DNA of 55,609 bases, counting the filler, from Circinaria calcarea (Eukaryota), in assembly GCA_051942165.1 (NCBI GenBank). It is 2 parts of 2 records of this genome, joined end to end, with 100 filler letters (N's around TTAATTAATTAA, not from the genome) between each part and the next. Parts side by side here need not be neighbours in the genome. Positions count along the whole stretch, not along the records: positions 27,867 to 55,609 come from JAVECS010000063.1; 1 more part is not named here. One strand, written 5' to 3'. The translations under genes and the position numbers were made by a program. Positions within the stretch are counted from its first letter, which is position 1. Every line of letters starts with the position of its first letter. Below, piece by piece: positions 1 through 55,609 of the stretch. The notes below the pieces were generated by a model. It made no database searches. It had not been told where the DNA came from and was given only the letters and a program-made list of their open reading frames with translations.

Positions 1-346
1 TCTTAACGTTTTTAAATCGATTATAATTAATTTTTTTTTATTATTATTAATACGAGTATAATATAAAGTTTTTTAAAAATATATTAATTTTTAATAAAAT
101 TATAATTTTTTTTTTTTTAATATTTAAATAAAATATTAATAATAGAAAGTAATATATTAAAAAAAAAAAAATTTATAATTATAATTATTATTTTTATATT
201 TAAATCTCGAGTTTCTATCTCCGCTGATATTAATTCCGGAATTAATATATTTAAAATAAATTTTATTTTATAATATTTTAAAATTTCGATATATAAAAAT
301 TATTTAATTATTTTCTTTAATTTTAAAATCTCGATAATTAATATAA
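1..346. repeat. Extremely AT-rich, probably RIP-eroded transposon remnant at the contig start
   Basis: Almost only A/T with abundant TpA and few C/G. There is an abrupt switch to normal GC at ~350, the typical appearance of repeat-induced point mutation in ascomycetes. Confidence 0.65.
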
Positions 347-728
347 TATAAGGGCGTGTTATGGCGTGCCCGCCATGACATGCGCTAGACCGGGTCGGGA
401 AGGATCGCGGGCCGGAGGAACCCACACCACCGAGGTGCTCAGTGTGCTCATGGTGCTCAGGGAGATGAGCAGAGTGAGCAGGGTGAGCAGGGTGCTCAGT
501 GTGCTCATGGTGCTCATGGAGATGAGCAGAGTGAGCAAGGTGAGCAGGGTATTATATATAGCAGGCTATTCCCGCTCTTTAGAATAGCATGCTTATAGAC
601 CGTGTTCAATAGACCCCATACTATTGAGCCTAGGGCAACAGTTCAACTACACCCTATGTAACCGTGCTATTACCAATCGAGACTTAACATATTCCTCATT
701 AAGTCTCAAGGATTGCAGCGCCCTTACA
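347..728. mobile_element. Putative LTR / small element with 10-bp inverted termini
   Basis: TATAAGGGCG (347-356) versus CGCCCTTACA (719-728, reverse complement TGTAAGGGCG). This gives TG..CA termini with one RIP-type G>A change. TATA-like TATATATA at ~553. It abuts the AT-rich relic. No TSD seen. Confidence 0.5.
434..547. repeat. Two tandem 57-bp units, each 3x TGCTCA then 3x TGAGCA at ~9-bp spacing
   Basis: TGCTCA at 436, 445, 454, 493, 502, 511. Its reverse complement TGAGCA at 466, 475, 484, 523, 532, 541. Confidence 0.9.
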
Positions 729-970
729 GTCGCGAGGAAAACCTTTCCCGCTAAGCTAATACCCCGTGACCTCTGTGTATAGCTCACCCGTAGGGTTCCT
801 AGGGGTTCTCGGGTAGAGCCCTTATAGTCGTGCCCTGATTTAAACTCTTCTACTTATTTTTAGTTTCAGGGCAATGCCCACTCAATGGGAAGGGAGGTGA
901 TAAGCAGTGAAGACTGTCCGTGGAATTGCTGGTCTCTGTCGCGAGAATTGCTTCTCCGAAGACAAGTAGA

Positions 971-3900
971 ATGCCAAAATCGTCTATGCCGGAAATGAGT
1001 CCGCCAACTGTTCCTCCTCTGTCGTTGTCCGAGACTATCACAGAGCCCGGTGATCCCGAAGAACATGAGCCAAGGGCGACTGAGGCGGTGGCGAGGAAGA
1101 AACATTCAGGAAACGGCATGAGCCCGTCAAGAACGTTTGAGAATGATGAACAACCCATGGCCTCGCGGTTTCCCCAGCTGTCCAACTTTCACCCCACCTC
1201 GCCAGACACAGCTACTTCGCCGTCACAGCCTGAAGGCGAAGATGAAGAGCCAGCTACAGCGACTGGTTTCGAGAGAACTGCTAGTCCAACTACCGCTATG
1301 TTGCGGAACCGAGGAGCTGTATATGAAAAAGTTGGGGAGGATGGTGTTAGCAAGATGCACAAGTTTTCGCTATACGAGACAGCAAGTCGCTTTTTCTTGG
1401 TTGGAGCTGACGTTATGGACCGCAAATTCAGAATTCTGAAGATCGATAGGACTAGTGAGTCCGGCGATCTGAGCGTCGCGGAGGATGACATTGTGTACAC
1501 GAAGAAAGAGATGAATCAGCTTCTAAACGCGATTGATGACGGGAACAAAAGCTCAGGTGGCCTCAAACTGAGGAGCAGCAGCTGGGGTTTGCTGGGTTTC
1601 ATTAGGTTTACAGGCGAGTATTACATGATGTTGATAACGAAGAGAAGCCAAGTTGCTATGATCGGAGGTCATTACATTTACCAAATCGACGGTACTGAAC
1701 TCGTCTCGCTGACAAGTTTTTCGTCGAGCCGCTACAAGCTTGATCGGCATCCCGAGGAAGCACGTTTCGTAAGCATCCTGAGCAACTTAGATCTCTCGCG
1801 GTCTTTCTACTTCAGCTATTCTTACGATATAACTCACAACCTCCAACACAATATCCGTCGAGAGCGTGATGCCCTCCGTACTGGTAATCCAGCGACACGC
1901 ACTCCTTGTGTCGAGTACAACAAAATGTTCGTTTGGAACCATCATCTTCTAGAACCTGCAGCAAGAGCTCTAAAGAATACTTTTGATTGGTGTCTTCCGA
2001 TCATGCACGGCTTTGTGGATCAAGCCCGTATAGTATTCTTTCGTCTTGTTGCCAATCTCAATTGACTGTGCCACTAGGACTATCAATATATGGTCGGACC
2101 GTTTATATAACGATCATTGCCAGGCGGTCTCGCTTCTTCGCTGGTGCAAGATTTCTCAAAAGAGGAGCGAATGACTTAGTATAGTCAACCCGCTTCGACA
2201 CTGTTCAATGTCAGACTAACTTTCAATTTGACTTAGGGCTTTGTGGCGAATGATGTCGAAACTGAGCAGATTGTTTCAGAGATGCTAACGACGTCGTTTC
2301 ATGCTCCTGGCCTTGGACTCTTTGCTAATCCTAATTACACATCTTATGTGCAGCATCGGGGGAGTATTCCTCTTTACTGGACGCAGGATAATACCGGCGT
2401 TACTCCGAAGCCTGACATTGAATGTATATCAGGCCTTTCTAAAATTCGGATTCTTAACTAATTTGAGAGTAGTAAATCTTGTGGACCCCTTTTATGGCGC
2501 TGCAGCACTTCACTTTGACAACCTTTTCGCAAGATATGGTGCGCCCATCTTTGTATTGAACCTGGTCAAAGTAGGAGTGGTAAATATCAATATATAACAG
2601 TAATATATGCTAAATCAGAACAGTCTCGTGAACGAACTCCACGAGAATCGATCTTGCTTAAGGAATACACCAACGCAATCGAATATCTCAACCAATTTCT
2701 ACCGAAAGACAAGAAGATTCTATATAACGCGTGGGATATGAGCAGGGCATCAAAGAGGTCAGAATGGCTTTCTCTACCCGATGTTGCAACTTACTGAGTA
2801 TCCGCTTCCTAGTCGTGACCAGGATGTTATAAGCACTTTGGAGTCCATTGCAGATGGTGTACTTGCAACGACAAGCTTCTTTCACAATGGTGACGGTCAG
2901 GAAGACGAAATCAAAATGCAAAATGGCGTTGCAAGGACGAATTGCATTGATTGCCTAGACCGTACTAATGCTGCCCAATTTGTAATCGGCAAGCGCGCTC
3001 TGGGCCATCAGCTGCATGCACTAGGGGTTATCAGTGGTACATCTATTGATTATGATACCGATGCAGTCGACTTGTTTACACACATGTAAGAACAGCAAGG
3101 TCCGTTTCCTATTCTTCAAGCTAACTCATTAAGGTATCACGATCATGGTGACACAATTGCTATTCAGTACGGTGGTTCACATCTTGTGAACACTATGGAA
3201 ACTTATAGGAAGATCAATCAATGGACCAGTCATTCCCGCGATATGGTTGAGAGTTTCAAACGCTACTATAACAACTCATTCCTCGATGCCCAACGTCAAG
3301 AAGCGTACAATCTTTTCCTCGGCAATTATGTATTTGCCCAAGGTCAACCTATGCTGTGGGACCTCTCAACAGACTACTATCTCCACCACACGGATCCGCG
3401 AGCCTGGTCAAACTTACAGCGGAGAAGTTATATCGAATGGTTTACTCCCACCTATCTGGTACGCCAAGAAATGCCAAAGGCCCAAAAAATAAAGGTATCT
3501 ACCACTGATAGAACACTTCGGTTCTATGATGACTATTGGCTGGAGTACTATCGTCCGCTCGTCATCTCCTCCTTTCAGAAAATGTTCTCCTATAAGATGA
3601 ACTCAACTCTGAAATACATTCCAGTTAAGTCTACCCAGGAAGGCCGATACGATCTTAGTCCATTCCGAGTTAGAGATGGGACTGAGCAAGACACGACCGA
3701 AAAGCCTCGTCCGCTCAAAGGTGTGACCATTGTAGACCCTCAAAAACAGGAGGGTGAAAGCAACTTAACAGAAGTCGGGCTTGCTGCTGCAATAAACAAT
3801 GCCCTCCCAAAGCGGACTCATCCTTATAACGAGCCAACGCTTGTGCACCAAAGTATCCTAAAGGATACCCACTCAGGACCCACCAAAGCTCGAGCTAACG

Positions 3901-4301
3901 CTACCAAGGATGACAAGCTTCCAAAGGATAAATCTGCAATAGCTCAGTGGACTCTAAATCAATTCGTGTTGAACTCCTTAGATCCTTCAGTATCTAGCAG
4001 CGAAATGAACGAGTACGGTCGATACATTAGCCATCCATTGAATCTGCCGCTGGTTGTCTCAACAGAGGCTCCACCGGATCCAAGTCTAGAATTTCGCGCT
4101 TACGTCAACAGTGTCTCTTCGGACGCTCTTTTGAACTTACATTCCACCGAGGAAGACATCGCGGATTATGCAGAATTCCTAGATGTCGGCGAAGCTCCGT
4201 TAACTGTAACCGAAGCCGATACTCCGAAGAAGCGTTATAAGGCCTATCGACAGTGGTTGAAGGGCAAGTCACTTTTCAAGCAGCAACGCATCGATCCTTG
4301 A
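971..4301 (+). CDS. FIG4: Polyphosphoinositide (PI(3,5)P2) 5-phosphatase Fig4/Sac3
   Basis: SAC domain ([28 protein letters not shown]) and catalytic CIDCLDRT motif. Introns 2028-2077, 2179-2236, 2424-2472, 2571-2623, 2758-2812 and 3086-3133 join the ORF pieces in frame. The ATG choice (971) is approximate. Confidence 0.95.
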
Positions 4302-4409
4302 GGCCAGTACCAGTGTTCAAGCAAATCTACCACCATGGCTTTGTGAATGAGTAATTGACCCTACCCTTGACAGCCTTAGAACACCACTTAAGATAGTTTG
4401 AACCATACT

Positions 4410-6212
4410 TCATGCTTCTAATAATTCCTTGAGACTCGCATTGCTCTTTATCAGCATTGCACTCTCTTCGTCAACATCAATATTCGTCGCTTTCAATGCT
4501 GCTGTCAGGAGCTTCGACGTCTGTTGCAGCTGGTGCGCTACGGATTGGAGCTTCTGGGAAGGAACTTGCTCTTCCTGCATCCTGCACCAGCAAATCGCCA
4601 GAGCTTTCCAGATATCGCCTCTATAATAGCTTACTCGAGGCCAATTATTCAAAATGATAGCATCGAGCGCTCGAGTTGCAGCATGCAGCAAGGGCGTATA
4701 TGCGGTCGAGAATGGCGATGAGAGGATCTCGGAAACTAGTGGGACTAGGTCCTACCGAATCCGGTTTCAGTATATCAACACCAACAACAGATCGCTGCTC
4801 TACCTTGAGATGTTTGACCGACCATATACCCATTTCGTTGACCAAATCCGCTATTTTGTCTACCAGCATCTCTCCAATCCTAACATACTCCCCTGCATGA
4901 GAATATCCTCTCAGAACCCCCGTTCGGAGAATTCTATCGAGAGAACGCAATCTTAGTTTCCGAGAGTCTTCTTCGGGATTTTTTGCTCGGATCAAAATAA
5001 GCAGGGTCGGGTACACTGCGCCAAGTAACCGTAGCGACTCGTCTTCCGGGGTCAACGTTGGGAGATACGAGAGACATGGCATTAGGGCATCATGAAAGAC
5101 ATCACCTAGACCGGTTCGGTGCAGCAACGAAGGTGGTGTAATCTTCAAAAACATCACTAATAGCTCACAACCCTTGACCTTGTTGTCAATGGCTCCGTCG
5201 TCTAGGATTGCCAGTAAAGGAGGAATGATAAGCGGCCAGTTTTCCTCAAGCGCGGATGCCTATGACAAGTAAGCGATTCTGCATAAGGGAAACACGGATC
5301 GAAAGAAGCGTACATCAAGCTGACCCAGAACCCATCGGAAGACGGTGACAGCGTACAAATTTTGGAATTTCCATGGTTTGGATTCCATCTCAGTCTCACT
5401 GAAGTCGACAGGATCTGGTAAACTGCTGATCGCTTTACGACCCTGTCTAGTGATACCGGAAGTCTTGGTCCTGGCAAAATATGGCTTAATTTGCTCCTCA
5501 AGAAGGCTGCGGATGAGATCTCGGGCCTGCTTGCACCCCTTTGCGTTACTGAAGCAGCCAAGTTCTTCCAGCAGACAGTGAGCATCCTTAGAGGCTTCCG
5601 TGGTAGTCCAAGCGTCCCTGTCGTCCGTAAAAGCGGCCAAACACGTGACAAGGTCCAGTAGATAGTTTCTGCGGAGTGTGAGAAAGTTGGAGTGGAGATG
5701 TGAAAGTAGCTGTAGTCCGACCGTAGCTATGGCACAGCATCTTGTAATCTCAGTGGATGATATCTTCTCTGGTGGATCTGGCCTGGCGTTAAATTCATGA
5801 TCTAGACATTATAGAGAAGGGACTGACTCGGGTCAAAGGGTGACTGTTTGGCGAATACTTTTCCCGGCAGAATCATGGATATGGTCCATTGCTGTATTCG
5901 AGTGGCGGTGGCCTCGCCATCGCTGACGTCTTTGATCCGTGAGGGGCTTCGTAGGCATGCCTCAGCTAGCAGGATACTCTCGTGAACCTTGACAGTATTA
6001 GCTGTAGGTGCATGGTTTTATGTGTCGTGTCATCATGCCGTGAAGCTGTCGTGACCGTCCTGCAGTTCTAAGAGCTGAAGGATCTCATCGAGGTTCACGT
6101 CATTTGGCAGTTGCTCTACAATGTCCTCAGGAACAAGATGTCCTTCTCCCCCTTCACCGTTACGGTGCGCCAGCTCGCGGGCAGCCTTGCGTATACCATC
6201 AGGTTCTTGCAT
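4410..6212 (-). CDS. TTI2: Tti2-family protein (TTT / Tel2 co-chaperone complex subunit)
   Basis: WPLIIPPLLAILDD..K.KG..LL..FL...P..LL.RTGL..VF..ALMPCLSYLPTLTPEDES segment characteristic of fungal Tti2. The 3' introns resolve cleanly. The 5' exon structure (5800-6040) is uncertain. Confidence 0.8.
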
Positions 6213-6919
6213 GACCGACGGTGTCAAAAGAGCCTAAACCACATTCCTTTCCTTTAAGCGGCTTTTTCAAGTTAAATATTCCAAAAAGATTCTATGGGTG
6301 ACAAAATGATGGAAAGTGCCCCATGAAACACGTAGTAATGGCAAAGCGGAATTGCTACGTTTAATAGGTGCTACGACGTGAGATTAGTTTTTTCAGTACC
6401 TGTGTCTAATTCATCTCTGGTGTCTCGCATTTTCTTTAACAACGCCAGGGCCAATATGTCGTACTTTTGGATGCTCGATATAAGTTTACCTACATTTGTA
6501 TGGTTTCATTGATTGGGCTATATATCCTTCTTTAATAGGGGCCATTGACGGAACTACCATCCGCCTTGCTTCACACAAGAAAGGCTGGACAGTGACATTC
6601 CTGCGCTAAGACGTTTAGAGCGCAACACATCAACTTCTATGCCCTAGTTGAGCTATTGACTATGGCTTTCATCTGTATATAACTTTCTTCGTGACTTAGA
6701 GCTAGAAGTTGCTAATCTTCTGCCCTTAGCTCGGGTTTGCCGATGGCAGTTCTCCTAACAGTAATAAGCAAATATTAAGCCCTAGAAGAAGACTTTATTG
6801 ACTTACGGCAATCGATCAAGTTTAGGTAGCAAAAGTGTATCTAGAACGACTACCTTAGTAGGTAGTAATCCCATCTCGGTCTGCGAAAGACATTCTGGAA
6901 GGAAGTCCCTTTTAGAAGC

Positions 6920-8695
6920 TCAGGGCAACCCAAGCTCTCTCTTGCACCGAATGACCTCTGCAACACCATCTTCGGCTTGGACGTTTCCGGGATTACGAAG
7001 CTGCCACTCCATCGCAATATTCTTTGCAGCTACCAACCATTTACCGCCCTTCATATGGAAGGCTTTCTTCAAGCGCTCGCCGTCGACGATTGGTTCTATC
7101 GCATCAGCATCGAGAAGATCGAGATCTCGAAGTTCCGATAGCCAAGCTGCATATTGTTTTATAAGATGCTGACGATCTAAAGGGGTATCAGCTAGGACCA
7201 TCATAATACTCGTATACTCCGGACCACCCACCTTCAGGCTGCTCACAGTTCATTACTTGCAGCAGCAAGCCAAACATCACGCTACTTCGCCAATGTGGAC
7301 CCCAACGGCGGATTGCCATACCCAATACGCCGCGATCGGCTCTCCCTGATTTCCTCTTTAAAGAAGGGCCACCTGAATTGAGGTCAATGATAACAGCATC
7401 TTTGAACATATTAGTCTCTTTCATATCAAGAACTGCATTCTTAATTACGGAAACAATTTTGTTGTTAAACTTAAGACCTTCCCGAGCAACGGTTGATGCG
7501 AGTGGTGGACGAGACTTTGTGCTTCCATTGTTCGCCACTGGAGGTTCTACCGCCGCCCACGGGACAAGAGCACTGAGAAGCCAACTAAGATACAACTCTT
7601 CGTTGTCTCTAATCAAAATTCGGCAAATAAGCTGATGCTCCCAAGGTCCCTCATGTCCTGGTATAATTGACTTAGTGATATCAAGAAGCACTTCATATGA
7701 TCTTGACCATTGATCCGTGTTCACCATAGCAACATCGCGTTTCGTTGGATCAGTGAAAATCGTGTCATACAAACCCAAGCGATCGATAAGACGTAGAGCT
7801 TGGTAAGGATCTGGTCCTGCGGAGTAGTTTCAGCTTTGCGTTTTCAAAAGTGCCTAATGCTTCGCCCACCTCTTAAGGTCTTCTCGATCTCTATTCCCAC
7901 CCTCTCACGAGTAATTTTGAGGCGTAAGGCATCTTTGATGCCTTCATCACTCATATACTTCTGGACCTCAGGATCAATGCTGTAACCTAGTTTACTCGCA
8001 AAACGTATGCACCTTAAGATCCTAAGAGGATCGTCCTTGAAGGTTTGATAAGGCGAAAGGGGTGTCCTGATGATTCTGGAGTCCATGTCCGCCAAGCCTC
8101 TTTCAGTGAAATCTTCGACCTTGGCTGTGGTCAAATTGTAGAAGAGAGCGTTCACAGTGGAGTCTCGACGCAGAGCATCCTCTTTGGGAGAACCGAATTC
8201 CATAGTCGGGTTGCGGCTATCCCCGACGTATGTCTCTTTCCGGAGATTGACAAGATCGATCTCAAGTCCCAGGATTTTGGTTGTGACCGTCTCAAGATGC
8301 TTCGATTTCTCCGGGTTGGCGACGATCCTTGCTAGCCCACCGAGAACATGTTCCCCGTATTGAGTTTCTCTTTTCGGATCGGCCAGGTATTGCTTCATCA
8401 GTGTACCAAATTGAAAACCTGTCATCGAGCTAATGCCAATGTCAATGTCCTTGCTGGTCGTACCGAGTAACTTGTCTCGCACCCAACCGCCGGTGAATCG
8501 GAGCTCTGGTTTCGTATACCCATCCTGGCACCCAATGTAATCTGATACGTCGAGCAACAGCTGCCGGAGCCTCTTCTCCGGCAGAGTAAGGGTAATCTCT
8601 CGTGTCATCCTAGATTTCGACGAACGCGAAATTATACAACGTATCCTGGGACCAATCTTCTTGGGGAGAAAAGATTGAAGCACTTTATTGACCAT
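6920..8695 (-). CDS. CCA1: CCA tRNA nucleotidyltransferase
   Basis: GGWVRDKLLG..DIDI, NLRKETY, EDALRRD.TVNA and DDPLRILR.IRFA motifs. Introns 7817-7869 and 7177-7231. Second in-frame ATG at 8608. Confidence 0.95.
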
Positions 8696-9046
8696 GAGTC
8701 AGAACAGAAACGTACGTAGTACAAGTTGAACAGATTAGGAAGATTTCTGAATGATACCATAATGTAGTTCGTACGGTACTACAGTCTCCTCAAACGAGAT
8801 AGGTTTTGCCAAAGACGGGTGCAAGGAAATCAACTGCTCTCTAACAATCGTTTGAGTTGAGTGACAGAGAACGTTATTTCAGCCCTACACAGCCCAGGTA
8901 AGTACGGACTCTACGTAATACAAGGGGATAGGGTGAGGAAGGTGGGCCGAGGCCTCCCCACAGATTCTTCAACTGCCTTCAGTCAACCTCCGGGAGGAAG
9001 AAAATACCTTTCTGGCCGCTGCTCGCCATCCCGGCGTCCGGATAGT

Positions 9047-9983
9047 ATGGCGACAGTCGCCATGTCCGATGGTACGCTCAACGCGCCCAGTTCTACGTAA
9101 GTTTGTCTCGATGATCGAAACCGGATTACCACTGATATATCAGAATAGCGTCTACGTCCGTGAGCTACAGCTTCAAAGTTGGCTTGCCCGGCTAACACGC
9201 GCCTAGGTCAAGAACCTAGAAGAAAGGATCAAGGTTGATCAACTGAAGGAGGCTCTAAGAGAGATCTTTTCAGAATATGGCAACGTGATTGACCTGGTTG
9301 CTAAAACCAACCTCAAGGCCAAGGGCCAAGCTTTCATCGTCTTCGACGAACCCCAGGCTGCCGAGCGGGCCATTAAGGAAGTTCAAGGCTTTGAGCTTTT
9401 CGATAAGCCCATGGTTCTCGATTATGCGAGGACCAAAAGCGATGCCACTGTCCTGCAGGAGGGACATCCAGACGAGTTCGAGGCGCATAAACGAAGACGA
9501 TTGGCTGAAAAGGGTGGGTTTTTCTATTTCATTCCGGCGTATGCCCGATCTACTAAGCTGATGCTTTGCCCAAATCTAGAACGGAAACAAGCGAATGAAG
9601 CTGCTGAAGCCGAGAAGAAACTGAAGCGATCTGCCGCTGCCGGTGGTGCTGAACAAGCTGCTCGACCAGTTAAGGCGTCGCGCGGCGCTGGCCTCAAATC
9701 GTCCAATCCTGCAGCGGGTGCGGTTGTACCGGAGGAATATTTGCCGCCGAATAAGATCCTCTTCCTTCAGAATCTACCAGACGAATACGATGTTGATAGT
9801 CTGACCGCAGTCTTTGGGAGGTTTGAGGGCTTTAGGGAGGTTCGCTTGGTACCGGGAAGAAAAGGCATAGCTTTCGTGGAATACGAAGCCGAGGCTGGAG
9901 CTATCAGCGCGAAGGAGAGTACCGCTGGGATGGTTTTAGGAGAGGAAGGAAAGGTCATCAAGGTCGTTTACCAACGAAAATAA
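9047..9983 (+). CDS. U1A/U2B''-family snRNP protein (two RRMs)
   Basis: TVYVKNLEE..K, KAKGQAFIVF, PPNKILFLQNLP and GRKGIAFVEY. Introns 9097-9148, 9156-9206 and 9514-9579, with a 7-nt exon at 9149-9155. Confidence 0.93.
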
Positions 9984-10220
9984 GATACCCCTATTACATC
10001 TCGTCTTTACGGACGGGGAACCCATGAAAGACGTTAAGTACTCCTCTGCGGATATGACCATGCAACACACATAGATGTTCTACAGGCTCGCATTCAGGAA
10101 AGTAGAAAATAATAAATGCACTGGACGCCTTTGTGCACCAACTGAATGGCTTCCCCAATCTGTGCATGGAAGTGCGATTTTGACCAGATTCGAGGTGTCA
10201 TCGGTCCCTGTTTCCGAACT

Positions 10221-11473
10221 TCAGAATATCACGTCTTGATCCTCTTGCTCGCCGAGCACGTCGGAGGAGTCGGGGCCATCTGCGTTCTCCTTATTACTTC
10301 CCCGTCGCTTGGCTGCAGCCTCGCGATCCGCGATTTCAGTGTCACGTTGCTTATTATTTTTAACCTGTGTCTTTTCAGCATGAATTCGCTAGTATGCATA
10401 CCAGTTTCTGGCAAGACCCCTACTTTTTTGAGGCGGTAGAACTCTTCTCTATCAAGTTCGTCAAGCTCAGAATTGATGTCTAGCGTACGTCACTTAGGCA
10501 GAATTGCGGCGTCAAGTTGTTGAAAAGGCTTACATTTAATCGTGTTCTCTGTGCGTGGAATAATGACCTGTGAATAAAATTAAGCCTTGCAAGGTGGGAG
10601 CGATATACCAAGATTAGTACGCACATGTTCACTACAGTTGCCAGGTCAGATTGTTTAGCCCAGGTGACCCTTCAACATCAGAATTGAAACTCACATGGCA
10701 TTGACTATATGCATGTTAGCTGGTGTATCTATGTCAACTCGAAAAGCAAGACTTACCTCTCCGGTTCACTACCTTGATTACTTCGTCAAGGATAACGAAC
10801 GCAGTCTAGATGTGGAGTATGAACTTTGACAGTATCTAACGCAATCGATCTGACCTACCTGTAAACTTGCGAGTTCCACCAGTGTCTCAACAGCTCTTGC
10901 GTATGTCTCCCTGCAGCGCTGTACCTGCTGCCCACCTTTCCCCAAACCCGTCAGACCAAAATCGTTGTTGCCTTCCGTTGTGTAGCTCTCAAATGCAGGA
11001 AGAAATACACCAGACACATTCTCTTGTTTTGTTTTAACACGGAAACGCGCTTGTTTGGCCGACTCCTGGATCTGATAACCTATGTCCCCGCCGACGGCAT
11101 AGGTGACCTCTGCCAGTGAGAAGGCAGCTATCTGCATAACCCTTCCCATTTTCCTTTTAGCTTCATCAATCCTTTTCGTGATCTCTGTGTAGATTTAGCA
11201 CGGTGGATCTCATGCAGCATGTAGCTTGGCACATACCTCGGAAACGTCTGCAACGGTTTAATTAGTTCTGCCGACCAGCGTGTAGAAGTTCTTACTTCGT
11301 CAAAGCCTCGCTCTTCCTCTTTAGTAGACTGTGACCTGTCTCCGCTCCTTTGAGCTTGCCTTTCATAGCCCCGAGGGACTGCCTCGTAGGGAAGACCGCT
11401 TCCCTATCCTGTATTCACTTCAGCTTCTCTGCTCTGACAGTTATTGCGAGATAATTACCCCTGAACCCGACAT
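10221..11473 (-). CDS. VMA8: V-ATPase V1 subunit D
   Basis: Spliced product reads MSGSGDREAVFPTRQSL...LLKRKSEALTKRFR...[39 protein letters not shown]...DVIF*. Nine introns: 11409-11458, 11248-11295, 11185-11236, 10806-10858, 10705-10756, 10632-10694, 10568-10624, 10480-10533, 10365-10423. Confidence 0.96.
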
Positions 11474-11769
11474 CTTGGATAGAACAGTTGCACTCTACAA
11501 TCGAGCTCTAATCTCGACGCCAAGGTTGTTATTCACGACCTGACCTCGATGGTCTTTAATACCCTGATGACTTCAATCTCCAGTGATAAGGCTGATGACA
11601 GCCCAAACGAGAGAAAGTGCTGGATGGGAGGATAAGGTTTAGTCGGTCACGCTAAGCAGTTACCCAACTTTGGGTGACGTCCGAACTTTCTACGACAGAC
11701 AAGACGTATCTTACCTAAGAGCCCCGGTACTGCCAACCCTATCTGTCAGGCTGAGTCGTCAAAGTCACA

Positions 11770-14295
11770 ATGCCGGGTGAACTCTTCAAATCGATGGCGA
11801 TAAGTGCGCCGAAGCTGCAGAAGACGCCCGTGGCCAAGCGGGACCTCAGCCTTTACCTTATTTCTAGTGACGATGTTGTGTATGAGCAAGACATCCTACG
11901 TGATCCAGCGAGCGTAAAGCCATGGTCAGCCTATGTGGACTTTAAACACCAACATGGCACGCTTCTCGAAAAGGCCTTTGTACTCGAGCGCGCATGTACG
12001 CAGTTACCAAGATCATACAAGTTATGGAAGATCTACCTGGAACTCAGAGTGAAACATCTCCGCAACAAGAACCCAGCCGTTCATCGTGCCGAGTATGCAA
12101 AAGTCAATGCGCTTTTTGAACGAGCGCTCATATTGTTGAATAAGATGCCGAAGATCTGGGAGATGTACCTGTCGTTCCTAATGCAGCAGCCTTTAGTCAC
12201 TTCGACAAGGCGTACTTTTGATCGAGCCCTTCGGTCACTTCCCATCACACAGCACAATCGCATATGGGCAAAGTACCGACCATTTGCCAACTCCGCTGGA
12301 GGACAAACAGCTTTACGAGTCTGGAGGCGCTACATGCAGATACATCCGGAGGATACCGAGGACTTCATCGAACTGCTGGTTGCTATGGGCCAATACACTG
12401 AAGCGGTAAAGAAGTACATGGATATTCTGAATAATCCAAAATTTCGGAGCAAAGAGAGGAAAAGCAACTTCCAGCTCTGGAGCGAGATGGTCGATCTGAT
12501 TGTTGTGCATGCAAGAGAAGTCAAACTCGAAGATAGGATCGGTGTGGATGTAGAGAACATCATAAGAAGTGGAATCGAGAGGTTCGCAGATCAGCGAGGG
12601 AAGTTATGGGCTGGTTTGGCAACATACTGGATCACAAAAGGGAGTTTCGAAAGGGCCAGAGACACTTTCGAAGAAGGGATTTCAACGGTCATGACAGTGC
12701 GAGATTTTACTCTTGTTTTTGATTCCTATGCTGAGTTCGAGGAGTCCATTATTGGCACTCTCATGGAAACTGCAGCAGCAAGGTCTGCAAGGGGCAAGAT
12801 AGACGAAGACGCCGACTTCGACCTCGATATCAGGATGATGCGATTCGAGCAACTGATGGACCGGCGGCCGTTCTTGGTCAATGATGTACTCCTACGGCAG
12901 AATCCTAATAACGTGGTGGAATGGCAGAAACGGGTTGCCCTATGGAGTGAGAACAACAAGGAAATCGTTCAAACGTATACAGACGCGATTGCGGCGGTGC
13001 AGCCTAGGAAGGCCGTGGGGAGGTTTCATGAACTATGGACCAATTATGCCAAATTCTATGAAGAGAGGTGTGATATTCGGAACGCCCGAGTTATAATGGA
13101 AAAAGCCGTCAAGGTTCCTTTCAAGTCAGTTGCAGAACTCGCAGAGATGTGGTGTGAGTGGGCGGAAATGGAACTTAGAAACGAAAACTTCGACAAAGCC
13201 ATGAATATCATGGCGAAAGCAACTTTGGCGCCTAAAAGATCTACTGTCGATTATTTTGACGAGACTCTTTCACCACAGCAGCGCGTTCATAAGAGCTGGA
13301 AACTATGGAGTTTCTATGTTGATTTGGTGGAAAGTGTTAGTACCTTGGAAGAGACGAAGAAAGTGTATGAGAGGATATTTGAGCTTCGCATCGCAACCCC
13401 ACAAACCGTCGTCAACTATGCTAATTTACTCGAGGAAAACAAGTATTTCGAAGAGTCTTTCAAAGTCTATGAAAGGGGCCTTGATCTCTTTAGTTATCCC
13501 GTGGCGTTTGAGCTCTGGAACTTGTACTTGACCAAAGCTGTAGATCGCAAAATCGGTATTGAACGTCTCCGAGATTTGTTCGAGCAATCCGTGGAAGGAT
13601 GCCCTCCAAAATTTGCCAAGGTGCTATACCTGATGTATGGGAATCTGGAAGAAGAGAGGGGTCTAGCAAGGCATGCGATGCGCATTTACGAGCGTGCAAC
13701 ACGCGCAGTGTCTGACGAAGATCGCTTCGAGATGTTTAACTTTTACATTACCAAGTCAGCATCCAATTTTGGCCTTACGTCCACGCGCCCAATTTACGAG
13801 AGGGCTATTGCTGCGCTACCTGACAAAGAAGCTAGAGATATGTGTCTCAAATTTGCAGAGATGGAACGAAGACTTGGGGAGATTGATCGTGCCCGTGCTA
13901 TTTATGGTCATGCATCCCAGTTCTGCGACCCCCGGACCACACCAGCCTTCTGGTCGAAATGGGAGGCATTCGAGGTCCAGCATGGGAACGAGGATACGTT
14001 CAAGGAGATGCTTCGCATTAAGCGAAGCGTACAAGCACAATACAACACCGATGTCAATTTCATTGCTTCCCAAGCCCTTGCTAGAAGTCAGCAATGTCCG
14101 GAAAATGCCATGGATGAAGACGTTGATGGGAAAGTTCCCGGCGCGGATGCCATGGCTGCGCTGGAGCGTCAGGCTCGGGCACCAGTGGGTTTTGTCGCAG
14201 CGAGTGGTGGGCCAGAAGGTGGAAATGTGGAACCATCGAAGCAAACAGTCCCGATTGCAAATCCAGATGCCTTGGACGTGGATTTGGACGATTAG
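11770..14295 (+). CDS. SYF1: Pre-mRNA splicing factor Syf1 (HAT/TPR repeats, NTC)
   Basis: Single 841-aa ORF with LPRSYKLW, LLRQNPNNV.EW and HGNEDTFKEMLRIKRSVQAQYN hallmarks. The start could be the next ATG (MAISAPK). Confidence 0.96.
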   Translation: MPGELFKSMAISAPKLQKTPVAKRDLSLYLISSDDVVYEQDILRDPASVKPWSAYVDFKHQHGTLLEKAFVLERACTQLPRSYKLWKIYLELRVKHLRNKNPAVHRAEYAKVNALFERALILLNKMPKIWEMYLSFLMQQPLVTSTRRTFDRALRSLPITQHNRIWAKYRPFANSAGGQTALRVWRRYMQIHPEDTEDFIELLVAMGQYTEAVKKYMDILNNPKFRSKERKSNFQLWSEMVDLIVVHAREVKLEDRIGVDVENIIRSGIERFADQRGKLWAGLATYWITKGSFERARDTFEEGISTVMTVRDFTLVFDSYAEFEESIIGTLMETAAARSARGKIDEDADFDLDIRMMRFEQLMDRRPFLVNDVLLRQNPNNVVEWQKRVALWSENNKEIVQTYTDAIAAVQPRKAVGRFHELWTNYAKFYEERCDIRNARVIMEKAVKVPFKSVAELAEMWCEWAEMELRNENFDKAMNIMAKATLAPKRSTVDYFDETLSPQQRVHKSWKLWSFYVDLVESVSTLEETKKVYERIFELRIATPQTVVNYANLLEENKYFEESFKVYERGLDLFSYPVAFELWNLYLTKAVDRKIGIERLRDLFEQSVEGCPPKFAKVLYLMYGNLEEERGLARHAMRIYERATRAVSDEDRFEMFNFYITKSASNFGLTSTRPIYERAIAALPDKEARDMCLKFAEMERRLGEIDRARAIYGHASQFCDPRTTPAFWSKWEAFEVQHGNEDTFKEMLRIKRSVQAQYNTDVNFIASQALARSQQCPENAMDEDVDGKVPGADAMAALERQARAPVGFVAASGGPEGGNVEPSKQTVPIANPDALDVDLDD

Positions 14296-14832
14296 GGTAA
14301 CCTAGAAGGCATTGATCCCCTTCAGTCAGTCAGTCATACGGACAACGTCAACGCGATCACATGATAAAACCTTTTCGCTGCGAGGACAAAAGGACTGTCA
14401 GAGATGGTTGGTTGGACGATTGCTACCTCCTACAGTAGCCTTCAGCCTGACTAACGAACGGCCATATAGTGTCCTACTGTACGCTTCATTACGCCATGTA
14501 TCGCAAAGCTGCCTCAGTACGTCTGAGAATGTTATTGGGCTTCATTCCAGTTCATGACTGCAGGATCTACAAGCATAGAATATTACAGCGTAGCTTATAC
14601 CCTCAGCTCCTTCGGTTTATGGAAAAATCCCACTTGGCAATGGTGCGCTTTCTTACTTGATTTTGAGAGGCAGCTCGGCCGTACATTCAATTATTGTTAT
14701 TCTGTCGATGATACTTATGCAGGACATTTTGTGTATTGTACAGCTGTACCAGCCTCCGCAATACCAAATGAGGGACTCGCGAATCGGGATATCCAAAGCA
14801 ACCAACAAACAGACCTCCAGCAACCGAAAACG

Positions 14833-15407
14833 TCATTTCACCCAACCCTAATTATTTTAGGTTAGCTTGTTGGCTCACACAACAAGGTAGACAGAGCACC
14901 AACCTTCTCCTTGAGCTTATCGTGATAAACTTGATCTCGATCTTTACCTTTACCCGTGTGGGCGTCTCGTGAACTGGGGGTCGCGTATATGCTGCCCTCG
15001 CGCCTCTGGAACCTTGACGGAGGAACTTTCGAGGCGTCTAGGTATGGCTGTTAGTGAAGTTCCCAAGATCTGCCGGATGCGAGCTCCACGGAGATGGATT
15101 CCCTCCTACCCCATTCTTTGCTCATCCGACGATCTCGGTTCATGACGGGTACGTCCCCAGTTGGAGAGCCGGCCAAGTCCGGCAAAGCATCTTGACCTCT
15201 CTGGTTTGCAAATGGATCGTCACCGGTGGTCCGCTGGGCAGCAAACGGGTCTTTGGTGATATTGACGGGGTCAGAAGTGGTCTCGTCCATGTCTACTGCA
15301 TACTGTCAGCAATCTTGAGTGTGCATGGTCCTAGCGGGGAACCATTTCTTCTCGGGTCAGTTTGTCATACCTGTTGTGCTGATATCTGTCGAGCGAGCTT
15401 CGGTCAT
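14833..15407 (-). CDS. Small hydrophilic conserved fungal protein of unknown function
   Basis: Four exons (introns 15296-15370, 15038-15109, 14848-14903, all GT..CTRAC..YAG) splice in frame to MTEARSTDISTTVDMDETTS...RRMSKEWDASKVPPSRFQRREGSIYATPSSRD...KLKEKGWVK*. Confidence 0.8.
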
Positions 15408-15457
15408 GGGAAACGGATGATCAGGGCTATTCCATCCAGGACTGGCGGCGATGTACG

Positions 15458-16225
15458 AGGGGTCACCCGGTTTATGTACAGAAAGGCAGCCACACTGGGA
15501 GGTGGAAGCAAGGGAGACGGGAATAGAGGAGAGGGGTAGATTTCGAAAACAACAAGGGAGTATCAGGATTGCAGGCACATGATGGCTAGACCCTAGCGTT
15601 GGGGCGGTCTGGTCCGCAGCTGGGTAGGTATTCAGTCATGAATGATAATGGATGTTATGCATCTTCTCTTCCGCTCAGCATTCTCAGGTCTTGGCTTGAA
15701 GCAATCCATACCAATGAAGCTCCTCCCCCGGGTCCTGATGCTTTCCCACATGTACCCTAGCTCCACCCTCCTAATCCGTGCCGATCTGAGCTTGACTAGG
15801 TACGCTCTCGGACTTTTCTTTGGGAGGGGGCCGACTACCACATTGCCGCCAGTAGCTTGCAATCCATGAATGCCCCCTCACGAAGTAGCGCGGGCGCAGA
15901 GGGGGATCAAACCGGCTCAGCCCCCTTTCACGGGTGAATAATGAAATGGCCCTACGTCAGTAAAGGTTTTCCCTTCTCCCCACCTCCTTCGAGGAATGCC
16001 GCGGGGCGTGGGGGTCGCGAAGATACCGAGTGATGAATGGATGCAGACCGCCAGCGATTATGACGCCTTCATCCTCGTCGCCGCCTGCCTGGGTACGATA
16101 ACGAAGAATCAAATGCAGATAGGTTGTCGTTCAAGGGCGACCCCCCGCAATGTGGTTTTAGCGAGCTGATTAGGCGACGGATCATTCGCGGAGGAGATTT
16201 CCCCGCCTCGGTTCTAGGCCTGGGG
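15458..16225 (-). promoter_or_regulatory. Cluster of STRE (AGGGG/CCCCT) and CreA/Mig1 (SYGGRG) motifs upstream of the small gene
   Basis: STRE at 15458, 15532, 15825, 15874, 15900, 15922. SYGGRG or its reverse at 15978, 16001, 16008, 16143, 16201, 16220. Confidence 0.5.
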
Positions 16226-16764
16226 AGCAGTGTTAGAGGCGCTTAGCGGCGTTTGGGAGGTGTCCTGCTAAGCTTCGAGGTAGAATGCGGTGGGAGGGTT
16301 GGGTCGACGACGAGGTGGTTGATCGTGATAAAGGCATATGTCTGGCGGACCCGAGATGAAGCGAGCTTAGATTGGTGAATACAGAGACAGCGCACATCAG
16401 AACGTTAATACACATGTTGTAGGTGAGTTGATACCGCATCCAAACTTACCACCACACAACCCTTATCAGGTGTGACACTCGGTTACATAGCTTAATCGAG
16501 CAAACTTATGGTGGCGGACGGTAGACGTCGGAATTGGAAAACAAAAACAAGTCCTCCAGAAGACGCCCATGACCGCTCCCATGACATCACAAAAATGCTG
16601 AACGAAGCCAGGTATGGGATAGAATGTATACAGCCTTTTCTACCTTTGCTCCTCGTCATTTTGCCTTACCCCATGCTCCATGCCTTGATGCGCTATTACC
16701 GAACACGAAAGAAGAATCCGCTGCGAAGGAAAGCGTTGTGCTTCTGGCGCTCGGTACTCATAGA

Positions 16765-19700
16765 TCAGTTCGAGGTTGACTTTGCCGGCGAAGGACCGCT
16801 TACACGCTCTTCTGGTTGTAAAGCGTCTTTCACTGCCGGTGGAGGATTGGCCTGCTCCGGAAAGATTTCCTTGAACAGACCGGGAAGGAACCTGTCGACC
16901 CGTTTCCAAGTTTCATTCCATATTTGTGCCTGATCAGGGTTTTTCGAAGGTGGTACGAGGTATCCTCCATCCGCCATCACAAGGATGATATTCTTGAGGC
17001 TTTCTGGCACGGCTTCCTCCTGTTCCTAGTTAGCCGAGCATCCTATCATGGCAGCCTGATAGCTCGAGCTACTAACCAAGCTATTTCCTTGTCCACTATT
17101 CATCATGCGGTCCATTATATCCAGGATTCTTAACCACAGATCCAGCATACCTTTCCACTCGGATAGCAATACAAGGTAATGCAGGAAGACCTTGCAGAGA
17201 AGAGTGATCGCCTGAACCCTGGTCTCCCCCATCCCGTATGGATCGGAATGGTAGACCTCCGGCTTCAAAAGCTGCGATATCAGTGGGAACAAGACTTCAC
17301 TGAATATGGCTGTCCATTCTTCATGGTCAACTGATGCAAGTTCAGGCGAAAGGAGTGCCCGCTGAAGGCCCGAGAATGACTGCTGCCTGATTTCTCGACA
17401 CGGATTAACACACTGGGTGCTGAGAGCCAGGAATATTGGCGACCAGTAGGCGTTCCAAGCTAACGATTACTTAGCCTCCATCAATGAACAGGTACGGACA
17501 AGACATACCTTCGTTCCTTTCCAAATGCGATTGTTGAATTAAGGAGGGAACTCTGCTGCTCAATTGATAGATCATGATGACGGCCTTACTACCACGGCTA
17601 ACGGTTTCGTTTCCCCTGGAGATATAAGCATCTGGTTATGGGTTTCGTGGTAGACTCACTGTGGAGCTGCCTGCTTGATCAGCTTTGATCTTCGCTGGTT
17701 CTTATCACGTTTCTGTTCGAATACTGCTCCCACACTTGCAGCGGTGGCAAAATCCTTTATGAGGGCTACAACAGCCTCGTAGTTGTGAGCAGTGACAGCA
17801 GACGGTTTCTTCTCGACGCCATTCTCAGGGGGCCTCCCCTTAACGATATCCTCGAGCAAATCGAACACCAAACTAGCAACCTCTGGCAGTGAATGTAACC
17901 CTTCAATCGTAGACCAAAAGTCCGGTGTGTTGGCAATCTCATTCCTAAGCGGGGTTGGCTGGCGCATACATAAGGTGAGTCCCTTCATTATCTCTAGAGC
18001 CGATTTTTCCAAGATGGGGGAACTTAGACTTGAGATTGTATGTAAAATCACAGGAGCACGTATAAAGGAGCGCTCCAGGCTAGAATCGGATAAATCACCA
18101 CATAAGTCTTCATTCAGCTGGCTAGCGTTCAGTAGACGGAGGAGGTAGAAAGCTGATCTTGAGACAACAGTTCTGTGGTTATTGCCAGCATCCCTCAGTA
18201 TGTTCTGAAGTGCTTTTGCTACTGCGCTGATTGATGTAACATCCTGTGTCGCAAGATTCGTTGCTAATTCGAGCACGTACGCGACTGCTGGATCATATGT
18301 CAATGTGCTGGAGGTAGATCTATGCCCATTTGGCTTTGAAGAAGTCGGAGACGATGGATGATCTGCTTTGACAACAATGACCACTGGAGATAACTTCTGG
18401 GGTAATGTACCCAGAAGCTCGTGTACTAGAGCGGTTAAGGAACCAGGTGGCAGATACCTATCACAATCAGTATGAGAAGGGTGCAAGGTAATTCAACTTG
18501 TAGGGACTAACATAAAGTTTGTGAATATTTCCTCCAGCGGATATGCAAGTAAGCAGTCTACAGTGCACAGCGTATCATTGAGCTCTTCATCCGAAGGCTC
18601 CGGCGGATCGTCCGCTGCGTAGCTTGATAAATACGAGGTGAAGGTTTGGAAAAGACCAGTTTCGTTTGATCGTTCCCCTCGATTGATGACTTGTGAGGGC
18701 AACTGAACTGGAATTGGTGGTAATTCTAAATCCTGACGCTTTATCTCCATTTCTACACTCTCTACCTGTGTGTCTCCGTCTCTATTACTTCGCGACTGCG
18801 AGGATGTAAGACGCACAAGAGAGCTAGGTGGTGGTGCAAGTGAGTTTAGAAATAGGTTCAGCCATATTCGAATAATCTGTTACAAGATCAGGATCACTCA
18901 GCTAACAGCACTGTCGTGAGTGTGACTTACATATTTCCAACCATGCCTGATCTTCGCTTCGTTCCCTGCTACAACTCCTTTAAAAAGCACAACAGTAGCA
19001 AGTTGTGCTCTATAATCCCGACCAAACTTAACAGCCATCTCACTTACCATAACGCTCTTTCCGTCAACTTGAACCTCTGTATTAAGTGCCGTATTGGGAG
19101 GAGTATCAGAGGCTAATGTTGAGATTGAACTGAGGCAGTATATTATGTGATCAAGCGCTTCCGTCAGACCATATTCGGCAGCGATTCGAGCGCATTGATC
19201 AAATCCTGCCACGACTCTCTGATAGACAGCATCTTCTGAAGCGGACATGAAGACGTAAGAAAGAGTTGCAACAACCGGCTTCCAAGTAGCTTCAAACATA
19301 TCCGCGTCGAACAGGTTAGTATTGCAGATCACCAAGTCGCCTGAGCTCTGAGTCTTTAACAGCAATTCTTTCCATGCATAATCAAATGCATGCTTATTGT
19401 CATGCTCATCAGGTAAGATAATCTCGTTGGTCTTGATAGAATTATAGATCTCCTGCAGATACTCAGAAGCAAAATCTTTACCTCCATTAACTCCACGAAG
19501 GTTCCTGGCGAAATCATTGAAAGCCATCCGGTTCATCGTTTTAACATTTGGGTTGTGCTGATCGGTGTTAAGCATGATGATGGCATAAGTCAAAACGTAG
19601 ACAGCATCTTTGTCAGCGATGCCCTCCGGCGTTGAACTCGCACAATACTTTTCTGAGAATACTGTAACAATCCGTTCGATGAGAGGCGACTCTCCCGGCA

Positions 19701-22110
19701 AACGAAATGAGCCGAGCAAATCCCGCAATGCTTCATCAACGCGTTTGTCAGTGAAGTCGAAAAGGTCAATGAAAGCCCCGAGTAAATGTTCATGAGATTT
19801 CTTAGAAATATATTCCCCAAGGACCTTTTTGGATATCCGAGTAGTGCCTTTCAGGAATCGAGTTACCGATTTCGGGTCATCTGGATTCTCGATGATACCC
19901 TGGGACACCAGGTATGCAATTCCAGCTTTAGGATTCTCGTTAAATTTTGTGGCGCCTTTGATGATTAGCTTCTTGCGAGCTCTTTGCTCCCGGAGGGTTT
20001 GCCTGTCAGGGTATCCGTCCTCCAGAGACTCCTCATCGAGACGGTCGGCAAGAAACTGCACATAGCCCAGCAGGGCATCCAAACAAAGTGGTGGGACATT
20101 GGTTGTGCTCCATGTTGCGGAATCGGGAAAGGCGTTCCTGGATAGTAAGCCGACCAAGTCCTCACACAGGTCACTCCGGTCCACCTCACAGTCATAGTTT
20201 ACATACAACTCGGCGAGGAAGCTAGGCATTCTTACTAAAGCACCTATGCTTTCAACCATCGCTTCTCGTGCGTCTGGTTTTCGGGACCCACCTTCCATCC
20301 CGAGCTTTTGGCGATCCTTCACAGGTACAGGTGTCGAGCGACCGCTACTAGTCTGGGATGGTGGTTGTTTCACCAGCTTCGGGATATTTGGGACGCCTTC
20401 GTATAATGCTGGGGCGATTCCAGCCTCCCTGGGTATCTCAACTCGCGGATGAAGGCAAGCAACCAAGTATGAGAGAAACAGCTCCTGTTGCAGTTTAAGG
20501 ACCCCTCGACATGTTGCCAGGAGTGTTCCTGTAACCCGAAGAGACTCATTGAGAAGGTTCATATTATCTGATCGAACTAATTGGAAAAGGTGCCGACATA
20601 GATCGTCTTTGGCCAAAGATGCAAGACTAGGGTGCTTGGCTATCGATGGACCTGCTACCTCCAAGGCTACATCGATAATCCGTAACGCCATTATACGCAT
20701 AGCGTCGGTATGTTGCCGATCATGGGGTTCTAACAAATTGACAAGAACCCGGAAGAGCTCTCGAATCGACGGCAAAGAGTAAGGCTTGATTTGCGGTTCC
20801 CCGTCCAGCGCCGATACTGGTATTTGGCTGAGGTCGATTGCACTGCCATTTAACTTAGGTTGCATTGGGACCTCCTTGGCCTCTGATAGCAGCCCCGAAC
20901 TGGTAGAAGGTCGACTTTCTGCGCCATTCTGTATGACCACCTCCGGTATATCGAAACTCGGTGCCAGTGGAGTGCTTCCCATGCTCACTTGAGGGGACGC
21001 AGCGTTCTTACCTTTCAACGGCGGATCCATTTTGAGCTCTGAATTTTCAGCATCGTAGTTCGACAAATCTAAAGCCGCCACCTCTCCTCCGACCTGGTTT
21101 TCCAGGTGTTTAAGCCTTTCAAAGACAATTTGGCACATTGTGATCATTGTAATCTCAGCGGACCGGCGGAGCAGCTCCGAAAGCCGCATCTGGCAACACA
21201 TGCTTAGACCGGTCTCCATCATCTCGCATATACTCTCGTCCGCCAGAAGGTCCCCGCCAGGACCAGAAAGCATTCCTTCCATCAACCTGAGTATACGTAG
21301 AAGAACGATTTCGTCTGCGGCAGAGTCACTTGCTTCAAACCGACAGTGTGTAATTGCGGCGGACAGTAACTGCATGCCTAGTGGTAATCGAGGGGAGTCT
21401 TTGCTGATCAGATTATAAGCGAAGAATTTTGTAATTGCCACAATTGCCAAAGATGTAATGGGCGCCGAAGTTGAAGATGATCGGATGACCTGGAGAAAAG
21501 GATGTAGTAACGAAGGAATATCGAAGCTCCTTATGTCTATCTCCCGCGTTAGCAACGCAGCGCAGTTTACATGGTCAAGTATTGTTCAACCTGTGCACCC
21601 CCTCAGATCACCTCTAAGTCGTGCAAATGCAGACATTAGAGGATTATCTTGCATGCTCTTTCCCCTCTTGCCACGAAGTCCCCAACGACTGGCTGAAGCA
21701 TCATCCTCTTCATTAGTCACCGTGGTGTCTTCTCCATCCTTCCCTCTCGCCCCATTCGAAGGTCTTTGTAACCCTTTATCCTTCTGTGCAGTAGTCGACG
21801 GACGCAGTCCTTGTCGGTACGACGAGGATAATCCTCCACCTAAGATCGCAGTGACAGATGAATGTGCCCATCTGGCATGCTTTCTCATTGCCGATGTAAC
21901 AGTTATGCATTCTGTGTTGATCAAGGCAACTGGATCAATAGCTATGGATATTGCGGTCCCTGTGGGACTGGAGGCCTGCGTGCTAGCCAGCCGATGGCCA
22001 TGATGGACTACCTGAGGCATTGCCGGCCTTGAAGCATCCCGCAAGTAGCTTGGAGGCCGATATCGTGTATCTGTGAGTTCCTCCCTTGGAGGGAGCGGCT
22101 CATAATTCAT
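16765..22110 (-). CDS. GEA2: Sec7-domain ARF guanine nucleotide exchange factor, GBF1/Gea family
   Basis: DCB domain (ITHCRFEASD), HUS box (LYVNYDC) and Sec7 motifs FRLPGES and YAIIMLNTDQHN. Several short introns join ORFs 21586-22110, 18898-21555, 18493-18816, 17656-18486, 17026-17292 and 16765-17010. The start ATG is uncertain. Confidence 0.95.
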
Positions 22111-23654
22111 GCTGTGCGCTGACTCTGTACCTCTGTAACTTTTTGGTGAGGTGGCACTTGACTCATGCTGTAGGACATCCCGAACACTTCATTTTTTGCG
22201 GTAGCTCTCTGATATGCCCTAGAACCTAGCCATTTCGCAACACCGACTGGCTTTTGGAGCTTTGTCAAGCCATACAAGGAGACAAGCTCTATGAAGTACA
22301 TCGGCCACCACGGCCAAAGTCTTGCCGGGTTGTGAAGCTCGCTAAAGGGTAGCCTAGCCCAGGGACGACTGCCTAGCGTATTCCAAGGGCCCTCCAGCTA
22401 AATTTGTATCATATGTACTCTTGCCTCCTTGACCTCGCCTTTTCACCGTACTTTGTCGACCTATTCATCTTCATCAGCATATACCTAGCTTACGTACACT
22501 CTGTACAATTATAGGAGCGTTCATACTCAAACTCTCTACTTCCTAATAACTGATAGTATCAGAACGGTCAATTCGAATGAGAAAGTCTACGAAAGTATTA
22601 GCTTTCACATCGCCATGTTGTAATCTTGCCTTGGCTAGGCCACCGGTAAAGGACATTGTTATTTCCTTGGATTTTACCTCGATTCTTCACCGAGGCTGCT
22701 CTGTATTAGAGATCTCTGTGAGCACGCAAGCCACAAACTGTCGACAGAAAAATAGAACCTTTTCGATATAGCGGATCCTCCTAAAACTTATTTAGCCTTG
22801 CCTAAATTGCTAGCTGCTCCTTATATCGTCCGGAACCCCCACTACACAGAGGATTATCATACAAAGAAAGAGGAAGCATTGTCAGTGTCTCGAAGGTCCT
22901 GTTCTTGATTCTCCATTCTTTCGCTTCACTGAAACAGTGCATGCACATGATTTGGAGGACAGGGCCAACCAAATGTATTACACGATTATCTGACTATAGC
23001 TGCAGAAACCCATCTCCCTATTACTGTAACGAGTTATGAATGTTTGCAGCATTCCACGGAAATCGGTGTAGAGTTAGTAGATGACTTCTCTGATTCTTTG
23101 CTGAAAAGAGGTCTGTCAAACGGCGAGATATTTACGTTTATAAGGATAGGCTTGTAAACTGATGCTTATTTGGAGATTGCAAATATCTGACTAGCCTCAA
23201 TACCAATATCTTTTGTACTGGGACATTCAAGATCCCTGTATACGGGGTCCTTTCTCTGATTCTGGCCATGACTATGTCCCAATGTCGAAGAACCAACTCC
23301 ATTCAGATGCTCGTGTATTGAATGCGCTAACCAAAGATATGAATAGGATTCTATTACACAAATGCGAGCCTGAGATGAGAATCGGGTAGGTTGCTACAGC
23401 GGATGTATATATCCATGTCGTAATGGGTTGCAAGTCCCTAGCTCGCCCGCGAATGCTCATTGCTGAACTTTCTCCTTAAGAAATAATGGGTTTCATTTGT
23501 TGGCGAAGAGCTCGATAAACCGCAGCAAAGGTTTCCTAGTGTTCTTCGTGCCATATCTTGCCCTGGTCACTGACTGCCTCGTCTCTTTTCACATCATATT
23601 ACTGGAGATTATTGTCAAGACCAGATCCAACGGAAAACAATGCCTGACAGGTCG

Positions 23655-25381
23655 CTATATGTTGTTCTTAACAGCTGGGGACTTGGCTATTTTGGCATCG
23701 GTTGCAGCTTTGCCATCTCCAGCCTGCTGCGATTCTACTGTACCCTTGACTGTCTGGCCATTCGTATCTGCGGTCTCCTTGATGGGCTGAGCAATAGGAC
23801 CTTGAGCGTTTCCGACCTTAGTTCCATCATCTTTTTTCTCGCTTGCCTCCTTTGCTGCAATGTTTTGAAGCTCCGTCTTGTCTTTCTCCCATTGATTATT
23901 GGGTTCGTTGAACTCGTCCTTGATCTTCTTCATGCGATCTGCGCGCTCCTTCTCCTCCTTTTCCCTATTCTGCCTTTCTTGCTCCATTTCTTCCATATGC
24001 CGGATGTCATCGACGCTAGGCTCGTACAAATGCCAAACTGTATAATGAGGCAGTCCGACCACGGAGAATTTCATTCGCTTCGCCATCTTCCAATATGATT
24101 AGCTAGCTGACAGCCGCAAGGCGGTGCACGGCGGATGCCATTCCTCACCTTGCCGAAGCCCTCTGTCTCCGCATGCTTCTCGAAACTGAACGCCGGGAAG
24201 TGTACCCCCGAGCGGAAAACCTTTGCCTTTGCCAGAATACTAACTCCACCAACGCCGTCAATCTCCATCTCCATGTCTGGATCACCATATGGATCCCTCA
24301 GATATGCTAGATGCGGCCTCCAGGTCGCGTATTCTGCATAGCCTTCCACTATCACAGCATCCTCATCTAGTGTGTCGGCTAAGGCGAGCGCGGTCTCGGA
24401 CTCCTGCCACGAATTAAGATCATACGGTTGTTCGCCACCAAGCCAATCTGGTAACGGTCGCCACACATCTGGAGACGATGAGTAAACCCGAATGCTGTCA
24501 AAGTGAAGACGGTCGATCCAAACTTACTGGGAACAATGACATCCTTGTCGTGCCGCATTAGGTCCTCCAGAATGGTCGGAGGAGCTGTCTCCACGTCTAC
24601 ATCTCTCCAGTAAACCCAGCTATGGGTAGGTCTGAGAGCGGAACTCAACAACCAGTTTCTGGCTTGAGCCATCAATTTTCTCCTGCTTGCCTGGGCCGCG
24701 AAGCCATGCCGACTCTCAACATCCTGGTTTACTTTCTGGCCAAAATCCTTTTCGATTATCGAGATTTCCCCGTATGGTTGCTTTGGATCAGGGTCCTCCT
24801 GCTGCTTAGTGAGCAGCTCAGAGAGCAGCGCTAAGGTGCGATCTTTTGAATCGGAAACCAAGAATGCCAGATCTATCAGATGGTGCGGGTAGGTGGAATT
24901 ACGCAGATGGGAGAAAAACATCGGGAGATGAGTTTCGGCATCTCGTAAAGGCGCACATAACAAAACCCTCTCCTCGCGTTCCCATCCACGTGCTGTCCCC
25001 TGGACGTTTGATAAATCGTAGTATCTCACTGTCTCCAACTGAAAGTGTTCCGCGCCCGATATCAACCCGAGTGATAAAGTAGGTAAGAGTATAGATCGTA
25101 GATGGGGGAAGAACAGTAATATAAGTATGATCGAAACACCACCAATCGTCGTTAATCGTAACAGAAGCTGTCGTCTTCGTCGTAGTGCAGGCTGGGATCT
25201 TGGTTGGAACCTGGATGCGGAATCTTGTCAGATCTCGACTATACATGTCTCAGGGTACATTCTGCTAAGCTGAAGCAAGTTGCTCTTACTTGTGAGGTGA
25301 GATGGACAATCCGCCGCTGCCTCCCATTGGGTATGCTTGCTGGCCGTTTGCATAACCGTTAGGGCCCCTAGGTCGGTTCAT
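23655..25381 (-). CDS. ANP1: Anp1/Van1/Mnn9-family (GT62) Golgi mannan polymerase subunit
   Basis: Type II TM segment after RRRRQ, followed by YPHHLIDLAFLVSDS, ARNWLL, WRDVDVE, DGVGGVSIL and ETEGFGKMA, with a charged coiled-coil tail. ANP1 versus VAN1 assignment is not certain. Confidence 0.88.
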
Positions 25382-27163
25382 ACTGGCCTAGGAGAAGGTA
25401 CAGGAAAGGATCCCAGGAGTTATATCGGGACGATGAGAGACGTTGAGCAATTTGCAAACTTCATTACCACAAAGAGCCCTGGGCCCCTCGGAAACCTCCC
25501 GGAATTGGTAGAATAAAGTAGAATGAAAGTAGAACCGATTTAGATTCTCCCTTGTCGACCGCTCTTCAAGCAACGCGCTGATTATGGCGCAACCGGTAGA
25601 AGTCCCGACGTTTGTTAAAGCTGACGAGTCGGCTGGTGCTCCCTGCCCAAAGTTACATACTTTTATTATTAGAATACGGAGTATGTCGAATTATTAAGCT
25701 TTGACTTTGCCAAGGGATACCCGATGATTGGTTCGAGCAATCTTGCCTATTCCGAATTTCGACGCCAGAAATGGAAATCGATATAATCCTACTGGTAAGT
25801 ATCACTTTACGGTGGGAGTAACGGAGTTGTCTTGTGATCGTAGTACATACTAGTTGAAAATACCTTCTTATAACTACGTACAAGGTATAGCAACAACATT
25901 AGCATGCTGCTTATGGTCACTACATCTACATGAGGAAAAATCTTGATAAGGCTGGAGCAGTCTAACTCGAGGAAACTTATGACTATTCGATGACTCTACG
26001 TGATGCTATAGCGTAACTGACATGCGAACCTCGAGATGTTTCTATCTTCCGATAAGGCCGGCAGCGCTATTTTGAAGACCAGACCAGTCCACTTGGCTCC
26101 TATTAACAGGTTAGTCGATTACGTGAATCCCAAAATCGGTGTCTATTAATGAATCATAGCTGGGGGTGCTCAGCAAAGCCGTTTTACTCATGCCACAACT
26201 GCCGGCTCAAGATCCACAGAGGCCAAGACGGCCTATGCACAGCTCAAGCTCGAAGACCAACATTACGGGTTGAGTTGAAGATCGGGCAAAGCCCTATCTC
26301 GACAGCAACAGATAACTCCACAACCAATCATCCCATGATCAAGAGGACCCGGTATGGTATGGGAGGATGGTCCGGCAGCGAAAGACTCATGGAATGGATT
26401 GACTTCTCTCATCGTAGCACAAAGACAAGCCGGAAAAGACATACATACTCTTTTCAATGGAGCGTAGTCGCAAGGACTCACGGCCTATTATGTGCATTCA
26501 TTAGCATGGTCCTTCTGATATCAGAGCTAAGTGACGGAAGATTCCCGAGAATGGGTAAGTCAGAATGAATGCATTTGGTAATGGGTATCATCAATTTAGT
26601 TCAGTAGCAGAACTGATAATATATATTGTTTTCATCATTGTAAGTTGCGAGGAGAAAATAGCAAGATTGACACAGGGTGAAGGCTTACACTTTGGAGATT
26701 ATCGAAAGCTCGAGGAATCCCACGTTCTCAGATCTAGGTCGAGACTCGTCAGCATTCTATATCATCAGTACTAGTGGACATTGACAAGCTGATTCGAAGG
26801 CAAGAGTTCAGATGGTAGTGCATGTTGTTCGATGGCTCATAGGGAATAGCCGGAACTAATAGGATATGATTTCCTCATAACAAAGCCCATTGGAAAGCAG
26901 CACACGATGATGGACGTACAGTTTATGCAATAATGAGATTCCAGAAAGGAGACAAGCATGGAGCTCATCGTTAAATCGCAAAAAAAGAACTTATTGATTG
27001 GTAGTAGGGTAAGAAAATTTCCGGCACTATCAAAGGAATTCCTTACGCTGCACACTACAAATTAGCGCTGTAAATTACGGAGTCCAACCCGCTTGATTCG
27101 TTACAATGTCCAAAGAGATGTTATCGACATAGAGACACCACCTGATGGCCATCTTAGTGATCC

Positions 27164-27766
27164 ATGACTGACAGGCGCCGTGTGAATGGTCCTGCTGGTG
27201 GCACGGTGCCACCAATCTTCTCGTCGTTACTGACCGCCGGTACAACGAAGCTAGGGCAGCGACCAACTCGGGGCAGAAGTTCGAAGGATGTTCGCAAAAT
27301 TTGTAGGTCACTTCCAAGACCAGCTCTAAACACAGTGATCCACAAGTCCTATCTCTTACACATATTCGATATGCAGATCTCAAGACTGGCCTCACGCCCT
27401 CTGCCTCGGGTTCTGCTTACTTCGAATTGGAGCAGTCCTCAGAAACCAACCTCAAGAGCGGGGCACTGGTATCCCCATCATCTGCGCTGAAACTTACATG
27501 CACTGTGCATGGGCCACGACCACTTCCTCGTTCGGCCCCTTTCGCCCCTCATATCCTACTTTCTACCCATGTCAAATTCGCGCCTTTTGCCGCAAGGCAA
27601 CGTCGTGGCTATCTCCGCGATGCCTGCGAACGGGATCTGGCTGTACACCTAGAAACTGCCCTCAAAGGAGTTATCATTGGAGACCGTTGGCCTAAGAGTG
27701 GAGTCGAGGTCGTTATTACAGTTCTTGAGGGCGAAGAAGACCAATGGTGGGTTGACGAAGCCACAC
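27164..27766 (+). CDS. MTR3: Exosome RNase PH-like subunit Mtr3 (3' end lost in assembly gap)
   Basis: MTDRRRVNGP N-terminus, KTGL.PSASGSAY.E, CTVHGPRPL, VKFAPFA and WPKS.VEV.ITVLE. Intron 27303-27376. The ORF runs into Ns. Confidence 0.88.
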
Positions 27767-27866
27767 NNNNNNNNNNNNNNNNNNNNNNNNNNNNNNNNNN
27801 NNNNNNNNNNTTAATTAATTAANNNNNNNNNNNNNNNNNNNNNNNNNNNNNNNNNNNNNNNNNNNN
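27767..27866. other. Artificial contig-joining spacer
   Basis: 44 N + TTAATTAATTAA (stops in all six frames) + 44 N = exactly 100 nt. Confidence 0.95.
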
Positions 27867-27925
27867 CTTTTCCTCAACCCACGCGACATCGACCAAGTCG
27901 ATATTTTATTTTATTTTAAAATTTT

Positions 27926-28330
27926 AAAACGGAAAATTGCAATTTCATACCCCACCCCCAATTTTTAAATAATTGACCTTCTGTTAGTGGAAGGTGGCTA
28001 TTACTAAGGTCACTGCCGCAAAGACCCACTATCGTAGAGGTCACTGTCGTAGGTAATCACTGTCGCAGAGGTTACTATCGCAGAGGTTACTGCCGCCAGT
28101 GGCATTGCGACACACTGGCATTGCGACACACTGGCATTGCGACACACTGGCATTGCGACACACTGGCATTGCGACACACTGGCATTGCGACAGCGACAGC
28201 GACAGCGACTCACTAAAAACCGCGACAATCGGGCTGGGTTCTAGGCTAATAACCCCCTAACAGTAGTGTGTTCTTTGGAGTACCCCCTGAAAATATGGGG
28301 GTGGGGTATGAAATTGCAATTTTCCGTTTT
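27926..28330. mobile_element. MITE/foldback-like element with perfect 35-bp inverted repeats
   Basis: AAAACGGAAAATTGCAATTTCATACCCCACCCCCA at 27926-27960 and its exact reverse complement at 28296-28330. The interior is non-coding with tandem arrays. Confidence 0.7.
28007..28209. repeat. Degenerate ~15-bp array, then perfect 16-bp minisatellite, then (GCGACA)n
   Basis: About six AGGTYACTRYCGYAG-like units (28007-28098). TGGCATTGCGACACAC x5 plus a partial sixth (28100-28192). GCGACA repeats to 28209. Confidence 0.9.
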
Positions 28331-28846
28331 TAAAAACTATTATTCCACCCCCCCCCCCCCTTCTTTTTTTTTCTTGGGGGAAATAATAATCTGGAGAAAG
28401 GAGAAGAGGGGAATACAGTAAGATACAAGGGGAGGGGAAGAGGAGAATACAGTACAAAGGGGGAAAGAAAAGAAGATGATGGATCATGGGATCTTTTTAC
28501 CATTCGAGTCCGAGTCCCGGGTCCCGAGTCCGAGTTCGAGCCTGACTGTTACTGTTGTGATTGTGAAATATGTAATTTGATAAAAAAAGGGGAATCCTTG
28601 TCGAGTTTAGGAGGGGGGGAGGTTGGGGGAACTTCTAGGTAGGGAAATTCTTTAGATGATTATATGATTGGTAATGGGTAGCCGGGCCAAAAAGCAACGA
28701 AGACTTCATAAGTAGGAACTTGCTTGTAAGGGGGTTCTTTTGCGGGTAATCGTTCTAATGTCTAATCTGCCCAGTCCCATCTATGATACAGCCACCGCCA
28801 CCTTCTCCTTTCCCCATTCCGACTGAACTGGGATACCCCCCCGCTT

Positions 28847-30066
28847 CTAGAATTTATATACCTGGTCTTCCGTATATCCCAATTCCTTCAGAATACCCGT
28901 CAACTCCCCCTGTTCCTTCGGGTTCGGTTTCGCCCCGCTGATAGCCTTGTACAGCCCCGGCGGCCCACAGACAAAAAGCTTAATCTTCTCCGTCTTTGGC
29001 TCCGGCAGCACCGTCTTCAGCAGCTCCTTGTTGATATGGCCCTTGCCGCCCATCCATTTATCGGGCGGGTGGTCGAGCACGTAAAAGGCGCGGAAGCGCT
29101 GCGGGTATGTGTTTTCGAGCTCTTCGAACTCGCGCTTGAGCAGGATGTCTTCCTCGGTGAGGTTGCCGTAAACGAGGGTGACTTTGGTTTTGTCGTCGGG
29201 GTTTTTGAAAATGGCGCGCACGAGCTGGTACATCGGGGTTATACCGGTCCCGCCGGCAATAAGGCAAATTTGGGTGTGGTCGTTCTGATGGTAGGGATAT
29301 TTTGGGATAGGGCCTTTGAAGGAAAGGCGCTGCGGGGGTTCCATATCGTGGAGGTGGCTGGACATGGAGCCGTTGGGGTATTTCTTAATAACCAAGTCGA
29401 TGTATCCGCGTTGGTCTGGTCAGGTTAGTAAAGTATAAGAAGGAGGCCAAAGAGGGAGGGCCGGACCTTCATCACTTATGGGGGTGTAGGGCCGAATGGT
29501 GGGTTTCTCCATCTCAGGACCTTTGTACTTTGTAAGGAGAGCAGCTGTATGACGCGTCAGTGGGGGGTTTTCTCATGGCATGCCTCAACACATACAAGCT
29601 ATTTGCAGTCCGGAAACATCGTCCTTATTGGGCAGCTCAAAGCGGAACTTTTTGGTATTGTGATTGATGTTCTCCACACTATCCAACTTCAGATCTATCC
29701 ATCCTTGATCTCCACCAGTAAATGCAGCACTCTTCGTCGCGGACTTTGCTGGAATATTATGCTGCTCCTCGCTCGAAGGTGGAGCCCCTCCCTCTGCGGC
29801 ATTGGGTTTGGGAATTTTCAATTGGCGGGAATAGTAGTAGTACCCTCCACCGCCGGCGGCAGCAGCAGCGGCTATGGCACCATAGATGGTTGTGTTTGAG
29901 CTGCTGGTTGCAGAACCTTCAGTAGCATAGCGGCGGACGCTCTATAGAGGTATTGATTAGTGCAAATACTCCTAAGAAGCTCGTTATATAGAATCTGCCG
30001 TAAAGTGAAGGGTATCCCTACACTCTTCACTGGTTGCAGTGACCGAAAAACTCGTCTCGCAATCAT
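28847..30066 (-). CDS. MCR1: Mitochondrial NADH-cytochrome b5 reductase 2
   Basis: Basic presequence plus Ala/Gly/Tyr anchor, then [20 protein letters not shown] and VCGPPG motifs. Three introns, the first at 29942-30021. Confidence 0.93.
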
Positions 30067-30521
30067 CTTCCGTAATGTGGTGACGACCCTCCTTCAACAC
30101 GATCGAGTTAGTCTTGGGATTATGGAAGTGTACTTTGGGATTCGCGGACTGTATTAGTCGCGTCTGTAGGGCTGAACAGTGAGTGGATGCCTTGTTCTAC
30201 AATTCCCCGGGCGGTTGACCGTTATCAGTATAAATCTTTGCTCCAGTACATATGTTTACATCGACATCCAATGATGATGGTGAAAACCTCAATTAGGTTA
30301 GCGTATGTTTACACCGTCTGCTGTAGAGACTATGTTATAGTTTTCTCAAAACACAACAACACTACTATTATATGGGTCATCCAACATCACGCAAGGCCCC
30401 AGGTTCGTACAGAGACAGTCCATGCTTTAATTATAGCAGCTCCATCTTTTTATACAGTCATTATCTTCTCCGATCTCGTACCAAAGGCTCGACCTACGCG
30501 ATTGGCTGTATGTGGCATCCC

Positions 30522-33435
30522 TCAATATATATAGTACTGCTGTGCCAAAGGGAGCTTTGGGGCCGGCTCTGCTGTGCATACCATCCCGTCTGCTTCAACC
30601 ACCTAGATAAAGGGCGGTTAGCTCTGCGGTATCTTGGTGAAGGTATGTGTTCGGTCGAGAGGGTCAGAAAAACTTACGTAGCTCTCCGGATCCACCTTCA
30701 TCTTCGGCATAATATCATTGAACTTCATATCCTTTTTGCCAATCTTCCTGCAGTTCTTAACTACCTCGATACGTTTGCGTAGATTGTACGAAGCAATAGT
30801 ACCGCTATCGACAGAGGCTTGCGAAACAAAGGTAATGGATGTACGTGGGACGAAACTCTGGACTCGATTAGACCAATGGTCACGATATAGCATAAAACCA
30901 GAGAAGCCGGACTTACCGCGAACATTGGACGCATGATAATAGGCTGTACCGTGGGTACCGAGGCGTTAGGATCACCCTAAACGAGTCTAAGTGTGCGTGC
31001 TAGATGAATCGAGAAGGGCTGTTATTTACCATTTGGGAGTAAGATATCATCCCGCTTTTAATGATCATGTCTGGCTTAGTACCAAAGTTCGCCGGCCTCC
31101 ATAATACGAGATCTGCGAGCTTGCCAACCTCCACACTCCCAAGGATGTGGCTCATGCCCTGTGCGATGGCAGGATTGATGGTATACTTGCTAATATACCT
31201 CTTGACTCGAAAGTTATCTGCACCTGTTCCTTCGTCCTCTTTAAGCGAGCCACGCTGCTCCTTATTCTTATGAGCGGTATTCCAGGTTCGCAATATGACC
31301 TCGCCACATCTACCCATGGCTTGCGAATCCGAGGACATCATACTGATGGCGCCAAGATCATGCAGCACATCCTCTGCAGCAATAGTCTCGGCACGAATTC
31401 GGGATTCGGCAAAAGCAATATCCTCTGGGATATCCTTTGACAGATGATGGCAGACCATCAACATGTCTAGATGTTCATCAAGTGTATTGCGGGTATATGG
31501 TCGTGTGGGATTAGTGGAACTAGGTAATACATTGGGGTGCTCGACAACAGAAATGATGTCTGGCGCATGCCCTCCTCCAGCACCTTCAGTGTGGTACGTA
31601 TGGATCGTGCGACCTTTGATGGCATCGATAGTTTGCTCCACGAAGCCAGACTCGTTAAGCGTATCTGTATGAATAAGACATTGTACATCATACTCATCAC
31701 AAACCCTCAAGCACGTATCAATCACCGCAGGAGTGGCGCCCCAATCTTCATGAACTTTCAGGCCTGCTGCCCCTGCGATACATTGCTCTTCTAGTGCGCG
31801 GGGTTCGCTGTCGCTGCCTTTACCGGTGATAGCAAAATTGACAGGAAGCTCGTCACAGGCCTGAAACATTTGCCGGAGATGAGTTTTCCCAGGCGTACAA
31901 GTAGTGGCTCCTGATCCCGCGCTTGGCCCGGTCCCGCCTCCAAGCATAGTCGTGATACCTGATTCCACAGCTTCGTATGCTTGTTGCGGACAGATATAGT
32001 GAATATGAGTATCGATGCCTCCTGCGGTGATGATATCACTTTCTCCAGCAATAACTTCCGTACATGACCCTACTATCATGGCCGGATTCACGCCGTCCAT
32101 GACATCCGGATTTCCGGCTTTGCCAATGCCTACAATCACACCGTTCTTAATCCCAATATCGGCTTTGACGATTCCGCTCCAGTCCACAATGAGTGCGTTC
32201 GTTATGACGGTATCCAATGAATCTGCGTCAGGTCGACCGCCAGCCTGACCCATACCATCCCTGAGGGTCTTGCCCCCACCGAACTTGCATTCATCCCCAT
32301 AGACGGTAAAGTCCTTTTCGACTTTAACCCAAAGGTTGGTAAATCCAAGACGAATGACATCTCCAACAGTAGGGCCGAACATGCCGCAATAAGCATCCCG
32401 CGTTATAGAGAAAGGATCTATGTGCGCACTGTCACCAGCGGGCTCAGGCACGTTAGCAAAGCCACCTTCTTGTAATCGCTTTTGGATCTCCTCCGTCCGT
32501 GAGATATCAACAGGACCGGAGGCGATATTGTTGCCGCCCCTGATTACCTTGTGCCCGCCCATTTCCACAAGTGTCACTGTCTTCGTATCTCCGGGCTCGA
32601 AGCGGATCGAAGTGCCTGCTGCAACATCTAGTAGATATCCGTACGCCTTCAGCCGGTCAAACTCGAGCTGTGGATTTGTTTCTATAAAGTGGTAGTGTGA
32701 TCCCACCTGGTCTGTTGTAAGTAACTTTGTACCTTCCGTGCCGGGACTAAAAGCATACTTGTATTGGCCTATCACCTTTGCTTGTGACCTTGAGCCTAAT
32801 TCTCTTTCTACCTTCCTTGAGAGTGATCCTCCCTGCTTTCACGGGGACGATGGTGCCAGCCAAATTCTTCGAATCATAGTCGGCCGGGTCAGGCAAAGGA
32901 AAGAGATCCTTTGATGGTATAGGTAGAAAGCTGCCATACAGGGCTTTCTCGAGATTCCCATCATCGGTGCTAATTGGGCAATGTACCGTTACAAGATACG
33001 TGCCAGTTGTAAAGGTGCCTTCAACCATGAGTACTGCCAGGGATGTAATGACAGATGGCATGACATGACGTCGCCCGAGCATCTGTTTCCCAATGGACAT
33101 GAGGTCTGCGACGGAGTGATGGCCATCGCGGATGAGCTACGGGGTAAAGGACTCAGAAACAACCTTAGGGCTCATTGGAGACTTGCATACTTCTTGTAGA
33201 TTATTGGCAATCAGCGCCTATGCGATTTTAACAATTAGCGCATTGAAGTCGAGTAGTCTTTGTAGGATAATCATACTGTTGCCTCTGCATGATTCAGCTT
33301 CACGCCCCGAGCTAGTCGACGTTGTGCAAGCAGTCCCAATTGGGACGTGACGAGCTTGTCAAGCTATGACGCCCTATTAGTGATGGTGCCGGCATTGGGT
33401 CTGTCGAAGCGCACCTCTTTGGCAACGAGATGCAT
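30522..33435 (-). CDS. URE1: Urease (fused gamma-beta-alpha, Ni-dependent)
   Basis: MHLVAKE/LDKL...[56 protein letters not shown] and SSDSQAMGR. The last exon ends ...PLAQQYYIY* at 30522. Confidence 0.97.
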
Positions 33436-33945
33436 TCCGGCCAAAGGGCATGAACCAATGGCTTCGAGTCAGTAAATGTGGTGGCTTGGACGGATATCTC
33501 AGATGCATTTTCAAGTACATGAGGGCATTCAATCGATGTCATTAATAGTGCGGGGTCTGTTATCGGCAAACGATAATCCAAAGGTTGACTGCCAAACAAC
33601 AATTATGGCATTTCCACATGTGGAGTCAAGAACAAGACAATTTCTATTAATTCGCTGATACCAAGTTATGGCGAGACATACATACGGGTATGTGAACACA
33701 AGCTTCCATCATCTCCATTATCATAGCAACCAGAAGTGTCCATACAGTCCCTGGAATCAGGTGACACTGGTATCACGATGCGGAAGAAAACTAGGTGAGG
33801 TGACATTATCACCCCTCAAACAGATAGAGGAAATCAGAAGCCTATGGGGAAACGGAATAGCAGCCCCTCTCCGCTTCCCCCCCCCCGGGAGCGCCATGTA
33901 AGAGAAGATACCAAAGGACTTCCCAAACGGATATCGTTAGCGCAC

Positions 33946-35407
33946 TCAGTCCTCCTCAATGATAGCCTCGCTCTTGCGCTTCCTTCCTTTCCTCTTCTCC
34001 GTCTTCTGTGTCTCTTGACTCGTTGACTTGACTGGGGAACTCCCAGTGATCGTCGAGGTCGCAGCTTCTGCATCCTTGTCGCGCCTAGGCTTTGGGCCGC
34101 GCTTCTTCCGCTCCTTTTCTGGTGATTTGGAAGATCTTTCAACAATTGGGCTCTCGGAAGCAGGCTTAGGCTTCTGAGTTTCCTTGGGCGGAGCGACCTT
34201 AATAGGCGAGGACGCTTTTTCTCCGCCGTCTTTGGTTGTCTTACGGCGCTTGCTGGCCCGTGGGGATTTGGGTGGAGACGGGGCTTTACGAGGTGAGGGG
34301 GATCTCTCATCCTCCTCTTCGGAGGAGTCGGAATCGGAGTCGTCACTTTCATCAAGAGGGGGAGTCGAGACTGGTTTGGGGATGAAGCCAGCTTTCCGCT
34401 GTTGTTCGTACAATTTCTCCGCCTGTGCTTGGTTGATCTCAGGGATGGGCTCTCCAGCCTTGTAGGCCCTCGACTTCTCATAGTATGCGGCGCGATTGCA
34501 AGCGTATTTGTAATACACAGCCTGCGAGCCAGGTTAGTTATCCAAGCAGACTTTTGGGCGCTACCTCACATACCTCTTTCTCAGCCGGCGAGATCTCTTT
34601 CCAGCGCTTTTGCCCTTCAAGCTCAACTTCCTTTGACTTGTAGTCGGGTCCCATTTCCTTTTGAATGATCGGTCGCATAGTCTGCATGTACAGGAAGAAG
34701 GGCGTCATTGCCTTCTTCGGCGCATTCTTGTCGTGAGGTCGTTTGGGCTTTCTCCCCCCAGCCTCCGTCTTTGGCCCAGGCGTAGCTCCGCGCCCTCGCA
34801 CGAGAAGTCCATTGTCGCCAAGTGGATTCGCAAGGTGGTACAGGTCGATATGCGAAATGTTGCCTTTACCGATGAGCTCGTTGGTGTGGGTAATAAACCT
34901 CCGCGATAGATCGTGCGCTGCATTCTCGATTGACGCAAGGCCAGAGATGTACTGGACGACAGTTAGCGGCCATGCTTATATTCGATGGTCGACGACATGG
35001 AGATTGCGCATTTGAGGGAAGGCAACAGCCAAAATGGATAGAATCGTGTAGAACGGCCATGAAGCGCATTGCAGCATCGCGCGCCAAAACGCGATGCTTT
35101 GTAGAGAATGCGGATCTCTGCGATGCCCTCGAACAAATCACCATGCGACAATGTTGCAGTGCTCTGTTGGAGCAGTTGGATGTGGAGGATTGGTGTGGTG
35201 GTGAGCGTGGTAAACGCGTCAACATGGCAGCGATCGATGCAACAGCAAAACTTGCGACAAGAGGATGTAACTTGGGCGACTCGGAGGGAAAGCAATACTT
35301 ACCGCGTCTCTCATGCGAGTAAACTCCTCGATGTCGATTGAGAGTTTCGTCGTTTCTCTTCCAGCTGTATTGTCCTTCCTCGCGCGCGGCGAAGGTGAGC
35401 GCGCCAT
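33946..35407 (-). CDS. HMG-box chromatin protein with acidic/basic low-complexity tail
   Basis: HDKNAPKKAMTPFFLY...RWKEISPAEK HMG box. Introns 34952-35302 (long) and ~34520-34572. Confidence 0.88.
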
Positions 35408-36569
35408 GTTCTGTTGGTTGTGTTGATGGTTTGGTGGGTGGTGTTGCGACTGAGGGTGAGAGGGTGGAAAGGGTTCGGAGGACGAAGAGAAGGAAGCTGA
35501 GAGTTAGGCAGGAATTTCAGTGGGCGACCCCGCTAATAACGGCGAGGACTCATCACAAGTGACAGGGGGGGCTGAGCACGTCGCAAAGTGTGTACATGAT
35601 CTTTGTTTTGGTTTGCTTTTGACGCCCTGCACGGTAACTACGGAGTAGGACTATCTATCTGCTTAGGAAATAATAAAAACCCCCCCAAAAACTTCTGCGA
35701 CTTGAGTTATTTTCGATACCACCTTGCGCGTGATCGGAGTCCCCAAGCCCACCAACTATTTACATGCATCAACAGCTTTCACCCGTCCCAGGCGTCGGCT
35801 GCCATTCCTCTGTACTCACGGAGCACTAACCCACCCTCCACGTAAGGGCTCCTCTAGAATAACCCAGCAGTCGTCGAATTACGTCGGTCAGTATATTCTG
35901 GTACAGAGCAAAAAGGGCCACCCGATTTTGGGCCCCACCTACTCTGTTGCTGCCACGTCAGCTTCCGCCGGGTCCACAAGAGCCCAGCCGGCGCCATGTT
36001 ACCGTTCAAATGGCAGTGGGACCTTTTCTGTCTTTTTGTATGCTAGCAGCCATCACCGTAGGGTGCCTGAAACGGCCCACCCTGATTGTGCACTCCCCCG
36101 ACCTCACGTCCCGAATCTGGTGTTTCGACCCCCAGTCACAGCGCATATTCCAAACCGTCAGCCCTTTGGGTCGGCTGGTGCGTGCCCCTATACTGACCAC
36201 CGGAGATTTGTCTTCTTTGTAGAGAGGCACTTCTGGTGTGCGCCCGCGGTAGTCCCTAAGCTCAGTGGCATCATCACAAATAAGAATAAACGACTGCTTG
36301 CCATAACGCATCAGGGAAATGGCATTCTAAGCTCAACTATCTGCCCTCACTTCCTTCTTCTCCAACTATCAGAAGATTCCGCTCTCTGGGATAGAAAATA
36401 GAGAGCCGAACGCTCATCGGAGTAGAATATTCGCACGGAGATACCGACGTCCTACACAGCCATGTATCCTAAGCACAGCTTGAAAGTCTCGTCTTGACAA
36501 TGACATTCTTACAGTGCTGACCAAAGGTTAAAATCCCTACTTGATGCAACTTAATCCAGTTGACATCCC

Positions 36570-37652
36570 TCAACACGCAAACCCACAATCAAAATCCCGA
36601 TTCTCGTTCACATGCTCCCAGGCCCCAGATCTACACGGCCCCGCATCGTCATTCCTCCATTCCCTCAAGTTGTAGTTCATTCTCATCGGCCACATGTTCG
36701 TTTCCCACGGCTTCGATTCCTTAGCGAACACAACACCTTCCAAGATCCCTAGCTGAGTAAATACAACCGGATGCGGAAGGACTGACTTCAGGGAAAACGT
36801 GTTTGTAGTGTCATAGGTCAAAGTGACGTTCGCGGAACCGATAAGTCTCTGGGCGGCGTCGAAGATGGTGATGGCTGAGATGATTGAAACGCAGCCCTTG
36901 AAGTTGAAGCGCATGCATGTGTAGGAATAGACTTGTCGGACGTGTAAACCGCACCAGCTAGGTGTATACGGAAGCCGAGTAACAGTCGCATTTCCAAGCT
37001 CGTTATCCCCTAAGCTACTTTTGGTAGGCTTGTTGATGTCTTCAGGTGAAGAGCCTTGCGTCTTCGGAGGCGGTTGTTTATGTTCTGTAGGGTCACTGCT
37101 CGTAAGTGTGGCGCTTTGAATGCTCGGGCTTTCTGCCGGAATGGGGTTGCTTGGTTCTGTGCCTTTAGAACCCAAGGCTGTATTGCTAGCGCTTTCGAGA
37201 GCTCCCTCCGTTTCGACTTGTATGCTTTCGGGATCGGGGGTGTTGTCGTTGCTAGAAATGATCTTTTCCTTCGTGGTCGAAGTCGAACTTCTACGTTCGC
37301 TAGCTTTATGGTTGGAAACCTCAGGCTGGTTATTGCCGTCGTTTTCAATGTGTGAAGGATGCAGGCCATGGGATCCGTCTGCAAAAGTCCTTGCGCCGAT
37401 TACAGGCATATAACGGGATAATTGGGCAATCCTGTAGCCGGGGGCCGACACCTGACGACGTGATACTGCGTTGTTGGCTACGGTGCTATTTTCCGCAAGT
37501 AGCTGTACCTCTATGTCGGCTATACCTTCCCATGTTGGAAGATGAAATGGAACCATTCCCAAAGTCGACGGATATCTAATCGGCAATGCATCTGTTCGAG
37601 GTAGTGAAGCAAAAATGGCAACGAGGAAGTAGGCTTGAAACAGTAATATCAT
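36570..37652 (-). CDS. Putative secreted protein: signal peptide, S/T/P/E-rich linker, Cys/Trp C-terminal domain
   Basis: Intronless 360-aa ORF with a hydrophobic N-terminus. The C-terminal part reads WCGLHVRQ...ITIFDA...SVLP...W...C..GAW....RDFDCGFAC. Confidence 0.75.
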   Translation of the reverse strand: MILLFQAYFLVAIFASLPRTDALPIRYPSTLGMVPFHLPTWEGIADIEVQLLAENSTVANNAVSRRQVSAPGYRIAQLSRYMPVIGARTFADGSHGLHPSHIENDGNNQPEVSNHKASERRSSTSTTKEKIISSNDNTPDPESIQVETEGALESASNTALGSKGTEPSNPIPAESPSIQSATLTSSDPTEHKQPPPKTQGSSPEDINKPTKSSLGDNELGNATVTRLPYTPSWCGLHVRQVYSYTCMRFNFKGCVSIISAITIFDAAQRLIGSANVTLTYDTTNTFSLKSVLPHPVVFTQLGILEGVVFAKESKPWETNMWPMRMNYNLREWRNDDAGPCRSGAWEHVNENRDFDCGFAC

Positions 37653-38999
37653 TATCGTGACGATGTTGACGCTTCACCAGAGACAGGTCATAATAAAACA
37701 ACGAAGAGTCCGTAAAAGGCAAGTAAAAGTGAGCATATCTAAACTGGATGTACTTACTCTTGAAGATCGAGAATATGAAAGCTCGTCAACGTCTTTGACA
37801 CGCGGGGTTCCAGGTGAGTAATGTGGAAGATGCTTTGGGGCATCCAACATACGACGCCAACAAACAACAACAATCTGACGAGAGAAGCAGAGGGAGAAAG
37901 TTAGTTCATAGTAGCTAGATTAACGACGGACGCCTCCAGGATCGCAGGGACTTTAAAGGTTCTGCGCAAAACTCATGTGAGATGGTGTCTTATGAGGAAG
38001 AGAAAGGGTGCTCACAACACCAACATAGCGTCGAGCAAGATACAACAGAAGGTGGCCAACACCGCTGAGGATTCTGCATCGTTGACAAGGTTATGGTGGT
38101 CAACGTTGGTAAGCGTTGGAAAAGAAGCAAAGCAGACCTTTCGAGTACGGTAAGCTAGGAAATATGGTAGAAGCTTAGATCCAACTATTGAAATCTACAT
38201 ACCAGACAAGGCCGTGTGAATGGTTCTTTGATTATGTCAATTGTACTTAAGTGTACGGCATAGATTAATCTAAATCTAGCCTTGGTATTCCAATAGAGTA
38301 CCTTAACGGGAAGCACGTGGCCTTAAGCAACTCATCACCGATCGTCCACACCTGCATTTCTTCCATCTATCCCTTAAAGCAAGGAACGCACGGTTCGGTC
38401 TGCCGAGCAACAGCGTAAGGGATACGGAGTCCATCACCCTCGAACTTGGATCCATTGTTGCGACTACAAACAAATCTTTCGGTGGGTTGTCTCTTTATCT
38501 TACTTCGCAGCTACTTCTATTCCACCGTAGACTATCTGTTTGCTCACTCAACTTCCCCCAAGGTACGGGAAACCTAGGGCCTTGCCTCGTTACGATTGCA
38601 AGAAACGCTTCGATAGGGTCCACATGGTACCTATCTGATGAATACGAATTTATACAAATCATGTGGACGATGCTTCGTCTAATGCGCGTCGTTTACTCTT
38701 GCAGGTATCGTCCGCAAATGGTTAAAAGGTACGGAGTTGAAATTATACGATAAGGTGGATATAAGAAATCATACACTGCAATTTCGGCATAACGCCCCGA
38801 GTCTCCCAGAGATAGATAGGCATTATCGTGGATTTTCGCAACGCCCGATTCCGCTGAAAGCATTTCATTCCCCCGCTCATTGCTGGAAATTCGCGATAGA
38901 CTGATGAGTTAAAGAAGAACAACAGGCGCCTCCAAAGTTTCATGGCGAACTCGTCACGCCAGCGGCGGAGCGTATATAGCCGCTTGACAGTTGGTTACC

Positions 39000-40579
39000 T
39001 TAGCTGCTCACGGAGCTGATGCCGACTGGTAGACCGGGTTGTTGCGGCCCGGTAACGTGGCGCTTTTTCTCTTTCTTGGCCCAGCGGAGGCCGCATGCCT
39101 GGATGGACACCGGAGAAATTAGTACCCGCCAACTCAGCAAAGGCGGCTCGGTAACTCGGGAGATACGTACATTGCATAACGTCTTGGGCCCATTGGGTCC
39201 TTTCCTCCACTCTGGTGAGTCCAGAGTCCCGCAGTCGGTACATACGTACTCATCCGCTACCTTGAGTTTCTTCTTCTTGTCGGTTCCTCTATTCTCTTTG
39301 TCGACTGGGATCGCGATCCCCGCATCACCTCTGATTAGAGCGGGGCTCGCGTCTCCGGTACTTATGCCTTGACTACGCTCCCCATCACGATAGCGTAATC
39401 CGGTCAGCATTTCGATAGTCTCGATATGCGTAGCCCCTTCGTAGCGAGCCATTTTGTCGTTGATGCTGTCGGGCTTTAAGGAAGCGTTTGCTTCGTCAAG
39501 GTTTTGTTGCGTGAGAGCTGTATTGGAGACGGAGGGTTTGGCGGGCGGAGGCATGCCGTTGTAGTCGTTGGAGCCTTGAACGGATGTCATCGATGCTGAG
39601 CCGGGAGGTTCGGACTCGGTGCGTTGAGTTTCTGAAGGTGTGACGCTTCCGTGGCCTTCTTGCTTCTTCTGCCAGTGCCGCTGTTGTGCTTCGGCGTCTT
39701 CCTGCTCCTCTTTACGCAAATCGTTGATGCGCTTTGTTAGGCGCTCATTTTCAATCTTATGCTCTAAGAAGGAGTCGAGGAGGTTGGCGTTCTTCGTGGG
39801 ATAGGGGCGCGCCATCATGAAGAAGCCTCTGCAGAAGCCGGCGGCGTTATTGGGCCCGAATGCTGCGGCCTCGGAGGTAAGGTGCGGATGGCCATGGGAC
39901 TCAAAGATTGTGTAGGTATCGTCGGATTTGCGGAACCGGTAGAAGAAGCGAAGAGGGTTGCCTGAGGCGATGGATTCGTTGAATTCGCGAATGAAAATGC
40001 CGCTGTCGTCTGAGTGGATGAAGTTGACGATAAATTTTCCGACCAGCTCGTCTTGCTCGTAACCTGTGAGCGCCTTGCTTGAAGGGGATACGTAGAGTAT
40101 TCGTCCATCTGGGGTGAGAATGTGAAGAAAGTCCTTGAGCTCTTCGAGAACTCTTTGAGACCAGTTGCGGCGTTTTGTAAACTCTGTCAGCGTACTGCCC
40201 CCATTTATATTTGCTTGCGCACCAAAGCCAGTAGGTAGAGGACCAGCGCCGGCGCCAGTCATCGTCTTGTTGGCGGTTGCCGCATCATTGGATTCATTTG
40301 CCAGCCGCTGTTGCCCGTTGACCTGCGGTTCAACAGGAGTGTAGGTCTGCGGATCCGGATCGTTGAGATTGAGATCGAGGTTCATCGGGAGCATGTCCAC
40401 ATCCAGACCGTTCATCATATCGCCGCCGTGTTCGAGCATATCTGTCATCGAGGCGTCCCCTCCGCCCATAACCACCATCTGCGTCTATCAGCTTGAGCGC
40501 AGCCATCAGATCGCATGTTGCTTACGTCCGTGGCAAGATGGGAGGACAGCCCATCGCGCCCATTGTCGTATAATGACAT
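39000..40579 (-). CDS. wc-2: White collar-2 / LreB (PAS + GATA zinc finger)
   Basis: LTEFTKRRNW, PAS domain, LDSFLEHKIENERL coiled coil and CTDCGTLDSPEWRKGPNGPKTLCN|ACGLRW. Introns ~40479-40525 and 39099-39170. A further upstream in-frame exon is possible. Confidence 0.95.
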
Positions 40580-40820
40580 GTCCAACCGCGCCGTAATTGG
40601 ACCATTGGAATATGCCTGGATGTAGCAGCGTAATCAGGGTAGATAAGGTTTCCACGTTACAGTTGAACAACTCCTCAACTTGCACATGTTCTCGCTTCCT
40701 TTTCGTGAGTGAATGCCCCGCGTTTACATCGCGAATACCCTAGCTCTCTATTATATCTCTCATCGTACGTGAGTCTCACTCTCTGCTAAAAGTTAGAGGT
40801 CGTCGAACTCGTCAGTAAAC

Positions 40821-43800
40821 ATGTAAGTACTTCAACGCTCTGGTTTACGACACGGTCATGCTGATATGATCTTGTAGGTGTAAGGCCTCTGACCTTCCAA
40901 GCAAAGTACTGCTCACCGGAAGTCCTGACTTACGATCTCATCTGTAGCGAAAATCGACAAGCTCTCTATCTTGGGGTATATACACTATGCCCGGTAACAT
41001 GAGGCCACAGCTTAACAGTTGTGTCACAGCATTCGATCATTTGACAACACCCGTGCCGAGACTATCCAGTTTCATACCCCTCTGACTCTCATTGTGGGAT
41101 ACAACGGTTCGGGAAAGACGGTAAGTTACACTCAATTATAATGTGGTACGTACTAACCGGTGTTGAAGACCATCATCGAGTGTCTCAAGTATGCTACTAC
41201 CGGAGACCAGCCGCCTAATGTTAAAGGTGGAGCATTTATCCATGATCCTAAGGTAAGCGGCAGATCGAAACCCTACAAGCAACCTATAGGCACGGACTAA
41301 GACGACTGTAGCTATGTGGCGAAAAAGAGGTTCTCGCCCAGGTCAAGCTATCATTCAAGGGCACTAGCGGAGCAAAGATGGTGGTCACAAGGAGCTTGCA
41401 GCTGACCGTAAAGAAGACCGCAAGGACTATGAAGACGCTGGAAGGACAACTGTTGATGCTCAAGGACGGGGAGCGGACGGCGATCTCGTCGCGTGTTGCA
41501 GAACTAGACCAGATCATGCCGCAGTACCTTGGCGTATCTAAAGCTATCCTGGACTCGGTCATATTCTGCCATCAAGACGAGAGTTTATGGCCCATGAGCG
41601 AGCCTTCAGCTCTTAAAAAGCGATTTGATGAGATATTTGAAGCGCTCAAATATACCAAGGCAATCGACAATATCAAGGCGCTGAGGAAGTCGCAAAACGA
41701 GCAGCTGGGGAAATTTAAAATCATGGAGCAGCATGCAAAGGAGGACAAAGATAAAGCGGACAAGGTAGTGGCGATCTGGAGATTCGGTTATGTTATCTTT
41801 GCTAAATCTGACCTAGGCTGAGAAGAAATCTCGTGAATTGTCCGGCGAGATCGAAGCTCTACGAGCAGAGACACAGGATCTTCACAACAAAGCGAAAGAT
41901 GCCAGGGACAAGGCTGAGGAAGCCTGGAACGAAGTCGCTACATTTACACAAGTAGTAGAATCGTTGAAGGCCGCCCGGAAAAACCAGGAATGGTATGAAA
42001 AGCATCTTGCTGACCTTAGTGAAGATCTTAAAGAGCGTACCGAATCCGATGAATGGCTCCAATCTGAGCTAGACCAATACGAAGAACGGATGAAAATCTA
42101 TGAGAAGCGCCAGTCGGAACAAGCGAAGCGTTACGAAGACGTCAAGGGGGAAATCGTCCAGGTTCGGAAGAATCAGAGTGATCGGCGTATTGAAGCTGGG
42201 AAGCACGAGCAAAGGAAAACTACCCACGAGCAGAAAATCAAAGACCGTGCGGCGGAAATTAAGAAGTCCGCTCGAGAGCACGGAATCAGAGGCTATGATA
42301 CGGAACTGGACGATATGCAAATAAATGAGTTCATGGATAGAATATCCAAGCTCAGCAAGGATCAAAACACCAAGGTAGAAAGACTACGCCGAGGAAACGC
42401 CGCCGAGATGCAAAAAATACAAGCAGAGTTAGACATCTTGCGAGAACGACGGTCAGCATTGCAGGAAGGCAGAAAATTAGCGAAAGAGCAGATAGAGGTT
42501 AACGATCGAAAACTTATCTCGTCTCATTCAGAGCTCAACAATATGACGATGGACGAGGGCGGAAAGGCTATAATCGAATCGACCATTGAAGATCTTAATG
42601 ATAGAATCCAAAAGGCGAAACAAGACCTGCTCAAGGGAGCTTGGGATGTCAAAATCAAGGAAGCCAACGTTCAGTTGCGGTCGCTTGAGGACGAGAGTGC
42701 GTCACTGAATCGAGAACTAATTCAAGGAACTAAGCAGGCTGGGAATCTTGCAAGATTAGAACACCTAAAGCGAGAATCTAAAGATCGCCAAACAAGGCTT
42801 GAAAAGATGACCGGCGTCCATGGAGATAGACTTCGCGGTATTGTTAGCCAAGCATGGCAACCTTCGACACTTGAGGCAGATTTCAAACGCGTTATGGACG
42901 AAAAAAATCGTCAAGTCGCAGACGCTAAAAATCAGGTAGACGAAGCTAACAGAGAACTCGAACAGATCAACTTCAAGCTGAAGACAAGTCGATTTGAGCT
43001 GAAGAGAAAGGAAAAAGAAGCAGAGGCTTCAGCAATTATCGTACGAGATAGTATCCAAGGAGAAAATCCAGAGGACTATCCAGAAGTCCTAGCTGAGCTT
43101 CAAACCAATCGGGATATCCGTAAACAAGACGTCGATGGTTTTAAAGCTTTCCGAAAGTGGTACAGTGACTGCCTTGACGTTGCCAACTCGAACAACGCTT
43201 GCCACTTATGTTCGAGACCTTTCCGAGAGGAGAAGGCCTTGAGAACTTTCGTTGCGAAGCTGGAAAAGCAAGTATCTAGGAAAGATTTGGATATCTTACA
43301 AGAGGACCTGAAGCAATTTGAAAAAGATCTTCAAAAAGCTCGGGATGCTGGATCTAGTTATGACACATGGGTGCGGCTATCGGAAAAGGAGATACCGGCA
43401 CTACGAGCAGAGGTATCCAAGTACGAAGAACAGCGCGAGAACTTTGTCCGTCAAGTCGAAGAATACGACATGAAGCTCAGAGAACGCGAAGAAGCCAGTG
43501 TAGATGCAGGGACTCTCCAAGTCGCTGTTACGAATATTACCAAGTATAATAACGAGTTTAACGACCTTCAGAGTCAGATTCGCGAGCTTACTACGAAACA
43601 GCAAGACCTTGGTCTGTCGCGCACCCTCGAAGATGTACAGCAGGAAATCGAATCATTAGGAGAGAAATCGCGAACGCTACGGAGCAGTATAGACAAACTA
43701 CAGGCTGACGAACAGAGGAACCGTGGGCAAATCAGTGCCCTAGAGTTGGAACTCGGGAAATCTAGGAATAAACTCACGACAGCAAACCACGAATTGGAAA

Positions 43801-45176
43801 AGAGAGCAAACATCGCTGCCCAAATCGAGGACCTAAAGAAATCCCACCTGGAGCAACGTGATGCAATGGGTAAGTTTGATGCACAACTTCAAAAATTATC
43901 TCTGCAGTTTGCGGAGCAGGAGATGAAACGTGATGATATCAAGCAGCGTGCCGAGAGCAAAGAGAGAGAATTGCAACAGGAAGCGACTAGCCTTGCAGAT
44001 AGTGTCCGGAGTCTTCAGCGAGCTGATCAGGACATCCGAGCATACATTGATGAGGGAGGTCCACTCAAATTAGCCAAATGCCAGCGGGAGATTCAGAATT
44101 TTGAGCAAGAAATAGTCCAACTGGAGGCTGATCTTAAGCAGATTACCATTGAGATTAACAAGATCAGAGAAGAATTGGGAAGTCATGACCAAAATAAGAG
44201 AGTGATTAGCGACAACTTGAAGTATAGGAAAACTCTGAAGGAACTGGATGCTGTGAAGGGTGAGATCGCACGCTTAAGTGCGCAGAATGCCGAGGCGGAT
44301 CAGGAAGACCACAAACTGAAGGCAGAAAAGTGGCAACGGCAATACAATCGTTTTAGCACCGAAGAGACGAGCAAGATGGGTATCATGAAGGCAAAGGACG
44401 ATCAGTTGCTACAGCTTCTGAATGACTGGGATACGGACTACAAAGACGCGGCCTTCAAGTACAAGGAGGCCCATATCAAGGTCGAGGTAAGTAATGCACC
44501 AATCTCTAGCAGCACCTGTAGTCCACTCACTACTCTAGACAACGAAAGCAGCCGTAGAGGACCTTGGTCGATATGGAGGCGCGTTGGATAAGTACGCCTC
44601 ACCCCGCTCCTACCTGGCATATACGCGTCTCAGAGCTGATATCTACGCAGGGCAATTATGAAGTACCATACACTCAAGATGGAGGAGATCAATCGTATCA
44701 TCGAAGAGCTATGGAAGAAGACCTACCAAGGCACCGACGTCGATACCATATTGATCCGGTCCGACAACGAAACCGGAAAGGGCAATCGAGCTTATAACTA
44801 CCGTGTGTGCATGGTCAAGCAGGACGCCGAAATGGACATGCGCGGCCGTTGCAGCGCCGGTCAGAAGGTCTTGGCTTGTATCATCATCCGCTTGGCGTTG
44901 GCTGAGTGCTTTGGGGTCAACTTTGGACTCATTGCGTTGGATGAGCCGACGACGAATCTGGATCTCGATAACGTCCGTTCCCTTGCTCAGTCCCTTCACG
45001 ATATCATCAAAGCCCGGCGGCAGCAGTCCAACTTCCAGCTCATTGTCATCACCCACGACGAAGGTTTCCTGAGGGCTATGAACTGCGCGGATTTTGCCGA
45101 CTACTACTGGCGGGTGTCGAGAAACGACAGGCAAAAGTCGATCATCGAGAGGCAGTCTATCGCGGAAGTAATGTAA
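40821..45176 (+). CDS. RAD50: DNA repair ATPase Rad50 (MRX/MRN)
   Basis: [15 protein letters not shown], Walker A GYNGSGKT, long coiled coil, zinc hook CHLC, signature RCSAGQ and Walker B/D-loop LDEPTTNLD. Introns 40823-40877, 40880-40947, 40976-41029, 41121-41168, 41253-41311, 41765-41816, 44487-44538, 44592-44650. Confidence 0.96.
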
Positions 45177-46459
45177 CCACACAGACACTGTTTACCCTCC
45201 GGCGTTCGGAGCATTGAAGGACACGATGTACATGGCGTTGGCCCGTGCATCCCTTCTCGCAGGAGCCTGCTCGTGATCATGGCGCATGGAGAATAGCATC
45301 GTTGGCGTACTGCGGCCGTTAAGCGCAAGTATTTACATTTACCATTGTAGCTACCTCGTTGCCATGAACCCTCTGCTTTGGCGAATTAGCCGACAGTTTC
45401 ACCAAGATGGACAGGGGCAAAGTGCATTGGAAGTCGCAATATAGATTAGGTTTGACCAGTGCGCTTGGTTGTTGCCGCGCGACCTTGAAATTTAGCTCCC
45501 ATTGGACCTGTCGCCACTGTGCTTCCTCTGGCAGAACATTGGCAATGATGACAATAATATAGCTAATGCATTGATAGTACAAGCAGAGGCCGAGGTCACT
45601 ACTTTTCCGTCAGTTTGATCCAAGTGTCTCACATGGAAGGCGACTACTATTTTTAAGATTGGTTTCATTAGCCGTTGGGAGCGTTTGGGCTCCAGTTAAA
45701 TAATAAGCTTCATAGCTGTTTCCGGCACTGGGCCCATTAATTCCCATGTTTGGGCGATCGACGGTCGCGTGCGGAAAAAGCGCCCGCTGGATCCCTGCAA
45801 AGCGAACTTATTTTTTGGTGATGAAATCATCCCTGCGACTGTCTGCCGTTGCCCCTGCGCAAACGCCTTCCCAAGCAGCCAATGCCGGCGACATGCAGAG
45901 GAGAAAAGCCCTTGCCGTTACTTTAATCATGACTTGCCCCCAGCCAACGCCGCCATCTTCTCAACGCACCCGGACAGAATGCCATCATTGTGGAGTCATG
46001 GTAAGATCAGGGAAATGGAGCACGCGCCAACTCGACATGCAATACAGGCGATACGTGGTATGGCCTCCTCGCTCGGGGAAGAAACGAGCCACAGGTTCAG
46101 GTCGTCGGACAGATACCTGAATCAAAGTACCAAAGGCAATGCTTCTCATCTGCAAATACGTGCATGTTTGCCTGTAGTCGTGACGCACAAGCAGCAGCTC
46201 TCTCGTGTTGCTCCTTGCTTGGCTTACCCCATATACTTAATAAACATTCCAACTGTTTATCCGCAAGACATCTCCGGCATTATCTTTAATTGGTCGTTTC
46301 AACTTCGCTGTATATAATCACTCTGCCAGTCAGTATATGGATCAGCATTCCTTTCCGGTTGCATCTATTTATCTCTCTTGTACGCTCATAACACCACCCC
46401 ATACCTCGACTTTCTGGTGAATCGCGTCCACTCCTTCCGACCTTCATTCTGCCATTAAG

Positions 46460-47987
46460 ATGCGCGTCCACTCCCTTATATCCGCCTTCCTCCTTGCCCA
46501 CCTAAGTCAATCGTAAGTTTTCAAGCCGGCATCAGAGGCAAAGCACCTTGAACTGACAGGTCGCCTTCATAGGAAACCGATCTTCAACCGGGGCCTTGGT
46601 TTCGACTTTGGGAAAGAGACCACTCGGGGTGTCAACATAGGGGGCTGGCTCGTCCTAGAACCGTAAGCAAGGCTAAGCATACCTTTGAGGAGAGATGATA
46701 TTGATGATGGCTATGCAGCTGGATAACGCCGTCTATCTTCCAGGCACAAAATGGCTCTGTTGTCGATGAATTCACACTGGCGCAAATGGTACCGAACGCC
46801 GCCGATATTCTTAAGAAGCACTGGGACACATGGGTATCGCTAGCCGATTTTCAAAAGATAGCAAATGCAGGCTTCAATACCGTTCGTATACCGGTAGGAT
46901 GTAAGGATGCATGCAATTACTGTTGGAGAAAGAAAAGATCGTACTGACATGATACAGACTGGTCGTATAAGAAGGTGGACGGCGAACCCTACATCCAAGG
47001 CGCGGCACCTTACGTAGATGCAGCCATCGACTGGGCACGGCAAACAGGTTTGAAGGTGTGGATCGATTTACACGGTGCTCCTGGCTCTCAGAATGGCTTC
47101 GATAACTCAGGACATCGCATCAAGCCACCGGGATGGCAGAGTGGGGACAGCGTCCAGCAGACGCGAGAGGTTATCCAGATCCTTGCCAAGAAATATGCGC
47201 AGCCCTCGTACCAGGACGTGGTGGTTGCAATTCAGCTACTGAACGAACCACTTGCGTCTGCTCTTGCAAGTACTGATGTCCTCGTACAATTTTACAAGGA
47301 TGGTTATGGAGATGTGAGATCAGTCAGTGACACTCCAGTGGTCCTACATGATGCGTTTCAACAAGGTGGTTACTGGAACGATATACTTGCTCCACCTGGT
47401 GCTCGAAATGGTTAGTCCTTCAGGTTCCTTGGTTAAGAATGAGGCGAAGCTTGAAGCTCACCACCTCACAGTTGTCATCGATCACCATGAATACCAGGTA
47501 TTCTCTAACGATTTTGTGGCTATGCAACCTTGGGTAGGTTATCATCCCATCACTTTCTTCCTCGCATTGAATTAACGATGTTCAGCAACACCGTCAGCTT
47601 GTCTGCAATAATGCCGCCTCCTACGCTGGCAACACGAAACACTGGCTTATTGTTGGCGAGTGGACCGCCGCCATGACGGACTGCGCCGCAGCCTTGAATG
47701 GTTATGGTATCGGAGCTCGCTACGATGGTACCTATCCTGACAGCAAATTCGTCGGCTCCTGCGAGAAGATTAATTTCATCGACACGTGGCCTCAGTCGTA
47801 CCGGGATGATATGAGAGGATATATCGAAGCTCAGCTCGAAGTCTACGAGCAGTATACTCGCGGATGGATCTTTTGGAATTTCAAGACTGAAGCCAGCGCG
47901 GAATGGGATTTGTTCCGCTTGCTAGACGCGGGAATTTTTCCGCAACCTTTGACCGACAGGAAATTTAACCAGATCTGCTCAGTCTAA
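46460..47987 (+). CDS. EXG1: Secreted GH5 exo-1,3-beta-glucanase
   Basis: Signal peptide, RGVNIGGWLVLEPW, IDLHGAPGSQNGFDNSG, catalytic NEP and GEW, and GWIFWNFKTE. Five short introns. Confidence 0.93.
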
Positions 47988-50425
47988 TTAGTAGGAATCT
48001 GGAAATCTGAGATACAACTTGGAGAACAAGGGAAAGGTTGGGTTTGACGGTGGGTATTGGGCAAAACGGCGCGTTCATTCATTTGTATATACCTTATTAA
48101 TGCATGCGGGAGCGGAAAAGGGCAGATTTCTGATAAGGGCTGAGATCTTGGAGATGATTTTGATGGTCGATTTTCTCTGGGCCCGGGTACCGTGTGGTAA
48201 AGCTTGGATATGTATATAGAATCTTTGTTCTTATTTGCAGCTCCTAACTACCAAGACGACGAGGATTCATGTAAACCAAACAGTTCAGTCCTCATTCGAT
48301 GCTCCAAAACTATTCAATCCGAGCATCCAAGATATTTGTTATAAACACCACTTTATCTACTGATACTCTGTACCCAAATCTCAACTAGCTCTAGCGCCGG
48401 AACATCATCCACCCGCTCGTCCGGCGGCCACACAGCTCCAAAACCCATTCACCACTCCTTCTGCTCTTCTCTTCAAGCACCGTTCCCCACCACCGCTGCG
48501 TTTCTTTGCTCACGAAAAGATATCTGTCTCCCCGACAAATATCTCCCTTCCACAGGGTCACACAGACTGCAAATGAGAAATTCGGAGTAATCTCCACTAC
48601 CCTTCACTCGAACCATTTTCCTACTTCGGTAGCTTTTGGTTTCGTTGTGGAACAGCCCGTGAAGGCCTGACACGACAAGTGTCTGCAATTGGCATCAGAA
48701 AAGCAGGGGCCTCCACCTGCCCTTCTGTTTCCGTGCTTCCTTCGGGAGGTGCGGGGATTGGGAGGGTTAGGGAGGGGGATTTCCTATGGAAGGGCCGTTG
48801 CGGAGAGGGTTGTGCGCCGAATCTCGAAAGGGAGGAGGTGTGGCACTTTAGTGCAATACGCAGCGCGTTTCCTGTCTGTTCCTCGACTCTTCTCTGGGGG
48901 GAAGAGGGCGGGCAGGGGCGCAATTCGATTCCGATTACTCTGGTGGGGAGCGGTGCTTCAACATTCTTCACTTGCAGGTGCGTGAGATATACCCTTAGAT
49001 TTGTGATAAAAAAAAGAACACGCAAAGGGATGCTGCTAATTGACTGGGTGCTTAGGAGATACCATGGCAACGAGATTTCAGGAGAAGTAAAGATGGTTGG
49101 ACGCTGGAGGATGGAATGTGTAATACTGGGGTTTGGAGTGGGATTGAAGAGGCAATACCGGAGATGCTCAATTATGTAGCGTTGTTCTTTCGGTTCTGGA
49201 TTATGGGTATGGTTGAGCTCAAAGGTCCGGATCAATGTTACGAAGGTCCAAGACCGCTACCAGCTACTTCCGTTGTCGCGGTGGACTCTTCGTTGATCAC
49301 TTCATCATTGGTGTCGTACCCAGGAGTTGGTTAGGTACATCAAACCATGTACATCTTGGAATGGACCCCTTTAGTCCTGCTGTCTTAGTTGAGGACGAAG
49401 AATGAAATTCGCTTCATTACCAAAATGTTCCATATTGGGGAAACTAGCTCGTTTCTTGTCGTAGCCCAGATAGATACCCTACCTGCCCCACGGGTTGAGT
49501 GTCCCGTCTATTTCAGTCTCTACTTGAGGTATTTGTCTCAAGGATCATGCAATAGCAACACTACAATTTACACATTGACTCCTCGACTTGATTCGCACTT
49601 TCGGCCATCAATTGACACCTATAAACGTAAGATAACAATTCTATCATTCATTCTCAACAACTGGGAATGTAAGAACCTCCAACGACAGGCTAATCTGAAG
49701 CATACTAATTAAAACCAAACAGAAGTGTCAGTTCTCCACTTTCCTGGGTAAATTTGTAATCGAGTCGATAAGGTTTTTTGTGTTTTGTTTTTTGTTATTT
49801 GTAAAATGCTGGTCTGAGGGCTGCAGCTGCCAGGCTTTCTTTTTCGCCAAACGATTATATGATTAGGAATATGTGGGAGAGCATGTTGTGATGTTAGTAG
49901 GGATTTGGAGGAGGGGAGGAGGGGGGGTGTTTGGAGGCTGGGGCCTACTGTATGGTAGGGAGGAAGAAGGAAGGGAAAGGCCCGACTTATGGTACATATA
50001 TCATCAACGGCACAGTATGGTAGTCCCCGGGTCGTCCAATAAGGCCGCCTCCAACCGCTATGACCATGTTCACCGAAAGAGCAATGATTATAGGGTTAGA
50101 AAATCCGAAAGAGAAAATCCGAGAGAAAAAATATCAATTAAAGTTGAAAGATATGGGTGAATGTCTACTGCATGACCTACTTATTGGTGGGAACCAACTA
50201 TTGCATTGAAGGTTTTCTAAATTAGCTACCGCTTCTGCTGGCAGAGATCTATACTCTTGCCAGTAATACGCTACCATAGGCCCAATTAGGTGTTAGCAAC
50301 CTGGCTATCAAGGAGGAATGCTTCAATCCATACTATACCAACACCATATGGTACGGAGTTTATTGAAATTTCCATCTCATAATTCGATTGTTTTCACAAC
50401 TTTTCTTTCCCTACCATAGCCATGT

Positions 50426-52030
50426 CTAGATTACGGTAAGTAGAGTAGATTGCTCTGGTTCCCCCCCCGGGGAAATATCCCTCCCTACCATAACGTAGTA
50501 ACCCCGCGTCCCGAGCGCCCAAAATCGGATCGAACCCCATCGAGCCCAACAACCCCAAACGTCTATGGTAATTGGAAAGCTTTGATATGGCTATTCACCG
50601 GGCTCAAAAAACCGGGGCCGAAATCGATTAATTCCTTCTCCGCGGCCGCCGCCCCGCACGCAAATGACACCTGATATCTAAAGAACCCTCGAGAACTGGC
50701 CCACCGGCCGGAGGAAAGTGTATATGGCCTATGTATTGGGGCGCCGGAGCATATTCAAAAGGTTAATGTATGTCATGCGCGCCTCGATTGAGATTTCGTT
50801 TTTGTATATGTCAAATGGCCCCCTGCGGCTGACAGGAGTTTTATTCAGGTCGTGCAGGTGCGAGGACGATGCGCTTCGGGGCTCGGGGAATGAATCCAGC
50901 TCCAGCTTCAGCGGAGCGGGCGTCGGGTCATGCCTGCGGTCAAAGGATTCAGGCAGCCAGAGGGAGTTTCCGGCCGAGAGAGAATCAATCGTTTGGAAGG
51001 GTAACCGTAGACCATCAGAAGAGTCTCACGTTCCGGAGCTGTGTGGATTTCCGGAAGCCCCTCGGTCACTTGCACCTTTTCGTTTCCGCCCAATCGCCCC
51101 CCCATATCCCACGACGCTATGCTGTATCCTCGACAGCGTTCACGGCGACCATCTCAGGTTTCTTATTCTCGACTTATCCACTAATTTTCAGGCAATATTA
51201 ACACGCCAAATATAAGTAAGATCTTTAAAACTTAAATACTTACGCTTTTGGCATGAGATTGAAGGAATTTGGATAAATAATGATTTATTCCGTTTATTTC
51301 TTTTTTCACTACCTGCTTGCTGATATCCGTATGTAAATACATATAATAGATATGAATTGAAAATTTATTTTAAAAAGGCCCTTCCCCAAAACGCTCAACG
51401 TATAAGAGACGTAAACCTTCTTGAAGGATAATTTTCAATGTTGAGGTTCTCGTCGCTATATGTCTTATTAGCGGGTAAGCCTAAAAGGTGTTTTACTTTA
51501 GCTTCTTCGCCACCGAGCTATAACTCGTCGGCGAATTTAGAATACGGAGGTTCGGGCTTGACTCTTTTGCCCCGGCGAGAGAAACGGTTGGGGGTGTTTG
51601 GATTGGATACCGTAAGGCATGTAGGTTTTATTGATTTGTATTGCTCTGAGATTCTCCAGTATCGATTCCATGTGAGGCGTTAAGGCCAGTATAGAGAGTA
51701 AAGATTAAATACCAGCAACATGAAAAAGCAGATGCAATTTTCGCTAATTGTAGTAAATATAGGGTTTATTTCAAAACCCATAGCTTGATAGCTGCTTATT
51801 TCCCCCCCCCTTTTCCTTGCTAAGCACTATGCATACCAGGTAGTAGCCCATGGTCGTATGCCTTCGATCCGCATAGTCGCCATGGGGAGGAGGACTTACT
51901 AATTTGAAAATCCAACAAGCTTCCTTATGTTTGGTATCGGGCGTGCAGATTATCATTTTATACATGCTATCTGCAGAACGTATCAACGAAAAATCGCCCA
52001 ACGGCTTGATTTAAAAGGACTTGAGCTTTT
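50426..52030 (-). pseudogene. Probable decayed (RIP-hit) gene or transposon-borne ORF
   Basis: A long minus-strand frame (about 50426-51180) is interrupted only by sparse TGA/TAG (51140, 51026, 50729, 50678). A similar broken frame lies upstream, with AT-rich patches. Confidence 0.3.
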
Positions 52031-52519
52031 CGCCTGCACCATCTTCTTTTTTTCCCTTTTATCAACCGGCTATCTATGTTTTGTTATTCCGCCGATTGAT
52101 TGGCCTGGCCATTGACCGGTATGAGACACCGAGTCAAGTATGGTATTCTCTTATCAGGTCTGTACACCACTACAAGTGTTACCGATTGCCGAGATTCAGA
52201 TCTGAGCCTTGAGATAACAATGCAACCTTGTCCACCCAGCACCAATCGAGGACAACAGAATGTCCATTCAGTGCGGGGCTGTTCCTATTATGATCCATCG
52301 GACTGTCAATGTGAAGGGCAATGGCGAGGGAGTGGAGAGGCACAAAGGGTGGATGTATACCAGTATTATCAAACTCTGGTACACCTAGTTACGTCAATGG
52401 ATATCTGGAATTGAGATACTTGAGTTATAATTCGGTCTCGCAGAGTCTATATGGATGGAAGTACAGCGTACACCTATGTCGATAAGTGTATCTAATTCAA
52501 CTGATCGGGACCCCTGAGT

Positions 52520-53501
52520 TTACACCCACTGCCTATTTCCAAATTGCGAGACGAATGCACCGGCATACCCAGTCTCGATGCTGGCCCTCTCCCAGAGCGA
52601 CCTGATAGTCTGGACGGCTCCTTCTACGGGGATTGGACCCTTGAAGTGAGGCGCGTAGGCTTGAACCCTGCCCACGAATTTCATCAACCCCTCGGTCTGT
52701 TTTGGAGTCACTGTGGGTACACATTAGTAAAATGTCCAGATGTTTCAATCTCGAGGACGGGGGTATGTACGGTCGTCAAAGTGGCCCACTTCCACCACTC
52801 CCGGGCTCATGCTGAAGACGAGCACACCGTATTTCTTATATTGTGCGCTAAACTTGGCCACAATAATGTTCAAGGCCGCCTTGGAGGCAGAGTATAAGGC
52901 AGAATTCTCAACATCGAAATTGTTGATGAAGTCAAGGTCGCCATGACCACTGGTGATGGCGATGACCTTCTTAGTCTCGCCCTTCAATACAAGAGGCATG
53001 AAAAGGTTGAATAAATGGATGTTGCCGGTGACGTTGGTCTTGAATAGCTTGTCTGCAACGTTGTCAAGCTCCTCAGGCTCTTCGCCCCTGCCGGACAAAT
53101 ATCGTTAACCTCAGATAGTAACCAGAGGGAAGTAGACCTACAATTCACCAATAGGGGAATAAGCGTCGAACTGGGAGGGGAAAGCTGCGTTGCCGACAAG
53201 GTAGTCAATGCCACGCTCGCCAACAATCTTAGCAGTGTCGGCAACAGCTTGCTTCAGGCTGGCATAGTTGGTGAGGTCTCCATGGAGGATGTGGACGTTG
53301 GAACGCTTGCCCAGCTCTGTTGCCACCTTCTGTTCAGTGGCAGCCTTGTTGCGGACCAGACCGACGACCAGGTTCTGCGGGTCTTCGGAGATGCTCTTGA
53401 GGAACCCAAACTAGGCCAGATTAGACAGAGGTCACGCGCGACAAGGCAGGCAGACTCACGCCGATTCCGCTGGACACCCCGGTAATTACATACACAGACA
53501 T
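52520..53501 (-). CDS. Classical short-chain dehydrogenase/reductase (SDR)
   Basis: MSVYVITGVSSGIG (TGxxxGxG), GNAA, TNVTG, YSASK and MSPGVV. Three introns. Ends ...FVSQFGNRQWV*. Confidence 0.92.
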
Positions 53502-54520
53502 GTTGAGTGATTCGAACTTGAAAATAGGTGCGAGTTGATGTGGAATGCGATGTGTTGAGCAATTCCAGATTACCAAGTTCAACTAGCTCTTACTATATAG
53601 CACAAAGCATGCACGGGGTGCTTAATAATGAAATGACTTCCTTGATTAGTATTCTTGATTAATAATTCGGATAGTTGCTTTGAAATCTCACTTCACATCA
53701 TACCTGCATCTTTATTGTGCATGGGTTATCGACAGTGGTAACTACCTTACGGAATCTTGAGCTCCTTCTCGGTCCCATCCCGTCCCACGCTATGCAATGG
53801 CCATGCAATGAGAATCCTGCTCTGCTGTGGTGGTTTCTCTGAGCTTTGGGGAATTTTGGTGTATTAGTACCTATTCTACCTGCCCTTGCTGCCTTGGAAT
53901 GTTTGTAAGTAACAAGGTAGCTCAATAAGCGACGGGAAAGCTAATACTCTTTGAACGGACTAACCCATATTGGAACATGCAGGTGTGCAATTACGCGAGG
54001 AATTAGCGCCGCGGAACACGTATAAAAAGCGTTGTTTTCTCCTTTTAGAACCATAGACTTTTCATAGATTCCGAATAAACACGAATTGCATTCAAATCAC
54101 TACGTACGAACTGCCTCACTCACTGCATCGTGCACACGTAATAGAGACGTGAGTCAGTGCCTACTTACTACACTTTACTGCGAGTATTCAGAAACCCGTA
54201 AAGCTCGACAGTATATTATCTTAGTCCGGCGTACTTTTGCTTCGAGCTATCTTCTACATGGCTATCATGTCCACCTAGGTACCACACCTAGCGATCATTC
54301 TTAACTTCTTAGGGCTGTACTGCTGGCAATTTGTCCCTATTCTGCTCGTACCGGTGTGTGATACGCTCGCGCCAAGCGCTAAGTCGAAGAAATGGAATAG
54401 CACAAGGGAACGATTCGATATCGAATAACTTGATTGTGTTAGTTAGTCACAGAAAAGTTTCGTAGGATGGCTTGGTCGAGGATCCTGAGCTGCCATAGCA
54501 TGTGTGGACTTCGGATGAGA

Positions 54521-54642
54521 CTAGCGCCCGCGAGTAATGTAAGCAGTATAGTACAGACATAGCACTGTACTGTTCTTGGCAGTGCAGTACGTGTACTGGA
54601 CTGCCAGTACAGTGCGCACTACCGCATTACTGGCGGCGCTAG
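54521..54642. repeat. Nested imperfect inverted repeat (~120-nt hairpin)
   Basis: Paired segments CTAGCGCC/GGCGCTAG, AGTAATG/CATTACT, GCACTGTACT/AGTACAGTGC, GGCAGT/ACTGCC and CAGTAC/GTACTG are concentric around 54591. Confidence 0.75.
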
Positions 54643-55609
54643 ATCAGACGCGTTGGTATGATCGAGAATCTGGGTAAAATCAATTCCTTATAGATCTTGC
54701 GCAGCAACGTTGTTCAGGATGGCTTTCAGGTCAAACTGGCTTAGCGTTGGCATTTATACGTGCTTTCCGTCTTTGCTTCTTGAGCGCGTTCTTCTCCCCG
54801 TGCCAGTGCACCGTATACGTTCGGATTCTCTTATTTACCAATACACCAAGTATAGTAGCGTACTCTTTCTAATAAGAGCTATCGTTCCCTGCATAGCTTT
54901 TGTGTAGTGAGACTCATCTTAGTTAAGTCGTGTTCCCCACTAAAATAGACAGTTTTACCAGCCTCCTGACTAGTCCCCAAGCTTGGGGCGAAGGGTTTTG
55001 GATAGTCCATTACCACTGGCAAACGATCCAGCATAAGCGCAACGCGGAGGCACAAACACTAACCATAACTGTCACGAACGTGTTAATAATAAACATATCA
55101 AGGACTATAAAGGGTAATTTACCAATGTGCTCCAAAAGACCGCCGCGTACTCTCCACCACGACGGTACGGCTTGATCAATTCAAAGTCGTAGTCGAACTC
55201 CTTTATCATGTGTTGGACAATCTTCGGTAATACCTTTCATCTTTGGCATCCGCATAGACCAACAAATCTATGACGAATAATTAATTCCGCCGCTGGGGCT
55301 TCCCTTTCTTGCAAACTTACATTAGCTTCCTGCCATTATATTCCTGCCTGAACAGCCAGATGTTTTCCTGAAGAGAAACGTTTGATCTGGTTTCTATGGC
55401 GATTGAAAGGAACTCGAAACGGTATTCATAAGATAAATCCCCTCATAGCGAGCAGCAGGTAATGAAAACTAGACACAAAGGAAAATGGCAAAGGATCGAG
55501 ACTCAAACAGCGGACTACCTTGCGTCATATATAGGAGATCCGGAAAACCTAGGGCTTCAACGAACATACAGCCTTCTTGTTGTGATGATTGCATCCTTCG
55601 TCTCGTGGG

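Follow-up and report, generated by a model that had tools for sequence, protein, structure and literature searches.

The start codon of RAD50 in Circinaria calcarea is split by an intron, and its G is carried, together with the first letter of the second codon, on an exon of two nucleotides; along the DNA, the layout reads AT, a 55-nt intron, GT, a 68-nt intron and then CG AAA ATC GAC. We think it likely that this is an ancient constitutive microexon between two ordinary short U2 introns, which are recognized by intron definition and removed in sequence, in either order. This explanation builds on observations of the anatomy, the reading frame, the spliced mRNA of a relative, conservation among Pezizomycotina-like loci, strong donors and the loss of introns as a block. 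The window, by which we mean the whole stretch of 55,609 nucleotides analysed (filler included), joins two contigs (positions 1-27766 belong to C62, and RAD50 lies on C63), and adjacency over that point is not real.

A sequence-only reading had placed two complete canonical introns around the 2-nt exon and had regarded this exon as indispensable for the Rad50 start, and both claims agree with the coordinates (Table 1), the splice signals and the reading frame. After removal of the two 5′ introns and six further introns, the coding sequence specifies 1302 amino acids without an internal stop, beginning with a canonical 14-residue N-terminal stretch. The translation displays the architecture of Rad50, with an N-terminal ATPase half, a long coiled coil, a central cysteine motif and a C-terminal half; we take the motifs in these parts to be Walker A, CXXC and Walker B, respectively. 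In a database protein search, homologues of the predicted protein carried the name Rad50, the top match being a protein of the lichen fungus Circinaria calcarea with 100% identity over exon 6, and a DNA search indicated that the gene is single-copy in its own genome. When the microexon is skipped, the ATG is gone; when intron 1 is retained, the message reads ATG-TAA; and when intron 2 is retained, an open reading frame of 23 amino acids results. Only at codon 92, past the Walker A motif, does another in-frame ATG follow. In the upstream direction, an ATG opens a 19-amino-acid frame at 40713-40772, a candidate uORF that the RNA contig described below does not reach.

Table 1. Features at the 5′ end of RAD50 and its divergent neighbour; positions are those of the window.
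Feature	Position	Strand	Signals, evidence or remarks
5′ UTR of exon 1	40758..40820	+	at least ~63 nt if colinear with the RNA contig of a relative; the stretch compared is 40797-40820
AT of the start codon, closing exon 1	40821..40822	+	A at -3
Intron 1, 55 nt, U2-type, phase 2 within ATG	40823..40877	+	GTAAGT / GCTGAT branch at 40860 / TAG
2-nt microexon GT (G of ATG and T of Ser2)	40878..40879	+	frame, RNA contig, orthologues
Intron 2, 68 nt, U2-type, phase 1 in codon 2	40880..40947	+	GTAAGG / CCTGAC branch at 40924 / TAG
Exon 3, 28 nt, encoding KIDKLSIL-G in the first strand region of the ATPase head of Rad50	40948..40975	+	RNA contig spans exon 3 and joins exon 4
Intron 3, 54 nt	40976..41029	+	RNA joint; accompanies introns 1 and 2 in presence and absence
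Remaining RAD50: exons 41030-41120 (presumed Walker A), 41169-41252, 41312-41764, 41817-44486, 44539-44591, 44651-45176	41030..45176	+	RNA joints, translation, homologues named Rad50
White collar-2-like gene, PAS and GATA-type finger	39000..40630	-	ATG near 40579; head-to-head with RAD50

A two-intron pattern that builds an ATG was found once in the window, at the RAD50 site, against 0.05 per window across 20 dinucleotide-Markov resamples, and 2-nt-exon patterns of any sequence were found three times, compared with 4.85 per resample. Because patterns of the latter kind arise often by chance, the pattern alone is weak, and the claim is carried by the reading frame, the RNA and the orthologues.

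RNA data were available from run X1, a biocrust metatranscriptome whose contigs are approximately 95% alike to the window, whereas runs X2 and X3 had no coverage of the site. The X1 contigs displayed joints at all six introns downstream of the microexon region. The 5′-most contig carried a loose end of 69 letters before position 40950, the last 30 of which were inspected: by eye, 22 of 26 letters were identical to positions 40797-40822 of the window, followed by GT-CA into exon 3, thus reading ATG TCA AAA, and the loose end bore no resemblance to the terminal part of intron 2. This contig is the doubly spliced product of RAD50, in which the 5′ UTR is joined to exon 3 via ATG TCA, and it places the microexon in the mature mRNA of a close relative in one contig at a depth of approximately 6. 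The sequence-only reading had named the ATGTCG junction in cDNA as a check, and the contig of the relative has ATG TCA at this joint; for the same contig, this joint contradicts the opposite case, in which another upstream ATG is spliced directly to 40948. Only the fully spliced form was seen in X1, with no retained or skipped form, in a single study of contigs, which drop rare isoforms.

The same contig bears on the model held in the database, in which RAD50 begins at an ATG within intron 1 (position 40866), uses a GTAGGT donor at 40874 and is spliced to 41030, giving MIF-IRSF and omitting exon 3 (the intron 40874-41029 is deduced from the MIF start), or begins at some other upstream ATG. The ATG at 40866 is present, a protein annotated in this way (P0001) is 100% identical over the query, and most database N-termini outside the Sordariomycetes are likewise non-canonical. 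However, ATG TCA connects the upstream UTR with exon 3 in the RNA contig, the Rad50 sequence of solved structure 7zr1 aligns from residue 1 (MSKIEKLSILG), and the alternative N-termini vary from genome to genome, often with RS-, A-, P- or T- in front of KIDKL, a pattern to be expected if gene predictors read into introns 1 and 2 or mis-join them. We therefore regard such an alternative start as very improbable. Among the non-canonical starts, 10 ended in RS-KIDKL and 20 in A-KIDKL, which is what would result if a predictor translated either the microexon with the preceding AG of intron 1, or the G of the intron 2 acceptor. The footprint is broad: 15 of the 120 Rad50 proteins from our first search had a canonical start, and canonical N-termini were found in 32 of 36 Sordariomycete-named proteins versus 10 of 115 others (96 NCBI-named rows from the first search and 19 Leotiomycete-named rows from the second), all of these rows being related to one another. 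Some curated models already give MSKIDKL.

To survey orthologous loci, we used a degenerate pattern for a 14-residue peptide, which recovered 89 metagenome loci and misses peptide variants and fungi outside Pezizomycotina. Together with the C. calcarea locus, 56 of the 90 rows had the two-intron layout, 31 had a contiguous ATG TCN, two were without a clear call and one (L063) was too short. Scoring required AT before the first donor and left the letters of the microexon free; one two-intron row, L085, whose locus lies near its contig start, is not among the 55 correctly scored rows; it clusters with L002 and has the same layout. The first letter of the microexon was G in all 55 scored rows, with GT in 53 (Met-Ser) and GG in two (Met-Ala; L078 and L080), and the orthologues without the introns read ATG TCN; the letters thus follow the coding need, GT leading to Ser and GG to Ala. 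At locus L021, GC serves as the first donor and the DNA reads ATGC, so that here the microexon, and not an ATGT in the DNA, must supply the G of the start codon. At 93% identity, the rows formed 56 clusters, and the AT-GT-CN arrangement that the sequence-only reading had proposed to look for in orthologues was present in 33 of them (GT in 32, GG in one), against 20 with plain ATG TCN and three without a clear call. The motif [CTA]AG-G[TG]-GT lay upstream in 33/33 microexon clusters and 0/20 intronless clusters; the position of intron 1 was identical in all 33 microexon clusters, 29 of which had an A at -3 before the start. Two loci with 300 nt of flank looked different: in L090, the acceptor-GT-donor was visible and the first donor was absent, and in L089, an ATG in good context lay 149 nt upstream of the exon 3 acceptor, but two introns could not be placed clearly, which may reflect a derived layout or just a long second intron. 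GC-AG donors occurred at several RAD50 introns in different lineages (intron 1 of L021, intron 4 of L039, intron 5 of L087 and one intron 3 donor).

A quick tree was built from 48 clusters (eight with short coverage were left out) and 23 named proteins, with class names that we assumed from the genera. On this tree, the microexon rows adjoined Tuber, Sphaerosporella, Trichoglossum, Aspergillus/Penicillium/Histoplasma, Letrouitia, Cryomyces, Pseudogymnoascus and Cadophora, ranging from Pezizomycete-like to Eurotiomycete-, Lecanoromycete- and Leotiomycete-like rows; L005 was likewise labelled with the Tuber/Sphaerosporella group. The intronless rows fell in three places: 16 in a Sordariomycete clade, one next to Pyrenula and two among Dothideomycete-like rows. 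Five changes of state are required on this tree, three of them by branches with strong support, and the hypothesis that the intronless state arose only once was rejected (p-AU 0.0005). From this spread, the three intronless places and the rejected single origin, we therefore propose that the layout is most likely ancestral in Pezizomycotina, and the tree points to its loss on at least three occasions. Placing the 16 Sordariomycete-like intronless rows in one clade was not rejected (p-AU 0.67), so the nesting of the microexon locus L062 among them does not prove additional losses. L062 groups, with weak support, near Sporothrix and Grosmannia, whose database N-termini (P0191, P0212, P0238 and P0208) are non-canonical (MCV, MYV, MY...) and look like AT read into a GTA or GTG donor; the microexon may survive in Ophiostomatales and have been lost from most Sordariomycetes.

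Introns 1, 2 and 3 were present or absent together in all 53 resolved clusters (33/33 with and 20/20 without the microexon), a pattern of block loss that represents approximately 3-5 events. By comparison, intron 4 was absent from 4/33 microexon clusters and kept in 6/20 intronless clusters (L006, which continues ACC ATC, probably lacks it and was counted as absent), and intron 5 was absent from 10/33 microexon clusters, with two more unknown. Loss of adjacent introns through recombination with cDNA is described for fungi (PMC3514964). At RAD50, mRNA-templated gene conversion would rarely end inside an exon of 2 or 28 nt, so that introns 1-3 would leave together or stay, and the layout may persist mainly because conversion tracts cannot easily end in these exons and piecemeal loss is hard.

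Upstream, RAD50 is arranged head-to-head with a gene that, from its PAS and GATA-type finger motifs, we take to belong to the white collar-2 family. The two start codons are ~240 nt apart, and the ends of the corresponding RNA contigs would be ~127 nt apart if the 5′ end of RAD50 is colinear. The same head-to-head arrangement was present in the retrieved flank of 23 of the 56 clusters, or in 21 of the 35 with at least 2 kb upstream, including loci L004, L005, L006, L008 and L078. In N. crassa, wc-2 is presumably NCU00902. The N. crassa RAD50 gene, uvs-6 (NCU00901), is described as clock-controlled (PMC2518617).

The sequence-only reading had further suggested that the double splice acts as an on/off gate on Rad50 translation. 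In such a gate, the double splice would be rate-limiting, and DNA damage, or light or the clock acting through the promoter region in common with wc-2, would shift the balance between translatable and start-less transcripts. Its appeal is that unspliced, partly spliced and skipped forms all lack a Rad50 start before the Walker A motif, and long retention of the two introns at fixed places over widely separated lineages would also be expected from a regulatory role. Microexons that serve as regulated switches are typically marked by weak splice sites or by conserved regulatory elements in the introns, and neither was found at RAD50. The donors of introns 1 and 2 matched the U1-pairing consensus at positions +3 to +6 in 3.21 and 3.27 of 4 letters on average, versus 2.41, 2.48 and 1.90 for introns 3-5, and were the stronger ones in 30 of 33 clusters, in a comparison that counts related clusters as independent and leaves position within the gene uncontrolled. 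A CTRAY branch point was present in 29/33 clusters for intron 1 and likewise in 29/33 for intron 2. Conservation of the intron bodies across species was not above that of shuffles (10.3 versus 10.1, and 10.95 versus 10.7), and no unusual RNA fold was detected over the region (z 0.52). The ATG-stop at the donor of intron 1 occurred in 24/33 clusters and was absent in nine; the same triplets, without any start-stop meaning, were found in 22/33 intron 2 donors (p 0.79). Because the triplet follows from the GTRA donor consensus and is as common at intron 2, the start-stop is a by-product. An upstream in-frame ATG would restore a start to the skipped form in only 1/33 clusters.

Two published cases lend the gate some plausibility. 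In Trichoderma, inclusion of a microexon is described as deciding the N-terminal domain of Xlr2 (PMC11121469), which resembles the situation at RAD50; however, the Xlr2 microexon has 20 nt and shows condition-dependent inclusion by RNA-seq. The clock control of uvs-6 might also be taken to favour the gate, yet Sordariomycete-like loci mostly lack the microexon. Given the strong donors, the unremarkable intron bodies, the by-product nature of the start-stop, at least three independent losses and the fully spliced form as the only one seen (in one contig), the gate found no support and appears unlikely to us. We hold equally doubtful a broader version in which introns 1 and 2 form a conserved splicing checkpoint on Rad50 synthesis that, in the fungi retaining the layout, is tuned by damage, light or clock, or desiccation-rehydration and maybe coupled to the wc-2 promoter region. 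The donor, intron-body, fold and ATG-stop results fit selection for reliable inclusion and not a tunable switch.

The layout had also been called stwintron-like, that is, one intron would have to be removed before a signal of the other could form, or the AG-GT junction would serve as a ratchet point in recursive splicing. The junction YAG-GT does have the shape of a recursive site, and removal of intron 1 leaves two GTs 2 nt apart. A recursive ratchet point, however, consists of an acceptor followed directly by a strong donor and leaves an exon of zero length, whereas at RAD50 two letters remain in the mRNA, and the competing upstream donor made by the GT of the microexon is weak (a mean of 1.28 of 4, versus 3.27 for the intron 2 donor). 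Use of this upstream GT would delete the exon and the ATG, and the GG variant of L078 and L080 abolishes it. As with the stwintrons described for Pezizomycotina (PMC5639578, PMC6616335), RAD50 has two close U2 introns that would be removed in consecutive reactions under intron definition and that automatic annotation misses. It differs from them in that each intron has its own canonical donor, branch point and acceptor: there is no nesting, no signal of an external intron is split by an internal one, GT joined to CNAA makes no canonical donor, and the middle two letters stay in the mRNA. Neither intron interrupts the signals of the other and the sequence forces no order, so the term does not apply as published, and we give stwintron or recursive splicing hardly any probability.

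In the constitutive reading that we prefer, each short U2 intron would be recognized across the intron, which accords with the intron definition described for Pezizomycotina (PMC6616335) and retains this element of the sequence-only reading as the likely mode of recognition. The sites, only 2 nt apart, are probably not occupied simultaneously, and the introns would thus be removed one after another, either order giving a normal intermediate; the product AT+GT+CN would encode Met-Ser. Selection would hold both donors near the consensus, since any miss removes the start codon; the competing donor from the exon's own GT is weak.

The layout combines two known oddities, tiny fungal exons and split start codons, and this combination is unreported in the literature we searched. 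That search, mostly of papers open without subscription and of main texts, returned no microexon report for fungal RAD50 and no 2-nt exon that completes a start codon. The nearest parallel is the single-nucleotide exon of Fusarium CYP621A, as described by Nelson and Syed in 2026 (PMC12940212). Similar to RAD50, it is an ultra-short constitutive fungal exon that lies between two ordinary short introns, is needed for the frame, is conserved in orthologues, was missed by annotation, is supported by RNA and has an intronless homologue as a control; unlike RAD50, where the 2-nt exon provides the start codon with its G and recurs in several classes of Pezizomycotina, it has 1 nt, lies inside a motif and is described from one genus. 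In Arabidopsis, APC11 also has a constitutive single-nucleotide exon that had earlier been misannotated (Guo and Liu 2015, PMC4674806), for which accurate splicing is reported, but it is a plant gene with the exon in an internal codon and longer flanking introns. In Coprinopsis cinerea, 57 two-nucleotide exons are reported in 50 genes (PMC12230235), indicating that the size of 2 nt is not exceptional; the accessible part of that report names no start-codon role or cross-class conservation for these exons. Introns that disrupt start codons are described as relatively rare (Nielsen and Wernersson 2006, PMC1626468). As in RAD50, their ATG exists only after splicing; they need one splice, whereas RAD50 needs two, with the G on its own 2-nt exon.

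In the genome of C. calcarea itself, the pattern ATGTRAG-N35-65-YAGGNGTRAG gave nine matches, versus two in a reversed control, and inspection of the eight matches besides RAD50 revealed no convincing second gene. One candidate (L098) proved to lie in a reverse-strand intron of another gene, and another (L092) had no clear open reading frame. At positions 1501-1660 of L092 (G000:C78), AT and GT are each followed by an intron-like stretch with plausible branch points, which may be chance or a non-coding or UTR structure. A strict generic pattern for 2-nt exons gave seven matches versus nine in the control, with no genome-wide excess.

The RAD50 layout explains the non-canonical Rad50 N-terminus, which adjoins the ATPase site, in 105 of the 115 proteins outside Sordariomycetes, the database protein of C. 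calcarea among them, and the wrong starts affect cloning, tagging and structural work in Aspergillus, Penicillium and their relatives. With splice sites 2 nt apart under intron definition and an all-or-none translation readout, the gene offers a natural reporter in tractable fungi, and the repeated block loss of its three 5′ introns, which enclose exons of 2 and 28 nt, provides a testable case of mRNA-templated intron loss. A conserved promoter common to a DNA-repair gene and the partner of a light receptor may merit separate attention, and regulation of the double splice, if true, would add a new point of control to the repair of double-strand breaks.
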